64,000 bases of DNA from the IMG/VR virus record IMGVR_UViG_3300032327_000792; one strand, given 5' to 3'. This stretch comes from a virus. Taxonomy: Duplodnaviria > Caudoviricetes. Below the pieces are notes generated by a model, which was given only the letters and a program-made list of their open reading frames with translations, ran no database searches and was not told where the DNA came from. Below are positions 1-64,000 of this stretch, one piece after another. The position numbers and the translations under genes were made by a program. Position 1 is the stretch's first letter. Every line of letters begins with the position of its first letter.

Positions 1-65
1 TTACCGATATAAAATGGATCTCCGGTAGGATCGTCAGCTTTGTAATGTGCATAAACGTAGAACAT
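1..65 (-). CDS. GIY-YIG endonuclease-like protein, 5' fragment (runs off the window edge)
   Basis: Manual translation from ATG at 65 gives MFYVYAHYKADDPTGDPFYIG(K), the YVY...FYIG GIY-YIG signature; a TAAATA motif lies at 87-92. Confidence 0.7.
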   Translation of the reverse strand, partial: MFYVYAHYKADDPTGDPFYIG

Positions 66-118
66 AAACACCTCTTAGTATGTGTTTATTTAGCTTATTG
101 ATGTAAAAATCAAATAAA

Positions 119-200
119 AATCCCCTGTTAATAACAACTTAGGTAGCGAATCTTAGTTGTTAAGGCTCGGGGAACAGCCATTCGGTCCTAAGGCCAAATT
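119..200 (-). ncRNA. Candidate structured intergenic RNA / terminator-containing element
   Basis: Long hairpin AACAACT(A)AG...CT(A)AGTTGTT is closed by CCCC/GGGG and followed by a T tract; an alternative pairing CTTAGG/CCTAAG plus CGAAT/ATTCG is possible. Family not identified. Confidence 0.35.
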
Positions 201-211
201 CTATAATTCTT

Positions 212-352
212 TTAGACTTCGCTGTAGGGATTTTGAGGCAGGTCGTATTCGGTTGGCTCTGGCACAACAGGATAGCGATCTTGCGATGCTGACTCTGGAT
301 CATTCCATACATTACGATTGTTTATGATTTGTTGACGTTGTTGATCAGTCAT
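212..352 (-). CDS. Small hypothetical protein (46 aa, MTDQQRQQIINNRNVWNDPES...NPYSEV)
   Basis: Manual translation; starts 2 nt after the stop of the 354..986 gene, giving an operon-like arrangement. Confidence 0.6.
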   Translation of the reverse strand: MTDQQRQQIINNRNVWNDPESASQDRYPVVPEPTEYDLPQNPYSEV

Positions 353-353
353 G

Positions 354-986
354 TTATTTTCCAGCCTTTGCTAGGGCTGCTCCTTTGTTGAAACTGGGCG
401 ACCATGGACTCATTCCATCTACTCCGCCACGTGCTCTTGACCAGTTGTATCCGGCTCTGTGTCCAGAACAATCCTTGGTACATTCACTGCCCAAAAAACT
501 CAACTCGTCCAACTGATCCTTGAGAAAGGTATCAGCAAATGCCTTGCATAACTCTCGAATCTTGGTGTTGCGTGTATATTGTGTGTGAAACTGTTTGCCT
601 TCAAATGTCTGAGCAGGATCTTTATAACCGCAATAAACTTTGTGTATACCGTGCTGTTCAATCAGATCCTGACAACTTTTGCCTTCACGTTCGGCCATGA
701 ACTCGTTGCAAGGACTCAGTGTGGTTATCACAATACTGCCCTCTGGTACGGGTCCAAACCTGGCAGTGTAGTTGTCAATTGCTGCACGTTCGGCATGTGT
801 TCGACGACCGTCTTGCGCAGGACGATTGATACCCACTACACAGTTGTTGTTGGGATCCAACACTGCAGCGCCAACCATGCCCAAGTTTTGATTTCCGTAC
901 TGTCCTTGAATCACCAGTTCACACAGTTTTGTCAAGATTGAATCTAACTTATCATGATTGTGAATTTGGAAGTCGGAGATCCTCAT
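354..986 (-). CDS. Zn-dependent cytidine/adenosine deaminase-family protein with C-terminal CTKDCSGH module
   Basis: HAE (THAERAAI) and PCxx...C (SPCNE...CQDLI) deaminase motifs. Confidence 0.8.
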   Translation of the reverse strand: MRISDFQIHNHDKLDSILTKLCELVIQGQYGNQNLGMVGAAVLDPNNNCVVGINRPAQDGRRTHAERAAIDNYTARFGPVPEGSIVITTLSPCNEFMAEREGKSCQDLIEQHGIHKVYCGYKDPAQTFEGKQFHTQYTRNTKIRELCKAFADTFLKDQLDELSFLGSECTKDCSGHRAGYNWSRARGGVDGMSPWSPSFNKGAALAKAGK

Positions 987-1345
987 TTTTGTTCACGTAC
1001 CTTGGTAGCAACATTCTTTGCCTTGCCCCTACGTTCAGGATTGGGATCTTGTCTACGTTTCTTGGCAGCACTGGCGGCACGACCTTTTTTGCCCAGAGCC
1101 TGTGCTTTTGATTGTGGCAAACATTTGGGTTTGCCTTCTTTGCTGGATCCTCTGGCACAGTCGCCACGAATCTTGCCATCAGGGCCAAAGCGTACCCACT
1201 TTTCTTTGAACCACTTGCGCAGATCTTCTTCTAGTTCCTCGTTGGTATTTTTCACACAGTTAGGATATCGTTTTCCAAACATGGTCTTCATACCCTCTTT
1301 GTGATAACCTTTCCAGCAGGCCTCAAGGATCTCGCGATATCTCAT
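983..1345 (-). CDS. Basic phage protein (CWKGY...PNCV module plus DLRKWFKEKW module; DUF5872-like)
   Basis: ORF with ATGA overlaps on both sides; conserved-looking basic modules; MRYREILE leader. Confidence 0.65.
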   Translation of the reverse strand: MRYREILEACWKGYHKEGMKTMFGKRYPNCVKNTNEELEEDLRKWFKEKWVRFGPDGKIRGDCARGSSKEGKPKCLPQSKAQALGKKGRAASAAKKRRQDPNPERRGKAKNVATKVREQK

Positions 1346-2943
1346 TTTTTTGCTTTGTTGCCCCAGTTGGCAGCACCTTTTTTACGACACTGAACCAAGG
1401 CACCTGATGCATAGGCTGACGGCCAAACTTTGTAGCGACTTTTTACTTTGTGATAGCAGGCATCTTGTTCTTCGCGTAATTTATCATCTAGATCCTGATA
1501 CCCATATCCACGTCCGGGAATTTTTATAGGGCTTGAACTTGCAACACTGGCTTTGTCGTTGTCACCATAGAGATCATCTTCAAGATTTTCAATACGGTTG
1601 CTGACTGTGCGTTGAAAACTTCTCAAATTAGGAACGCCTTTGAATTGAAAGCGATCCAGCTCTTGGTTGCGTTTGCTGATGGTCGCAGTTCTGGTAGTAG
1701 GATTGTATTCAACCACAAAACTCTGCATCACCATTTTGGCTGGAATTTCTTGTGTTTCTTTTACAGGAGCCTTTGTAGAACCATATTGTGATTTCATCAA
1801 CTCTTCACTTAATTCATCTTCAAATGGCAAATACCAGAACCAGTTTTGAAAACCGCCTGGATTGGTATCATAGTCCATGTGAGCACGATTTCTGGCGCCG
1901 GTCATCATGCGTTTGAGTTCTAATTCAGCACCATGCTCGATAGCAATGGCTTCCAAGGCATCATACAGTTGACCAGCAAGATAACTGTCACGATTGCGTT
2001 CAATTTTAGGTGCCAGTTCTTGATATTTTTCAGCCAACTCAGTGTATAGATCTTTGACAGCACCTTCTGCTACTGGTCGATTCAATAATTTTTCCAAACG
2101 ACTGATAGCACCTGGTACGTCTGTGCGACCTTGTTTGGCCGACTCTCGACGGCGAGCTTCAATTTCATTGTGTTTCTTTTCACGCTGTGCTGATGCTTTG
2201 TTCCAACGTTCTCGAGCTGTGTCTTGCTCATACATGCCCAAGCGTTGCAGACGACCTTGGTTGTCTAACGTGTAGCCCACATCAAACAACTGTTTAATTT
2301 TTTTCTGAGCCAATTTTTCATTGCCGGCGCGGCGAGCATCTTCGATTTCACCAGCAATAATTCTGGCATTACGGTCATTTTGATTTTCTTCGTGAAACAA
2401 GTGTGTGTCTGGTGTTATAGAGAGTCGTTCTTTTTGTTGAGTCCACGCTCGATTCTTCTTGGCCCATTCTGTTCGTGTCATACCATAGGCATCTTGAAAC
2501 TGTTTGTCTGTCATGGCATTGCGGCCGCGGCTGCGTAAAAAGTCTTGATATTCAATATCAATGTCCTTCATGCGACCTTCTTTGATTCTGATATCTTCAA
2601 AAGGAACATCGTCCATGTTATCTTTGCTGAACATGTCTAATTGATAGCCCACTGGTCCCTTATGAGTTCCATATGCACGGTTCATGTTCTTCTGTGTTTG
2701 AGCAGCACGACGTTGAACCTGTGTGTAAGGTGTGTGAGGCTTGCTGACTATTTGATAACCACTGCGTTTTAATTCTGAATAAGCACGGTCAAACCCTGTG
2801 CCACTGGTATTCCACTGTGGTAGATAATAACCACGATTGTCTTTTTTCAATCTATAGTGTTGCACTGTTTGCGGATCGGCACCAACCACATAGTGTTTGG
2901 TCAACAACACAAACTGGTCTTCAAATAAATCATTCAGTATCAT
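1342..2943 (-). CDS. Multi-module hypothetical protein (putative head internal protein), C-terminal ACYHKVKSRYKVWPSAYASGALV module
   Basis: 533-aa ORF, MILNDLFE leader, Glu-delimited modules. Confidence 0.65.
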   Translation of the reverse strand: MILNDLFEDQFVLLTKHYVVGADPQTVQHYRLKKDNRGYYLPQWNTSGTGFDRAYSELKRSGYQIVSKPHTPYTQVQRRAAQTQKNMNRAYGTHKGPVGYQLDMFSKDNMDDVPFEDIRIKEGRMKDIDIEYQDFLRSRGRNAMTDKQFQDAYGMTRTEWAKKNRAWTQQKERLSITPDTHLFHEENQNDRNARIIAGEIEDARRAGNEKLAQKKIKQLFDVGYTLDNQGRLQRLGMYEQDTARERWNKASAQREKKHNEIEARRRESAKQGRTDVPGAISRLEKLLNRPVAEGAVKDLYTELAEKYQELAPKIERNRDSYLAGQLYDALEAIAIEHGAELELKRMMTGARNRAHMDYDTNPGGFQNWFWYLPFEDELSEELMKSQYGSTKAPVKETQEIPAKMVMQSFVVEYNPTTRTATISKRNQELDRFQFKGVPNLRSFQRTVSNRIENLEDDLYGDNDKASVASSSPIKIPGRGYGYQDLDDKLREEQDACYHKVKSRYKVWPSAYASGALVQCRKKGAANWGNKAKK

Positions 2944-5852
2944 TCTATGAATCCTTGCATACGTGCTGCTTTTTCTAGTTGCGTCATACGATCTCTAATG
3001 AGTTGTCGATCAGCATAACTATAACCTGGTGTGTCTAATTGTTTTGCCAAATGCTCACGTTTGTCATAGTAATCATTTTTGTCACGTAACTTGTTGTTTC
3101 CGCCACGGTTAAATGTGTCAGCCTCGGGTAAACGTTCGCCTGTTCTAGCACTACGAGCTGTGCTGGATCCGGGTTCGTGTGGCTCTGGTTCTGAACCTGT
3201 CTCAGAATCTGTGCCAAATCCATAATCAAATTTCTTCACAGTCTTGCCTTTGTTGGCATAGTGCTTGCGAACCAGCGCCGGATCAGTTTCATCGCTGGGC
3301 ACACGTAGTCTTGTGGTTGTACCATCTGTAAAATGCACAGTCCAAGTTTCTGGGCCGCTTTCTTTTAGTTCTAATTCTTTCTTAGAGTACATTTGTCTAG
3401 CTAGATCAACTGCCGCGGCATTGTGAAATTTTTCAACATCAATGCCAAACTCATCAGCATACTTTTGAGCAAGTGCATCACGTATTTTAGCAAACTTTGG
3501 AAAACTATATTTTAATGCTTTCATTGGAGCACCATTTGGATCTCTTAAATCTTGTACATATTGATTTAAAACATTTTCTTCATCGGCGTTCAGTTCTTTT
3601 GCTTTTATTTCGTGTACATCTTTCCGGGGTGACCATAGGGCTTTACGCATGCCCAGGTACTGTTGCAATGCGCCTAACTGCCGTTGATACTTGGCCATCA
3701 TGTCATCATAGGCAGTGTCAATGTCGGCTGTGGTAAAATAATCTTCCAAGTCGGCTGCCAATCCACGTGGTAACATACGTCCACCACGTGTGGCACGAGC
3801 TTGTAGTCGTTCTATGTCTTGTTTGATACTGGCCAAGTTATCAATACGTTGTTTTTTGCTTTGTAAATCACTCAGGCGGGTTGGAATGGGTTGTGGTTCT
3901 ACAGAAACAACTTCTGTTGATGCTGTGGGTTGGGTCTGTTGATTTTTCCAACGATGCAACTCTTTTGCAGCCTTGTCCGGTAATGCTTCAGCCACTCGCC
4001 GCATTGGCAGTGCTACATCTCTGTCGTCAATGTCCTCAGGATACTTGTCTTCTTCTTCACTGTTGATAATTCGGTTGATCAATGTGGAGTGATATTTTGG
4101 ATTGCCAGCTTTGTTGGTTCCTGTGCCAATAATTCGACCACCGCGGCTCACAGTGACACGACCTGTGTCGGGACTGTAGTCCACTGTGTAACCTTGAATC
4201 ACACTTTTGACAGGAATATTTTCAAGCAACGACTGATCAGGTGTGGAAAGAGGTTCAACATACGCACCTTTTTGTATGATGTATTCATAGATGAATTGAC
4301 TCAAGAAAGTTGGATCACTGAACAGGTTGAATACTAAATTTCTTTTACTTTCTCCTTCTGGCAAAGTGTTGAGAATACTATACAATTCTTTAATGTGTTT
4401 TTTCTTGATAAACAATGGACGCATACCGCCAATGCCGTCGATCTCTACGGTGTTCAATCCTTTCATATAGGCATCAACAAATCTCAGTAGATTGGCTTTG
4501 GCCAATGTGCTTTTTGGATCAACTGCACGTGGCACGGCATTTTCTTCCAGCCCAGAGGCCATTTGGCCCAATGTATCGTTGGCAGCATTGTCGGCAGCAG
4601 TTGCGGTTGTTTGTCTGGTTTTCTTTGTGTCAGTGCCTGCGGTTGCTTTATTTGTCTGAACCAGACTCAAAGGAACAGGTCGTTGAACTTTTCGAGCTTT
4701 TTCTCCACTGGCCGGTTCAGGTATTTCTGCAGCAGATTGTTCTGCATCAGGAGTTTCTGCAGGAGCCCGACCGGCGGCCTGAGCAATTGCTGACATAGCA
4801 GCACGTCCAGCTTGAGCAGACTGTTTTTCTTTGCGAGTTTGCAACTGCTTCATTACACTGGATGATTTTTCAAGTTTTTTAACTTGTGCTTGTAATTCTT
4901 CAATTGACTTGTTGAGTTCTTTGACCTGCGCTGGATCAACCTTTTCGCCTTGATTCAGAAGAGCGTCCCACATAGATTTTTGACTCTTGAGTGTGTCAAT
5001 TTCTTTCTTGAGGCCAGCCACTTGTGCTCTTGCACCAACATCCAACGGAGTAAAATCTGGAGCACTGGTCTGCGGCGTACTGGGTTCAACATACAATGGA
5101 ATTTTGTCTGTGGCCACACTCACACCCGGTTGTGCCGGCGTTGGTTCTGTACGACGTTGACTCATTGAAGTCAGACGTTGGGCTAACACAGCATTGGCCT
5201 GACGCAACTGTTGAACAGTCTGTTGCAAGCTACGTTCTTCACCTTCTAGGTTGTCAATTTCTGTGTCTTGTTGTTGATTGATTGCAGTGATCTGTTTCAA
5301 CAACTCATCCTGTTGACGGTTGACTCCTTTGAGATCAGAAATATTTTTTTCAGTTTTTTCTTGATTTGCAAACTCGTCTTTGACCAAAGCTTCAATGTCA
5401 CTGTTGGCCGATGGATATTTTGCACGAATTTTTTGTAGTTCTCTTGCTACCTGTGCATCTGAAGCAGTTTTTCCACTGAGTTCTTTGTTTTTCTTCTCAA
5501 ACAATTTCATTTGTGCTATGTGATTCAACATTTTTATTGTTTGATTATAGCTGGTCAATACCCGATACATAAAATTAAATTTGCCCATGTCTGGCAAGCT
5601 GTCGTAGTAGGCAATGATGTCAGGGAAATATTTTGGATCAATGCTGTATGTGCGATCATCTAAAAATGTCAGCTGGGCTGGTTTGCCTTTGGGTTCATAA
5701 TTGATAGCATTGATCAATGCTCCCATGTTGGCATTGCCCAATGCACGATGTTGGCTTCCTGCTTTTTCTGGATTGACCGGCATATAGCTAGATTTTGGTC
5801 TTGGATCTCCTTCGGGAGTGCCGGGAGTTTCAAATAGGTCAAATACAATCAT
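2940..5852 (-). CDS. Large multi-module hypothetical protein with coiled coils (putative head internal polyprotein)
   Basis: 970-aa ORF, MIVFDLFE leader, Gln/Glu-rich coiled-coil segments. Confidence 0.65.
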   Translation of the reverse strand: MIVFDLFETPGTPEGDPRPKSSYMPVNPEKAGSQHRALGNANMGALINAINYEPKGKPAQLTFLDDRTYSIDPKYFPDIIAYYDSLPDMGKFNFMYRVLTSYNQTIKMLNHIAQMKLFEKKNKELSGKTASDAQVARELQKIRAKYPSANSDIEALVKDEFANQEKTEKNISDLKGVNRQQDELLKQITAINQQQDTEIDNLEGEERSLQQTVQQLRQANAVLAQRLTSMSQRRTEPTPAQPGVSVATDKIPLYVEPSTPQTSAPDFTPLDVGARAQVAGLKKEIDTLKSQKSMWDALLNQGEKVDPAQVKELNKSIEELQAQVKKLEKSSSVMKQLQTRKEKQSAQAGRAAMSAIAQAAGRAPAETPDAEQSAAEIPEPASGEKARKVQRPVPLSLVQTNKATAGTDTKKTRQTTATAADNAANDTLGQMASGLEENAVPRAVDPKSTLAKANLLRFVDAYMKGLNTVEIDGIGGMRPLFIKKKHIKELYSILNTLPEGESKRNLVFNLFSDPTFLSQFIYEYIIQKGAYVEPLSTPDQSLLENIPVKSVIQGYTVDYSPDTGRVTVSRGGRIIGTGTNKAGNPKYHSTLINRIINSEEEDKYPEDIDDRDVALPMRRVAEALPDKAAKELHRWKNQQTQPTASTEVVSVEPQPIPTRLSDLQSKKQRIDNLASIKQDIERLQARATRGGRMLPRGLAADLEDYFTTADIDTAYDDMMAKYQRQLGALQQYLGMRKALWSPRKDVHEIKAKELNADEENVLNQYVQDLRDPNGAPMKALKYSFPKFAKIRDALAQKYADEFGIDVEKFHNAAAVDLARQMYSKKELELKESGPETWTVHFTDGTTTRLRVPSDETDPALVRKHYANKGKTVKKFDYGFGTDSETGSEPEPHEPGSSTARSARTGERLPEADTFNRGGNNKLRDKNDYYDKREHLAKQLDTPGYSYADRQLIRDRMTQLEKAARMQGFIE

Positions 5853-5854
5853 AA

Positions 5855-6565
5855 TTACGCTTCTTCAATATAGTCTTGTGACTGGTTGTTCTTTTTTTGT
5901 CTTGCACGGAACATCTCAATGGCCATGGCAGCTTCGTCAATGTTTTTGAATCTGGACTTCATGGTGCGATTGCCGTGACGTATTTCAAATCCTGTGCGTT
6001 CATTGCCGTGTATTTCAAACATAGCGCCATTTTCCAACATCATGGATTTGACACAGGCTGATTCAGCATAGGTAGGATTTTGCATTAGGGGCGTTGGGTC
6101 CTGAATCACCGGATCTTCTTCTGTGGGGTCTTCTGCAATTTCTTTTGCCTTGGCCACAAGATCCCGGTTGTTTTTGTCTTTTTTGCCAATGCCTCGATCC
6201 ACTGGCTTTTGACCTAGGTCACGATCTATTTTCTTTTCCAATGTCTCTTCAACACTTTCTAAATAATCTATCAAACTCTTTTTGACTTTGTCTAGAAGTT
6301 TTTCTTCTTCGACTTGAGCTTCTTCAACAACTTCTTTGTCCGCCTCTTCATCATGTTCAACACTGTCGCCTACCATGTAGCCGCTCATGGGGTTCTTGGC
6401 GTTGGGATTGCCGCCCAGTATCTTCTGTGTTTTTGGTTTGAACAGTGCCGGCAACTGCTTGACACTTTTTTGGTCCGCATTCAATCCGTGCGTGACATCC
6501 ACAGGAGTGATACGTCCTTCCAACTTGGCCAAACGTTCAATGATATCGCGAATGTCATTGCTCAT
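5855..6565 (-). CDS. Hypothetical protein (acidic/basic, putative virion-associated)
   Basis: 236-aa ORF tightly packed in the operon. Confidence 0.6.
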   Translation of the reverse strand: MSNDIRDIIERLAKLEGRITPVDVTHGLNADQKSVKQLPALFKPKTQKILGGNPNAKNPMSGYMVGDSVEHDEEADKEVVEEAQVEEEKLLDKVKKSLIDYLESVEETLEKKIDRDLGQKPVDRGIGKKDKNNRDLVAKAKEIAEDPTEEDPVIQDPTPLMQNPTYAESACVKSMMLENGAMFEIHGNERTGFEIRHGNRTMKSRFKNIDEAAMAIEMFRARQKKNNQSQDYIEEA

Positions 6566-6566
6566 A

Positions 6567-7007
6567 TTATGCTCTTGCGTCCTTTAGATAGCTGCTGAGT
6601 TGCCAATAATATTTGCCGTGTGCAGACTGACGTTCGGCCATGAAGTTGGCGATGTCCTCACGTTTTTCGGACTGTGCAACAGCAAACACTTGCATGACCA
6701 AATCTTTCATGGTCTGTGTGTCTGCCAACAATTCTTCCAACATAAGTCTGGCACGTGGAACTTTGGTCTGTGGTGGTATGATTGATAGTTCTTGAAAACG
6801 CTCAAAACTTCCAGGAGCATATTCTTCCAAGGTACGGATATATTCAGCTATGGCATCTGTTGCACCGTAGGCATCTTGATAGATTTCAGCAAAGAATTCG
6901 TGCAACTGTCCAAAATCTGGCCCTTCCACGTTCCAATGAAACATGTGTGCCTTTAAATAATAAGCAAAATTGCTGGCCAATAACTGTTTTAATAAATCAC
7001 TTAGCAT
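6567..7007 (-). CDS. dps: Dps / ferritin-like DNA starvation protein
   Basis: YYLKAHMFHWNVEGPDFGQLHEFF and DAIAEYIR ferroxidase motifs; the likely start is MLSDLL at 7007. Confidence 0.9.
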   Translation of the reverse strand: MLSDLLKQLLASNFAYYLKAHMFHWNVEGPDFGQLHEFFAEIYQDAYGATDAIAEYIRTLEEYAPGSFERFQELSIIPPQTKVPRARLMLEELLADTQTMKDLVMQVFAVAQSEKREDIANFMAERQSAHGKYYWQLSSYLKDARA

Positions 7008-7200
7008 TCTTTTTTCCCTGTTTCTTTTTGTATTCTTTAGGCGTGTTTGGTGTTGGATCTGAGCCTGTTGAGTATTTACCTGTAAAGAAGTTTCCACCAT
7101 TTCTTGTGATCATGCCGCCCATGGGTGCAGCCACTGTGGCTATGGCACCGGATCCAGTGGATCCCGCCGAAGCATTTTCCATTATTTCACGAATTTTCAT
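6997..7200 (-). CDS. Small hypothetical protein (ENASAGSTGSGAIA motif)
   Basis: 67-aa ORF, MKIREIME leader, basic tail. Confidence 0.65.
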   Translation of the reverse strand: MKIREIMENASAGSTGSGAIATVAAPMGGMITRNGGNFFTGKYSTGSDPTPNTPKEYKKKQGKKNAK

Positions 7201-7483
7201 TGTAGATCCTCAGTAAATTTTCGCCTTTGATATTGGCATCGCCCAACTCTACACGCATGTTCGCCACTGTAAGTTGTGCTAAATGTGGGGGCACAAGTTC
7301 GTGACGGATTTGGTATTGGCCAGGTTCGGCATTGATCTGGATCAGTTCTTCAAGATATTCATTGTTCCAAATCCAAGTGCGTTCTGTGAACAACTCGTCA
7401 TTGACATACACACGATAAACCGGGGGCAATCCCTCCCAATCGCAATGCACATCACACAGCACTCGCACGAATTTCTTGTCCAT
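7187..7483 (-). CDS. Hypothetical protein
   Basis: 98-aa ORF directly after a TAAATA motif (7488-7493). Confidence 0.65.
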   Translation of the reverse strand: MDKKFVRVLCDVHCDWEGLPPVYRVYVNDELFTERTWIWNNEYLEELIQINAEPGQYQIRHELVPPHLAQLTVANMRVELGDANIKGENLLRIYNENS

Positions 7484-7514
7484 GCTGTATTTAGCGGTTT
7501 TGAATTTTAAGAGT

Positions 7515-8480
7515 TTAAAGACTAAATGGATCTATGATCACAATTTGGCCGTCTTTTCTACGACCCAAGTTTTCAATTGAACGCAAATCCAACGGTGCTA
7601 GTCCGCCAACGGCATCTTCGAGATCCTGTGTGGCCATGACCAATCCGTCTACTTGTTCTTCTGACAATCCCAGCGGTCTTTTTTTGTTTTGGTAGAATGC
7701 TGCCAGGGCTTGTTCACCACGAGGTAGGGCACTCATTAGATCTTCAATGTATTCCAGTACCTGGTCTTCGCCTGACACAGGGCCAAGATATTCCATTTCG
7801 TACACAAAGTAGGTTTCGCCATCCACCTCAAAATCACCAGCGTTGTAAATTCTTGGATAGTGTGGATTGCGTTGATTACGCAGAAAAAAGCCCACATAAG
7901 TTTTTACTATGTCTTCACGTTCGTCTTCGCCAATGCCCACAACTTTGAGCACTGTGCCACGTGGGCTTAGAAATGCTATTTGATCACGGCCTTCACCAAG
8001 ATAACCATAGCCACGATCAACAAAGTAATCTTGTATGCGCTGACTAACTGACAATTCATCTTCGTCGTTGATTTCGTTGATTGGTTGCCAAGTCATTGCT
8101 TTGGCACCTTTGGTGATAGGGTTGAATCCGTGGCGCTGGTATAGTTTGGTCAATGATTTTTGACTTATTTTTCCTTTGGCCCAAGGGTACAATGTTAATG
8201 TAATGCCCGCCGACTGTGCTTGACGTTGCAGTTCTTTGATGGCACGACTGCCTATGCCCTTGCGTTGCTCAGGACCGGCCATTAGCCAATCTATTTCCAC
8301 TGTGTTAGAATCAATGCCGGGTTTGAGTTTGAATGCAGCAAACTGTTGATCTTGACCTGTGCCCCAAACCATGACTCGATCAGCTTGACCATAGGGCCAT
8401 TCTGGGTACTGACTGTAGACCTGATCTATCCAGGCCTGTGCTGTACCTGTGTTTTCAACTAAGAATTCACAAGCTCGCAT
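7515..8480 (-). CDS. GNAT-like acetyltransferase fused to a kinase-like (APH/PKL-type) domain
   Basis: N-half has IDWLMAGPEQRKGIGSRAI (GNAT motif A). C-half has YLGEGRD...VLKV, YEMEYL, DLRSIENLG and IVIIDP, resembling protein-kinase-like subdomains. Confidence 0.6.
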   Translation of the reverse strand: MRACEFLVENTGTAQAWIDQVYSQYPEWPYGQADRVMVWGTGQDQQFAAFKLKPGIDSNTVEIDWLMAGPEQRKGIGSRAIKELQRQAQSAGITLTLYPWAKGKISQKSLTKLYQRHGFNPITKGAKAMTWQPINEINDEDELSVSQRIQDYFVDRGYGYLGEGRDQIAFLSPRGTVLKVVGIGEDEREDIVKTYVGFFLRNQRNPHYPRIYNAGDFEVDGETYFVYEMEYLGPVSGEDQVLEYIEDLMSALPRGEQALAAFYQNKKRPLGLSEEQVDGLVMATQDLEDAVGGLAPLDLRSIENLGRRKDGQIVIIDPFSL

Positions 8481-8708
8481 TTATTCAAAGTCCACTGACT
8501 CTTGTACTAACTGTTTTGTTTTTAATTCTTTTACTGATCCCACATGGTGGTCTTGTATTTGATACTGTTGTTTGAGTATGGTTCTTGCAATTTGTGCGTT
8601 GGGTGCCCAGACCTGTGCGTCAACATAGCCCACATAGTTGGGTTGATTGACACGAACTTTGGCTGTCCAAAGTCGGGCGGATTCTGTTACGAACTCACGT
8701 AATCTCAT
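8481..8708 (-). CDS. Small hypothetical protein
   Basis: 75-aa ORF, MRLREFVTE leader. Confidence 0.65.
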   Translation of the reverse strand: MRLREFVTESARLWTAKVRVNQPNYVGYVDAQVWAPNAQIARTILKQQYQIQDHHVGSVKELKTKQLVQESVDFE

Positions 8709-8714
8709 AATATA

Positions 8715-9533
8715 TTACTTATTCTTCTTTTTTCCAGACTTCATATTGGCACACCAATGATACATCTTGGCTTTTTCTCCCGATGCATTTTTAGCCTTGC
8801 GACGTAGATCAGTTACTGATCCTGCACAACTGGCACCTGCACGTTTCACACGTCCTGGACGGCTTTTGCCTTTAACTTTACCGTCAGCAAAGTTTTCGTT
8901 GGTGGTCTTGCCCTGTATTAGATTTCTCACTCGATCAATCACATGATTCACACTGCTCAAGGTGGCATGTGAAAAACCCTTCATCACTGTTCGATCCTGT
9001 TGAACCATCGCATACTGATATATCTTGGAGCTGGTACCGCGTTGTATGCTGAAAATCTTGTTGTCTCTGTTGAAGAAGTGTGCAGAGTTGGCACCCAATT
9101 CCTGATCCCAACCTTGACTGTCAAAAAACACACGATATATGTTGAGTATGTCATTCCAACTTAGATTGTAGTCGTTGCCTCCCCACGGGTCATGTTCAGG
9201 TGGCACAAATTCATTGAGAGTTTCTTGATCTTCCCAAACTCTTTGATCACCACGGTGTTTGTCCCAAAATCCCCGGCCTGCATCGGTTTGATCCCAACTT
9301 CTAACAATGGTATAGCCATTGTCTTTTAGGTAATCGTACATATTGGCCGCAATGCCCTGACCGTGATAACGTTCATCAACCCATACAGTTTGTGGATCCA
9401 ATCGACCCTCTTGGTCAAAGAAAAATTCTGCATGGCCTAAATTTTTACCACCGGCAGTAGCTTTGACAGCTACACCGTCTGCATTCCGACTGATCAACAG
9501 TTTGTATTCTAATAGGAATTCTCGAGCTCTCAT
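8715..9533 (-). CDS. GNAT-like acetyltransferase plus extra modules, C-terminal basic ENFADGK...HWCANMKSG module
   Basis: VWVDERYHGQGIAANMY (GNAT motif A) and QTDAGRGFW. Confidence 0.7.
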   Translation of the reverse strand: MRAREFLLEYKLLISRNADGVAVKATAGGKNLGHAEFFFDQEGRLDPQTVWVDERYHGQGIAANMYDYLKDNGYTIVRSWDQTDAGRGFWDKHRGDQRVWEDQETLNEFVPPEHDPWGGNDYNLSWNDILNIYRVFFDSQGWDQELGANSAHFFNRDNKIFSIQRGTSSKIYQYAMVQQDRTVMKGFSHATLSSVNHVIDRVRNLIQGKTTNENFADGKVKGKSRPGRVKRAGASCAGSVTDLRRKAKNASGEKAKMYHWCANMKSGKKKNK

Positions 9534-10618
9534 CGGGCACTCGCTACAAAACGTAAGTCTCTACTGATAGATCCCAACTCTTTTTTCATTTTGGGGCCAG
9601 CACGTTTGACGTCTGCACGTGACACATGAGTGTCGGGTTCGTCCTGGGTTGTTACATTAACAGGCTCATCGGTGCGTGTGTCAAAGCCGTGTATGTTCAA
9701 CTTACGACCATAACGCTGTTCTAGTTCTTGCCACACACGATAGCCACCTTCACTTTGCTTGTTGTCGCTGATCAGTGTGAGTCCCTGGTCCAGTATCAAA
9801 AAAGCATACAAATCTGCAGCACGGTATTGATTTCGAGGACCTGAATAAACACCCTGAATGACAAAGCTGTTGGGGTTTGATCGATAAGGACGACCTGTGG
9901 TGCCCAATTGACTGGTGCGTGTGTTGGTGTTAAACACATAGTATGTGACTGTGCCACGATTGTTCCATGACCATAGTTCGAACCCGTCACCAAGATCAGC
10001 AACTAAATTGCCTAAGTATTCAGACTCTTTGCCTGAGGGAATAGGTTTGCCATCATTGGGCATGAGATCCAAATGTTCTCTTTTGCTTTTGGATTGTGTG
10101 TTGACCATGGTCACTTCCATTATACCAGTGGCTCTACGCAATCTCAAATCATAGTCTCGATCGCTTTCGTATTTGGTAATAAAATCGTCGTAATAGCGTT
10201 TGGCGTCAGCAGGAGTGTCAGCTTCAAAACTGTGAACTATTTTATCAGGTGTTTCGGCATGATAGATTTCATAGCTTCGGTTGAGTCTGTCACGTACACG
10301 AGCCATGCGTTCTTGTCTAGCGTCAACCTGACGGCCAGCACGATCAAGATAGCGTTCCAACTTATCTCTACTGATTTCATTTACTTTATCGTTCATTGGG
10401 CGTTTAATGCGTACCAATCTGTTGGTACTGGGTTCTATGGTATAGCCCAGCATGATCAACTGTTTCATAATTTGTCTGGCCTGATCCATATTGGGCACAT
10501 GACCGTCACTGTTGTCCAGAGCATCCATCATGAGATTGTACAAAATCATAGCTTTTTGCGATGTGCCAGACTCAAATTCGTTAGCACGAATCTCAGTTAC
10601 GAACTCTTGAGCTCTCAT
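9530..10618 (-). CDS. Multi-module protein with C-terminal GNAT-like domain
   Basis: Likely start is MRAQEFVTE at 10618 (ATGA overlap with the upstream stop); C-terminal LISDNKQSEGGYRVWQEL is typical of phage GNAT-like domains. Confidence 0.6.
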   Translation of the reverse strand: MRAQEFVTEIRANEFESGTSQKAMILYNLMMDALDNSDGHVPNMDQARQIMKQLIMLGYTIEPSTNRLVRIKRPMNDKVNEISRDKLERYLDRAGRQVDARQERMARVRDRLNRSYEIYHAETPDKIVHSFEADTPADAKRYYDDFITKYESDRDYDLRLRRATGIMEVTMVNTQSKSKREHLDLMPNDGKPIPSGKESEYLGNLVADLGDGFELWSWNNRGTVTYYVFNTNTRTSQLGTTGRPYRSNPNSFVIQGVYSGPRNQYRAADLYAFLILDQGLTLISDNKQSEGGYRVWQELEQRYGRKLNIHGFDTRTDEPVNVTTQDEPDTHVSRADVKRAGPKMKKELGSISRDLRFVASAR

Positions 10619-13600
10619 TTTTTCTTCCGGTCCAACATGTTGTAAGGATGTCTTTTGTCGTTCATGTATTCCACAGCTAACAGCATCACAGAATTCTTGG
10701 CTGACTGTGGCACACTGGCCCAACTGCTGTAGCCATTCTTTTGGGCAGCCATGTTCATGAATTTTCTGGCTCGTTCAGCATCACTTTCTGTGCTTTCGCC
10801 TAATTCGGGTCTTGGATCTACGCTACGCAAATATATGTCTGCCGCAGGATTCTGTTGCTCCAGGTTAGTCTGCACTACATTGGCTTGGTTATAACTGGCA
10901 TTGGTCATTGAATGAATAACCCGTCCGGTTATGCGATCCACAAATTCCCAATTGCGGCGAACTTCTGTGGCATCTTGAGGTCGGTCAAAGTTTTGTGCTA
11001 TATCTGGCTCAATATCATTCACTGCTTGCGCTACTCGCCAGCCATAGTTTTCTGTGTCTGCAGGCATGCCTTGATTGCGTAGCCAATTGCTAAACTTGTC
11101 ACCAGCATCCGCCGCATCATCTGCTCGGTACCGTAGTATCACACGATTGTTTCTGCGATCCACAATTTCGTACTGATCTGTGGCCTGAACACGTTGTTGT
11201 AGGCGTTGGCTGTCTACAGCGTTGTCCACTGCTTGTTTAACACCGGTGGCTCGTTGCACTGTGAAGTTGCCTGTGTCCAAATTCTTGTCCTGCAAGTATG
11301 TGATCGCAAAGTCCACAGCCTGAGCCTGACTGGATGCCTGGAATGTGTAGAATGGTAGGCCACTGTGTTTGTTCAATACCACATAGTCTTTGGGTTGAGC
11401 AATTTGTTTGGCCAATTTGGCTCTGCGACTGAGTTTGGGTTCGGGTTCAGTTTTTCCTCCGCCGTAGGGCTCAATGTAGAATGGTATGACATCAGTGTAC
11501 TTTTCACGAGCCTGATCAGCGGCTTCGCCACGTGTGGCAGCATCAATGATTTCCAATGTTTCGTTGTTGTCTTTGCGCATAACACGCCATTGACCTGTGT
11601 TGGTACCCACATCACGCAGTTCGTAGGCCTGCTTGAAATCCATCATGGAACTGGCCGGACTCACACGAGCTTTGGCACGTTCCAGTGCGTCCAGTTCTGT
11701 GTAGTTTGAAAACTCTAGGCCTTCAACTGGTTTGTTGGTGGATCTGTTGTAGAGCCTCCACGAACTCTTGCCTCCTGTGCCATCAGGAACTTCCTTGTTG
11801 ATTACTTTTTCGGCCCATTGTTTTTTGAGTTGTTCAGCAGTGAGTTCACCAGCACTGAACTTGCTGAACAGTTCCAGGTCCCGGTTGCCTTCAGGAGCAA
11901 TTAGCTTGTATAGTTTTTTGTAGTATTCAGGACGCTCTAAGTCAGGACGACCAGCTAGATACATGGCATAGGCAAAGCGACGCATGGTTGATGCCAACAC
12001 GTCTGCTTCACCCTGATCGCCTATGCTTAGGTAATCGCCGCCAGGTGATCTAAATTCAATATAGCCAGGCTTGATATGTGCTGATGTATATTTGGAACCA
12101 CCCACGCCTTGCTGTACATATTTCTGTGCTAACTCAAGCAAATTGCTCTTCATCAACTCTACAGCAGAGGCAATCTTAGGACTGCCACTGGCCACGTTTT
12201 GTTTGATCTTTTTCATGGCCGAAGCAGTGTAGGTATTGGCAGCACGTCCAAACTTGTCCAGCACATACTCGTCACCCATGAACAAGATCAATTTCAAGTA
12301 GTCAACATCACCACCTTTGAATGGTATTGATATGCCCATGTGCAAACCTGTTGAATCGTTGGTGTAAGCATAACCGTCGGAATTGGCCCATGCAATCACT
12401 TTTTCCATCTGTTCAATGGCCTGATTCAATGGCAGTGGTGGACTCACAAGTTCCAATCCAGCATCATCTCGATTATCTGGGCTCAAACTTGAGTCTGGCT
12501 CCAGCACATATTCGTTAGGCACACGACGGGCGGAGTGATAACCTGATCCCACAACCACACGTTTGCCCAGTACTGTTTCAAGTTCGGCAGCAATTTGAGA
12601 CCAGTCACGAGATCCTTCGTTTCTGCTGCTGGTGTTGGTGTAGTAAGGCCAATCCAAATTGTACTCGTTCATGACATCGCTCATCCAGCGTAGACCTATG
12701 TCTGAAAAGAAGCCAGAATCATCCGCATCGTAGCCATTGCGGAATTCATCCAGTGCAGCGTCCCAGTTTGCACCTTGTTTGCGAACTTCATCTTCAACTA
12801 GAGCATCCAATAGATCTTCTGCTGCGCTCTGGGCATCCATGTATTTTTGATACAGGGGATTTTCTTTGGCGTATTCTTGTTGATCGCTGTATTTGGTAAA
12901 GCGAGGAGCCCGTTCGCCAGCTTGAATAATCTCATTCATTTCATCATCAGTTAAATCCAACAACTCCAACTGTTTTTGTATTTCAGTGTCTTTGTCCCAA
13001 TCGCCTTCGTCAACAAGCACCTTACGAATCAAGTCTTCGGCCTCTTGTTCAAAGTCACGCATGATTTGTTCATCACGCCACTCAAAGTAGGCTTCATCCA
13101 GTCTGTCTCTCAATCGATCGGCTTGACGTTCACTCATGCCATATCCACTGTAGTCGTTGGAGAAAAATTCAACAACTTGTTCAATACTGTAGGCACGTTC
13201 GTCCATGTCCATGTCGGCTTCCATGTCATCATCGCTGTCGTCATCTTCACTGCTGGTGTCACGGAATATCAATTCTGCTTCAAAGCCGGCCAAAATACCT
13301 TCGGCTTCGGGTGAATCAGCAAACTTACGCAGAGCTGAAGGACTCATCTTGACTTCGTCTAGCTGTACACTTTCAAACAAGTCAGGATCAAAATCATCAG
13401 CTGAAATAAAGTGAGTGGTGCCATCTCTGTGCTGCAGTTGAACAGCATCATCTTCGGATTCTACTTGACGTATGCTCCAGCCCAGGCTGTTTAACACAGA
13501 TTCAATTTGCGGTTGACGGTCTGTGGCATTCCACCAACGATTGGCCAGCACAAAAATAGGATCTGGAACATCATCGTTGCGGTCACGCCCAGGGCCGGGT

Positions 13601-15861
13601 GCAAATTCATTCACATTGTATGTGGGGTCAGTTTTGATCTTTGGACCGGGACGTTTTACAGGATCCACAGGATCAATGTCAGTGACATCCAGCCCTGTGG
13701 CTTTTATGTCACCAATGAACTTGTGTTCTGTATCTTCGTCACCAAAGCTGATGATGGTACTAGGAGGACCCTGTCCAAAATCGTGTTGCCCTAGACCTTT
13801 CATGTTTGGAATATGTTGACCCAGTTTGTACCAGTCGTACACATCTGAAACATCCACACGTAGCGTGCCAGCTGGCATTGTGGGTTTGAATTCTGGACCA
13901 GGCGGTCGTTGGTTGCCTAGAGCATCTAGTTTAGAGCTCACACGGCCAGTTTCTTTGAACTCGCGTAGGGCATTCTTAAGACCTTTGATCAGTAACTCAG
14001 GATGTCCTTGACTGTCTGTGTTCAAACTCAACTTGTTGGCTTCTTTGCCCACTGCTCCGGGCTGAACATCCACACTCAACGCATTGCTGAACTGTGGTAG
14101 CTTTGCTTGTTTACGTGTGGGAATATAACCCGAAGATTCTTTTACATCATCTTTGTTTTGCATCTGTTTCTGTAGCTGATACAAACGACTTTGATTCTTT
14201 GCGTTAGCTGATCCAGGACCTTGACCCTGTGCTCTTAAAAAATTCTGTAGTTCTTGATCCAGTTCGGCCTTGACACCGGCCCGGTTCATGTTTTTCACTG
14301 TTTGTGCTGTGCGTGCCGCTGTTTGTGCATCTCGAACAGTGCCAGCAGTTGTAGTAGCACAGCCAGGAGTACCTGCTATGCATGCGGCTGCTGCTATTGC
14401 ACCTAACTTTTCTTTTACACCCTCTTGTGTGGGCTTTCGGCGAGGTTTGAAAGGTACCAGCATGTTGGCCGGCAATCTCACAGTTTCACCTGTGTCAGCG
14501 TCTGTGATGGTGACCATGTGACCAACCTGTTGAATCACAGTTCCGCCCTTGGGCAACATTTTGAGACCATAGTTATCAATTACACCGTCGCCGCGTTGGA
14601 ACATCTTGCTTGAGCCCAAACTGTAAGTGGCTTCCATGGTGTGCTCAGTATCAAACAATTCAGGGTGCAGTTGTCCGTATTCACGCATCAGCACACCAGC
14701 TTGAGCATTGGCTTCGTTTTCGTATTCACTGCCTGTGACACCTGCATCGTCAGGTATGTCAGCAACTTCACCTTGACGCTGATGTGTGAGCTCGTGTGCT
14801 ACTGTGCGCAATATGTCCATGACATGGCGATTGGCCAAGCTCACAATCAATTCATTGGTGTCATGATTGTAGCTGCCAAATGTTCGGTTGCGTTTGCTCC
14901 ACACAGGATCACGTTTGAAACGTATCCGGGGCGTGTTTTCAATACCTAATTTTTCAACACAAAAGTTCACAAAGTCTGTGACAGTGTCTTCTGTGGTGGG
15001 TGCAGATTCCTGTATGCTTTCTCCACCACCACCATCGCCTCCTCCACCGTCGGCAGGAGCTTCACCGGAACCGGCAAATCCAAATCCGGGATACCAATAT
15101 CCACCAAAGCCGTATTTTACTTTTTTCTTTTTGGCTTTCTTTTTGCGGCGTTCATTCAAACTCAACTCTGCATCTTTGGCTGCTGCTCTGGCACTGTATA
15201 ATTTTTTAATTGCGCCTTGATTGCGCAACATCTTGAAGGCCAGGTTTTCAGCACCCAGTTCACCGTGTGCATCAAGTCCAGCTTGACGCATGTTTCGGAT
15301 TTTGTTTGCCAACTCTGCAATGGCGTCGCCATCCTGAGAAGCCACAGCAGATTCAATTCTGTGTCCAATGTCTTCATACTTTGACTTCACTGCTTCGTCG
15401 TTGACAGTGGCACGTTGCTTGAGTGGAATTTTTACCCAGTCATTGTTCAGCACACTGTATATGCCCTGGCTCACAGGTTGCTTGCGGGCATCTTCTACAT
15501 AGAGCTCTACATCATAGCCGCCAATGGTGATGTTGTGTTGATCATTGTACTGATACTTTTTGGCATCAAACAGTTCGCGATATACATCATCGGCATCTGC
15601 CTGAGGAATATCTACCACTAGATGTAGATCAATGTCTGAATAGGGTGTGTAAGTGTATCCGGCATTGCTACCTGACACAGTAATGTCTTTTACTTCTATG
15701 TCACTGAGTCCTAGAAATTCTTTAAAATCCTCGGCAATTGCCAACAGGCGCTCACGCACCTCGGGTTTCATTTTTTGCCCGGACCAAACCACTGGATTTA
15801 AAGTGTTGTTGAATTTAACAGCATCTGCTAAATTATAGGAATCTAATTCTGTGATGTTCAT
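10615..15861 (-). CDS. 1748-aa polyvalent protein: pol-beta-type nucleotidyltransferase + HExxH metallopeptidase + amidoligase (COOH-NH2 ligase type 2) + repeats
   Basis: SGSNAGY...SDIDLH...VELYVE; RTVAHELTHQRQ; EPDSSL...GLELVSPP...TNDSTGLHMGI...YIEFRSPG. Confidence 0.75.
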   Translation of the reverse strand: MNITELDSYNLADAVKFNNTLNPVVWSGQKMKPEVRERLLAIAEDFKEFLGLSDIEVKDITVSGSNAGYTYTPYSDIDLHLVVDIPQADADDVYRELFDAKKYQYNDQHNITIGGYDVELYVEDARKQPVSQGIYSVLNNDWVKIPLKQRATVNDEAVKSKYEDIGHRIESAVASQDGDAIAELANKIRNMRQAGLDAHGELGAENLAFKMLRNQGAIKKLYSARAAAKDAELSLNERRKKKAKKKKVKYGFGGYWYPGFGFAGSGEAPADGGGGDGGGGESIQESAPTTEDTVTDFVNFCVEKLGIENTPRIRFKRDPVWSKRNRTFGSYNHDTNELIVSLANRHVMDILRTVAHELTHQRQGEVADIPDDAGVTGSEYENEANAQAGVLMREYGQLHPELFDTEHTMEATYSLGSSKMFQRGDGVIDNYGLKMLPKGGTVIQQVGHMVTITDADTGETVRLPANMLVPFKPRRKPTQEGVKEKLGAIAAAACIAGTPGCATTTAGTVRDAQTAARTAQTVKNMNRAGVKAELDQELQNFLRAQGQGPGSANAKNQSRLYQLQKQMQNKDDVKESSGYIPTRKQAKLPQFSNALSVDVQPGAVGKEANKLSLNTDSQGHPELLIKGLKNALREFKETGRVSSKLDALGNQRPPGPEFKPTMPAGTLRVDVSDVYDWYKLGQHIPNMKGLGQHDFGQGPPSTIISFGDEDTEHKFIGDIKATGLDVTDIDPVDPVKRPGPKIKTDPTYNVNEFAPGPGRDRNDDVPDPIFVLANRWWNATDRQPQIESVLNSLGWSIRQVESEDDAVQLQHRDGTTHFISADDFDPDLFESVQLDEVKMSPSALRKFADSPEAEGILAGFEAELIFRDTSSEDDDSDDDMEADMDMDERAYSIEQVVEFFSNDYSGYGMSERQADRLRDRLDEAYFEWRDEQIMRDFEQEAEDLIRKVLVDEGDWDKDTEIQKQLELLDLTDDEMNEIIQAGERAPRFTKYSDQQEYAKENPLYQKYMDAQSAAEDLLDALVEDEVRKQGANWDAALDEFRNGYDADDSGFFSDIGLRWMSDVMNEYNLDWPYYTNTSSRNEGSRDWSQIAAELETVLGKRVVVGSGYHSARRVPNEYVLEPDSSLSPDNRDDAGLELVSPPLPLNQAIEQMEKVIAWANSDGYAYTNDSTGLHMGISIPFKGGDVDYLKLILFMGDEYVLDKFGRAANTYTASAMKKIKQNVASGSPKIASAVELMKSNLLELAQKYVQQGVGGSKYTSAHIKPGYIEFRSPGGDYLSIGDQGEADVLASTMRRFAYAMYLAGRPDLERPEYYKKLYKLIAPEGNRDLELFSKFSAGELTAEQLKKQWAEKVINKEVPDGTGGKSSWRLYNRSTNKPVEGLEFSNYTELDALERAKARVSPASSMMDFKQAYELRDVGTNTGQWRVMRKDNNETLEIIDAATRGEAADQAREKYTDVIPFYIEPYGGGKTEPEPKLSRRAKLAKQIAQPKDYVVLNKHSGLPFYTFQASSQAQAVDFAITYLQDKNLDTGNFTVQRATGVKQAVDNAVDSQRLQQRVQATDQYEIVDRRNNRVILRYRADDAADAGDKFSNWLRNQGMPADTENYGWRVAQAVNDIEPDIAQNFDRPQDATEVRRNWEFVDRITGRVIHSMTNASYNQANVVQTNLEQQNPAADIYLRSVDPRPELGESTESDAERARKFMNMAAQKNGYSSWASVPQSAKNSVMLLAVEYMNDKRHPYNMLDRKKK

Positions 15862-15903
15862 AGTGTATTTATTGGATCTTTTGTTATAACATCTTAAAGA
15901 AAA

Positions 15904-15922
15904 AGCCGCTGATTAGGCGGCT
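15904..15922 (-). terminator. Rho-independent terminator
   Basis: AGCCGC/GCGGCT stem followed on the minus strand by TTTTCTTT, just after the stop of 15945..16823. Confidence 0.7.
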
Positions 15923-15944
15923 CTTTTGATCAATCAAAAAAGAA

Positions 15945-16823
15945 TTACTTCTTTTTCTTTTTGCTGGCCATTACTTTGCCTGTGACCGGCGCCGGGGGTT
16001 CAGCAGCTGTCACGGGTTCGGTCATTGTTGGCACAATCTGTGTAGTCTGTGCAGCCGATTGATTGGCCAATGCCATTGCATGTAGATCTCTATAGGCCTG
16101 CTCTTGATTTTCATTGCTGAACACATAGGTTCCTGAGTGACGTAACAACACACGCTTGTCTACCCATACTTCTCCACCTAGATCACGCCAGTTTTCGCAA
16201 AATGCCCAGTCTTCGGAGTAGTAGCGATTTTCACGCACACCTGTGTCAAAGTAGGTCTTCATGTGAGCGTCTAGCTCCTGAGGCAAGCCAATGTCGTTCT
16301 TGAATGGAATTACGTGTGGATGCTTGTTTAGCTTTTCAAACACATGACGCTTGATCAGTAGGAATCCTGTGCCTGTTTTTGATACTTCTTGCAGTGCGCC
16401 ATCTTCCTTTGCACCGTCAAATCCGTTGACACACCATTTGATTGGCAAGGATTTCATTGGGTACAATCCACCAATTACGTCTTTGTCTGCATTCAACATC
16501 ACCAACAAATGCCATGGCTCCCAGCCAATGTCAGCATCAATAAACATCAAGTGTGTGGATTCGGGGTTGGTCAAAAACTTGGCTGTGAGTGTGTTTCTGG
16601 CACGAGTAATTAGAGACTCATTGGTCATGGTTTCCATGGTCCAATCAATGCCCAACTGACGTGCAGTATTGGACCATTTGATAAAACTCATAAATGTTGA
16701 CTCAGTTAAATTACCGCCATAGCATGGCATACAGATATGTACTTTGGTAGTTTTTAAAAAATCAACATTGACTTGTATGGTGTTTTGTGGTGGTAATGGA
16801 GATTGTGTGATTGCGTCTGACAT
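15945..16823 (-). CDS. Glycosyltransferase (GT-A fold, phage type)
   Basis: ICMPCYGG, ESLITRARN, HLMFIDADIGW (DxD), GTGFLLIKR, SEDWAFC. Confidence 0.8.
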   Translation of the reverse strand: MSDAITQSPLPPQNTIQVNVDFLKTTKVHICMPCYGGNLTESTFMSFIKWSNTARQLGIDWTMETMTNESLITRARNTLTAKFLTNPESTHLMFIDADIGWEPWHLLVMLNADKDVIGGLYPMKSLPIKWCVNGFDGAKEDGALQEVSKTGTGFLLIKRHVFEKLNKHPHVIPFKNDIGLPQELDAHMKTYFDTGVRENRYYSEDWAFCENWRDLGGEVWVDKRVLLRHSGTYVFSNENQEQAYRDLHAMALANQSAAQTTQIVPTMTEPVTAAEPPAPVTGKVMASKKKKK

Positions 16824-16876
16824 CGTTTCCTCTTTGTTAAAATGTGTGTATATTTACAAGAGTACAGCAGGTGGGG

Positions 16877-17677
16877 CTATTTTTTACGACCGGCGCAGTG
16901 TGCTCGTTGACTGAAACCTTTGGGGTTTGAACAATTGATTGAGCTCTTGTATTTCTTACTCCATTTTTCTTCCAAATAGTCGTCAGATTCTTTTTCTTTT
17001 AATTGTGCTATGCGTTGTCGTAATTGGGTTATTTTTTCAGCAATTCTAGCACGGCTTTCGCTGACTATTTCCACTGGACGACCAGTGCCTAATTTAAGAT
17101 CAAATATATCTCGGATTCCTGGGTCCACATCACCATAAAGATCAGCAATGATTTGATCACGGTCTGAATCATTTCCGGCAATATATTGTTTTCTTATCTG
17201 ACTGGCTGAATTGGCATCAGCACCACGTACTCGGAAGTTTACAGTGGGTGTCACTGCCACATAGGCGTGTTGTGTCATATTCTGCAGATCCTTGCTGTCT
17301 AGGGGCAGGGGTTGCATGTAACTGGGTGTGCCGTCTTTTTTGGTGCCAAATGTAAATCTAGCATCTTCACCGGTCATGTCTTTTTCACTCACAGCAAATA
17401 TCAACACAGTATTTTCAGGATCGTCTATTTCGGATCGGATTTCTTGTGCTTGATAAGGATTACGTACCTGCGCAATTTGCCCGGGACTGATGCCCAATTT
17501 GGTCATCATTGCCATTTTGTCTGCAAAAGAAAATGGGCTGGTTTCTGGATCTTGTTTGTCGCTGCTCACAACAAATACATTGCGATCGCCGTAACGCTTG
17601 GTCAGATAATCATAGCTGGCTTTGTGCCCACGATGAAAAGGATGAAAACGGCCGGGATATATCACTACTGTACGCAT
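16877..17677 (-). CDS. HxGH nucleotidyltransferase (cytidylyltransferase-like) with C-terminal KWSKKYK...CSNPKGFSQRAHC module
   Basis: YPGRFHPFHRGH motif; SASQIRK motif. Confidence 0.8.
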   Translation of the reverse strand: MRTVVIYPGRFHPFHRGHKASYDYLTKRYGDRNVFVVSSDKQDPETSPFSFADKMAMMTKLGISPGQIAQVRNPYQAQEIRSEIDDPENTVLIFAVSEKDMTGEDARFTFGTKKDGTPSYMQPLPLDSKDLQNMTQHAYVAVTPTVNFRVRGADANSASQIRKQYIAGNDSDRDQIIADLYGDVDPGIRDIFDLKLGTGRPVEIVSESRARIAEKITQLRQRIAQLKEKESDDYLEEKWSKKYKSSINCSNPKGFSQRAHCAGRKK

Positions 17678-17690
17678 CTAGTATTTAGCG

Positions 17691-18134
17691 TTACATGTTT
17701 TCCAGGAGCCAGAGATAAATCGGCGTGGTGAATTTCAATGCCACTGTGCCATTGCAACCAATAGTTCCAAAAAATTGCTCTTTTGTTACAGGTTGTGTGC
17801 CATTGAAATCGTGTTCATACACAGCAAGCTCGTTGACCATTTGCCCTAACTCAATATCATCAAATGTCAAATTGGCAATTTCCAAACACGCATCATGCAG
17901 TATCTCCCCAGATTCAGATATTGCTGTGTGCTCTGGCAGTTTGTTTTTTAACACTATTTTTAATGTGTGATCTGTTTCGACATTGTCGTCGGGCAAATTA
18001 CCTGATACTATTACAGAGTCTGCAACATGTTCCGTGTCAAACACACACTGATCATTGATCCAGCATTCAAATCCCAGGGCCACTGCAGGATTAGTAGGAG
18101 TTAATTGGAAACTAAATGTTGATTGTTGCATCAA
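17691..18134 (-). CDS. Hypothetical protein (paralog of 59198..59623)
   Basis: 147-aa ORF; shares the G-x-NG...F..P.Y.WL C-terminus with 59198..59623. Confidence 0.65.
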   Translation of the reverse strand: MMQQSTFSFQLTPTNPAVALGFECWINDQCVFDTEHVADSVIVSGNLPDDNVETDHTLKIVLKNKLPEHTAISESGEILHDACLEIANLTFDDIELGQMVNELAVYEHDFNGTQPVTKEQFFGTIGCNGTVALKFTTPIYLWLLENM

Positions 18135-18514
18135 TAAACAATGTTTACAAAGTTAATGGTGCCAGAGTCAAAGCCAGTGATTCTAGCACGTACCCAGACA
18201 TAATTGCCAGTGGCTGTAAACACACGATGATCAGTTATGGCACTACTGCCGTCGTTGATGGTGCTATCGTCGCCATATTCATAGATATCAAACCAGTCAG
18301 CTGTTTGCCACTCGTTGTCTATTGTGGCCTGCAAGGTAATGGTGCCTGTGAAATTGGTAGTTCGAATGCCCAGGGTTTGTATACCACCCTGTCCTTGATA
18401 ATAGCCCACTGCTTTGACACCGTCAGAGTCAAAATCAGCAGAGCTGCCGTCGTAGTTGCCGGACGGTGTGCCTGACACCACATTGTCCAATAAAAATATA
18501 CTGGTCAACGCCAT
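18131..18514 (-). CDS. Hypothetical beta-rich protein (possible virion structural)
   Basis: 127-aa ORF with FTGTITLQAT and YVWVRARI segments. Confidence 0.6.
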   Translation of the reverse strand: MALTSIFLLDNVVSGTPSGNYDGSSADFDSDGVKAVGYYQGQGGIQTLGIRTTNFTGTITLQATIDNEWQTADWFDIYEYGDDSTINDGSSAITDHRVFTATGNYVWVRARITGFDSGTINFVNIVY

Positions 18515-18690
18515 TATGCCTGTTGCACTTCCACAATAACAGCACTGCCTGCAGCTTCCGACGCTAGTTGTTGCACAACTGCTTCCAGTTGAGAAACCAT
18601 TTCAGGAGTCAACAACACATGAGCTGTATCTGTGTCACGTACCATTTCTGATACAGTAATAACTAAAGAGGTTGAATTGATTTTTGCCAT
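18514..18690 (-). CDS. Small hypothetical protein (58 aa, MAKINSTSLVITVSEMVRD...)
   Basis: Manual translation; TAAATA at 18698-18703 upstream; TAATG overlap with the next gene. Confidence 0.65.
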   Translation of the reverse strand: MAKINSTSLVITVSEMVRDTDTAHVLLTPEMVSQLEAVVQQLASEAAGSAVIVEVQQA

Positions 18691-18696
18691 AGTGTT

Positions 18697-19404
18697 TTAT
18701 TTAGCCACCAATTGTGAGGTCTTGCGAATTAATCCCGGTCGGATCAATGCCAGCATGGTCAACCAAGTGCGGTTGTTGTAGTCCACAAAGAAATAATCCT
18801 GTGTGCGTACAAAAGGCAGTGATAACCATGCTTTTAATGCAGGGCTAATTCTAATGTCAGGCTGATTGTTAAAGAAATTCAATAGTTGATCTTTTTCTCC
18901 AGCAGTCAGCTTGACATTGCGGAAATAGCTTCTGTATTCATGTCGAGGATTGAGCAATGCAATGGTATTTTTGGCACGCACAACCACAGCCTCGGTGTAC
19001 TTTGCCTCACGCACAAAAGGCAAACGTCCAATGCGTTCCAGCAATACAGAATTGTTGCTGTAAATCCAACATTGATTCACCGAAATTACTATTTTGTAGG
19101 GTTCAGTTACCTGTTGTAAAAAGTCAACAAACGCATACAATTCGTCACGAGTTTGATCAGTAATAGGCTGATGTTGGCGCACAAAGTTATTTTGTGGCCA
19201 GCGAGTACGCACACGTTCACGCCACTGTTTTCGGTGGTTCAGTATATCAGTGATTTTTTCAATGTCCAAGGTGTTACGCAACGCAGTGGCTTCATTCAGC
19301 CGCAAGCGTATGCAGTATTGCCAGTGATCGTAAAACAATTGATCACTGTCAATGGACTTAAAGTTTGGGCTTTGTTGGGTCAAGGACAATGTATCCATCC
19401 GCAT
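18697..19404 (-). CDS. Hypothetical protein
   Basis: 235-aa ORF overlapping the clpA 3' end. Confidence 0.6.
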   Translation of the reverse strand: MRMDTLSLTQQSPNFKSIDSDQLFYDHWQYCIRLRLNEATALRNTLDIEKITDILNHRKQWRERVRTRWPQNNFVRQHQPITDQTRDELYAFVDFLQQVTEPYKIVISVNQCWIYSNNSVLLERIGRLPFVREAKYTEAVVVRAKNTIALLNPRHEYRSYFRNVKLTAGEKDQLLNFFNNQPDIRISPALKAWLSLPFVRTQDYFFVDYNNRTWLTMLALIRPGLIRKTSQLVAK

Positions 19405-21634
19405 CTACCACCGGAACGGGTATAGGTTCTTGTATCACAAATGTCACTGCGTCACCGTCAAGTTCGGCATGCAACACACAGTCACTCAATCGGTCAAACA
19501 AAATACGTTTACTCAGTGGCACGCGAATTAATTCATCAATTTTGCGTGACAATGGTCTGGCACCCATTTTGGGATCGTAGCCTTTTTCCGCCAACAAATC
19601 AATCACTGCTTCGCTGAGCGTTAATCGGATGCCTTTGACACTCAAACTTGTTTGCAATTGATCCACAAATTTGATCACAATCTTTTTGATGGCCAATTGG
19701 TCTAATTTCACAAACTTGCACACTTGATCAATACGATTGCGTAATTCAGGTTTGAAGAACTCTTTCATGGCCCGGTCTTCTGATCCTGTCTTTTCCAGGC
19801 TCTGTCCAAAACCAATGTTGTTTTGTTCATTGTCACGGGCACCCAAATTTGACGTCATAACAATAATGCAGTTCTTTAGATTCACAGTTTTACCATTGGC
19901 ACTGGACAATCTACCTTCGTCCAACATCTGCAACATGATATTGATCACGTCCGGATGAGCCTTTTCAATTTCGTCAAAAAGAATGATCGAAAATGGATTT
20001 TTTGAAATGTCTGAAATCAGCTTGCCGCCACCTATGTTGCCGTCTTCAAAGCCCACATATCCTGGAGGAGCACCAATCAAACTGGATACAGTATGCTTTT
20101 CTTGATATTCGCTCATGTCGTATTTCAGCAACTGCATGTCTAAATTTGCACTTAATAATTTGGCCAATTCTGTTTTGCCAGTGCCTGTTGGACCCATGAA
20201 CAAGAACGACGCAATGGGTCTGTTTTCATTGCCGATGCCTGAGAAGTTGATATACACACGCTCTAGCACAGAATCAACAGCGGCATCTTGCCCGTACAAC
20301 TTTTGCTTGATATTGGATTCCAAATCCACAATCTTGGCTGAACGTTCATTTTGCAATCTATCCAAGGGAATATTAGCAACTCGGGACAACTGTGCCATAA
20401 TCATTTCTTTTGTAATGGTCACATTGCCCTGATCTTTTACACGTTGTCCAGCACAGGCTCCATCAATCAAATCAATTGATTTGTCGGGATTTTTACGATC
20501 ATGAATATAACGTCCTGATAATTCCACAGCAGCAGTCATGGCTTCTGTGTCAATCATCACATTGTGGAAAGTTTCCAAGCGTGGGCTCAATCCAATGAGA
20601 ATTTGCTCAGTGACTTCTGCTGTGGGTTCATCCACAGACACTCTATGGAAACGACGCATCAGGGCACGATCTTTTTCAAATGATTCGTAGTATTCTTCCC
20701 ATGTGGTTGACGCCACCACTTTTAAACTACCTTTGGTAATGGCTGGCTTCAACATATTGGCAAAGTCCAGGCTTGAATTATTGCCAGCACCTGCACCTTT
20801 CATGGTGTGCGCTTCGTCAATGAACAAAATACAATTGCCTTTGCTTTCCAATGCGCCAATTACTTGCTTGAATTTCTCTTCAAATTCACCGCGATATTTT
20901 GAGCCTGCCAACAAAGATCCAATTTCCAATCCCCATACTTCGTGGCCTCGAAGAAACTCCGGCACACGTCCTGCTATAATTTCCTGTGCTAGGCCATCCA
21001 CAATGGCAGTTTTGCCCACACCAGGATCGCCTACCATCAGCACATTGGCCTTGAATCGACGGGCCAACACAGTGATCATTTCATCCAATTCTGAACTGCG
21101 TCCAATCATGGGTTCCAGCTTGTTTTCTTGAGCCAATCTTGTGAGGTTGGTACAGTGTTCTTCCAACACTTCTGTGGCCTGCTGAGTGTTTAGCTTGACA
21201 TCCTTTTGGTTGTAGTTCTTGCCGTAGAAGTCCACGAACTCAGCTTTCTTTACACCGTACTTCAACAAGAAGTAATGAGCATGACTGTTGGTCTCGGACA
21301 TCATGGCCAAATAAAGATCCACTGTGGTAACACTGCGACGCCCTGTGAACAACACCTGTGTGAGAGCACGATTAAAACAACGTTCCAGTGCATTGGTCTT
21401 TTTGGGTTGTATGTCGCCTTGTTTGATTAGATTGACCAGGCTGTTTAAGTATGCCTCTAATTCTTCTTCAAACATGACCACATCCGTGCCGTATTTTTCC
21501 AACACTTTGCGAAAGGCAACATGACGAATCATGGCCAACAACACATGTTCTGTCAGCACATATTCATGTTGCTTGGTTCGAGCAATTTTGACTGCTTCGT
21601 CAACAATTTGTTCAATTTCAGGATTGTTTTGCAT
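19358..21634 (-). CDS. clpA: ATP-dependent Clp protease ATP-binding subunit ClpA
   Basis: Clp N-domain; two AAA+ modules (GDPGVGKT/LFIDEAH and GPTGTGKT/LFDEIEKAH); GAPPGYVG; IGF ClpP-binding loop; GARPL. Confidence 0.95.
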   Translation of the reverse strand: MQNNPEIEQIVDEAVKIARTKQHEYVLTEHVLLAMIRHVAFRKVLEKYGTDVVMFEEELEAYLNSLVNLIKQGDIQPKKTNALERCFNRALTQVLFTGRRSVTTVDLYLAMMSETNSHAHYFLLKYGVKKAEFVDFYGKNYNQKDVKLNTQQATEVLEEHCTNLTRLAQENKLEPMIGRSSELDEMITVLARRFKANVLMVGDPGVGKTAIVDGLAQEIIAGRVPEFLRGHEVWGLEIGSLLAGSKYRGEFEEKFKQVIGALESKGNCILFIDEAHTMKGAGAGNNSSLDFANMLKPAITKGSLKVVASTTWEEYYESFEKDRALMRRFHRVSVDEPTAEVTEQILIGLSPRLETFHNVMIDTEAMTAAVELSGRYIHDRKNPDKSIDLIDGACAGQRVKDQGNVTITKEMIMAQLSRVANIPLDRLQNERSAKIVDLESNIKQKLYGQDAAVDSVLERVYINFSGIGNENRPIASFLFMGPTGTGKTELAKLLSANLDMQLLKYDMSEYQEKHTVSSLIGAPPGYVGFEDGNIGGGKLISDISKNPFSIILFDEIEKAHPDVINIMLQMLDEGRLSSANGKTVNLKNCIIVMTSNLGARDNEQNNIGFGQSLEKTGSEDRAMKEFFKPELRNRIDQVCKFVKLDQLAIKKIVIKFVDQLQTSLSVKGIRLTLSEAVIDLLAEKGYDPKMGARPLSRKIDELIRVPLSKRILFDRLSDCVLHAELDGDAVTFVIQEPIPVPVVDADGYIVLDPTKPKL

Positions 21635-21701
21635 ACGGCCCTTTGTTGTTATTGATGTATGTATATATTATTATACACTGAAATTTCGTTATAACGCAAT
21701 C

Positions 21702-22487
21702 TTATTGGGTGTGTTTGATTCGAATCAGATCCAGCAATTCTGAGTCAATCTTCGGGGGCAAACTGCCTTGTATCCGGATCAGTATATCGCCTTGCTGACC
21801 TGATCTATGGCGTAGTCCACGTCCTCGTAGTCGCAGCGTGGTTCCGGGCTGACACATGGGCGGAATAGTGAAAACTATTTCGGTGCCCAACACGTCTCTA
21901 ATTCTGGCATTGGTGCCCAAGATCAAATCCCACACCGTGGCAGTGTGTTCTGCTGTCAAATTAAGACCTGACCTAAACCAACGCGGATCAGGATGAATTC
22001 TAAATGAAACAATTAAATCCATACCACCCGGCGCCAGTCCTGGGTACTGTACAGAATCGCCATCATCAATGCCTAGAGGAATTTCAATGTCTACTGCCTG
22101 TGTGCCTGTTTGGGTGCCCACGGATACAGTTCTACGACCGCCCTGTGCTACATCACGCAACTGTATCCATAGGCTCATTCTGGCCTGCTGTGGCCTGCGT
22201 TGTCCTTGTCCAAAGCGTGCACCAAATATGTCAAATATTGTGTCAAAGTCAAAGCCCTGCGGTCCACCGTGTTGTCCAAACGAGCCAAAGTTAGGCTGTG
22301 GATTGTCGTACTGCGCTCGTGCTTGTGGATCGCTCAGTGTGCGGTATGCTTCCTCTATTTCTTGAAACTTCTTTACATCTCCACCCTTGTCCGGATGATG
22401 TTGGCTGGCCAGCTTTCTATAAGCACGTTTGATTTCGTCGGCATCAGCAGAGGTTTTTACACCTAGAGTTTCGTAATGGTTTTTCAT
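21702..22487 (-). CDS. dnaJ: DnaJ-class co-chaperone (no zinc finger; CbpA-like)
   Basis: J-domain with HPD motif, G/F-rich linker, DnaJ C-terminal domain (LRLRGRGL...GDILI). Confidence 0.9.
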   Translation of the reverse strand: MKNHYETLGVKTSADADEIKRAYRKLASQHHPDKGGDVKKFQEIEEAYRTLSDPQARAQYDNPQPNFGSFGQHGGPQGFDFDTIFDIFGARFGQGQRRPQQARMSLWIQLRDVAQGGRRTVSVGTQTGTQAVDIEIPLGIDDGDSVQYPGLAPGGMDLIVSFRIHPDPRWFRSGLNLTAEHTATVWDLILGTNARIRDVLGTEIVFTIPPMCQPGTTLRLRGRGLRHRSGQQGDILIRIQGSLPPKIDSELLDLIRIKHTQ

Positions 22488-22512
22488 TGAATAAAAAAAG
22501 ACAGTATACTTT

Positions 22513-22542
22513 AATTATACTGTCTTTTCAGGTACATGTCAA
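22513..22542 (-). promoter_or_regulatory. Sigma70-type promoter upstream of dnaJ
   Basis: TTGACA-18 nt-TATAAT on the minus strand. Confidence 0.65.
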
Positions 22543-22545
22543 TAA

Positions 22546-22746
22546 TTACTTTTTGTCAGGAACTTTGGTGCCTTCGTGCTTTTTGTGTATCTTGATTGTT
22601 TTGCATACTTGCACAGGCTTGCCATCTTTGCCTTTTACCACTTGGCCATTGGCATTTTTTTTGTCTTTGCATACTTCTTTTGTGTGTGGTTCTGCAAATG
22701 CAACAGAAGTAAAGGCTACTAATAATACAGCTAATAAATGTTTCAT
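22546..22746 (-). CDS. Small secreted basic protein with signal peptide
   Basis: MKHLLAVLLVAFTSVAFA signal peptide, then a Lys-rich mature part with 2 Cys; start at 22746. Confidence 0.65.
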   Translation of the reverse strand: MKHLLAVLLVAFTSVAFAEPHTKEVCKDKKNANGQVVKGKDGKPVQVCKTIKIHKKHEGTKVPDKK

Positions 22747-22747
22747 A

Positions 22748-23212
22748 TTATAACTCCGGATGTGGTGGTTGTGCTGGGCCTGGCTTGCCGCCAAAGGTAG
22801 GTGTTGCTGTGAACTGTGAACTATTGCCACCAAAACTTGTTGTTGGTGCTGGTGCACTAAAACTTGGTGCTGGTGTGCTCACAGGTGCAGGTGGTGTATA
22901 TGTGGTTCCTGCGGCAGGCAATCCGCCGTTGTTGGCACCGCCCAGCTTTTCCTGGGTACGTCCATAGGCCGCGATACCCAACACAGCACCCATGGCAATG
23001 TGATACAGTCCTGCACCCTGTAGCGTGATAGGTTGCCATTGTGTTTCGACACGGCCGCCTCCGATAACCTGTACCAAGCTCCATAGGATAGGGAATAACA
23101 CAAAATCTGCTACACAGGTCAGCATGTATGACCAACCCATCATTGGACGCCATTTTGAATTCATCCAATCTTCATTTTTCTTTGCGCTCTCGCTTTTAAC
23201 TGCTTCTGTCAT
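22748..23212 (-). CDS. Holin (3TM, gene-transfer-agent type)
   Basis: WMNSKWRPMMGWSY plus hydrophobic helices and LGIAAYGRTQEK; lies in the lysis cluster. Confidence 0.7.
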   Translation of the reverse strand: MTEAVKSESAKKNEDWMNSKWRPMMGWSYMLTCVADFVLFPILWSLVQVIGGGRVETQWQPITLQGAGLYHIAMGAVLGIAAYGRTQEKLGGANNGGLPAAGTTYTPPAPVSTPAPSFSAPAPTTSFGGNSSQFTATPTFGGKPGPAQPPHPEL

Positions 23213-23231
23213 ACTAGCTCCTATTTGTCTG

Positions 23232-23348
23232 TTATTTTTTGGAAATCATTGTTTGAATTTTTGCTTGAATAATTTTAGCCCAAAATGGCTGTGGAAAATT
23301 CCAACCCACAAATGCTCCTACTGCTACCCAAAATAATGTGTCTAACAT
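23232..23348 (-). CDS. Small membrane protein (38 aa, MLDTLFWVAVGAFVGWNFPQPFWAK...)
   Basis: Manual translation with an RBS (AGGAG) upstream; hydrophobic N-half. Confidence 0.6.
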   Translation of the reverse strand: MLDTLFWVAVGAFVGWNFPQPFWAKIIQAKIQTMISKK

Positions 23349-23374
23349 GTCAATGCTCCTTGTTGTTTGTGTTA

Positions 23375-23983
23375 TTATTTAATGCTTTCGAAGATTTTCT
23401 TCTGTGTCTGATACCATTCTTGCCAGCCGCGTAGCTTTTCTGCTGTTTCGTGACAGGTGCCGTAGTTGTCCACTACTGTTTCGAGGAGCTCACTGGCTTT
23501 AACTGTGCTGGGGGTTCCATCAGCGGCGTCGGCGCCTCGGGAAACTTGATTAGCACTGGCACTGTCGTGCAGGCCGACAGCACTGCGAGGCAACACGCAC
23601 TGGCTGTCAATTTGACGACCAGCAGTTTCTTTGATAATTGTTTTGTTGACATACACTGTTTCCTTTATTACTTGAACTTTTTCTCGGGTTTTCTTTTCCA
23701 ATGCTACATTGGCATCTTTACTTTGTTTTTCTGCCACAACCACTCGCTGTTTTAACTCTGTGATCATTTGACGATATTCAATACCGCCATAGAAATAAGC
23801 CGAAATAATCAACACAGCAACACCGGCCAATTCTGCTATCAGTCGGTATTGCCCAACAAATGGCAGAATAGATACCAGTTTACTGGCAATGTACAGCACT
23901 ATGCCTGTTAAAAATAATGCATAGGTAATCCAGACAAATATTGAATCTGGAATTAACTGCAACAGCCATTGTATCTGCCACAT
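23375..23983 (-). CDS. Spanin-like (Rz-type) membrane protein
   Basis: Two N-terminal TM helices, coiled coil, Cys-containing C-terminus; immediately downstream of the endolysin. Confidence 0.6.
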   Translation of the reverse strand: MWQIQWLLQLIPDSIFVWITYALFLTGIVLYIASKLVSILPFVGQYRLIAELAGVAVLIISAYFYGGIEYRQMITELKQRVVVAEKQSKDANVALEKKTREKVQVIKETVYVNKTIIKETAGRQIDSQCVLPRSAVGLHDSASANQVSRGADAADGTPSTVKASELLETVVDNYGTCHETAEKLRGWQEWYQTQKKIFESIK

Positions 23984-23986
23984 CAG

Positions 23987-24601
23987 TTAGGCTCCAAACA
24001 CATGCTTGGCGTGCTCATAATGCTTGATTCTGTCTTCAAGACCAATGTAACCACCGTTGATCTTTTTGGTCATTGTTCTGATATCGTCTGCATCTGCGTA
24101 TTGATTTAGATTGGTGGTTTCCCAAAACCAGCAGGCTGATTGTACAGCACCTTCAAATGTACCCAGGTACTCGCTTACTTCCTCTGCAGTGGATTCAATG
24201 GAGTCGGCAAAACTTTCATAGTTGTTGCGGCCGGTAAGCTGGATAAGGCCTCGGCCACAATACCTAAACCCGTCTCCTGTTTCTTCGGGGCCATTGCCCA
24301 TGCGGCCACCATAAATTCTGTTGGCAATCTTTTCTGGTTTCTTTTCATATTGTTGTGCCAATTCATCTGTGGGGAAATACTTGCTGAACAACTTGCGTAA
24401 GGTTACAGCACGATAATTTAAATTTTCTGTTAGGAATCGAAAGTTACCGGATTCGTGTGCGCATTGTGCTATGAAAGCAGACACACGTTGCGGAGTGTCG
24501 ATGCTGTAGTCGGGTAATATAGCGTTCAATGCTCCACACCATTGTTCTATGTAAGGATTGTTACCAATACATGATTGTAGCTGTTGTTGGGTGATTTCCA
24601 T
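23987..24601 (-). CDS. Glycoside hydrolase family 19 endolysin
   Basis: FIAQCAHES, ENLNY, GRGLIQLTGRNNY, SACWFW, INGGYIGLEDR. Confidence 0.92.
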   Translation of the reverse strand: MEITQQQLQSCIGNNPYIEQWCGALNAILPDYSIDTPQRVSAFIAQCAHESGNFRFLTENLNYRAVTLRKLFSKYFPTDELAQQYEKKPEKIANRIYGGRMGNGPEETGDGFRYCGRGLIQLTGRNNYESFADSIESTAEEVSEYLGTFEGAVQSACWFWETTNLNQYADADDIRTMTKKINGGYIGLEDRIKHYEHAKHVFGA

Positions 24602-24624
24602 AGTAGTCCTTTAACTACTACTAT

Positions 24625-24888
24625 TTAGTTTCGTCCCCAATTAACTCTACTCCACACACGTTCGTGACACCAATAAATGAATGGCTTTACAATCATTTCT
24701 GTGGCTCCTATGCCTAAGCTCATAATGAAATGTCCTGTGATAGCATAGCTGATGGCAATAGTGGTCAATGTACCGCAACAGCGATAACTGTAGGCTTTGA
24801 CAAGACTGCGTACAGCAGTCTCGCCGTTATTTAAGGCCCAGCTCTTGACGAATTTTTGTAGCACTGATTGAATGTATTGCTTCATCAA
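24625..24888 (-). CDS. DUF2061-like small membrane protein
   Basis: ETAVRSLVKAYSYR...YWCHERVWSRVNWG; the true start may be downstream of 24888. Confidence 0.7.
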   Translation of the reverse strand: MMKQYIQSVLQKFVKSWALNNGETAVRSLVKAYSYRCCGTLTTIAISYAITGHFIMSLGIGATEMIVKPFIYWCHERVWSRVNWGRN

Positions 24889-25687
24889 ACACTTCCTGTT
24901 CTATTCGATAACCCACATCACGTCCGTAAGTGATATTCACAATGTTGGGCACGACCTGTATTTCATACTGTCCTTGATAGATAGGATCTAGATCTCTGCG
25001 TATGTAACTCTTTACTTGTTCTATAGCAAATGGGTTAGATCCTTGCCACCCTTGACAGTCACGTATTTGTATGACTACCTGTCCTGTCTTGGCAATGGCA
25101 CGTTCAAACAAAGCTCTGTGACCAGCATGCCAAGGTTGCCAGCGGCCCAACATCTGTACAGTTTCTTGTTGCCAATCAAAGGTGGGTCTACGACGATTTT
25201 CTAATATATGCTCGCCCACAAATTCAGCCCATTTTTCTGCATTTTGTTCTGTAATTCGGAAGTCATAGACAGCTGGTTCTACAAACAGTTTGTTGGTATC
25301 TTCAAAACGCCCAGCATCAATAGTGTCCATCCATATGGTCCAGTCTGCTTTGAAGTTGTTGCGCATTTCAACCAAGGGTGCCACAAAGTCACAGATCACA
25401 AATTCTCCCGAACACTCTACTGCAAATTGCAACATACGTAGACTTTGACGAATACGACCTTCGTTTGAGAAATCCCAATCATTGAATTTTCTACGAACAT
25501 CGTCGGCATTGAACCAATTTACTCTTACCTTCATGAAATTGGAGTCTGGAATTCCTTCGTAATTTAGTATTCGTTGAGGGTTGATTTTTTCTAAATCACC
25601 ATTGTCTTCTAGATACTTCTTCAATGCGCCTGCTAGATAGGTTTTTCCTGAACCAGGCAAGCCCATTATCAATATACGTTGTGTCAT
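24827..25687 (-). CDS. Adenylylsulfate-kinase-like P-loop domain fused to an HxGH nucleotidyltransferase domain
   Basis: GLPGSGKT, NADDVRR, VICDFVAP; then GRWQPWHAGH and ISATKIR. Confidence 0.8.
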   Translation of the reverse strand: MTQRILIMGLPGSGKTYLAGALKKYLEDNGDLEKINPQRILNYEGIPDSNFMKVRVNWFNADDVRRKFNDWDFSNEGRIRQSLRMLQFAVECSGEFVICDFVAPLVEMRNNFKADWTIWMDTIDAGRFEDTNKLFVEPAVYDFRITEQNAEKWAEFVGEHILENRRRPTFDWQQETVQMLGRWQPWHAGHRALFERAIAKTGQVVIQIRDCQGWQGSNPFAIEQVKSYIRRDLDPIYQGQYEIQVVPNIVNITYGRDVGYRIEQEVFDEAIHSISATKIRQELGLK

Positions 25688-26355
25688 AATACTCCTTTGT
25701 ATTGTTTAATCATATAATTACCAGCAGCAACATGGGCTGCTTCCAGTGGGTGCCATGATGCTGTTTCTGGATAACCATGCATACGACTCCAATCTAGGAA
25801 ACTGAGCCCTTCAAACGTAGTCATATGTGGTTTTACATATTCTTGTAAATCTATCACCGCCGGTGTAGTGTGCCACTGTTGATCAAAAAGTAAATTGTCC
25901 ATGTAGGTCATAATAAACGGAATGTTTTTTTGATTAAGAGTATCAATGGTCAATTTAATATAACTTAAACAAGTAAATTTATCGCGATACTCAGAATGTA
26001 AATCACGATAATATGTTTTAGCTAAAGAATCAGTGTCAACTGGCATAATAGTGCGCCACGGGCTTCGGCTAGGCGTAATTGGATTGGCAGGATAATAATC
26101 AAAACGATCAATCCACGTCCATCCTATAACAAACAAATCAACATTATTGTTGTCAGCAGCCTGATTTAAAATTTGTTCTAGTATTTGTAAATTTCCAGCG
26201 CCTGGTCTGGCATAGCACTGGTAATCTTTATCTAAATATTGAGCTAAATGTGAAGGCCAAGTCAATTGACTAGGCATAGCATATGGACCATCTCTGCCAT
26301 CGTCGGCTAGTTCACTGCCAAAAATAAAGCTACATCCAAAACTTTTTAATCGCAT
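25684..26355 (-). CDS. SGNH/GDSL-like hydrolase-fold hypothetical protein
   Basis: FGCSFIFG, ARPGAGN, and WHPLEAAH near the C-terminus; AT-rich. Confidence 0.55.
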   Translation of the reverse strand: MRLKSFGCSFIFGSELADDGRDGPYAMPSQLTWPSHLAQYLDKDYQCYARPGAGNLQILEQILNQAADNNNVDLFVIGWTWIDRFDYYPANPITPSRSPWRTIMPVDTDSLAKTYYRDLHSEYRDKFTCLSYIKLTIDTLNQKNIPFIMTYMDNLLFDQQWHTTPAVIDLQEYVKPHMTTFEGLSFLDWSRMHGYPETASWHPLEAAHVAAGNYMIKQYKGVL

Positions 26356-26392
26356 AGGTAATTATATACCTAGTTTATGTCGCTATGGAAAA

Positions 26393-26944
26393 TTAAAGGA
26401 TACCAGCAGCGCTTTGAATTGCTTGAAGTGCTTTGTCTTCGGGATCGTAGATACGCTTAGTGGGTAGACCAGCCACTGAACGCATTTCGTTAAGGTCTTT
26501 TTCGTATCGTTCACGATAAGCTCTAGGAGTTAACGGAACCAACTCATCAAATTCATCGCGAGAGAATGGAACTTCCTTGCCTTTGTAGTGCATGGTCCAG
26601 TCGGCAACATCAAACTCTGTGAGAGTATTTAGGTCACTCAACAGTGTTTCAACATTGCCACCGGCTGTGCTACGTCTGCGTAATTCTACATAGACCAAGT
26701 AGCGGTTGGGCTTTATTTCACCCGGTGATCGATCTGCATCCAGCACAAAGTCGTAGCCTTTTTCAAACCATTGCATCAGATCTTTGGCAGCTTGCGCATT
26801 GCGTAGGAAAAAACTCACCACAATGATATCGTCATCGTCGCCCATTTTTGAACTGAATTCATCCACATGAATAGTAGGCTTGATCAAGCCTTCCATGTCT
26901 TTAAATTCTAGGCTTTCAAATAGTGGGGGTTGGTTGTTGTGCAT
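26393..26944 (-). CDS. Conserved-type phage hypothetical protein
   Basis: Likely start MHNNQPPLFESLE at 26944; IHVDEFSSKMGDDDDIIVVSF, EKGYDFVLDADRSPGE. Confidence 0.65.
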   Translation of the reverse strand: MHNNQPPLFESLEFKDMEGLIKPTIHVDEFSSKMGDDDDIIVVSFFLRNAQAAKDLMQWFEKGYDFVLDADRSPGEIKPNRYLVYVELRRRSTAGGNVETLLSDLNTLTEFDVADWTMHYKGKEVPFSRDEFDELVPLTPRAYRERYEKDLNEMRSVAGLPTKRIYDPEDKALQAIQSAAGIL

Positions 26945-27491
26945 TGTTGTCATCTGTTTGATATTCTTGTTTGTCCAGATCCTGCTCATAGGCATCGTCT
27001 AGGTCCTGTAGATTAATGTCTTGATCTTCCAATTCTACTGAGCCTGTGCGTATATCGCTCATCAAGCTCTTGGGCATGGTTATTTCTACCAACCATACTT
27101 TCTTTTCAATGATCTTTGCTTTGTGTGTGCCCGGACGGTAATCCGAAGGATCTTCAATTTTCACAGGCACTTTCATCATGGTTTTTTTGTATTTTACATC
27201 ACAGTCAAACGGTAGCAATCTACGAGCACCACGTGGATCTGGCATCAGTTTCTCAGGCCATAAAAATGTACATGTCACACGATATTTGGAAATCTCTGGC
27301 CCCGCTACCAACTCACCAATTTCCCAGTTGGCAAAAGCATATAGATCAAGTTCATCCAACACACGCTCGTAGTCCAACAAAGTAAGCAAACTGCCCTCAC
27401 TCATGTAGATATTTTTGATGTTGTCAGCCACTTGCCAATAGTCTGAACCGTCTTTGAATATTGGTTGGTCAAATTTTGTTTTGTTGCGCAT
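26916..27491 (-). CDS. Phage hypothetical protein
   Basis: 191-aa ORF after TAAATA (27497-27502). Confidence 0.65.
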   Translation of the reverse strand: MRNKTKFDQPIFKDGSDYWQVADNIKNIYMSEGSLLTLLDYERVLDELDLYAFANWEIGELVAGPEISKYRVTCTFLWPEKLMPDPRGARRLLPFDCDVKYKKTMMKVPVKIEDPSDYRPGTHKAKIIEKKVWLVEITMPKSLMSDIRTGSVELEDQDINLQDLDDAYEQDLDKQEYQTDDNNAQQPTPTI

Positions 27492-27677
27492 GTAGTTATT
27501 TATGGTTTTGGTATTACCGTAGCTGTTTTAGAAGTTGGATTAGTTGACATCCAAGTCTAATACTTAGTCCACAGATTTACAATATCTACACCCATAAAAC
27601 TTTTTAAAATAGTACCTAAATATGTTATCAACTGTAATCCCTGCAGTTGATTACACTTAACTACAACGGAGTTCACT

Positions 27678-28418
27678 TTGAGTAGACAGAGAGCAGCAAA
27701 AGCACAACGTCGTAACAACACTATGACAAACCAAGAAAATACCATAAGATTTGATCAGGTCAAACCAATAAAGCAAAAGCCCATTGATATCGTGCCACGC
27801 ACAAGGAATCAAGAGCGTTTGGTATTGGCTTTGCAATCCGAAGATCAGTCTATAGTGGTCACAGCCGGGCCAGCAGGAACAGGAAAAACATATTTGGCTA
27901 TGCTGGCCGCAGTAAAAGCCTTTAGACAAGGCGATTGCAAACGTATTGTGTTAACTCGCCCAGCAGTGGGTGTTGAAGATGAAAAGCATGGATTTTTACC
28001 CGGCGACTTAAATGCCAAGATGGATCCATGGGTTCGGCCATTGACAGATATCTTGCGTGAGTATTACAGACAACAGGATATTGCCGAAATGATGGAAGAA
28101 CAAACTATAGAAATTGCTCCCTTGGCATTTATGCGTGGACGTACTTTCAAAGATAGTTTTATCATTGCTGACGAGATGCAGAACGCAACTCCCAATCAAG
28201 TAAAAATGCTGATGACCCGTATCGGCGAAGGCTCAAAAATAGTAATCACGGGCGACGTAGAACAGGCCGATCGTAATCGCGGCAACAATGGTTTGATGGA
28301 CCTTTGTTCACGATTAGAGAAAGGAGGTGTAAAGGGTATAGCTGTGTGTCATTTAGACAATCGAGACATTCAGCGACATAGAATCATTGATTCTGTGTTA
28401 CACCTTTACGCCGACTGA
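27678..28418 (+). CDS. phoH: PhoH-like ATPase
   Basis: GPAGTGKT, LTRPAV, GFLPG, APLAFMRGRTF, ADEMQN, ITGDVEQAD; TTG start. Confidence 0.95.
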   Translation: MSRQRAAKAQRRNNTMTNQENTIRFDQVKPIKQKPIDIVPRTRNQERLVLALQSEDQSIVVTAGPAGTGKTYLAMLAAVKAFRQGDCKRIVLTRPAVGVEDEKHGFLPGDLNAKMDPWVRPLTDILREYYRQQDIAEMMEEQTIEIAPLAFMRGRTFKDSFIIADEMQNATPNQVKMLMTRIGEGSKIVITGDVEQADRNRGNNGLMDLCSRLEKGGVKGIAVCHLDNRDIQRHRIIDSVLHLYAD

Positions 28419-29017
28419 GAAGAAATTAATTCGTAGATTTCTTTCCAGTTTTTGACAATTTGGATGCCTTCGTGGTAGTAGTGCATGTTATGACCGTGCT
28501 CTATCAGAAGGCATTTCAGTCCTGCGTGGTATCCAGCTTCGGCATTTTCCGGCTTGTCTTCGATCCACCAGCAACCAGTGCCTTCGTATTCTTCCAAGGC
28601 TTCATCTTTGTGAGCACCCGTGTCCAAACACACAATTCGTTCAAACGCAGTGGGTCCAAACAACTTGTGCAAGTTCATCTCACGTAGCTTTTGAGCATTG
28701 GGATCCAAACTCAAACTGGTGATAGCATGAAAACGGAATCCTAGTTCTTCATGTAGACGTTTGATGTAAAACATGGCATCACGTTGTGCTGGCAAGAATC
28801 CAATTGCTGCCGATTCGTTGAAAATTTTGATCAGTTTTCGAACTTGTTCTTTGGGAATATTGTAGCGTATGCTCATATCGTAGTTGAGTTTGCTACCTTC
28901 TACTTCGGTAAATCCGTGTTCTTGCATCCAGATAGTGAACGCATATTCCCAATCCAAACAAACTCCGTCACAGTCTGTGAGGATCAGTCGATCTAGATTT
29001 TTGAATTTTTTACGCAT
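28406..29017 (-). CDS. HAD-superfamily hydrolase (5'(3')-deoxyribonucleotidase-like)
   Basis: DCDGVCLDW motif I; WIEDKPEN motif IV. Confidence 0.85.
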   Translation of the reverse strand: MRKKFKNLDRLILTDCDGVCLDWEYAFTIWMQEHGFTEVEGSKLNYDMSIRYNIPKEQVRKLIKIFNESAAIGFLPAQRDAMFYIKRLHEELGFRFHAITSLSLDPNAQKLREMNLHKLFGPTAFERIVCLDTGAHKDEALEEYEGTGCWWIEDKPENAEAGYHAGLKCLLIEHGHNMHYYHEGIQIVKNWKEIYELISSQSA

Positions 29018-29048
29018 CTTGCTCCTGCTGTTTTATTTTGATACTACT

Positions 29049-29077
29049 ATTATAGCAGATCAGAAGTTTCTGGTCAA
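29049..29077 (-). promoter_or_regulatory. Sigma70-type promoter
   Basis: TTGACC-17-TATAAT upstream of the HAD gene. Confidence 0.8.
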
Positions 29078-29985
29078 CCGGGACAATTAAACTGGCATCC
29101 GTGTTCGGGTGCAGTAAGTATGGAATCATAAAATTGTATAGTCTTCTGCTGGGACAATACTTCAGTGATAGTGGTATTTTTTATATTATAGTCGGACCGA
29201 TTTTTACCAAAATGTGATTTATAATAAAAATTATAATCGGTTATTCTGCAACAACCACTGTAGTATCCACCGGCAGAAATATAATGACTTTTATTGTTGT
29301 AACATTCGGGATTAACTGTAAAATTTTTACTTGATGCTGTTTTCCAGTCCGCCTGCGGCTGATATGTATTTCTTAGATATTGAGGATCTGTAATTTTTAA
29401 ATGTGATAAAGTATCTTGGTCAAATCTATTGCTAGGTTTCACAACAAATCGGTCAACTTTCATTTGTTCGGCCAATAACCGAGTTTTTTCCATAGAATCA
29501 ACATTGTATCCAAAAGGTATATATTTCCACTCAGTTTGACATGGCGATTCCACACATGCTTTTATACCTACTTCGATAGATTCCCAATCTCCGTTGACTC
29601 GATATTGAGTAAAATTTTCTGGGGATCCATCAATACTAAATTGCACAATATCTTGATCGGACAACAAACTACATAATTCTTTCCACCAACTATCTTTTTT
29701 GTAACTTCCGTTGGTCACAATACAAAGCACCGCACCTTTTTCTTTGAGTTTTGCAACAAAATCAATAAACTCCGGATGATAGATTGGATCTCCATAGTTG
29801 CCGCAAAGAAGTATTGGAACTCGGGCAAGATCAATGTCTAAGAATTTTAATAGATCATCAATATCCAGGGATTGATTTTTCCAGTGATCTGGCCATTGGT
29901 TTAAAAATTTTGTTCGACTGCACTCAGAACATTTTAATGTGCAGATATTGGTAGGTTCAATATGAAACCCTTGGGGTAAAATCAT
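29074..29985 (-). CDS. Radical SAM protein with C-terminal SPASM/twitch-like Cys
   Basis: CTLKCSEC (CxxxCxxC), GNYGDP, TNGS, FSIDG. Confidence 0.85.
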   Translation of the reverse strand: MILPQGFHIEPTNICTLKCSECSRTKFLNQWPDHWKNQSLDIDDLLKFLDIDLARVPILLCGNYGDPIYHPEFIDFVAKLKEKGAVLCIVTNGSYKKDSWWKELCSLLSDQDIVQFSIDGSPENFTQYRVNGDWESIEVGIKACVESPCQTEWKYIPFGYNVDSMEKTRLLAEQMKVDRFVVKPSNRFDQDTLSHLKITDPQYLRNTYQPQADWKTASSKNFTVNPECYNNKSHYISAGGYYSGCCRITDYNFYYKSHFGKNRSDYNIKNTTITEVLSQQKTIQFYDSILTAPEHGCQFNCPG

Positions 29986-30272
29986 TTGACTTTGTTAATT
30001 TCTTCCCCATTGATATTCAACGGATGTCCATTTTCTTCAAACAGGCGTTCAATGGTATGAGCATAGTGTTGGTAATAATAAGCAACAATTCGGTCCCAAT
30101 CCTTGGGCACTTGTGCATCGCCCATGCTGGCCAATATCACTTGTTGATCCTTAAAGTCCAAGATCACATTGGCTGTTTGTAGATCACGGCGTTTAAGATT
30201 TTTACTCACAGCCATGACTTCGTCAATTTGGCCAGTAGGTTTACGATAGTAAGTTAAAATTAAATATCTCAT
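29982..30272 (-). CDS. Hypothetical protein
   Basis: 96-aa ORF with ATGA overlaps. Confidence 0.65.
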   Translation of the reverse strand: MRYLILTYYRKPTGQIDEVMAVSKNLKRRDLQTANVILDFKDQQVILASMGDAQVPKDWDRIVAYYYQHYAHTIERLFEENGHPLNINGEEINKVK

Positions 30273-31189
30273 TTGAGTCCTGCAAGTTCGATTAATGTTG
30301 CTGATAAATTAATTTCTTGATCTGCTACCATGGGCACATTGATCAAGCCATTGCGTATAATAACAATGGCCTGATCCTGACGTTCAGGCGCTTTTGACCA
30401 TAGTTCTAAGTTGTCGTACATCCAACGGAATACATCTTCCATTTCTTCTGGACGCACACTGGCACACATCAGTTTGCGTGCTTCTGTAATCTTGCCGGCC
30501 TTGAACAAGTTTACTGCATCCAGTTTCCAATCTTTGGCACCGCCTTCGTCACCATTGGGTGGAGACAAACGTCCTTCTTGGCTGTTCATTTGGCACATAT
30601 TCAAGCATTTACGCAAGTCCGGATAAGTTGCTTTAACATAACTGTCCAAGGTATCTAAATCAAATTCAATGCTTTCAGTGACCAACACAGTGGCCATTCT
30701 AGCAGTGAACTCAGTGACGTCTACACGTTCAATATGAAAACCTTGACACCTGCTGTGGAGAGCTGGTATGATACGATTAGGATAATTACAAGTAAGAATA
30801 AACCTAGCACTGGCGTGATAGGTCTCCATGACGCCACGTAGCGCCGCTTGCCCGTTGGGCGAAATATAGTCCGCTTCATCCAACAACACCACCTTAAATT
30901 CGCCAAATGGCATAGTTTGTACAAATCCTGTAATCTTGTCACGGATTGTGTCCACCGAGTTTTCACGCGATGCATTGATCTCCAACACATCGTAGCTGTC
31001 AATACCCAACTGATTGATCAAGATTTTTGCCAAGGTAGTCTTGCCCACACCTGGCGCTCCCGAAAACAACAAGTGCGGTATTGATCCAGCTTTGATCCAG
31101 CCAGCTACTTGATCTTTTTGTGCTTGATCTCTAAACACATAACCATCTATGTCTCGAGGTCTGTATTTTTCAGTCCAGAGTTCTTTCAT
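30269..31189 (-). CDS. Sliding clamp loader AAA+ subunit (RFC small subunit / gp44-like)
   Basis: LWTEKYRP, GAPGVGKTT, INAS, DEAD, ALHSRC, PDLRK; likely start MKELW at 31189. Confidence 0.92.
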   Translation of the reverse strand: MKELWTEKYRPRDIDGYVFRDQAQKDQVAGWIKAGSIPHLLFSGAPGVGKTTLAKILINQLGIDSYDVLEINASRENSVDTIRDKITGFVQTMPFGEFKVVLLDEADYISPNGQAALRGVMETYHASARFILTCNYPNRIIPALHSRCQGFHIERVDVTEFTARMATVLVTESIEFDLDTLDSYVKATYPDLRKCLNMCQMNSQEGRLSPPNGDEGGAKDWKLDAVNLFKAGKITEARKLMCASVRPEEMEDVFRWMYDNLELWSKAPERQDQAIVIIRNGLINVPMVADQEINLSATLIELAGLK

Positions 31190-31340
31190 TGTTGTCCTTG
31201 TCTGTTTGTGCCTGTTGGGCAATCCATAAATTTAATCGGTCCATATAACCCTCTTCGGTCAATCCGTGCCATCCTATGCACCGGCCTGTGGGGCTACGAC
31301 CGCATCCGCACTGTCCTACTACTTGTGGCAATGGCATCAT
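31170..31340 (-). CDS. Small Cys/His protein, CDGSH-like (CGCGRSPTGRCIGWH)
   Basis: Manual translation, 56 aa, ATGA overlap with the upstream gene; C-x-C-x2-S-x4-C-x-G-x-H spacing. Confidence 0.6.
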   Translation of the reverse strand: MMPLPQVVGQCGCGRSPTGRCIGWHGLTEEGYMDRLNLWIAQQAQTDKDNNERTLD

Positions 31341-31819
31341 TGCGTTGTTTCCTTAGAATTTCGAAAAGTTTCTGCTTCTACTACACGCCTACGCAAACTG
31401 CTGGAACTGAATGAGTGATCACGACCATTGAAGATTGGACGAATACCACGTATGTGTCCTTCGTTTTTACCTGTGTAATTTTGATTTTCATACTCTACTC
31501 CCAGTATACGCACATCCACAGGAAGAATCAACAACAAGTCAACCAAATCCTGTTCTGTTTGGTACACAACAATTTCATCTACATAACGTACTGCGGCCAA
31601 TTGTATCTGTCGTTCTACCACACTTTGAATAGGTGCGTTCTTGGAATCAGGCCGATCAATTGATGCGTCCGTTTGTAGGCCAGCAATCAAGTAATCACAA
31701 TGATTCTTGGCTTCGGCCAACATTGCAATATGTCCGGCGTGCAACATATCAAATTGGCTGAATGTAATGCCAATTACCTTGCCTTGTTCTTTGAGTTCTC
31801 TAACTTTGTTGAATATCAT
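31337..31819 (-). CDS. Cytidylyltransferase (TagD/glycerol-3-phosphate CT-like)
   Basis: FDMLHAGH, AGLQTD, AVRYVDEI, FSSSSLR. Confidence 0.88.
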   Translation of the reverse strand: MIFNKVRELKEQGKVIGITFSQFDMLHAGHIAMLAEAKNHCDYLIAGLQTDASIDRPDSKNAPIQSVVERQIQLAAVRYVDEIVVYQTEQDLVDLLLILPVDVRILGVEYENQNYTGKNEGHIRGIRPIFNGRDHSFSSSSLRRRVVEAETFRNSKETTQ

Positions 31820-32043
31820 TTGCGTTTGAGTAGTTCAGCTACTCTTTCCTTTTCCCATTCTTCCTCGCCTTGAAAGACCGGAAGTTTTTGATAAATGTCT
31901 TCTATCAAGCATTTTACTTGATATATTTCTTTTTTGCAACCACTTGCCGTCCAACCATCGTTGCGAGGATCGTTGGCTTCCAATGCCATACGGTGAAGTT
32001 GAGTAGCAATGTCATCAACATCCCAACGTTTGATAAAACTCAT
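31816..32043 (-). CDS. Hypothetical protein
   Basis: 75-aa ORF in the operon. Confidence 0.6.
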   Translation of the reverse strand: MSFIKRWDVDDIATQLHRMALEANDPRNDGWTASGCKKEIYQVKCLIEDIYQKLPVFQGEEEWEKERVAELLKRK

Positions 32044-32427
32044 TTATTGTTGTGCAACTACGTAGACAGCATCACTCATGGTGTCGTCCTGTGGTGGATG
32101 GTCTGAAACCAGCAGTATATCTTTTGGGTCAATTTTTCGGAGAGTTTTTTCTCCTGATTCGTCTTCAACTTCGACCCCGCGAGTCCAACGTCCGTGTGCT
32201 ACACAGATCCATTGTCCTGTGCAAACATCTTGTTGATCCGGGCCAGTGGCATACACACAACCCCATCGTGGCCTGATGCCCAATCCGGTTCCGTCGTCAT
32301 TCAACAAAATAAGCCCAGAACTGGTTGTGCGTTGTTCAAATGTCATTTCGGTAACAACAACCCAATCTCTGATGGGTTGTAATTGATCTCTTTTGATTTG
32401 ATGTGGTGCAAATGCTGCTTTGTTCAT
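32044..32427 (-). CDS. groES: Co-chaperonin GroES-like protein
   Basis: LQPIRDWVVV, TSSGLIL mobile loop, GCVYATGP, IDPKDILLV. Confidence 0.85.
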   Translation of the reverse strand: MNKAAFAPHQIKRDQLQPIRDWVVVTEMTFEQRTTSSGLILLNDDGTGLGIRPRWGCVYATGPDQQDVCTGQWICVAHGRWTRGVEVEDESGEKTLRKIDPKDILLVSDHPPQDDTMSDAVYVVAQQ

Positions 32428-32435
32428 AGTTCCTC

Positions 32436-32948
32436 TTAGAGTTTTCTAACGCCGGGTGTTTGTCGTGCAAGTTGGCGCGGGGTTTTTTCAAGTTCTTGTT
32501 GCACAGTTCTACTACGGGCAATGGCACCAGCTAAGCCGCCTAGTACTGGGCTTTCTGGTGTAGCGGCCACCGGTTCTGTAGTTGCAACGGTTTCGGTAGC
32601 TTCGGTAGTTGCAAGGTTTTCAACAACATCGTTGGCAACAACGTCGTTGTCCTCGGGTAAATCAGCAAATGTATCTTCGCTGAACACCGGTGACAATTCT
32701 TCGGCCCGTACCTTGTTCATGGCTGCTGTACTGGTTGATACTGGAGTGTTGGTTACATTGGTTGTACGACGATTTTGTCGTTGAACTTGTCGAGATTTGC
32801 GTTCAATAACTCGGTTATTGCTATTGATCACATCACCTCTGGCATTGACTCCCATGTTGCCAACCGCTCTTACGCTTTCATTCTGTAACAACAGTGAGCC
32901 CATGTCAACAGTTTTGCCCATGGCTGATCGGTATTGTTTTTTGGTCAT
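32436..32948 (-). CDS. Hypothetical protein
   Basis: 170-aa ORF after TAAATA (32972-32977); YRSAMGKTVDMG...AVGNMGVNARGD. Confidence 0.65.
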   Translation of the reverse strand: MTKKQYRSAMGKTVDMGSLLLQNESVRAVGNMGVNARGDVINSNNRVIERKSRQVQRQNRRTTNVTNTPVSTSTAAMNKVRAEELSPVFSEDTFADLPEDNDVVANDVVENLATTEATETVATTEPVAATPESPVLGGLAGAIARSRTVQQELEKTPRQLARQTPGVRKL

Positions 32949-32974
32949 TTTAATTTCCTTAGTAATACTGGTAT

Positions 32975-33505
32975 TTAACGCAGAAATTCTTCCACATCTA
33001 ATTCATAGAACATGGAATCAATTTTATGAACTCCTAATTTGTACAACACATAACTGGCCACACTTGATCCACGACCCACGCCCCAGATCACACTGTTAGC
33101 AGTCATCACATCCACTAGATATTTCAAAAAACGCAACAGGTCAAACAAGTTGCGTTCTTGATACAACAACAACTCCTGTCCACACCGTTGTAATTCTGCG
33201 TCAGTGGTACATAAATTCAGTATGTGTTGTGCTATGTCTAATTGCTGATACTGTTCGGGCATGTGCCAAGTGTTTTGGAGTCTGCGATCAAACTCTTCCA
33301 TGCTTTCAGTTGACGTATTGTGTTTGATCATTGTAGGAATATCATCCAACAACATTGATACTTTTTCTAGATCAACACTGGCGTCAACTATCATGTTTCG
33401 AAAAGACGCAATTTCACGACTTTGCATGATCAAGTCACACACATCGTCTTGGTCAAAAATCATTTCACCGTAGTTATTTTGTTTCATCTTTGGCAAAATC
33501 TGCAA
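32975..33505 (-). CDS. dnaE: DNA polymerase III alpha-subunit fragment (split DnaE piece)
   Basis: WGVGRGSSVASYVLYKLGVHKID...EEFLR aligns by eye with DnaE GPGRGS..GSLVAY.L.IT..DP....FERFL. Confidence 0.8.
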   Translation of the reverse strand: MQILPKMKQNNYGEMIFDQDDVCDLIMQSREIASFRNMIVDASVDLEKVSMLLDDIPTMIKHNTSTESMEEFDRRLQNTWHMPEQYQQLDIAQHILNLCTTDAELQRCGQELLLYQERNLFDLLRFLKYLVDVMTANSVIWGVGRGSSVASYVLYKLGVHKIDSMFYELDVEEFLR

Positions 33506-34085
33506 ACACTACCTTGTTATCATCGTTGACATTGATCAGTATACTTTCGTCCCAACACAATCCCAGCTCTCTCCAGCCTGCACCAATGTGAGGCAACTCA
33601 ACGGTTTTTTCATTGTCAACCAAAGTTAAATCGCAATGCACAGCCTCTGGCTCCGACCACCACCCTGTGTCAGCAAATGGACCTTGGGCATCTCGATCAT
33701 TGTGCAAATACACAATATTTTCTCCAAGCTCACTGCAAATTTCTATTTCGTCAATGATCATCCTAGATTCCAGTATGGCATTGAGTTTACAGTATAACAT
33801 TATTCCGATCACTTGGTCTAGAGGATCTTCGGGCAATGTGGTTATGTTGATTCCGGCTGCGGCATATGCTTGACACTGTGCCCACTCATCACTGTTTATA
33901 AACACAGTGCTGTTGAGTTGATTGTGTAGGAAGTATTTGATTCGATCCAGCGCAATGTTGTGATCTTCACCTTCTTCGCTGTTGGTAGTAATGTGTAATT
34001 TTACTTGATAGTTGTTCATACGCATTTGATCATCGTAGAATATACCAGCAGTAAACACAGTTGAGTAACGCAGTCTTACGTTCAT
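33474..34085 (-). CDS. Hypothetical protein
   Basis: 203-aa acidic ORF in the operon. Confidence 0.6.
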   Translation of the reverse strand: MNVRLRYSTVFTAGIFYDDQMRMNNYQVKLHITTNSEEGEDHNIALDRIKYFLHNQLNSTVFINSDEWAQCQAYAAAGINITTLPEDPLDQVIGIMLYCKLNAILESRMIIDEIEICSELGENIVYLHNDRDAQGPFADTGWWSEPEAVHCDLTLVDNEKTVELPHIGAGWRELGLCWDESILINVNDDNKVVFADFAKDETK

Positions 34086-34318
34086 GAGATATCTATCTTG
34101 TCTTCAAAGTTATCGCCAGGTTTGCCTTTGTTGAACATGGCTTGAGTTTTTTCTTGATACTTGACCTGATGACTTTCTATGGCCATCCTGATTTGATTGC
34201 AAAGATAAGCATTGCCTGTTCGATGAGCAATGCCTAATTTTTTATTGAGTTCCGATATTTTAGAACCCAGCTCTTCCACGGTCATGTGGTCTAAGCTGGG
34301 TAGTAAAGGATGTTCCAT
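34082..34318 (-). CDS. Hypothetical protein (coiled coil)
   Basis: 78-aa ORF; a TTGACT-17-TAAAAT promoter-like site lies at 34325-34353. Confidence 0.65.
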   Translation of the reverse strand: MEHPLLPSLDHMTVEELGSKISELNKKLGIAHRTGNAYLCNQIRMAIESHQVKYQEKTQAMFNKGKPGDNFEDKIDIS

Positions 34319-34362
34319 GTGTGTATTTTACAGCACTGTGAACACAAAGTCAATGATTTTGG

Positions 34363-35259
34363 TCAGGCAAATGTGCAACCGTTGTTGCCAATCACAAACC
34401 ATTTTGAGTTGATGTATTGCAAAATACAACCTTCACCGATGGCGTCGAATGTTATGGTGCCTGTACCTGATGTTTTCCATCCTGCATTGGTCACAGTAAT
34501 AACCATATTGCCCACACGAGCATACATTGCAAAAGTTTTGATTTGTCCGTTGACACCTGCTGCTAGTGTTGCTGTTTCAGCAGCCGCAGTTGAGAAATAG
34601 CTCACTGGCAATCTCAAACTTGCAGCACCAGATGCGGCCAAATCTTCAGATCCAGTTAAAAACAATGGATTGGTATAAACATTCAGTGGGCGATTTAAAT
34701 CGTATACAGTGACGGTTGTGCCACCATTGTTGGTTGTGAATCTAAAATTGTATGTACCTGTGGCACCAAATGTGATAATTTGTCCACTGATACCTTGAAT
34801 ACCGGTCAATCCTTGACTAACCACGGCTGGCAATGTTAGAGTATGAGCTAGATTATTTACTGTAACCTGTAAGTATACTTCTCCAGCAACACCAGCCGCT
34901 GGAAAGTTACTAAAGCCAAAAGTAGCAGCAACATTAAGAGTTACTGTTTGATATGTTCCAAGAGCGTAATTAACAGTAAATGAAGATCCCGGCGAGGCAC
35001 CAAGGTCTAGGAGTTTGTAGCCCATGTCATTTAATACAGCATTGCTCAGCCCACTGCCCAACATGTCGTTGTCTAAAGTGGTACCAGACAGCGCAGATTT
35101 TAATACTGCATTGTTTTGTAGATCTGTAATCTCATCTTCCGCATACTGGAAGTTGGTTTTGATATTCGTAAAGTTATCACGAAAACCTTGTGAATTGTTA
35201 TCTTGTCCGGCTACTGGGTAAGTACCGTCGATGTTGTTTGGGTTAATTGCACTTGTCAT
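34363..35259 (-). CDS. Virion structural protein (tail/baseplate-associated)
   Basis: MTSAINPNNIDGTYPVAGQDNNSQGFRDNFTNIK N-terminus; beta-rich C-terminus. Confidence 0.65.
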   Translation of the reverse strand: MTSAINPNNIDGTYPVAGQDNNSQGFRDNFTNIKTNFQYAEDEITDLQNNAVLKSALSGTTLDNDMLGSGLSNAVLNDMGYKLLDLGASPGSSFTVNYALGTYQTVTLNVAATFGFSNFPAAGVAGEVYLQVTVNNLAHTLTLPAVVSQGLTGIQGISGQIITFGATGTYNFRFTTNNGGTTVTVYDLNRPLNVYTNPLFLTGSEDLAASGAASLRLPVSYFSTAAAETATLAAGVNGQIKTFAMYARVGNMVITVTNAGWKTSGTGTITFDAIGEGCILQYINSKWFVIGNNGCTFA

Positions 35260-35262
35260 AAG

Positions 35263-38124
35263 TTATCCTAAAATTGTCCTCTTGGGGAATACAAGGTATT
35301 TATCGTACTCTTGTGTGTTGCTGTACATATCTACAGGTGCGATAAATCTTACACTTGATCCATCAAATGTAGTAGCATCTGCGCCCACTACCTCAATATC
35401 CCAAGTGGCTCCTGTTCCAGAGCCAGTGATGTTTGTACCTATTACATTTGTATATGTATCGCCTGTGCTAAACAGGGGTGCAAATCCAGTGCCTTGAGCT
35501 TGTTCGATAGTGCCATTGATATCCACCTGTTCTACAGTGATTGTTATGTTGTTGGTAACATCAACTCCACCAACTTGACTGCCTAAAATAAGGATACGAT
35601 CACCTACTGCATATCCAGTTCCTCCCACAAAAACAAAACTTGAATCGTCGAGGGCAGGCAACTGATAATGATTGTCTAGGTCAAATGTGGTTTCGGCAGC
35701 AACAGGTTCCCATGCACCAGTGGTTGAATCGCCAGCTGGATCCCAGTTGTGACTCAACAATCTGTCAAGTTCGTAACGATCAACTTCAAAATCAATCAAA
35801 TTCAATCGTTCACCAAACTTGGTGCGTACATAATAAGCAATCTGATCACCGTGTCCAGGTTTGACATAGGCCAGAACCCATGACGGTATGAATCCTAGCA
35901 CACGGCCATTGGCCTGTTTTGAAGTCATCCACAATGGTAATACATTGGCAATTTGACCCACTGTGTCTATCACTTGATCACGCATGTTGATCAAACTGTT
36001 TGGGTACACTGTGCTTATTTCGGTAGAATCTGCTTCATTGATAGGATAAGGTAAAGTAACTTGTTTGCTGACGCTCAGTCCTTGGTTGTTTAGCAGATTA
36101 TCTTGTATGGCACTGTAAACTACTTCGTAGATAACCACACCGTTGGCATCCACTGCTTGAGCTACCCGTATTTCTCCCAGAGTAAGATTTTTCCAGTAAT
36201 GATTTTCGTACAAACTACTGTAGTAGTCTTCTATGGTGCTGGCTGTCAATCCAAACGCATGTTCATAGATCACTTGTGTAGCACGACCAAAGTTTGGATC
36301 GGTGGGTCTATACAATAGATCCGGCTGGAATATGTCTTGATTTTGTATCAAACTGTCAATAAATTCTCGATCAGCCAGTGGCGGCATAGCTTGAATATAT
36401 AAATTCTCATATGGCTCGTTGTATTCTCGAATCACAGTGATTGTAAACGTTTTGAATACACTTACCAATCCATCTGTACTGTAAGCGTTTACGGTAAATG
36501 TATGACTCATGTCAAATGTAGTTTCTGTATTTTGACCAGTTACCGCAAGATCATTTGATGTAACATCAAATGTTGTGGTTCCTAAATCCAATGCAAATGT
36601 ATCAAAACTCACTCGGCCAGCAATTTCACCTGATGGCAATAATTGTAGTCCTTGTGGAAGACTACTGGTGCTCCCAGATTCTAATTGATATTGTACTGGT
36701 ATACCGGCTATGTTGGTTGCCAATACATACAGTGTACTGGTAGCGCCATTGACAATTGTGCCTAAATCACTGTTGGTGAGCCAGGTTACCTCTGTGTCAA
36801 TCGGTCCAACTATAGTCAACGAATAATTGTATTCGTTACTGATAATTGCCGGATTGTCTTTTTTATAAACTCGTATGTAAAAGTTATAGGTATTGTCGGT
36901 TAGCCCCAACGAAGGAATGTAACCGTATAACCATCCAGTGCCAGGATCCAATGTAAGTCCCGGAATTGTGGTTGAATCTCCAATGTCGTATCCAAGGTCA
37001 TATTCAACTTGGTCGCCGTCGAGGTCAAGACCCACAAATTGCACAGCAAAGAAGTTGTTGTTACGCACTGTTCCAATACTGCCAACTGCTGGACTCACAA
37101 TGAATGGCACACGCACTGGACTGACATCGGCTGTGATAAATGTATTGTCAGCTGTGATAGTTGTGGTATCCGCTGTTAATGAATCCTTGCTGTAAACAAA
37201 AATACTAAAAGTTCTCAAATTGCTACTTTTACCATCTGATAGCTCCAGTACAAATTCGTAGTTAGCATCAACGCTTTGTGTTGAGAAATCAAATGGATAT
37301 TCGGCATAGCCTTGTCCATCACGACTGAACCCAGCTGTGGCTTCCACCGGACTCAACGGAGTAATAAATCCCGAAATCAATCCGTCAGCACTGACAGTCA
37401 ATCCAGGTGGCAACAATCCTGCTTTGAGAGACACAATCACAGTGTCTGATGGGTCAACGTCGGTGTATTCAACTTGTATTGGAACAATCTGTTGACCGTC
37501 GTATTCCTGGGCAATTTGTCCAGCCGGAGTAATCCACTCTGGGGCATCCTGTCCTGTAATTGTTAATGTGAACGTTCTATCGTTGATGCGATCCAGAGTT
37601 CCTACTCTGGATCGAGTGTATGCTCTCACAGTAAATTTACTGGTAACGTCTTCTGACACCTGTGAAGGAACTCCTTGAATACTGGCCACAGCCTTGGGTA
37701 TACCTTCAATTAGACCATTGTCGGCAATTTGTATTCCGGATGGTAGTGCTCCAGCCTGTATAGTAAACAACACATGCTGAGTAAAGGTAGCGGTCATTGA
37801 TCCTGAGCCCGTGGTCAGTGCAATTGGAACCGTAGAGTATTCAAATGGTGCAATCGAAAAATGTGTGCTATCAACCACCGCCAACACAAAATATCTGACA
37901 GCAGGACTTACTCCGCCAAACAATCCACCTGAAAATATTACATTGAGTCCTGGCCAAATATTGGCAGTGCTGTCACAGGTAATAAGATTGGTAGAGGATG
38001 ATGTTGCTGTGCAAGTGTTGATAGCCACTGTGGCAGTGTCAGCCAACATATTGGTTTGATAGAATATACCTTCGGGTATGGTTCCTAAACTACCAGCAGG
38101 AGTAATCCAAATAGGTTGAGCCAT
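35263..38124 (-). CDS. Baseplate wedge-like protein with putative Ig (He_PIG-like) repeats
   Basis: Repeated WITPAG / G.LP.GL.L...G.I.G / Y.F.VRA units across 953 aa. Confidence 0.7.
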   Translation of the reverse strand: MAQPIWITPAGSLGTIPEGIFYQTNMLADTATVAINTCTATSSSTNLITCDSTANIWPGLNVIFSGGLFGGVSPAVRYFVLAVVDSTHFSIAPFEYSTVPIALTTGSGSMTATFTQHVLFTIQAGALPSGIQIADNGLIEGIPKAVASIQGVPSQVSEDVTSKFTVRAYTRSRVGTLDRINDRTFTLTITGQDAPEWITPAGQIAQEYDGQQIVPIQVEYTDVDPSDTVIVSLKAGLLPPGLTVSADGLISGFITPLSPVEATAGFSRDGQGYAEYPFDFSTQSVDANYEFVLELSDGKSSNLRTFSIFVYSKDSLTADTTTITADNTFITADVSPVRVPFIVSPAVGSIGTVRNNNFFAVQFVGLDLDGDQVEYDLGYDIGDSTTIPGLTLDPGTGWLYGYIPSLGLTDNTYNFYIRVYKKDNPAIISNEYNYSLTIVGPIDTEVTWLTNSDLGTIVNGATSTLYVLATNIAGIPVQYQLESGSTSSLPQGLQLLPSGEIAGRVSFDTFALDLGTTTFDVTSNDLAVTGQNTETTFDMSHTFTVNAYSTDGLVSVFKTFTITVIREYNEPYENLYIQAMPPLADREFIDSLIQNQDIFQPDLLYRPTDPNFGRATQVIYEHAFGLTASTIEDYYSSLYENHYWKNLTLGEIRVAQAVDANGVVIYEVVYSAIQDNLLNNQGLSVSKQVTLPYPINEADSTEISTVYPNSLINMRDQVIDTVGQIANVLPLWMTSKQANGRVLGFIPSWVLAYVKPGHGDQIAYYVRTKFGERLNLIDFEVDRYELDRLLSHNWDPAGDSTTGAWEPVAAETTFDLDNHYQLPALDDSSFVFVGGTGYAVGDRILILGSQVGGVDVTNNITITVEQVDINGTIEQAQGTGFAPLFSTGDTYTNVIGTNITGSGTGATWDIEVVGADATTFDGSSVRFIAPVDMYSNTQEYDKYLVFPKRTILG

Positions 38125-38128
38125 TTAC

Positions 38129-38392
38129 TTACCAGGTAGGGTCAAACGCTACACGGCGCCAGATTTCTGTGGTTTCGTCAAAATCGGCTACGCAGACGTA
38201 AAAATAAATGTTGTCATATGCAATCATTCCAGCACTGTCACCAATAGTTCCAGTAGGCGTTGCTGGTGGAGTTGTTTGCACACGACTGAATAGTTCGCTA
38301 AAATTGGTGTTGCATTTGATAAAAGAAGTACGTATAGGATCGCCCAGTCCATCATTGGGTGCTGTTCCTACATTGATTATTTGTTGAGCCAT
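38129..38392 (-). CDS. Small structural protein with T4 gp9/gp10-like N-terminal motif
   Basis: INVGTAPNDGLGDPIRTSFIKCNTNFSEL. Confidence 0.7.
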   Translation of the reverse strand: MAQQIINVGTAPNDGLGDPIRTSFIKCNTNFSELFSRVQTTPPATPTGTIGDSAGMIAYDNIYFYVCVADFDETTEIWRRVAFDPTW

Positions 38393-38448
38393 AGATTAGA
38401 GTCCTCTGGCAAGTATTTACCAGAGTTTGCTATAGCTGTGACTTGAAA

Positions 38449-38991
38449 TTACAGGCGTTGGTTGCAAACGTCCCAGTCAATAATCTTCCAGATATTGTCT
38501 AAGTAACGTTCTTTGTCCCACTGATAGTCAGTGGCCCATACATGTTCCCACCAATCAATAAGCACGCATATATCTGTACGAACCTGATGATTGGGTATGG
38601 TTTTAATTGTTCCTGATGTACTCAAATATACCCATCCAGAACCTTGAATTTTCATGGCTGTTTCTTTGACTGCTTGTTTGAAATCTTCATAGGTCTTGAA
38701 GTTAGATTCAATCAGTTCCAGTACAGCTCCACGTGGTTTGTTTGCACCTTTTGGAGCACGTAGTTGTGGGAAAAATTTGTTGTGCAAAAAACTACCAGCA
38801 CGGTTGAAATCAGCATTGCCTTCACCGGCATTGTAGCGTTTGGCATAGCCTTTGGCCAAATGTCCATAATGATACTCTAGGCTTTCTTTGCTGAGCACTG
38901 GCTCTAGGTCCTGTTCTCCGTAGGGCAATGGTGTTGTTTCCAGTTTGGCTGGACGAGTGCTGGCTTCAATTAGGTTGATTTCTTCTCTCAT
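38449..38991 (-). CDS. sodB: Fe/Mn superoxide dismutase (compact phage form)
   Basis: LPY...LEP, YHYGH, FLHN, GSGWVYL, DWWEH ligand motifs. Confidence 0.9.
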   Translation of the reverse strand: MREEINLIEASTRPAKLETTPLPYGEQDLEPVLSKESLEYHYGHLAKGYAKRYNAGEGNADFNRAGSFLHNKFFPQLRAPKGANKPRGAVLELIESNFKTYEDFKQAVKETAMKIQGSGWVYLSTSGTIKTIPNHQVRTDICVLIDWWEHVWATDYQWDKERYLDNIWKIIDWDVCNQRL

Positions 38992-39001
38992 GATCTAGTA
39001 C

Positions 39002-39220
39002 TTATCTTCTGCGAGTGATTCGTCCACGAGTTAGATCGTATGGACTGAATTCTATTTCTACTGTGTCACCCAACAATATTTTGATATTGTGTTGACGCAT
39101 TTTACCCGATATAACTCCAGTTACGGGTTGATCAAGATTTTCTATTTTGACTCTAAACATAGCATTGGGCAATACGTCAATTATTTGCCCATCCATCCGA
39201 AATCCTTCTTCTTTGGCCAT
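39002..39220 (-). CDS. infA: Translation initiation factor IF-1
   Basis: MAKEE...LPNAMFRV...[18 protein letters not shown]...[10 protein letters not shown]. Confidence 0.95.
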
Positions 39221-39263
39221 TGTTACTGTTGTGTACTTTCTGCGGTCATTGTTTTCCTTTGTA

Positions 39264-39686
39264 TTAGCGTCGCATTGTACTTATTTCAATTGCCTCTTCA
39301 TCTGAGAAAATAGGCACAGCATTTGACTTGTGCATGGTACCGATACCTTTGACTTTGGTACCTGTGTACTCTTTGTCAGTGGGTTTGCTACAAGTTACCC
39401 AACCTGTGTCTACGCTGTTAATTTTGGGAGTTTCTCTACCAGGAGGTATTTTGGGCCCAGAACTGACCAATGGAGTGGTGTGCTTTGGCTCCAAAGGTTT
39501 ATTAGACCGAGCAGTGTTGTTTCTTGTGCTGAATTTGGGTGCTAGTTTTTTCCACTCTGCTTCACGATCACGCCACTCACGTGCCAAACGTTCTGCATGT
39601 GCTTTGGCCTCAGAGCTGGCCCATTTCTTTGGACCTTTCTTCTTGCCTGTGGTGCTTAACCATGGACCTTCAAGATGAAAAGACAT
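39264..39686 (-). CDS. Phage hypothetical protein (C-terminal YTG...MHKSNAVP motif)
   Basis: 140-aa basic ORF behind a sigma70 promoter. Confidence 0.7.
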
Positions 39687-39714
39687 ATAGATAACTCCTA
39701 TTTACTATACTAAT

Positions 39715-39743
39715 ATTATAGCAAAATAGGAGTTTTTGGTCAA
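39715..39743 (-). promoter_or_regulatory. Sigma70-type promoter
   Basis: TTGACC-17-TATAAT. Confidence 0.8.
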
Positions 39744-40066
39744 CCTCTGTCCAACAGATGTAGTTTGCTGATAACAGTAGCCCAGTGTTCTGCATCTGCA
39801 GGCGCTGGCACCCGTTTGCTCAACACAGGCCACAACTCACTGAGTTCGGCATTGAGCTCAATAAAGTGTTGTTGATCGTCGGGCACAGCATCCTCTGCGT
39901 AAATTGCATCCACAGGACACTCTGGCACACACACTGCACAATCAATACATTCTGTGGGATCAATCACTAAAAAATTTGGACCTGCTTTGAAGCAATCCAC
40001 AGGACACACATCCACACAGTCAGTGTGCTTGCACATGATACAGGATTCAGTTACTACATAAGTCAT
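39740..40066 (-). CDS. fdxA: 7Fe ferredoxin (FdxA type)
   Basis: [26 protein letters not shown]...[17 protein letters not shown]. Confidence 0.95.
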
Positions 40067-40093
40067 AGAATTTCTTTTAAAGTTGGATCAAAA

Positions 40094-40396
40094 TTATTTG
40101 AACAAGATCATGGCCATTATCACAGCCTGAACAATAAAGCCTGTTCCAATTGTGATAATGTTTAGAGTATCTTTCATGACCACTGATCTGACAAACAGCA
40201 GGACCAATCCAGCCCACATAAACAGCACAATGTCCAAGTTGGGTACATTGTCACTGAGTCCTGTGAGCAAGGCCAACAAGGTAGGTATTGTGGCACAATG
40301 AATCAAAATCACTGCCAACCAGCCCAATGTATCTGCACCTACTTTTGGTAAATTTTCAGCTAACCAAGCATTAGCCCGTTCTTTGAATGAAATCAT
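40094..40396 (-). CDS. Small multi-pass membrane protein
   Basis: Three hydrophobic segments in 100 aa. Confidence 0.65.
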   Translation of the reverse strand: MISFKERANAWLAENLPKVGADTLGWLAVILIHCATIPTLLALLTGLSDNVPNLDIVLFMWAGLVLLFVRSVVMKDTLNIITIGTGFIVQAVIMAMILFK

Positions 40397-40974
40397 ATGC
40401 GTGCACCTTTTTCACTGTAAAATATATGTCTGCCAATTTTGTCGATCTTTGGCTTGCCCCATTGAGGATTTATGTAGTCTGCGTGATAGTACAGAGCTTT
40501 CTTCATTGAGGGTAAACGAAATCCTTCCATCATGACTTTTTTGGCCACTTCCTCTGACTCACGCCATAAAGCCTGATGTATAGGACGGACTCTGTGAGTA
40601 CCTTCACAATACCATGAAAATTGACAAACTACTCGGTCGTAAAATACATTCTTTTGATAAACCACACCGCATACATCATTGGCAAAACGCCCGTCTGCTA
40701 CGCGATTCATGGTTACCTGTGCCACTGCTACTTTGCCTTCAAACGGCTCACTAGCGGCTTCCCAGTAAATGTTCTGGGTCATACATTTCAACTGCCGTGT
40801 ACGGTCTTCTGCTGAAACAAATCCTTGACGCCATGCATCATTTTTGCTGGCCAATTCATCTAATTTGATAGTGGTTACTATGACCACTGCAAACATCACA
40901 CAGAAAAAACCAAAAGTTTTAACTGCCCATATTTTTAAATCTACTGCTGGTTGTTTACTTGACTTTGAAGTCAT
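40393..40974 (-). CDS. Cell wall hydrolase (SleB / Hydrolase_2 family) with N-terminal TM anchor
   Basis: NIYWEAASEPFEGKVAVAQVTMNRV, CGVVYQ, CQFSW, ALYYHADY, IGRHIFY. Confidence 0.9.
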   Translation of the reverse strand: MTSKSSKQPAVDLKIWAVKTFGFFCVMFAVVIVTTIKLDELASKNDAWRQGFVSAEDRTRQLKCMTQNIYWEAASEPFEGKVAVAQVTMNRVADGRFANDVCGVVYQKNVFYDRVVCQFSWYCEGTHRVRPIHQALWRESEEVAKKVMMEGFRLPSMKKALYYHADYINPQWGKPKIDKIGRHIFYSEKGARI

Positions 40975-40984
40975 GTCATTCTCC

Positions 40985-41320
40985 TTTGAACCATACTGGG
41001 CTCTTCAGCGGAGGTGCTCAGGATGAGCGCATTGACAATGAGAGATATAGATAGCGAGACTCGGTGGCCTTCTTTGGCATACTCTCTTGGACTGTGCTCT
41101 TTGTCCTAAATGCTACAAGCACAATCAATACTAGTTGTCAACGAAGAGACGTTCCGACGGTCTCTTTCGAAACAGCAATTAAAGTTTGGACAAACCCCAA
41201 CCACTGTACCTATGTTTACTTTTTTGCTCGGTATAAACAGCCGAGGTGCTGTGGTTCTAAGATTGTGATCTTCTGCTGTATCCTAAAGATCAGCTAGATT
41301 GTTTTTACCACATGCACAAA
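40985..41320 (-). ncRNA. Candidate long structured 5' leader / ncRNA upstream of the cell wall hydrolase
   Basis: About 340 nt with no convincing ORF and at least five hairpins; TAAGTA (41321-41326) and sigma70 (41412-41440) promoter motifs upstream. Confidence 0.4.
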
Positions 41321-41411
41321 TACTTAGTACCCACTGCACTCTTGAGCTAAAAATCGCTCTTTTTCTACTACTTTTTGCCATTATATAGGTGTTTAACGAC
41401 AATATACTGCT

Positions 41412-41440
41412 ATTATACACTAAACACCTATAATGGTCAA
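41412..41440 (-). promoter_or_regulatory. Sigma70-type promoter
   Basis: TTGACC-17-TATAAT. Confidence 0.75.
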
Positions 41441-41441
41441 T

Positions 41442-41825
41442 CTATTTGGCTATAGCATTCCAGGTTTTCATCTTGGCTTCAATATCGGCTTCCAATGCTC
41501 GATATTGATCACCCAATGCTCGAAGTTCTGCCCATTCTAATTCTAACGCTGAATTTGGTTTCAAAATGTTTAGACGTTGCTCAATGGCGTTGATCATGCC
41601 CATCAAACTTTTGCCGTTGACTTCGATATCAGCATTATCGCCCTCAAGTTTGATCTTGCCCGATGTTCCAGTATTCCAACCAGTATTTAGAGTAACGGTA
41701 TTGCTACTGGTGTCGGTCCACGGAACTGAAATACCAGTGGCTCCGTTGAATGCGTAAGGACCGCCAGTACTACTGACAGTTATAGTATCAGTGACACTGG
41801 CAGTTGGGTTGAGCACCACTGACAT
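41442..41825 (-). CDS. Hypothetical protein
   Basis: 127-aa ORF; low-complexity Thr/Gly N-half, coiled-coil C-half. Confidence 0.65.
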   Translation of the reverse strand: MSVVLNPTASVTDTITVSSTGGPYAFNGATGISVPWTDTSSNTVTLNTGWNTGTSGKIKLEGDNADIEVNGKSLMGMINAIEQRLNILKPNSALELEWAELRALGDQYRALEADIEAKMKTWNAIAK

Positions 41826-41826
41826 A

Positions 41827-42018
41827 TTACTTGGCGACAGTCAATGCTTCTTTTTCTGCTGTGATTTCTTTGCGACGCTCTTTGATTGCTTTTGACATTT
41901 CTTGTAGAGCTTTTCTAGCACGGGCCGCTGCGGCTTTTACACCTTTGCCTGTGAACTTTTCGTTCTCAGAAATGTATGTTTCGAATGCTGTTTTGATTGC
42001 GTCATGATTTTGTGACAT
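41827..42018 (-). CDS. Histone H1-like Hc1-family small basic protein
   Basis: EKFTGKGVKAAAARARKALQEMSKAIKERRKEI resembles the Hc1-family KGNKAAGTRARK motif. Confidence 0.7.
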   Translation of the reverse strand: MSQNHDAIKTAFETYISENEKFTGKGVKAAAARARKALQEMSKAIKERRKEITAEKEALTVAK

Positions 42019-42094
42019 GTTGTTTCCTTTTCTAATGTGTGTGTCTATTTAGACACTTTACTAGTATACAGGAAAATTTCTGCGTGTCAACGAT

Positions 42095-42334
42095 TTAGAT
42101 GTAGATATGTCGTCGATTCCAACAATCCCAGATCACCAAGTTGGTCCATTCGGTCCAGGTGACCATGAACGTGTTTAGACTGTGTTGGTCGTAAAGGTAC
42201 ATTTTGTTTTCGGTGATTTGGCAGTTTTTGATACGGTTATCGGCAATCCAGGACTTGAACAGCTCAGAGGCTTTTGGGTCTCGCATGATCACTAGGTACA
42301 AAGGTTCGCCGTGGCGTTGGGTGCTGATGGACAT
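42095..42334 (-). CDS. Hypothetical protein
   Basis: 79-aa ORF after TAAGTA (42353-42358). Confidence 0.6.
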   Translation of the reverse strand: MSISTQRHGEPLYLVIMRDPKASELFKSWIADNRIKNCQITENKMYLYDQHSLNTFMVTWTEWTNLVIWDCWNRRHIYI

Positions 42335-42373
42335 AAGGTTGTTGGGTTACAATACTTATTCCGATCAAGAAAA

Positions 42374-42395
42374 AGCGGCACCCTCGGATGCCGCT
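42374..42395 (-). terminator. Rho-independent terminator
   Basis: AGCGGCA/TGCCGCT stem followed by TTTTCTT on the minus strand, after 42415..42726. Confidence 0.75.
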
Positions 42396-42414
42396 GTTGC
42401 TGTCACGTAGTTGA

Positions 42415-42726
42415 TTACGCTTCGTCAGCTACCTTTGTCTTGGAACCGATCTTGACTTGATCACGCTTGGCAATCTTTGTTTTCTCGGCCAACTTGTTGG
42501 CTACTGCATAACCTGCATCACCAGTTACACCCTGTGACTGGATATACTGTAGAGCCTCTAACTTGGTCATTGCTGTTGGCAATTCCATTAGGTTGATATC
42601 AGTACAACCTGCTTTGTTCAAAATCTTGATACGTGCTACCAAGTCATTGGCAAAACGAGCTTTTACTGTGCCGTCTGCGTTGGTTGCTGTACCTGCCACT
42701 GTGAATGTTTTTTCTACTGTTGCCAT
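42415..42726 (-). CDS. Hypothetical protein (paralog of 58602..59057)
   Basis: 103 aa; shares the AG......G..K.R.A...AR...L.K.G.TD......TK..A pattern. Confidence 0.7.
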   Translation of the reverse strand: MATVEKTFTVAGTATNADGTVKARFANDLVARIKILNKAGCTDINLMELPTAMTKLEALQYIQSQGVTGDAGYAVANKLAEKTKIAKRDQVKIGSKTKVADEA

Positions 42727-42813
42727 TTTGTGTTGCCTTTCTAGTGTTTAAAATAAAGTTTGTTGCCTACTTGCTGTGTTGCCAATATGCTCAATTTCCA
42801 AGCATATACATAT

Positions 42814-42842
42814 ATTATAGCTGATTTGACTATTGTAGTCAA
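42814..42842 (-). promoter_or_regulatory. Sigma70-type promoter
   Basis: TTGACT-17-TATAAT. Confidence 0.75.
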
Positions 42843-42870
42843 CCATAACATATCCTTTTGGTTCGCCAAA

Positions 42871-43035
42871 TTACTTGGTAGAGCCACCTATTTTTTCCTG
42901 AGTCCATTCTGATGCTCGGGTAATGTCCTTGCCTGCACCAGCTATGGTGCCACAGCCTGACAGTGCCGCAATGATCACCATCGCTACAATGACCACTGCC
43001 CAAAGAGCTGATTTTTCTGGATATTGAATTTTCAT
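42871..43035 (-). CDS. Entericidin EcnA/B-like lipoprotein (54 aa)
   Basis: Manual translation: hydrophobic signal, lipobox LSG-C, then GTIAGAGKDITRASEW. Confidence 0.7.
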   Translation of the reverse strand: MKIQYPEKSALWAVVIVAMVIIAALSGCGTIAGAGKDITRASEWTQEKIGGSTK

Positions 43036-43160
43036 TTTGATGCTTCCTTTGTGATTTCTTGAACTTTGTTTACACCGTTGTCCAACATGCGAGCCATACC
43101 CGAGAAGCCCACGGTACAGATTGCAATACCAACTACTACACCTGCCACAAACTTAATCAT
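43032..43160 (-). CDS. Small membrane protein (42 aa, MIKFVAGVVVGIAICTVGFSG...)
   Basis: Manual translation; overlaps its neighbours. Confidence 0.6.
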   Translation of the reverse strand: MIKFVAGVVVGIAICTVGFSGMARMLDNGVNKVQEITKEASK

Positions 43161-43344
43161 TTGCCAATTCCTTTGATTTGTTGTTTTTGTCAACCGTGCT
43201 TTGTTTGTAAAAATACATCACTGCCTTGCTACCTTCATCGTAGCCTCGGGTCCAGCCAACACAATAGCCTAAAAATGTGCTACCACATAAAAACAATACT
43301 GATACCAACACCACAAGGATTGTGTTTCTGTTAATTCCAAACAT
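43153..43344 (-). CDS. Small membrane protein
   Basis: One TM helix followed by GWTRGYDEG. Confidence 0.6.
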   Translation of the reverse strand: MFGINRNTILVVLVSVLFLCGSTFLGYCVGWTRGYDEGSKAVMYFYKQSTVDKNNKSKELAND

Positions 43345-43375
43345 TGTATTTTTCCTATTTCTTGACTATAGTAAT

Positions 43376-43404
43376 ATTATAGCAAAAGGCAGGTTTTTGG
43401 TCAA
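43376..43404 (-). promoter_or_regulatory. Sigma70-type promoter
   Basis: TTGACC-17-TATAAT. Confidence 0.8.
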
Positions 43405-43436
43405 CCATTTTGTATGGGTTGCTAAGTCATTGATTG

Positions 43437-44501
43437 TTAAGGAGATTTTTTACCAATGTATTCGTGGCTGTAGCAAACACGGGCAGCATCGCGGGCAGTG
43501 GTAGTGCCACCATAGCCGGGCATTCGGCGTACTGAGCCATCTTTGTTTAGATAACTGCCTTTGCGTGACTGTCGATTGGTTGAGGTAGGCCGCCATAGAT
43601 CAGATTTCTCACGATGCTCTCCAAAACTTGGGTGAGCAGTTTTGCTAAAGTAACGCAGTCCACGATCAACATAGATTTGGGCTATGGCATCGGAAAATGC
43701 TGTACCTATGCCCATGCCCTGAAACTCTGGTAGTATTACAGTTCTATGGCCCCGCCAGTATGAGTGAATGTCACGATTGGTACTGTGAATAGCAGCATGA
43801 AACCCAATGGGTTTGTTGCCCAAGAGTAAAACGTAGTAATGAGCTGATTTACTAATGGCACTATCTAAATAGTGAAAACGGCTAAAATATTTCCAATAGT
43901 TCGAACTTGTGCTTCGGATGGTGAATGTAAGTTCTGGTCGGGTCCCCAATCGAAAAAGTGACCTCCTGGCTTCTAAGACACAGAGATCCGTGTCATATAC
44001 GTAGTCCGGGTCTAACCATTCTACTATGTCTCTGTGACATGAAGCAATATACAATGGTTCTGTATTGCCGCGTCGATCATAAAACTTTCTAACACTTAGC
44101 GCAAGACTTTTGGCAGTGTCTCGATCCACCACTGACGTAAACTCATCAATGATTGAATGACCTTGATCCAGTCCTACGGCAATTTCAAATCTGTGATACT
44201 CACCGTTGCTCAGTGTTGTTGGTGCACGGAACCAAGCGGGTATGGTTCGTAATCCGCAGGCCAGCAATAACTCTTCGCCACGTTCGGCTGTGCTAAAGTT
44301 TTCAATCACTGTCTTGGTGTTATCAATCACCACTGGCTTTGGGTTGTCCACAGTTCGAAGAATTGTGGTTTTACCCGAACCTGATGTGCCCACAATCAGC
44401 ACAATGCCTTCTGTGGGCAACTTGGGGATGGACACAGGTGTTTCTACGTGGTCCTTGATATCGTACTTGGTACGTATGGTTTCTAGGTAATTATCGGTCA
44501 T
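43437..44501 (-). CDS. ABC-type ATPase fused to a GNAT acetyltransferase
   Basis: GTSGSGKTT (Walker A), LSNGE (ABC signature), IIDEFTS (Walker B), SCH (H-loop); C-terminal RTVILPEFQGMGIG (GNAT motif A). Confidence 0.85.
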   Translation of the reverse strand: MTDNYLETIRTKYDIKDHVETPVSIPKLPTEGIVLIVGTSGSGKTTILRTVDNPKPVVIDNTKTVIENFSTAERGEELLLACGLRTIPAWFRAPTTLSNGEYHRFEIAVGLDQGHSIIDEFTSVVDRDTAKSLALSVRKFYDRRGNTEPLYIASCHRDIVEWLDPDYVYDTDLCVLEARRSLFRLGTRPELTFTIRSTSSNYWKYFSRFHYLDSAISKSAHYYVLLLGNKPIGFHAAIHSTNRDIHSYWRGHRTVILPEFQGMGIGTAFSDAIAQIYVDRGLRYFSKTAHPSFGEHREKSDLWRPTSTNRQSRKGSYLNKDGSVRRMPGYGGTTTARDAARVCYSHEYIGKKSP

Positions 44502-45042
44502 TTTGAAAATAATTATAATGTTTTTCCAAGGTCCAAGTCAACGGATTTATTGGTGTGCCATCGTGTGTGGCAAATTGCGAATCCAACACTGCATAGCGTT
44601 GAAAAAATAACCAGTAATCGGGGCTAGACTGAGACAGTCCCGATTCACGCAGAATTTGATCGTTATCTTTGTTAATCAAACAAGTAGGGATATTCATAGC
44701 CTGGCTCACAGTCATAATTCCTTGCAACAACATATCCAAAGCATCTCGGGCCGGGATAATATGTTCAAAAATACAAGATTTGAGATTTACCCCAACTTCA
44801 ACATAGTGACTGCCGATACCGCCGCCAATTACATAGCTGTGATATCGACGCAACCAATGGTCGATCGCATCTCGTACCAGTCGTTTTTCTTGAAGTGTTT
44901 GCTGATGTTGGTATAAGCTCAACAACCTGGAAATTTCTTGTTCGGCAAGTTCTGCACTTTCCCGGTGAGTTTGTTCGCTACGTTTTACTCGCGTATAGGT
45001 TGTAGGTTGATAATTTTCTATCAATAGTTTTAATTGAGTCAT
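44491..45042 (-). CDS. Hypothetical protein
   Basis: 183-aa ORF; FEHIIPA segment. Confidence 0.6.
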   Translation of the reverse strand: MTQLKLLIENYQPTTYTRVKRSEQTHRESAELAEQEISRLLSLYQHQQTLQEKRLVRDAIDHWLRRYHSYVIGGGIGSHYVEVGVNLKSCIFEHIIPARDALDMLLQGIMTVSQAMNIPTCLINKDNDQILRESGLSQSSPDYWLFFQRYAVLDSQFATHDGTPINPLTWTLEKHYNYFQNDR

Positions 45043-45671
45043 ACTAGGGTAAAAGTTCTTGTGTAATAATCGTAACGAAGTCGGTCGTTTATGGACGGAT
45101 AATGTATATGACTTAGATGATCAATAAATTCTTCATATTTAACTCCATTGAGATCATAATCGCCACAAAAGTCGTTATAATTTTTTTTAGATTGTAATAC
45201 CCATGGCCAATATTCTTTTTTAAAATTTGTCAAAGTAATGTCACCTTTGGCACTGTCTTGGCTGATATAACTATGATACTCAGTGGATATTGGCATGATG
45301 GTCATAAACTCAAAAAGATATCTTAAGTCATTGTCAAATCTAGTTTCTCTAAAAATTCCGCTAGGAACTCTTGAGCCTTTATCAACGGAATGGCCTGCAT
45401 GTCTATTTTCGCTGGCACGTTGTCTAATATGATTAAAATCCAATCTAAACCTTGTTTTTTGACGTCCGGTTACAAAATCATTTACTGCTATAAACCCAGG
45501 AGTCTTTGTAATAAGACATTCCAATGGAGTTTCACAATTACCCATGTACATGTATTGTAAAATTGGTAAATTGTAATTTTTAATTTCAGCTTTTCTATCT
45601 TCTTGATAGGCGCCAGGTTTTGTCGAAACAAACTGATAGTTCACTGTAGTGGATCTCCGTCTAGGCCCCAA
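45039..45671 (-). CDS. Hypothetical protein (AT-rich)
   Basis: 210-aa ORF; the start may be downstream of 45671. Confidence 0.55.
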   Translation of the reverse strand: MGPRRRSTTVNYQFVSTKPGAYQEDRKAEIKNYNLPILQYMYMGNCETPLECLITKTPGFIAVNDFVTGRQKTRFRLDFNHIRQRASENRHAGHSVDKGSRVPSGIFRETRFDNDLRYLFEFMTIMPISTEYHSYISQDSAKGDITLTNFKKEYWPWVLQSKKNYNDFCGDYDLNGVKYEEFIDHLSHIHYPSINDRLRYDYYTRTFTLV

Positions 45672-45835
45672 AACACTGCTTTGCCTGCCAGCATGGCTTC
45701 TTCTAACTGACGTTCCATGGCAGCATCAAATACCAACAATTCAAGACCTTCTACTTCCGCCACAGTCAAATAGTCAGCGGCCAACGCACCTTCCAACACT
45801 GCTTGCACAATCATTTCGCGTTCTTCTGTGATCAT
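45641..45835 (-). CDS. Small hypothetical protein
   Basis: Likely start MITEERE at 45835 (ATGA overlap). Confidence 0.55.
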   Translation of the reverse strand: MITEEREMIVQAVLEGALAADYLTVAEVEGLELLVFDAAMERQLEEAMLAGKAVFWGLDGDPLQ

Positions 45836-45999
45836 TTTTCTACCTTTGTAAAACGTTCGTCGAATGCACCAATCAAACAACTGTATTCCTGGTCTGTGCC
45901 CATGGCTTGATAGTGTACCCATGACCCTGTGGCAGTATGGTTCACTATTTTTACTACGAATTTTTTCCCATTGTAATCTCTGTAAACTGCGTCTTGCAT
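45832..45999 (-). CDS. Small hypothetical protein
   Basis: Likely start MQDAVYR at 45999 with an AAGGAA RBS. Confidence 0.55.
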   Translation of the reverse strand: MQDAVYRDYNGKKFVVKIVNHTATGSWVHYQAMGTDQEYSCLIGAFDERFTKVEK

Positions 46000-46010
46000 C
46001 TTGATATTCC

Positions 46011-46382
46011 TTAATACTGTGCTCTGGCCAATCGTGACTCTCTCACACGATCCCATGATTCGTCCAAACTGGTCCTAAAGATTTGATCAAATATTTTGTC
46101 TGTGAATGTATAACCTTCAGATTCGCTACCTACACTGAAAAAATCATAATCAATGGTCCAGCGAGGAATAACACTCATTGAAGCTGCACCATCGTGCAAG
46201 GCCGGCAATGATTTCCACTGAAACAACAGTCGATCAACAACCTGTTGCCAATGCTTCTGAGCCCACTCGGATTGAGAATTTTCCAATGCCAATCTAGCCG
46301 AATCTAATCTGGTTCCAAGAGCTTCGGCTTCTTCTCCAATGAATCGATAGTTTCTTAGGTCTTGTGGTATGTATTCGTTCAT
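46011..46382 (-). CDS. Hypothetical early protein
   Basis: 123-aa ORF directly behind a sigma70 promoter. Confidence 0.65.
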   Translation of the reverse strand: MNEYIPQDLRNYRFIGEEAEALGTRLDSARLALENSQSEWAQKHWQQVVDRLLFQWKSLPALHDGAASMSVIPRWTIDYDFFSVGSESEGYTFTDKIFDQIFRTSLDESWDRVRESRLARAQY

Positions 46383-46412
46383 GCTTGACCTTGAGTTAAT
46401 TAATGTTCAATA

Positions 46413-46441
46413 ATTATAACAAACCGGCAATTTTTGGTCAA
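46413..46441 (-). promoter_or_regulatory. Sigma70-type promoter
   Basis: TTGACC-17-TATAAT. Confidence 0.8.
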
Positions 46442-46442
46442 C

Positions 46443-47189
46443 CTATGCTGGATCAGCCAAAATAGTTATAGTGCCTTGTTTTTCTTTGGGCACACACAGC
46501 ATATTTTGGTAGTCCACTACGAAAAACTCATAGTTGTCGATGTCAGCCAGGACCTGTTTGATTGGGTCTACTCCGGTAATAAAATATTCAACCCAGATCC
46601 AAGGACGATGTTGTCGAATAGTTTCGAGTGCTCCTGTGAGTGCTGGGATTTCATAGCCTTCTACGTCTAATTTAAAAAAATCCAATCTGGGCAATGCCAT
46701 TGCATCGATGCTGGTAATGTTTACCACACGATCTGCCATCCACCCATGTTCATCCTCTGTGGTTTGATCACTAAGAGACACAGTACCAAAGTCTTGAGCT
46801 ATGCTGTAGTCTACTGCGGGTAGTTGTGCAATGCCAGGCTCTGCACCCAGTCCACGGTTGTGGAGATACACATGACGGTATCCGTTGACAGCTAGGCTTC
46901 CGCCCAAGGCCTGGAATAGTTGACGCTGTGGTTCAAAGCTGATGATTCTTGTTCCACGGTCCTGCGTTCTATTGGCCACTGGCACAGTAAAAAATCCAAT
47001 GTTGGCTCCGCCATCCACTATAACTGCATCTGGGGGCAAGGTATCAACAATAGCAAAGATATTGTTCAATTCACTTTCAATGTGAGTGCGGCCTGTTTTG
47101 ACCAAAGCCTCTGCTTGAAACAAACAGGTCCTGGGCACAATAAATTTACCATACACACTGTCTAATACTACAAAATTATCTACAGTCAC
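46443..47189 (-). CDS. FkbM-family SAM-dependent methyltransferase
   Basis: VDGGANIGFF, SFEPQ, FFKLDVEGYE, RPWIWVE. Confidence 0.9.
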   Translation of the reverse strand: MTVDNFVVLDSVYGKFIVPRTCLFQAEALVKTGRTHIESELNNIFAIVDTLPPDAVIVDGGANIGFFTVPVANRTQDRGTRIISFEPQRQLFQALGGSLAVNGYRHVYLHNRGLGAEPGIAQLPAVDYSIAQDFGTVSLSDQTTEDEHGWMADRVVNITSIDAMALPRLDFFKLDVEGYEIPALTGALETIRQHRPWIWVEYFITGVDPIKQVLADIDNYEFFVVDYQNMLCVPKEKQGTITILADPA

Positions 47190-47190
47190 A

Positions 47191-47421
47191 CTATCTCCAT
47201 TTCATTACAAAGGCCAAATAATCACGCTCGTCGTCAAAGTAGAATATATAACGTCCGGGTTTGATATCCGAACTGGTTTGTACCAGTTGCCAACGCCAGT
47301 CATCTTGTAGTTCACTCTTGCACCAGTCTAACACTGATTCCAACATGCCAAAAGGTTTGACTATCTCAGTGGCATGATTGAAACTGGTTTTTTCTCGGGT
47401 TAGAGGTTTATCTTGTATCAT
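47191..47421 (-). CDS. Small hypothetical protein
   Basis: 76 aa; ends GRYIFYFDDERDYLAFVMKW. Confidence 0.65.
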   Translation of the reverse strand: MIQDKPLTREKTSFNHATEIVKPFGMLESVLDWCKSELQDDWRWQLVQTSSDIKPGRYIFYFDDERDYLAFVMKWR

Positions 47422-47867
47422 TAGCCGCTGATGTATTCTCGATTGCCACGCCGTGTGTCATAGGTTCTGTCAAGAGCATCCTTTAACTTTGCTTGCGGCA
47501 GCCGCCACTGGTCATATCCCTGAGCTATTCCACCTATGTATCCCGGTGAAGGAGTTCCTGATTTGGGATCAGTCATTTCATAGAAGAAAAACCGCTGGCC
47601 GCCTTGATTCCAAGTACGTTTGGTATAGTAGCTAGGATACCCTTCAAAACGATCCAATGCTTGTTCACATTCGCGTGTGAGTTGCCAAAGTACTCCGTGT
47701 ACGCTGGTATTTTGTTTTGGTTCAATGGTAGCATGACAGTACAGTTCTAATTGCCAGTGGTACAGTTCAAATGCGCCAACAGGCTCGGCGAGTGGACAAC
47801 GTCTGGCCATGTCGTCTGAGTTGATATTAGCGCCATAGGCAAAATACAGTGATGTAGGATGTTTCAT
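47421..47867 (-). CDS. Gamma-glutamylcyclotransferase (GGCT/AIG2-like)
   Basis: YFAYGANIN...MARRCP, HGVLWQL, ALDRFEGYPSYY. Confidence 0.9.
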   Translation of the reverse strand: MKHPTSLYFAYGANINSDDMARRCPLAEPVGAFELYHWQLELYCHATIEPKQNTSVHGVLWQLTRECEQALDRFEGYPSYYTKRTWNQGGQRFFFYEMTDPKSGTPSPGYIGGIAQGYDQWRLPQAKLKDALDRTYDTRRGNREYISG

Positions 47868-48121
47868 GTCAATACCTCTGAAAATTTAAGTGTCATTAAG
47901 AGTGCATCTTGTGGATCTCGAAAATACCAAGTTATGTCTGTGATATTGGCATCTGTAATGTAACGTCCGCCTGGCAAGCCAAACATTTCCATGCCTTGAG
48001 CACATATTTCGTTCCAGGCCGACACAGTGTCTAACCGAGCACTCCAAGGAACCACAACAGGATATTTAAACGCATCATCTTGCAATGTACTGTTTCCTGA
48101 TATAGTCGTTGGCCCACTCAA
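47864..48121 (-). CDS. Small hypothetical protein
   Basis: 85 aa; ends FGLPGGRY...WYFRDPQDALLMTLKF, similar in style to 47191..47421. Confidence 0.6.
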   Translation of the reverse strand: MSGPTTISGNSTLQDDAFKYPVVVPWSARLDTVSAWNEICAQGMEMFGLPGGRYITDANITDITWYFRDPQDALLMTLKFSEVLT

Positions 48122-48335
48122 TGCTGCCAGTGTTGTAATACAAGTGATTGTCTGTTATGCCAAAGTGGTTGCAAAAACTTTGTCCATATCGTATGCCGTG
48201 CAAGGCTTCCCAAATAAAATCTTTGCGCCACTGTTCGTAATCATCTTGATTGATAGTTTTATGCGTTTTTCCTGCTTGGGCCAGGGCCTGGTCATGAAAG
48301 TCTACCAGTTGTTTAAACACTTGTTTTCCGGGCAT
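48075..48335 (-). CDS. Small hypothetical protein
   Basis: 86-aa ORF. Confidence 0.55.
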   Translation of the reverse strand: MPGKQVFKQLVDFHDQALAQAGKTHKTINQDDYEQWRKDFIWEALHGIRYGQSFCNHFGITDNHLYYNTGSIEWANDYIRKQYIAR

Positions 48336-48336
48336 T

Positions 48337-48627
48337 CTATAATACCTTTATTAAACCATAACCGTAAACTGCCAACAAGGCAGCATTGACCACAATCAAA
48401 CTCCATTCACGCCACAAGATGCTGGTAATCAACCAGCTCACACTGCCTGCGTTCAACAACCAGATAGTGTAGGGCTTCCAATCGTTGACAATGGCCACGG
48501 CTGCAGTCAGCATAATTGCTGTGCTGATCCACTTCATTAAAAAAGTCATGCTGTTGATGTTGATCCAACGTCTGCGTATCTTCAGCGGTATTGGATAACC
48601 CATGTTGTCGTCAATCTCGTTGTACAT
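48337..48627 (-). CDS. Small multi-pass membrane protein
   Basis: KWISTAIML...LWREWSLIVVN; start placed after the promoter at 48655-48684. Confidence 0.55.
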   Translation of the reverse strand: MYNEIDDNMGYPIPLKIRRRWININSMTFLMKWISTAIMLTAAVAIVNDWKPYTIWLLNAGSVSWLITSILWREWSLIVVNAALLAVYGYGLIKVL

Positions 48628-48654
48628 ATCTACCTTGTTGTTATTGGATATGCT

Positions 48655-48684
48655 ATTATAGCACACTATTGCCATTGTGGTCAA
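48655..48684 (-). promoter_or_regulatory. Sigma70-type promoter
   Basis: TTGACC-18-TATAAT. Confidence 0.6.
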
Positions 48685-49195
48685 CTTCAATCCAGGTGTA
48701 GTCACCCAACCATTTGACCTGGCAAATATAGTCGTATTCCTCAGGAGCACCAGTGGTCCAATCCTCGGGTCCATTATGAGTCAATCTGGTTCCGCCTCGT
48801 CGGGTGTCGTTGACCAACCAATAGGTTTGGCCATGGTAGATTTGGAACTCATAACGGGCTGCATGTACCATGTCTGTGATGTCCAATCTACGTTTGAGGT
48901 CAGCGGCCTGTCGTTGTAGAACTTCAACCAATTCGGTAATTCTGTTGTATTCTTGTTGAGCATGCATACGGGCAACATTGACCATGATGTCCTTTTGTTT
49001 TTCCACAGGAATTAGGTCAAACTTGGGACCACCTACCTCGATAGGATATGGTGTAACGTTTTTGTTGAAGAACTCAACTACTACATTGCCAACCGCAACG
49101 TCAAAACTGTTGCGACCGTCGGCGAGATTGCTTTTTTTCTTGGTCAAATCAATTCCATAATGCTTGGTAGTATTTTCCAAACAAACGGAAGCCAT
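48656..49195 (-). CDS. Hypothetical protein (DUF2452-like)
   Basis: PYPIEVGGPKF, A.YEFQIYHGQTYWL, DYTW; the start is probably downstream. Confidence 0.6.
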   Translation of the reverse strand: MASVCLENTTKHYGIDLTKKKSNLADGRNSFDVAVGNVVVEFFNKNVTPYPIEVGGPKFDLIPVEKQKDIMVNVARMHAQQEYNRITELVEVLQRQAADLKRRLDITDMVHAARYEFQIYHGQTYWLVNDTRRGGTRLTHNGPEDWTTGAPEEYDYICQVKWLGDYTWIEVDHNGNSVL

Positions 49196-49775
49196 TTTGT
49201 TTGCGTTCTTGATGCTGTTTCAATCCGTCCCAATCAACTCGGCTTTTGTCAAGGTAACTGTTGGGATCCTTGACAAAGTCCGTAATGTCACCACACTCAC
49301 TGTGATCAAAGAATTTGCTTTCATCATCGTCCGCAACTTTTTGTTCAAATGCCCAAATCATCTCGGCCAACACCCAATCCCAACGTAGAAAGTGATTGGC
49401 ATCTGTGTCCCACTCATTTTCTGTAGCGGGTGCAGATGTACTGCGTAGTTCTTCTGGAACATCTTCATCATCCACCATGGGCGCACCGTGTTTGGTTGCC
49501 TGTAGTTGTTGAAGCATGGGCACAATGATTGTGGCCAGGGTTGAGTCCATTGACCAAGTGTCCCAGCGATCAAGTTTTACATATTCAAATCTTGGACGCA
49601 CTCGCTCACTGATCCACTGTAGCACTTTACACGCAGGTTCCAACCGATTGGCCCAACGCTTGACCCAGGGTTCATCATAATCAATCTTGTCCCAATCCAG
49701 CCAGAACAACACACGTTCCAATATGGTGTAGGGACTCAACCAGTGATTACGATAGTTTGATATCCATACTTTCAT
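49149..49775 (-). CDS. Phage hypothetical protein
   Basis: 208 aa; WDTWSMDSTLATII...KHGAP...GFRLFGKYYQALW. Confidence 0.7.
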   Translation of the reverse strand: MKVWISNYRNHWLSPYTILERVLFWLDWDKIDYDEPWVKRWANRLEPACKVLQWISERVRPRFEYVKLDRWDTWSMDSTLATIIVPMLQQLQATKHGAPMVDDEDVPEELRSTSAPATENEWDTDANHFLRWDWVLAEMIWAFEQKVADDDESKFFDHSECGDITDFVKDPNSYLDKSRVDWDGLKQHQERKQNGFRLFGKYYQALWN

Positions 49776-49960
49776 TGTTCAACTCCAAAATGTTTCTTGA
49801 TCAATTCAGTACCAAAGTCAGAGCCACACGCATTGATACATTCCTGCACAACTAACTCAGCAAACCGTTGTTCAAATTCATCAGCCAGGGCATAACGTGT
49901 TTGTCCGTTGACAGTAATAAGTCTAGCTTCCTCAGCAAGTTGTTGAATCAGTTGGTTCAT
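49772..49960 (-). CDS. Small hypothetical protein (MNQLIQQLAEEA...HFGVE family)
   Basis: Likely start at 49960. Confidence 0.6.
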   Translation of the reverse strand: MNQLIQQLAEEARLITVNGQTRYALADEFEQRFAELVVQECINACGSDFGTELIKKHFGVEQ

Positions 49961-50133
49961 TGTTCTATTCCAAAGGTTTGTTTTATTACTTGTGCCGCGG
50001 CAGGAGCCAGCCCTGTTTGAGCTATTGTAGCACATTCTTCCGCAATGAGTCTAGCAAAAAGATCCAGGCCTTTTTGATCTGGGTTGTGATCAATACCCGC
50101 ATGTTGTTTGAGTTCATGAATCTTTGAGTTCAT
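49957..50133 (-). CDS. Small hypothetical protein (MNSKIHELKQHA...FGIE; paralog of the neighbour)
   Basis: Manual translation, 58 aa, ATGA overlaps. Confidence 0.6.
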   Translation of the reverse strand: MNSKIHELKQHAGIDHNPDQKGLDLFARLIAEECATIAQTGLAPAAAQVIKQTFGIEQ

Positions 50134-50354
50134 TTTACAATTCCCATTGCTTCTCTGGTGTAATCCAAAATGTCGCCGTGTTCACTGCGGATCAGTTCAG
50201 CACTGGAATCTACAATTTCAATTTCACAATCATAGTGTGTGATATCATAGTCCACAAAGTCATGATTGTCATCATACTGGCGAAACCATATCTGGCCATT
50301 CATGCCACGAATCAGCAGGCCACGTTGACCTTGAGCAGGTCTACGACTATTCAT
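50130..50354 (-). CDS. Small hypothetical protein
   Basis: Likely start MNSRRPA at 50354. Confidence 0.55.
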   Translation of the reverse strand: MNSRRPAQGQRGLLIRGMNGQIWFRQYDDNHDFVDYDITHYDCEIEIVDSSAELIRSEHGDILDYTREAMGIVK

Positions 50355-50535
50355 AGGTCTTGAAATACTGATGCAACACTTCGGCGGCATCATCGTAGCC
50401 GTTGTCCTGCAAACTGCGCACAGCATCCTCTGCCACTAATTTTATAGTCAATGGCAAATAGCCACGACTCACTGCCGGGTAGTGACTGCCGCCTACTTGT
50501 AGTGCTAAATCTGTTAATTTTTTATTCATTACCAA
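50347..50535 (-). CDS. Small hypothetical protein
   Basis: LALQVGGSHYP motif. Confidence 0.55.
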   Translation of the reverse strand: MVMNKKLTDLALQVGGSHYPAVSRGYLPLTIKLVAEDAVRSLQDNGYDDAAEVLHQYFKTYE

Positions 50536-50711
50536 CTCCCATCATCCAAATACAATAATACCGTGAGGAATAACCACCCTGTTCTCCACTGGCGCCAGGG
50601 CGAACCCCATTCATTGTTGTGCTCTCGGCGAGCAAATGGCATCACATACCAATGGCACGGGTTTAGGTTCAAGTTGATGCTGACGCCAGAATATTTTATC
50701 CATTTACGCAT
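50529..50711 (-). CDS. Small Trp-rich hypothetical protein
   Basis: Likely start MRKWIKYSG at 50711. Confidence 0.55.
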   Translation of the reverse strand: MRKWIKYSGVSINLNLNPCHWYVMPFARREHNNEWGSPWRQWRTGWLFLTVLLYLDDGSW

Positions 50712-50727
50712 TACGTTACTCCGCAGG

Positions 50728-51546
50728 TCAATGTAGGTCAATGTATTTGATTTCAAATTCTTGTGCTCGTTGCTCATATTGAATGTAGCCTCTTGGATTG
50801 CACACCACTCTAGTACCGCCAATGCCATAGTCAAATGGATCATGCATGTGTCCATGTACCCATAGTTGAATCTGTGGATTGTCCAAGATGAACTGATCCA
50901 TATTGGAGTAAAAGTTGCCATTCATCAAGCGATCACTGGCATACTTTTCATGTACACTCAACGGGCTTGGTGCATGATGTGTGATCACAACAATTTTGTT
51001 ATCTGTACGACCACTCTCTTTATAATTCTCCATACATACTTGCAAATAGTCACGCATCTGTGTGTGATCACTTAGAGCATGCTTGGGCAAAAATTTCCAA
51101 CTCACTCGATCATTGGTATTCTTCACTGCTTGGTAGTCATTCATGGCACGTTCAGCATTGTACATGGTGAATGAGTCCTGGTCATTGAAGTCTGTCCACA
51201 AGGTTCCACCAATGAACTCGTAGCCATTGATTGTCACTGTGGATTTGTCCAACAACGTGATGTTGGCAATCTCATGGTCATCACAGAATGCGTGAAAACG
51301 TTCTGCACCTTTGGCAAAGTCACCGGAGTAATGTTCGTGGTTGCCCATCACATACAAGCTCTGCGGAAAGTCACGACTCACACGCAGAAAAAAATTTCTT
51401 GCACGCTCACCACGTTCACTTTGTTTGTCCAAATCTTTGAGCATGACAATATCGCCAGCCAGAATCAAGAGATCAGCATTGTCTTCATTTTTAAGAACAA
51501 TATCTCCAAATTCTACATGTAAATCACTGGCTAGGGCTAGTTTCAT
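50728..51546 (-). CDS. Metallophosphoesterase (calcineurin-like)
   Basis: SDLH, LAGD, GNHE, THHAP, HGHMH. Confidence 0.92.
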   Translation of the reverse strand: MKLALASDLHVEFGDIVLKNEDNADLLILAGDIVMLKDLDKQSERGERARNFFLRVSRDFPQSLYVMGNHEHYSGDFAKGAERFHAFCDDHEIANITLLDKSTVTINGYEFIGGTLWTDFNDQDSFTMYNAERAMNDYQAVKNTNDRVSWKFLPKHALSDHTQMRDYLQVCMENYKESGRTDNKIVVITHHAPSPLSVHEKYASDRLMNGNFYSNMDQFILDNPQIQLWVHGHMHDPFDYGIGGTRVVCNPRGYIQYEQRAQEFEIKYIDLH

Positions 51547-51904
51547 CTTTTAACTTTATCAACTGTTCTACCAAATTTTGTATTACCGGATCTTCTGGTT
51601 CTCCAGCAAGATACGCTATCTTGTTGGGATAGCGTATTTGAAATCTATCAATGATTTCGCGAGCATCAGTACCTTGACAAATAAACTGTTTGTCTCGACT
51701 ATTGTAGCAGAAATACACGCCGTTGTCAATGACAATTTCCAGTCCAATCATTTGATCTTCCAGTTGCTCCACCAATTCGGTCAGAGCTTGTTCCATTCGA
51801 TCATTGAAATGCCTCAACCAAATATGTAGTCCCACTAGCCCCACAATCAAAACAACACCCACAATCATCATGGCATTGCCCACCCATATCAATGTATCGC
51901 TCAT
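51524..51904 (-). CDS. Membrane-anchored hypothetical protein
   Basis: N-terminal TM helix; FICQG segment. Confidence 0.6.
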   Translation of the reverse strand: MSDTLIWVGNAMMIVGVVLIVGLVGLHIWLRHFNDRMEQALTELVEQLEDQMIGLEIVIDNGVYFCYNSRDKQFICQGTDAREIIDRFQIRYPNKIAYLAGEPEDPVIQNLVEQLIKLKDETSPSQ

Positions 51905-52023
51905 CGTCCGTCCGATCTTGTGGTTGAATCTGGAGTCGGGTTAGTAGGTGCCACTGGTTCTACACGACGCGGCACTGTGATTGGTCGTGTGTGCAGTCGA
52001 GGAAGATTGGTGATTGGTATCAT
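51901..52023 (-). CDS. Small Pro/Thr-rich hypothetical protein (40 aa)
   Basis: Manual translation with a GGAG RBS and an ATGA overlap. Confidence 0.45.
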   Translation of the reverse strand: MIPITNLPRLHTRPITVPRRVEPVAPTNPTPDSTTRSDGR

Positions 52024-52050
52024 TGCGGTTTCTCCAAATTTATAGTAAGT

Positions 52051-52638
52051 TCACTTATCTTTAATTAGTCCTCGAGCCTTGGCTCCTTCCACGTACCATT
52101 CAGTCAAGGGCTCTTCGTCTTCGTATTCGGCCATGCATTCCGAAATACCAAATTCTGTATCCAGTTCGGTGGGCAACATGTCAGCTACTTCTGAACTGTT
52201 GTGTCCGGAAAATTCATAGTAATCGTCATTGCCATTGTCGTATACGCCGGCAAAACACATGCCTGATTCATAGTACATACCATAGACCCTAAATCCTTGC
52301 TCTACCAGGCTGTCATAGGCCGCACATGGAGGAGCCCAGGCTGAATCAAAGTGGAATGCGGCTGCTGTGTCACTTTCAATCATGGGATCTGAATCTCCAC
52401 CTACGTCCCATTTGGTACCCCAGTTGCTCACGCACCAATCGTAGTCCCAGGTGTTGTCAGGGTTTGGTACCAGAGTTTGAAAAAACTCACCCTTCTTGAA
52501 TCCTTCTACTGCTCTAGTGATTTGGGCAGGATCTTCATGTTCAAGTCTTACAGTATTTGAGCACCAATTGGGCATAGAATTCTCCAAATTTCTTAATATA
52601 CATATATTATAGCAAAAGGCGAGATTCTGGTCAACCAA
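52051..52638 (-). CDS. MPNWC-type hypothetical protein (YubB/Api92 ferredoxin-like domain)
   Basis: MPNWCSN...WCVSNWGTKWD...FDSAWAPP...YYESGMCFAG; the true start is MPNWC behind the promoter at 52606-52634. Confidence 0.75.
   Translation of the reverse strand: MVDQNLAFCYNICILRNLENSMPNWCSNTVRLEHEDPAQITRAVEGFKKGEFFQTLVPNPDNTWDYDWCVSNWGTKWDVGGDSDPMIESDTAAAFHFDSAWAPPCAAYDSLVEQGFRVYGMYYESGMCFAGVYDNGNDDYYEFSGHNSSEVADMLPTELDTEFGISECMAEYEDEEPLTEWYVEGAKARGLIKDK
52606..52634 (-). promoter_or_regulatory. Sigma70-type promoter
   Basis: TTGACC-17-TATAAT. Confidence 0.8.
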
Positions 52639-52641
52639 GAG

Positions 52642-52663
52642 AAAAGGACCCGAAGGTCCTTTT
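52642..52663 (-). terminator. Rho-independent terminator
   Basis: AAAAGGACC-CGAA-GGTCCTTTT perfect hairpin after 52716..52985. Confidence 0.8.
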
Positions 52664-52715
52664 GTGCGAAGTGTTCAGTTTGAATTGAACAGCGATTCCG
52701 ACTCTTCAAAGAATA

Positions 52716-52985
52716 TTAAAGAGTGATGCCCATTGCTTGAGCTTTGTAGCCTAGGGCCACTAATTTACGGCTTGGTTTGCCCAAAACGTACTCAGTTACT
52801 TGAACACCGTTGCCAGCTTTGCGTGAGTTTGTGTAAACTGCAAAACCATTGCTACGGATACGTGATACTTCTGCTGACAAATTCTTAACGCCTAATTTAG
52901 ACGCTTGGCTAGCTGTCAATGCTTTGCCTGCTTGTAATGCTTGGAAAACTTTAAAAGTTTTTGTTTCTGGATTAAAATGTTTCAT
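52716..52985 (-). CDS. Small basic winged-helix-like DNA-binding protein
   Basis: LTASQASKLGVKNLSAEVSRIRSNGFAVY...Y.LG.PSR; basic, HTH-like spacing. Confidence 0.6.
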   Translation of the reverse strand: MKHFNPETKTFKVFQALQAGKALTASQASKLGVKNLSAEVSRIRSNGFAVYTNSRKAGNGVQVTEYVLGKPSRKLVALGYKAQAMGITL

Positions 52986-53083
52986 GTTTTTACCTTTCTA
53001 AAATAGCTGTTTACTAACAGCATGAAGTAAGTATACAGTAGTTTTGGCCGATACACAACGATGTTTGGATAGCAGTTTAGCCA

Positions 53084-53089
53084 TAAATA
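53084..53089 (+). promoter_or_regulatory. T4-like late promoter core TAAATA (one of many copies)
   Basis: Upstream of the tail fibre gene; the same TAAATA/TAAGTA core precedes more than 15 genes in the window. Confidence 0.65.
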
Positions 53090-53112
53090 ATGAAAAAGGC
53101 TAAACTCTACCC

Positions 53113-56100
53113 ATGGCAAATCAAATTATTATCGATATTGGAGCAGTTGCTAACGATGGCACTGGTGATCCCTTACGTACCGCATTTAATTACGTAAACA
53201 ACAACTTCTCAAATGTATGGGCCACAGGTGTTGCCAACTCAAACATACAGTTTGATGGGAATCGAATTTTAACAACCAACACCAATGGAAACTTGGTCCT
53301 GGCGCCCAACGGCATAGGCAAAGTGCAGAGCAATGTGGACATTGTGCCCAATGCCAATAATACTGTAAGTTTGGGCAGTTTGACTCGCCAATGGAACACA
53401 GTTTATGCTCGAAATTTGACAGTTGGTGGTGATACCACATTCAATAATCTAACAGTCAGTGGTAATTTAACAGTTCAAGGCAATACCATACAGATTGGTA
53501 ACATTGTTACAGATACCAAAACCATACAGTTGGCCAACACAGCTGCCACTGCCAATGCTGCCAATGGATCAGGCATCACAGTGGGTGCCAATGACAACAT
53601 TGCCACAATGCTGTATAGCAGTACCAGCAACACTTGGGTCATGAACATTGGCGCCAACATCACAGGCAATGTTACAGCACCATATTTCTTTGGCAATGGT
53701 AGCCAACTCACCGGATTGCCAGTACAATATGGCAATGCCAATGTAGTTACATTGTTGGCTGGGTTTGGGTCAAACACCATTTCAACCACTGGTAATATCA
53801 CAGGTGGATTTATTTTTGGCAACATTAGCCAAGCAAATGGATTCCCAGCAACCTATGGCAACAGTAATGTCACAACTTTGTTGAGTAATTTAGGCAGCAA
53901 CATTATTAGTGGAACAGGCAACATCACAACCACTGGCAATATCACAGGTGGATTTATTTTAGGTAACGTGAGATTTGCCAATGGATTACCGGCAACCTAC
54001 AGCAATGCCAATGCGGTGGCCTATGGTGAATCAGGTTGGGCCGGCAATATTATTCCAAGTGGCAATGCTGTTTACAGTTTGGGCAATAGTACAAATCAAT
54101 GGAATGATTTGTATGTGAGTAACACCACTATTTTCATGAACAATGTACCGCTCAGCTTGACTGCTGGCAACGTGCTCACAGTCAACGGCAATGCTGTGCT
54201 ACAAAACAATTCCAATACCACAATCTCAACCACGGGCAACGTCACTTCGGGCAATCTGATTTCACCCACGCTGAACAACAGTGGCAACATAAGTGTTGTG
54301 GCCAGTGGCAATTCCTGGTTATTTGGCTCAACTGGTAATCTAGTACTACCAAGAGGTGGTGTTGTTTACGAAACCAGCATTCCTTCTGGTGGTCTTGATG
54401 GCAATACTATTGCTCTAAAACCATCAGGCGGTACCAACCCTAATCAACAGTTGTTGATATATCCCACCGGCGGTGCTGATGACAATCATTTGCATTTAAC
54501 CACAGGTAACTTGTACAACACTGAACTGTTCCTGGGTAATGACAATCTCTATGTCAAGCTGGCCAACACCGGCAATGTCGTGATCAACAGCAATGACGAT
54601 ACTGGCAACTCAGCACAGTGGACATTTGGCACCACTGGTACCACAATATTTCCTACACTTACAGTGACACGAGGTGACCGCACAGGCAGCCTCACAGGAC
54701 AGGCCTTAGTATTTGGCGACAGCACACAAGAAGCCTTGATCTCAACTCCTAACGGCACCAATGCCATTGCTGATTCACAACGAATTGTGATCAATCCTGG
54801 AGCAGGTTATGCCAATACCACAGGCGAAGGTGGTGACATCTATCTCTACGCCGGACGCGGTGGTGACGCAGGCGGCACAGGCGGTGACATCAAGATCCGC
54901 GGTGGCCTTGGCCCTATGGATGGTGCCGGTGGCTATTTGGACATCATGGGTGGCGAAGCCGCTGGCAACGGTGTTGGTGGACGCATTGATATCCAAGGTG
55001 GCGAAAGTGGCAACAGCAACGGTGGCGACATAAACATCACTGGCGGCCAAGGTCGCAATGGTGGCGATATAAACATTCTAGGCGGGACGGGCACAGCAGG
55101 ACCAGGTGGCGATCTCACACTGCAAGGTGGTGTCAGCTCCAATGGTCTGGCTGCATATGGTAATGTGGTTGTCAACGCAGGCGCAAGTCAATGGCAATTT
55201 GACAACACAGGTAATCTGAGACTACCCAGCAACACTTTTGCGGTAAACTATGCCAACGGCACAGCAGTCGCATTAGGTGGTAGTTATGGCAATGCCAATG
55301 TGGCCACATTCTTGACCGCATATGGTAGCAATACAATCACAACCACAGGCAACATCACAGGTGGCAATTTGATTAGTTCTACTGGCATTGTTGGCAACAT
55401 AGAGCTCATAATGGGCAACGTTGCCAATGCTTCTGCTACCAGAACACGCATATTAAGTGATGGAGCATTTAGTTATATTCAAACAGGCAATGGAACTGCT
55501 GGCACCACGGGTAACATTGTGTTTTCTCCCTATCAATCACCCACACAACGGGTGGTGATCAATACTGCCAGCGGCAACATTACGGCCACAGGCAACGTCA
55601 CAGCACAAAACTTTACGGGCAACATTTCAATCACAGGCAATGTTCAAGGAACCACGGCCAATGTGACCTTGGTTGCCGGTTCATACTCCACTGTGTTTGA
55701 CAACACTGGTAACTTGACTTTACCTGGCAACACATTTGCTGTAAACTATGCCAACAACACACCAGTAGATGTGGTCACAAGATTTGAGAGTTTCTGGACA
55801 GTGCCTGTGGGCAACAGCACCCAGAGTTTCACTGTGTCTGCCAGCAATACCTACTACATGTGGGTTGATTGCAGTATCCCCAATGGTATCTTGACTTGGA
55901 ACGCTACTGGCACTGTTACTAACACCAACGTACCTGTCGTAGGTGCTCAGTATGCCTGGGTCTACACAGGTGGTGGAACCCCAATTGATTTTACCAGCAT
56001 ACCCGATCAGTTCGTAGGCACTGCCAACACCATAGTTCGTAGCAATGTAGCTCCCAGTGCAACTACCAACAGATTTGACTTTGGTATCAACAACGCCAGC

Positions 56101-56145
56101 GGCAACGCTGTAACTGTTCGTTACGGTTGGATCCAAATCAGTTAA
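53113..56145 (+). CDS. Tail fibre / long virion appendage protein
   Basis: gp9/gp10-like N-terminus (IDIGAVANDGTGDPLRTAF), many GN[IV]T repeats, a Gly-rich GGDI repeat segment, distinct C-terminal tip. Confidence 0.8.
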   Translation: MANQIIIDIGAVANDGTGDPLRTAFNYVNNNFSNVWATGVANSNIQFDGNRILTTNTNGNLVLAPNGIGKVQSNVDIVPNANNTVSLGSLTRQWNTVYARNLTVGGDTTFNNLTVSGNLTVQGNTIQIGNIVTDTKTIQLANTAATANAANGSGITVGANDNIATMLYSSTSNTWVMNIGANITGNVTAPYFFGNGSQLTGLPVQYGNANVVTLLAGFGSNTISTTGNITGGFIFGNISQANGFPATYGNSNVTTLLSNLGSNIISGTGNITTTGNITGGFILGNVRFANGLPATYSNANAVAYGESGWAGNIIPSGNAVYSLGNSTNQWNDLYVSNTTIFMNNVPLSLTAGNVLTVNGNAVLQNNSNTTISTTGNVTSGNLISPTLNNSGNISVVASGNSWLFGSTGNLVLPRGGVVYETSIPSGGLDGNTIALKPSGGTNPNQQLLIYPTGGADDNHLHLTTGNLYNTELFLGNDNLYVKLANTGNVVINSNDDTGNSAQWTFGTTGTTIFPTLTVTRGDRTGSLTGQALVFGDSTQEALISTPNGTNAIADSQRIVINPGAGYANTTGEGGDIYLYAGRGGDAGGTGGDIKIRGGLGPMDGAGGYLDIMGGEAAGNGVGGRIDIQGGESGNSNGGDINITGGQGRNGGDINILGGTGTAGPGGDLTLQGGVSSNGLAAYGNVVVNAGASQWQFDNTGNLRLPSNTFAVNYANGTAVALGGSYGNANVATFLTAYGSNTITTTGNITGGNLISSTGIVGNIELIMGNVANASATRTRILSDGAFSYIQTGNGTAGTTGNIVFSPYQSPTQRVVINTASGNITATGNVTAQNFTGNISITGNVQGTTANVTLVAGSYSTVFDNTGNLTLPGNTFAVNYANNTPVDVVTRFESFWTVPVGNSTQSFTVSASNTYYMWVDCSIPNGILTWNATGTVTNTNVPVVGAQYAWVYTGGGTPIDFTSIPDQFVGTANTIVRSNVAPSATTNRFDFGINNASGNAVTVRYGWIQIS

Positions 56146-56155
56146 TGGATCAACC

Positions 56156-56860
56156 ATGATTATATCGGGTGTAACACTCCGTGGCACAAGAGTATTGGAT
56201 GGTGGCGTCATGCCCACCAACTTGATACTGTATCTTGATGCCAACAATTCCGCCAGTTATTCCGGCTCAGGAACTACCTTGAACGACCTATCAGGCAATG
56301 GCTATACTCATACTCTAAGCAACAGTAATCTTTATACTGTCCTAAGTGGGGTGAAATGTTTTAACTGTAGCGCCATTGGACAGGTTATTACTGCTGTTTC
56401 GACCACTATACAAATACCCACAAATTTTACCTATATTACCTGGACGCGAGTGCGGACAAGCACCACACCTTTTAGAACGCTACTTAGAACATTCGGCAAC
56501 GGCGGTCATCCTATAATCGTCAACGCAGGAACCAATCTACTGGGCATGTGGGATAATCTTCCCGACAACACTGGATTTAACAGTTCAGGTTACGACATGG
56601 CGGCCTATGGCGATGTCTGGGCACAATTTGCCACTGTAGGTGATTTGTCAGGACAAACATTTTACATCAACGGGCAACAGGTTGGATCCGGTGTGGCAAA
56701 GTCAGTGGCAGAACGATATCACTTTGCCTGGGGCAATATCCAGTCGGCCAATGATCAACCTTGGGGCTATGTGGCCAACTTGGAATTGTACAATATCAAA
56801 CTTTCCCCTGAACAGCTACAACAAAACTACTACGGATTAAAGGGAGTGTTCGGCTTGTAA
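56156..56860 (+). CDS. Concanavalin A/LamG-like lectin domain protein (tail-fibre partner)
   Basis: LILYLDA...SYSGSGTT..DLSGNG...FYINGQ...LYN..LS...LQQNY. Confidence 0.8.
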   Translation: MIISGVTLRGTRVLDGGVMPTNLILYLDANNSASYSGSGTTLNDLSGNGYTHTLSNSNLYTVLSGVKCFNCSAIGQVITAVSTTIQIPTNFTYITWTRVRTSTTPFRTLLRTFGNGGHPIIVNAGTNLLGMWDNLPDNTGFNSSGYDMAAYGDVWAQFATVGDLSGQTFYINGQQVGSGVAKSVAERYHFAWGNIQSANDQPWGYVANLELYNIKLSPEQLQQNYYGLKGVFGL

Positions 56861-57190
56861 TTCTGAAACGTGCTTACACGCACCGCGGAACTTCCAACCG
56901 GCACACGAACAAGCCCACTCACTGTTGTTCTCACTCACTGTATAACTGTCACCTCGACTGCCTGCCACAGTCCAAGTTCGACCTTCGGGCTTGTCATCCA
57001 CAGAGTAGCCCCATGTATTGGGAACTTCCCGAAACTTACGACCCGAAGTTTTGAACTTCATTGGTACTCGGAACCGTTCGACCTCTCCACCACTGGCCTT
57101 GACGTAAGCATAGATCTTGTCCTTTGAATCGTTGGCAAAGTAGGTATGGTTGGGTGTGTCCCAGTCGGTGATCTCTTGTAGTATCTTCAC
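56837..57190 (-). CDS. SWIM zinc-finger protein
   Basis: CSCAGWKFRGACKH. Confidence 0.8.
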   Translation of the reverse strand: MKILQEITDWDTPNHTYFANDSKDKIYAYVKASGGEVERFRVPMKFKTSGRKFREVPNTWGYSVDDKPEGRTWTVAGSRGDSYTVSENNSEWACSCAGWKFRGACKHVSELQAEHSL

Positions 57191-57194
57191 GGTG

Positions 57195-57635
57195 TTAGGC
57201 TTCCTGACGCAACGATGCTACAACCAAAGCCGGACTCAACGGTTCAAACGCATCACCCTGAGAGTACAACCATGTGCCCCGATCATACAGGTAATAGAAC
57301 TGTTCGCCTGATTCAAACTCGTCCACAAACTGTTGCTCCGTTTGAAAAGTTCTAAAGCCTGCATCAGATTCTCCACGATCACGAGCATAAAAGGTACACT
57401 GTTCAGCAATGCCATTGTCCAAGTAGTTGGATCTATGAGAGAACTTGACTTTTTCACCGATGGCAGCACCCAAACAGCTCATATCGCCCATGGCAATCAG
57501 TTTATTGACTTTGACGGAGTTGGGATAATACAACAACAATGTACGTCCAACATACTCGGGATAACCATCATAATGGCAGTACACTGCCTTGATAATGTCA
57601 CCGTGTTTGATACCAATGGCTGATCTTGTGCTCAT
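57195..57635 (-). CDS. Phage hypothetical early protein
   Basis: MSTRSAIG...YCHYDGYP...E.FYYLY motif. Confidence 0.7.
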   Translation of the reverse strand: MSTRSAIGIKHGDIIKAVYCHYDGYPEYVGRTLLLYYPNSVKVNKLIAMGDMSCLGAAIGEKVKFSHRSNYLDNGIAEQCTFYARDRGESDAGFRTFQTEQQFVDEFESGEQFYYLYDRGTWLYSQGDAFEPLSPALVVASLRQEA

Positions 57636-57805
57636 TATGCTAGTTCCCAGTTGTAGATTCTGCGTTCAATTTCAGCTTCGTAAAGGTCCAACATTGTTTG
57701 GTAGTTGATACCTCTTGGCTCGAAGCCGGAGTAATATTCAATCTTGTCAAGAACCTCTTTGGTAGACAATGATTTTAGACTGTTCTTGAATTCAGTTGTG
57801 GTCAT
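57635..57805 (-). CDS. Small hypothetical protein (56 aa, MTTTEFKNSLKSL...)
   Basis: Manual translation with an AAGGAG RBS; TAATG overlap. Confidence 0.6.
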   Translation of the reverse strand: MTTTEFKNSLKSLSTKEVLDKIEYYSGFEPRGINYQTMLDLYEAEIERRIYNWELA

Positions 57806-57814
57806 ACTTGCTCC

Positions 57815-58081
57815 TTATCTGCTCAAGTTAATTACACGACCTTGAAACTCATTGAAACTGACTTTCCAAGGCACAAATATTTCAATACCCTTACGACCTT
57901 GGTCTGTGGCATCTGACCATGAATCACGAGTAACACGGATCTTATATGCTTGGTAACCTTGGGTAGTGTCACCACAATCCAATACTTCACCTTCAACAAA
58001 ACAGTCCTCACGACCCAGCATTGGTTTGAAATCATATGCACGAATTGTATCACCTTGAACGATTGTAAAATTCATTTCCAA
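57815..58081 (-). CDS. Hypothetical early protein
   Basis: GDTIRAYDFKPM...FVEG.V; first gene after a promoter. Confidence 0.65.
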   Translation of the reverse strand: MEMNFTIVQGDTIRAYDFKPMLGREDCFVEGEVLDCGDTTQGYQAYKIRVTRDSWSDATDQGRKGIEIFVPWKVSFNEFQGRVINLSR

Positions 58082-58105
58082 CTCCTTATTGTTTACTATG
58101 TTAAT

Positions 58106-58134
58106 AGTATAACAAATTGGCTATTTCTGGTCAA
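58106..58134 (-). promoter_or_regulatory. Sigma70-type promoter
   Basis: TTGACC-17-TATACT. Confidence 0.75.
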
Positions 58135-58171
58135 CCAAAACACAGCATTTTGGTCTGTTTTTTAGGTGCTG

Positions 58172-58222
58172 TAAGTCATTGATTTTGTTACAAAAAAAAT
58201 ATCCTTACAAATCAATGACTTA
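58172..58222. repeat. 14-bp inverted repeat TAAGTCATTGATTT-N23-AAATCAATGACTTA
   Basis: Read directly from the sequence. Confidence 0.85.
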
Positions 58223-58318
58223 GCGATTGCTGACTTTGTTCCTGGATTTAGGACTTACAGTATTGGTTACCGGCCCAAGTCAACACCAGGTTTGGAAATT
58301 CACTATGACGCGAATACT

Positions 58319-58480
58319 TTACATTAGTTCTGTTCTGTTGTACAGTTCGTCTTCCAACAATGTGAACATGATTTCATCACGCACACCCTTGGACTGTAAT
58401 GTACGGTATTGATCGTATTCGGTTTGAACTTCGGATTCTGACATCTGTTGGATGCGGATTCTCAGTTGTTCTATCTTCAT
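58319..58480 (-). CDS. Small hypothetical protein (53 aa, MKIEQLRIRIQQMSE...)
   Basis: Manual translation; TAATG overlap. Confidence 0.55.
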   Translation of the reverse strand: MKIEQLRIRIQQMSESEVQTEYDQYRTLQSKGVRDEIMFTLLEDELYNRTELM

Positions 58481-58602
58481 TATAAAGCCTCATATAAGTG
58501 AGCAAATTGATCGGGTGTGACATAGTCTTTGACATAGATATAAATGTCTGCCAACGAATAACCGCCACGTTTCATTCTAACAATTTCTGCGTTGACATCC
58601 AT
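58480..58602 (-). CDS. Small hypothetical protein (40 aa, MDVNAEIVRMKRGGYSLADIY...)
   Basis: Manual translation; TAATG overlaps on both ends. Confidence 0.55.
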   Translation of the reverse strand: MDVNAEIVRMKRGGYSLADIYIYVKDYVTPDQFAHLYEAL

Positions 58603-59057
58603 TATGCTACCTCTGCTGTTTTACGACTACGACGCTTCTTTGGCTGAGCACGCACCAATAATTCCAAAGCACGGGCTGGAGAAATTTCTTTCACTGTCAG
58701 TGCCACACGAGCATTGGCTTCTGCAATTGACAGTTTCTTTTCAACTGTGACTTTCTTGCCCTGAAGTTCCATGGCAAAACGAGTCGGAACACGTACAATT
58801 ACCTCACGTTTTGGTTTAGAAATTTTACCAGCCACTGCTGTCAACAATTCCAAAATATCAGTACGTCCATTGGCAAAATTACGTGATAGTAATTCTTGAG
58901 CGGCTGCTTCTTTGGTTTCAACATTGACATTGACCATTTCAACATCTGTGTCGCCTAGTTTGCCCAACTGCTGGAAACGAGCCGGACTTGTTGCAGTACG
59001 GAACTTTAGTTCACCTGCTACACGACTAACACCTGCAAAATAAATTGCTTTACTCAT
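58602..59057 (-). CDS. Hypothetical basic protein (paralog of 42415..42726)
   Basis: 151 aa; first gene after a promoter. Confidence 0.7.
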   Translation of the reverse strand: MSKAIYFAGVSRVAGELKFRTATSPARFQQLGKLGDTDVEMVNVNVETKEAAAQELLSRNFANGRTDILELLTAVAGKISKPKREVIVRVPTRFAMELQGKKVTVEKKLSIAEANARVALTVKEISPARALELLVRAQPKKRRSRKTAEVA

Positions 59058-59085
59058 TTTTGCTCCTTTTGTTAACTATAAAACT

Positions 59086-59114
59086 AGTATAGCAAAAGGC
59101 AGTTTTCTGGTCAA
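59086..59114 (-). promoter_or_regulatory. Sigma70-type promoter
   Basis: TTGACC-17-TATACT. Confidence 0.75.
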
Positions 59115-59149
59115 CCGTTTGAGTAGATTTTGGTGTTTTTTATGGTGTT

Positions 59150-59201
59150 GTAAGTCATTGATTCTAAAGAAAAAAAATCTTCAACTAAATCAATGACTTA
59201 C
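59150..59201. repeat. 14-bp inverted repeat GTAAGTCATTGATT-N24-AATCAATGACTTAC
   Basis: Read directly from the sequence. Confidence 0.85.
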
Positions 59202-59623
59202 GTCAACAACCAGCCTTGCCCACTGTGCTGGTGTAACCAATGGTAAAAAGGACGGTCAAATGTCAGTGTCCACTTACCATTGAACCCTAAATAATTGGTA
59301 GGGTTGTTGTTGTTATGATCGTTTTGATAATCAGCTAGATAATCATATTTAGGAGTTAACTCAATATTATCTACGGATAATTGCTTGATAATTACCGCAG
59401 TTTCATATTCAGTGGTATAATGTTTATTACGCAATTCAATATTAACGGCAAATAAATCAAGTAAATCAACGTGATAATCCAATATAATCGTATTGGATAA
59501 CACAGGATAATGATCTACAACGTCATTAACAGATACTCTAATATCTGGAGTACCCACAGGTTCTAACTCAATATGCAAATGCAACCGAGAATCAATAGCC
59601 TGCAGATCGGAATAAGTCTTCAT
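59198..59623 (-). CDS. Hypothetical protein (paralog of 17691..18134)
   Basis: 141 aa; LGFNGKWTLTFDRPFYHWL C-terminus. Confidence 0.65.
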   Translation of the reverse strand: MKTYSDLQAIDSRLHLHIELEPVGTPDIRVSVNDVVDHYPVLSNTIILDYHVDLLDLFAVNIELRNKHYTTEYETAVIIKQLSVDNIELTPKYDYLADYQNDHNNNNPTNYLGFNGKWTLTFDRPFYHWLHQHSGQGWLLT

Positions 59624-60893
59624 ATTGGGGTAGGTAAGTTAAAATACTATTGCCACGACTGGCTTCTAGCTGTTTAAGATAAGTCACAAGATCCGGTAAT
59701 CTTGAGCTTTCATCTTCTACAGATTCAAGATAATTCAAATAGCTCGTTGCATCTTGTACAATCTGTTGTTGGAATCGATTTGGGTCTCGAGTGTTGACAA
59801 TTTGATCACTATCAGCAACCGGGTGAGCAACAATCCAAGATCTTAAAGTTTCTGTTGCAGACTCACGTTGATGTTTGGGCAATACACTGATTCGAAAAAA
59901 TGCAGGGTTATCAATAAAATTGCAACTTTCCACTGCCGTGCCGTGTTGCCAGGCATAGTCATACACTGTGGTCAACTCATGCACAGTCAAACAGGTAGGA
60001 GTAATTCTGATCTGAATTAACCATCCTTGTTTGTGTCCCAATGCTACCCATCGGTCTAACAATTCTCGAGTACGGGCTTGTTTGCCAGGATATCTTACAT
60101 AGTCGTTGACAGCAGTTAGCGTTTCTACGCTCATGCCTAAATTTACCTGTTGAAATTGTGTCAGTAATTCAACCACTGAATCAGACCACACAGTGAGATT
60201 TGTAGTAAAACCAATGCTTATGTTTTTTGCTAGGCCACTATCAACCAAGGCTGACAATATTTTTTTAAAGCCAGGAGTAATTACAGTTTCGCCGCCAAGG
60301 AAATGTAGGTATTGTAAATCGGGACTTTGCGTCAGATCGCGAATGAATTGATCCAGTAATTCTGGGTCGTCGCACCAAGCGGCTGGCGGTATCTGGTCAA
60401 TTAGACCTATACGTTTAAATTCTGTAGCCAGGCTGCTTGAACTTTCTGGACCGCAAAATACACAAGCACCATTACAATAGTTACCTAAGTCTATCTGCCA
60501 ATCAACTACACTTCGAGTAGTACGGCCTTGATTGTTGTTACTGTAATCAAACGCACTCCGCAATGGTGAACCAGCTAGACTTTTTTCAAAATATTTGTCT
60601 TGTACACCAACTTTAAGTAATTGACGTTGTCGACCACTGGGTTTACCGTGTTGTTCCATGCCATGACAATCACTGCAAATTGCAGGTGCTTTGCCTTGCA
60701 ACAAATCTGTTCTGAACTCAGACATCCCCTGTTGAAAATATGTCAATGGTGACATAGTTTTTATATTACGGGTCAAATTAACTCGTGCAGTTCCATTGTG
60801 TGTCATCCACCTACAAGGTTCGTAGGTACCCGAATTAGTGATTCGCATACTTAACCACGGGCTAGAACAAAATGTTTTTTTAAAACTCATCAA
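59592..60893 (-). CDS. Radical SAM protein (N-terminal twitch/SPASM-like Cys cluster)
   Basis: FCSSPW...PC...CSDC; CNGACVFC; LGGET; FTTN. Confidence 0.85.
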
Positions 60894-61483
60894 TCACGCT
60901 TAGATATAATTCGATCAGCCAGACCATATGCTACAGCTTCTTCTGCACTCATAAAGTTATCACGTTCCATATCTGCAGTGAGTTGTTCAAACGTCTTACC
61001 GGCAGTATTGTGTGTAACATAGATTTCTGTTAGGTATTTTTTCATTTTTAAAATTTCTTGTGCTTGAATCTGAATATCTGTTGCCTGTCCACGGGCGCCA
61101 CCACTGGGTTGATGAATCATGTGACGAGCATTGGGCAAAATTAATCGTTTGCCAGCGGCCCCGGCTTGTGCCAAACAACTGCCCATACTACATGCTTGAC
61201 CCATGACCACAGTTGATATACTGGGTTTGATAAAGTTCATAGTATCGTAAATGGCCATTCCGGCTGTGACCGAGCCGCCAGGAGAGTTGATGTAAAACAA
61301 AATATCACGATCCGGATCTTCCGATTCTAAAAACAACATCTGAGCAACAATCAAGCTGGCAGTGTGTTCGTTGACATCTGTATCCAACATCACAATACGG
61401 TCTTTTAACAGTCTTGAATAGATATCGTAGCTACGTTCACCTTTGCTTGTTTGTTCTACCACAATGGGCACTAGATTTGGCAT
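60890..61483 (-). CDS. clpP: ATP-dependent Clp protease proteolytic subunit ClpP
   Basis: [29 protein letters not shown] (Ser), MIHQP (His), [14 protein letters not shown]. Confidence 0.97.
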
Positions 61484-61640
61484 TTGATTCCTTTTTCAAT
61501 AATAAGTTTTTGTTGTTGTACATATTCAGCAAAGTGTTTTTATTATACAATATCTTGTCTTTTAATGCAACAAATTTGGCTTGCCAATATTTAGAATCTT
61601 GGGGCACCATCTGTTGTTGAAGATTTTTATGATCATACAA
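61437..61640 (-). CDS. Small hypothetical protein
   Basis: 67-aa ORF bridging the GT-like gene and clpP; overlaps the clpP start. Confidence 0.35.
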
Positions 61641-62541
61641 CTGCCCGAGGCATGTCTTTGGGCATGGTAAACTTGTGATACTTTGTTAAATGTGTTCGAT
61701 TGTGTTCGGCAATTTCTGCAGCCAGTTCTACGTTGTATCCATTGCCAATAATACAATCCATTACTTGTCGTATGCCGTTCCAACGATCCAGACCTTGATA
61801 TTTATCGTAGCTTTCGTCCCAACATTCACTGTAGGTTCTAAATCCCAGATTGCGTAGATTGTTTAAAAAATTCAACGGTCCAAATACAACAAATGGCCTC
61901 CTTCCAGTCACAGGTCTAAATGTTTTTTCTGTTGGGAAAAATGTAGTACCAGCACACATTGTTTCTGCCACTATTTCAATTTGAAATCGATGATAAAATT
62001 TTAACAAGCTCAAATTTGTGTCTACTGAATTCTGATATTGATCGTCAATAGACATGTTGTCAATGGATGATATGGCCTGCACCGCCGGGTCCCAAGGAGA
62101 AACAGCACAGTCCTCTTTCATCATACTCATGACCACGTGTGCGTAATAGTTAGTTGCAATGTCTACTGCCATCCGATTTCGATCAGGTGTATGCCGCCCA
62201 ACAAAAAATCCAAATTTGACAGCATCACAATCAATTGGCGGAACTTCGGTGTAATAGTGTCCGCTCAGTTGTAAAAAATGGTTATCGGAATAATTTATAT
62301 TTTGATACTGTGTTTTTTCATAAACGTTGGGACTGTTTATGATCACACGATCTGCAGGATGTTGATTGGCACTGACCCACTGATTAATAAAATTTAAAAT
62401 TCCACTGTGTTCAAGACTGATTCCTTCAGCACCGGTGTCAAAACATACCCAATCTGTTGATTGAGTGTTTTTCAGCTGTTCCTCCACCTGTGTTCGGTTT
62501 ATCCATGTGTCACCACTGGCTCTAACTGTTATGGTTTTCAT
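61633..62541 (-). CDS. Glycosyltransferase-like hypothetical protein
   Basis: C-terminal IEIVAET...FPTEKTFRP...PFVVFG...LRNLGF resembles the GT10-like/fucosyltransferase C-domain. Confidence 0.55.
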   Translation of the reverse strand: MKTITVRASGDTWINRTQVEEQLKNTQSTDWVCFDTGAEGISLEHSGILNFINQWVSANQHPADRVIINSPNVYEKTQYQNINYSDNHFLQLSGHYYTEVPPIDCDAVKFGFFVGRHTPDRNRMAVDIATNYYAHVVMSMMKEDCAVSPWDPAVQAISSIDNMSIDDQYQNSVDTNLSLLKFYHRFQIEIVAETMCAGTTFFPTEKTFRPVTGRRPFVVFGPLNFLNNLRNLGFRTYSECWDESYDKYQGLDRWNGIRQVMDCIIGNGYNVELAAEIAEHNRTHLTKYHKFTMPKDMPRAVV

Positions 62542-62601
62542 TACTTTTTACTTATTGTCCTGGGCAATCATAAGTAATAAAATAACCAAAGAAAACAAAT
62601 T

Positions 62602-64000
62602 ATGCGCGAACTAATCAATCTAATCAACCATCTTGAAGAAGCACGTGGTTTGAGTGCCCGTAAACCCGGGGAAGTATACAGTCGCGGTGACGCTGATGAT
62701 GACAAAATTACGTTTCAAAACTTGACATTCTATCCCAAAGTTGGCAGTTTTACCAGCACAGCAGAAATGATCACTGCATTTGATGCTGTGCAAAAAAAAG
62801 CCGGGCATCCGATTGAAATGATCAATCAACCTGGACGGAATCTTGCATTTGCTGTGGCAGAGTTTGACACCGCAGTAGGACGTAGATATCTAGTTAAGTT
62901 TGCTCAGCGGATCAATCCTGTGCGTGAAAAAAATACATTTTTTCAAACTGACGACATTCCCGGCAACTTCAGTCAAACAGACGCTCGCGGATCAAAAGAA
63001 AAAGCCGGATACAAGCCCAGTGATGTACTAACAGAATTCAAAAGTCAAACTCCTGAATCAATCTTGAGTCAAATTGAAGCTAAGTTTGGTGCAGAATCAG
63101 CAGAATATCAAGCTGCTGTTATTATCACTTCAGCCCGATCGTTTCCTGTATCAGTGCCAGCTGGCAATATGGACTTTGCTGGGTTTAGAGATTACTTCTG
63201 TGAAATGCTACAACCTATTGTGTTGATCAATGGCCAGCCTGTCAAGGGAAATGCTGCTCAAGCGGCTGCAGTGTTTATGGGCAAAAATGGATTCTCTGGC
63301 AGTGTTGTGAGTTTCAATCAAAGCGTGTCTGGTGGGCTCTATGATTCATTGTTGGTCAGCCCTCAAGGCAAACAGATCAAGTTGAGTTCCAAAGGCGCCA
63401 AAGGTGCCATGGCATCCAGTGTAAATTTATTGACCAGTGTGCGTGAACTAGAAGCAGCCGGTATGACTCAATTTCGTGAGCAATACAAAGACGTCATTGA
63501 TATTTTAGAAACCATTGACAAAGGCAACCATGACTCGGGTCCGCTGGAGTTAGCTGTCCAACTTGACATGATTTCACCCGCAGAAGCACAACAAGTTATG
63601 ACCCTAAAAGAGTACGCAGGGGTGCGAGGCTTTGACATTGACCAAACCAACTTATCCAAGAATCTCAAACAGATATACCGAGATCGCACAGCTGAAAATC
63701 CAGAAAAAGTTATTCCACTGAATCACTTGGTATCAAGTATTGCCTACAAAGTGGTAAACCAAATCAACACCAAAACCAATTTTTCAGAAGCAGCTGCCGA
63801 CATTCTCAATAACTCAGCCTTTGTTCAAATGTACACCGATGCCAAAAAAGGCAAAGATGAATTCATTGTTCAGGGCTTTACCACAGTATGGCCCAGCAAG
63901 TTGTTTACCAATGTGACACTGGAAGCCAGTAAAAGTTATAGTTCCACTGCCAGCTCTGGTGGTAAACTGGTATTCAATATCAACAAAGAACCCAAAAATG
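62602..64000 (+). CDS. Large hypothetical protein, 5' part (runs off the window); leader-bearing, possible nuclease-like domain
   Basis: ATG at 62602 (MRELINLINHLEEARGL...), in frame at the window end (GKLVFNINKEPKN); TAAGTA at 62571-62576. Confidence 0.7.
   Translation, partial: MRELINLINHLEEARGLSARKPGEVYSRGDADDDKITFQNLTFYPKVGSFTSTAEMITAFDAVQKKAGHPIEMINQPGRNLAFAVAEFDTAVGRRYLVKFAQRINPVREKNTFFQTDDIPGNFSQTDARGSKEKAGYKPSDVLTEFKSQTPESILSQIEAKFGAESAEYQAAVIITSARSFPVSVPAGNMDFAGFRDYFCEMLQPIVLINGQPVKGNAAQAAAVFMGKNGFSGSVVSFNQSVSGGLYDSLLVSPQGKQIKLSSKGAKGAMASSVNLLTSVRELEAAGMTQFREQYKDVIDILETIDKGNHDSGPLELAVQLDMISPAEAQQVMTLKEYAGVRGFDIDQTNLSKNLKQIYRDRTAENPEKVIPLNHLVSSIAYKVVNQINTKTNFSEAAADILNNSAFVQMYTDAKKGKDEFIVQGFTTVWPSKLFTNVTLEASKSYSSTASSGGKLVFNINKEPKN

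Follow-up and report, generated by a model that had tools for sequence, protein, structure and literature searches.

The locus described here raises the question of what occupies a long gap directly in front of a phage endolysin gene. The window, that is, the whole stretch of DNA that was analysed (64,000 nt; IMG/VR virus record IMGVR_UViG_3300032327_000792; Duplodnaviria, Caudoviricetes), carries nearly all of its genes on the minus strand. Two minus-strand neighbours, a SleB-like gene and the 127-aa gene upstream of it, are separated by 467 nt. This gap contains no ORF longer than 45 aa, and none of the short ORFs inside it is conserved. A preliminary description, made without database searches, had claimed an ORF-free, multi-hairpin leader of about 340 nt before a SleB hydrolase gene, and had suggested either a cis-regulator or a free-standing non-coding RNA (ncRNA). 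The first claim held, since the fold is conserved and the only ORFs are short and unconserved; as to the second, a structured RNA is supported, and action in cis is favoured but unproven. What the comparative analysis reveals in the gap is a large, conserved RNA fold, encoded on the coding strand and strictly tied to SleB.

The endolysin locus

The genes and signals bordering the gap are as follows.

41442–41825, minus strand: gene of 127 aa, function unassigned, the upstream flank of the gap
40981–40986, minus strand: Shine–Dalgarno sequence (SD) AAGGAG, followed by the endolysin ATG at 40972–40974
40393–40974, minus strand: gene of the SleB-type (Hydrolase_2) endolysin, 193 aa (Pfam PF07486, E 1.5e-24)
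40094–40396, minus strand: membrane protein gene, 100 aa, with a 4-nt overlap with the SleB stop codon

The SleB-like protein has an N-terminal hydrophobic stretch of about 22 residues which, by inspection, resembles the signal anchor of SAR proteins, and homologues from phages carry the annotation endolysin or SAR endolysin. The gene of the 100-aa membrane protein comes directly after SleB in most relatives. This protein has no Pfam or PHROG match; it is possibly a holin or pinholin, the partner of a SAR-type endolysin.

Gene order in the clade runs from an Hc1-like gene through the 127-aa homologue, a variable insert, the RNA, SleB, the 100-aa membrane protein gene and a 140-aa gene to IF-1 and SOD. 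The lysis module of the window is flanked on the minus strand (39002–39220, 39740–40066 and 41827–42018) by genes of an IF-1-like protein, a DUF3470-type ferredoxin and an Hc1-like histone H1 protein of the chlamydial type (Pfam PF07432, E 1.9e-13). The IF-1-like assignment was made by ORF inspection, as this protein was outside the scanned set. Among GenBank phages, neither DNA similar to the window gap nor a match to the 127-aa protein was found.

Distribution of the RNA and its linkage to SleB

A SleB protein search of IMG/VR yielded a starting set of the 80 closest loci, many of them located on contigs of 100–355 kb. The gap sequence was matched upstream of SleB in five of these loci, and the first alignment displayed invariant blocks and compensatory stems. 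Further members were collected from IMG/VR and JGI/ENA metagenomes with pattern scans derived from the invariant blocks, ignoring the downstream gene. The family numbers 36 loci from uncultured phages or metagenomes. They have 31 distinct core sequences and fall into ten sequence subgroups (A–J); the window's own copy belongs to subgroup A.

A SleB-family gene starts right after the RNA in 36 of the 36 loci, 29 of which came from RNA patterns blind to the gene. Five contigs of 98–225 kb contain one RNA copy apiece, at the SleB locus. No gene or terminator lies between the RNA and the SD in any of the 36 loci, and the variable inserts (genes of about 470 or 260 aa) lie without exception on the upstream side of the RNA and never separate it from the SD. 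In two loci (L116:726–1410 and L278:936–1431) the RNA, which stays close to that of subgroup D, precedes a divergent SleB-family hydrolase with 33–47% identity, in which a cleavable-looking signal peptide replaces the SAR-like anchor. Subgroups H and I are reduced: the 5′ half is lost and the SD-proximal half is kept. Only seven of the 80 closest SleB loci possess the RNA and 73 do not, so it is not required for SleB expression as such.

No Rfam 15 family matched anywhere in the window at the gathering threshold. Relaxing the limit to an E value of 10 for positions 40700–41700 gave only four chance-level matches (E 1.8–5.5, far under threshold), and a search over the element in L016, L228, L086 and L050 gave none. 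Scanning 185,579 bacterial and archaeal species, each represented by one genome, for the pattern returned 45 matches, none of them a family member, and no description of the RNA was found in the literature searched. The RNA is an orphan structured family, absent from Rfam and seen only in phage sequences.

Promoter-like motifs and the 5′ boundary

Two promoter-like motifs precede the conserved region, and a third type of motif is spread over the window.

41412–41440, minus strand: sigma70-like promoter TTGACC-17-TATAAT (consensus scan, 11/12 matches; a motif match only)
41321–41326, minus strand: promoter-like motif TAAGTA, at the 5′ edge of conservation
7495–7500, 15870–15880, 24615–24625 and 42045–42055, minus strand: examples of the TAAATA motif

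The sigma70-like promoter is placed just past the stop codon of the 127-aa gene, and a −10-like TATAAT is present in relatives too. Its −10 is overlapped by an inverted repeat with arms of about 16–18 bp (41375–41432; CCATTATAGGTGTTTA...TAAACACCTATATAATGG, minus strand). The repeat lacks a U-run and could be either an operator-like palindrome or the terminator of the upstream unit.

TAAGTA occurs in every family member with its 5′ end retained. Transcription probably starts 7–10 nt downstream of it, although this is inferred from sequence alone. The same motif stands 8 nt before a permuted tmRNA gene in L067, and TAAATA stands 11 nt before the tmRNA in L343; this position ahead of tmRNA genes supports TAAGTA as a promoter element, as an argument from motifs only. 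Further copies of TAAGTA precede other genes in intergenic regions of the window (42358, 27566, 53028+, 62571+). TAAATA, one base different from TAAGTA, recurs as CTAAATAC/G or GTAAATA 5–30 nt upstream of start codons, presumably those of late or structural genes. Similar to TATAAATA, the late promoter of T4, it looks from its sequence like the late promoter of the structural genes. A k-mer search for promoter motifs gave no clear result. No intrinsic terminator was found between the RNA and SleB.

Fold of the 5′ half

The RNA fold combines an H-type pseudoknot, a loop–loop helix between P3 and P5, a pseudoknot involving the P4 loop, a 9-bp long-range helix and the hairpins P7 and P8. The elements of the 5′ half, in the order of transcription, are given below.

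41247–41312, minus strand: optional 5′ domain, with P1 (UGUGG/CCACA) around hairpin a (41275–41294) and hairpin b (41259–41272)
41214–41245, minus strand: PK1, the H-type pseudoknot; stem 1 CUCGG (41241–41245)/CCGAG (41227–41231), stem 2 GUUUAU (41233–41238)/GUAAAC (41214–41219)
41173–41206, minus strand: long hairpin P3 with the apex UUUGUCCAAA (GUCC at 41188–41191); the outer and inner stems covary
41144–41166, minus strand: hairpin P4, AAGAGAC/GUCUCUU, with the loop CGUCGGAAC (41151–41159)
41090–41126, minus strand: P5, GAUUGUGCU/AGCACAGUC, with a loop containing GGACAAA (41100–41106)

P1 covaries (UA/CG, AU/GC, AU/UA), and the optional 5′ domain as a whole is missing in subgroups D and H and in L007 and L132. 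A homologous domain forms the entire SleB leader in L024 (3891–4000) and also in L025 and L027, where TAAGTA is followed by one long hairpin domain only (GGGGGCAGA...UCUGCCCC). From these leaders, the 5′ domain would seem to be a module in its own right, belonging to messages driven by TAAGTA.

In PK1 the stem 1 loop has its pairing partner about 10 nt downstream of this stem, and an A-rich linker runs between the stems. Stem 1 has double changes at all four of its four pairs, with 99% of cells paired. In all subgroups the two strands of stem 2, at homologous positions, can pair although their sequences differ (GUUUAU/GUAAAC, GACCUG/CAGGUU, GCCUG/CAGGU, GGCUUG/UAAGUC, GCUGC/GCAGC, UACCUUGU/ACAAGUA, GUCCGU/ACGGAC). 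Because the stem sequences of subgroups B, C and D are related, a comparison of stem 2 energies with those of shuffles and cross-group pairings did not settle the matter, and the case for this stem therefore rests on the position-by-position tabulation. Subgroups A, B, D and F share an invariant P3 apex. The UCGG of the P4 loop is kept in all subgroups, and the P4 stem covaries in E, G, H, I and J and in L278. Double changes in P5 affect nine of ten pairs in the 5′-half model and seven of eight in the 3′-half model.

Fold of the 3′ half and the ribosome-binding site

The 3′ half continues from the long-range helix to the SD.

41135–41143, minus strand: 5′ strand of the long-range helix, CGUUGACAA; the helix encloses P5, P5a and P6
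41030–41038, minus strand: 3′ strand of the long-range helix, UUGUCAAUG, pairing with CGUUGACAA; family form UUGUCAAYG
41040–41086, minus strand: P5a, GAGAG-UAU (41079–41086)/AUA-U-CUCUC (41040–41048), enclosing P6 and the partner strand of PK2
41067–41078, minus strand: P6, GCC-AAAGAA-GGC, nearly invariant
41016–41028, minus strand: hairpin P7, GCUCA-UCC-UGAGC, with double changes at four of five pairs
41002–41013, minus strand: conserved single-stranded segment CUCCGCUGAAGA, in which CCG is universal and CUCC is able to pair with the SD GGAG
40988–41003, minus strand: hairpin P8, GAGCC-CAGUAU-GGUUC, ending in the window 1 nt before AAGGAG, with double changes at five of five pairs

The 9-bp long-range helix is paired in 93% of cells (29 distinct sequences) and is predicted by the MFE fold too. 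Its changes are only one-sided (G-C versus G.U, 14 to 14), so covariation speaks neither for nor against it. The strands of P5a, read by eye, differ from subgroup to subgroup yet remain complementary (CAGU/ACUG, GAG/CUC, AGUU/AACU, CAGGA/UCCUG, GAGUAU/AUGCUC, GAGUA/UACUC, AGAG-UAG/CUA-CUCU). P7 takes the forms GCCCA/UGGGC, GUUCA/UGAAC and UGCCA/UGGUA, and P8 the forms GUGUA/UACAC, CGGU/ACCG, AGCC/GGCU and AACCA/UGGUU. The end of P8 lies 3–9 nt before the SD in all subgroups possessing this hairpin.

Masking of the SD is weak and not universal. In the MFE fold of subgroup A, CUCC/GGAG pairing forms around P8 and the unpaired probability of the SD is about 0.25. Pairing of CUCC or UUCC with the SD, flanking P8, amounts to 4 bp in A, B and L086 and to a 10-bp helix in E. 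A universal anti-SD (YUCC with GGAG) was rejected, since subgroups C, I and J have only 2–3 bp; predicted SD accessibility among members ranges from 0.21 to 0.92. No conserved, covarying, mutually exclusive helices, as would be expected of a switch, were found among family members. Of the two candidate pairings, one joins the segment 3′ of P6 to the P4 loop and the upper part of the P4 stem, the other CUCC to the SD; neither shows conserved, covarying exclusivity.

Tertiary pairings

Two tertiary pairings connect the hairpins. Both were tabulated by eye from tool output, without formal statistics.

41100–41106 with 41188–41194, minus strand: K1, a loop–loop helix between GGACAAA of the P5 loop and UUUGUCC of the P3 apex, 7 bp in subgroup A
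41061–41064, minus strand: PK2, the second pseudoknot, in which CCGA just 3′ of P6 pairs with UCGG of the P4 loop

Elsewhere K1 reads UGUCC/GGACA in B and D, UGUCC/GGACG in F (with U.G) and CGUCCA/UGGACG in G (with C-G). In subgroup C it is UUCUA/UAGAA, both sides having changed at two positions, with the register aligned by eye. Loss of the P3 apex motif goes hand in hand with loss of the P5-loop motif in the reduced subgroups H and I.

The 4-bp core of PK2 is nearly universal (L007 has CCGC). PK2 has no more than these 4 bp in C and in subgroup A, that of the window, and grows to 6–8 bp, with differing letters, in B, E, F, G, H, I and J and in L278 (CGUCGG/CCGAUG, GCUCGGGU/GCCCGAGC, UCUCGG/CCGAGG, GGCUUCGG/CCGAGGUC, AUCCUCGG/CCGAGGGU). 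A pairing of CGGA in the P4 loop with the conserved UCCG before P8 was also considered and rejected: there is no compensation where U becomes A, and the partner 3′ of P6 fits better. The RNA contains at least one pseudoknot and probably two.

Covariation, strand and coding potential

The 5′-half covariance model (R1) was built on 31 distinct aligned sequences (25 in an earlier version) and the 3′-half model (R2) on 29. MAFFT alignments put the pseudoknot of subgroups E and F and the long-range strand of subgroup B in the wrong place, and model-based alignments were used instead. Standard pairs make up 93.2% of cells in the 5′ half, compared with 35–47% when the 3′ partners are slid by 1–3 columns; 24 of 36 pairs have double (compensatory) changes, and the observed values were reached by none of 500 shuffles. 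The corresponding figures for the 3′ half are 91.0% of cells against 26–41%, with double changes at 16 of 30 pairs. The paired columns contain 108 G.U cells and 15 A.C cells, and this excess identifies the structured strand as the SleB strand. Single-sequence folding of the window leader is unremarkable (z = −1.65 sense, −2.23 antisense); the above-chance signal therefore stems from the comparison and not from the window sequence alone. The conserved fold, its strand and its strict linkage to SleB are shown by these data.

A rival explanation is that the region is a protein-coding gene or a decayed pseudogene. In its favour, an open frame extends across the element in subgroup B, including L050 and L007 (112–126 codons), and spans 95 codons in F; the window has only three stops in the matching frame, two of them TAG. 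Against it, most members have stops in every frame (3–9 in the other subgroups), substitutions in subgroup B are spread evenly over codon positions (25/26/21), and the changes in helices are compensatory. The predicted peptides have no family match and are, by inspection, of odd composition. The coding reading was rejected and we regard it as very improbable.

These results allow the remaining claims of the preliminary description to be assessed. Four of the five stems that it had listed held and covary, namely GCTCA/TGAGC (P7), TGTGCT/AGCACA (P5), AAGAGAC/GTCTCTT (P4) and CTCGG/CCGAG (stem 1 of PK1). The fifth, GATCTT/AAGATC, failed; it is not conserved, and relatives keep two adjacent hairpins closed by TGTGG/CCACA. 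Both motifs of the tandem sigma70 and TAAGTA promoters that it had named are present, their role as promoters being a motif match only. Two checks that it had suggested were run: Rfam covariance models gave no family match, and the regions upstream of SleB in the relatives that bear the RNA proved to be conserved in sequence and structure. A translated ORF explaining the region, which it had said would refute the leader, was not borne out, as there is no conserved frame.

tmRNA genes and other leaders of SleB

The absence of tmRNA hallmarks, also claimed beforehand, was confirmed: ARAGORN and Rfam are blank over the element, yet both pick up permuted tmRNAs in relatives. ARAGORN found no tRNA or tmRNA in the window and none in the element of the RNA-bearing loci. 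The Rfam tmRNA models match L067, L069 and L075, not the element.

In L067 (3555–3943) a circularly permuted tmRNA of the betaproteobacterial type lies immediately upstream of SleB, abutting the SD, with the tag ANDSRFALAA read by eye. It scores 116 bits with RF04321 and 84.7 bits with RF01850 and was missed by ARAGORN. In L069 (2521–2962) and L075 (1376–1786) a permuted tmRNA is situated about 1 kb upstream of SleB, the tags being ANDKKYALAA and ANDEQFALAA.

Derivation of the leader RNA from tmRNA was considered and rejected, as no tmRNA model matches over the element and the RNA-bearing contigs (G001, G004) carry a separate tmRNA elsewhere. The presence of that separate gene also means that the leader RNA is not a tmRNA substitute.

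Another conserved leader, of about 100 nt, is found in three loci that have SleB and no RNA (L003:3826–4010, L012:3824–4010 and L022:3777–3960). It follows a sigma70-like promoter (CTTGAC...TATATAAT) and consists of a long hairpin, UCCCCUGAGAAAAA...UUUUUCUCAG, and CUGAGGGGA before the SD. It may be a second, unrelated leader motif for SleB.

A proposed cis-acting leader and its rivals

The reading that we consider most likely, with moderate confidence, is that the RNA is a cis-acting structured 5′ leader controlling translation of the endolysin or stability of its mRNA. This function is inferred, without expression or probing data. Four observations favour it: adjacency to the SD in 36 of 36 loci, persistence of the RNA where the hydrolase has diverged or been exchanged, retention of the SD-proximal half in reduced variants, and the lack of any insertion between the RNA and SleB.

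According to the proposed mechanism, transcription would start a few bases past TAAGTA, cover about 335 nt before it reaches the SD of SleB and go on to the membrane protein gene. The RNA would fold compactly, with PK1, P3, P4, P5, K1, PK2 and the long-range helix over P5, P5a and P6, followed by P7 and P8, and this last hairpin would abut the ribosome-binding site. The folded body would then set ribosome initiation on the endolysin message and possibly the lifetime of the message. By responding to an unidentified ligand or protein, it may keep both the timing and the amount of a potentially lethal wall hydrolase correct. Transcription from TAAGTA, switching and the effect on translation are all inferred.

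The main rival is a free-standing, stable, trans-acting ncRNA (a ribozyme, decoy or scaffold) cut from a late transcript, with SleB merely co-transcribed. This remains a possibility. The fold is as ornate as those of large trans-acting RNAs, many nucleotides of loops and junctions are invariant, and L067 has a permuted tmRNA, itself trans-acting, in exactly this slot after TAAGTA. Because of this tmRNA, adjacency alone is no proof of action in cis, and action in trans is not excluded. Against the trans reading, the RNA occurs away from SleB in none of the 36 loci, whereas tmRNA adjoins SleB once and is about 1 kb off in two loci. Moreover, the SD-proximal half is the part that reduced variants keep, neither a terminator nor a recognisable processing site is present, and only 3–9 nt separate P8 from the SD in the subgroups that possess it.

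A constitutive mRNA element that senses nothing, and that guards the late lysis message from 5′-end-dependent decay or fixes a low level of translation, is a further and less plausible rival. It is consistent with the L024-type relatives, which have TAAGTA and the 5′ hairpin domain only, with the failure to find a switch-like alternative helix and with the weak masking of the SD. However, a protective hairpin needs no body of about 250 nt with pseudoknots and loops (UUUGUCC, UCGG, GGAC, CCG) that are invariant across ten subgroups, and subgroup H loses the 5′ part and keeps the rest.

A bolder version of the cis-acting leader would be a new class of riboswitch, or another ligand- or protein-sensing RNA, gating translation of a SAR-type endolysin. 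Of the generic criteria for a riboswitch, one is satisfied, namely a covariation-supported aptamer-like fold in a 5′ leader. In the absence of ligand-binding data this can only be put forward as a conjecture.

Comparison with known RNA systems

Control of a phage lysis gene by RNA structure has a precedent in T4, whose lysozyme gene e is kept from being translated early by an RNA hairpin that covers the ribosome-binding site (McPheeters et al. 1986, reviewed in PMC3014915); soc, 49 and I-TevI of T4 are also under the control of mRNA secondary structure (PMC3014915). The leader described here shares with gene e a lysis enzyme gene in a T4-like phage, RNA structure by the ribosome-binding site and upstream motifs of early- and late-promoter type. 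In T4, however, there is one simple hairpin with late promoters inside its 5′ strand, whereas the leader has a pseudoknotted body of about 335 nt, promoter-like motifs more than 300 nt upstream of the SD, and SD masking that is weak and not universal. A late promoter within an inhibitory helix, the trait of gene e, is absent, the promoter-like motifs being only at 41321–41326 and 41412–41440.

Riboswitches ahead of genes for cell-wall hydrolases, among them the c-di-AMP (ydaO/yuaA) riboswitch, are similar in that a peptidoglycan hydrolase gene is preceded by a large pseudoknotted leader with a conserved body and a more variable SD-proximal part. The c-di-AMP riboswitch differs in its helices and motifs, its model (RF00379) gives no match at E values up to 10, and the leader is phage-only. 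The T4 gene 32 operator likewise has an H-type pseudoknot near the 5′ end of the leader of a T4-type phage, but it is a small pseudoknot with unstructured RNA coated by gp32, while PK1 is one module of a far larger fold and is dispensable in subgroup H. In size, complexity, phage or freshwater origin and lack of a known function, the RNA is comparable to GOLLD, ROOL, HEARO and Polynucleobacter-1, the large orphan RNAs known from phages and metagenomes. None of their Rfam models matches it and, unlike them, it is tied to one gene at a fixed distance from the SD.

Possible significance for lysis control

The timing of lysis is a central trait of phage fitness and is normally credited to holins and to the timing of transcription. 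An RNA fold of riboswitch size, holding at least one pseudoknot and fixed at the endolysin start across a clade of abundant freshwater jumbo phages, would add an RNA layer to lysis control that far exceeds the single hairpin of T4 gene e. The comparative support is sufficient for direct biochemical work on the RNA. If it acts in trans instead, it would be a new large phage non-coding RNA of unknown function; if the bolder, sensing version of the cis-acting leader is true, a giant lytic phage would time the lysis of its host by a metabolic or infection-stage signal.
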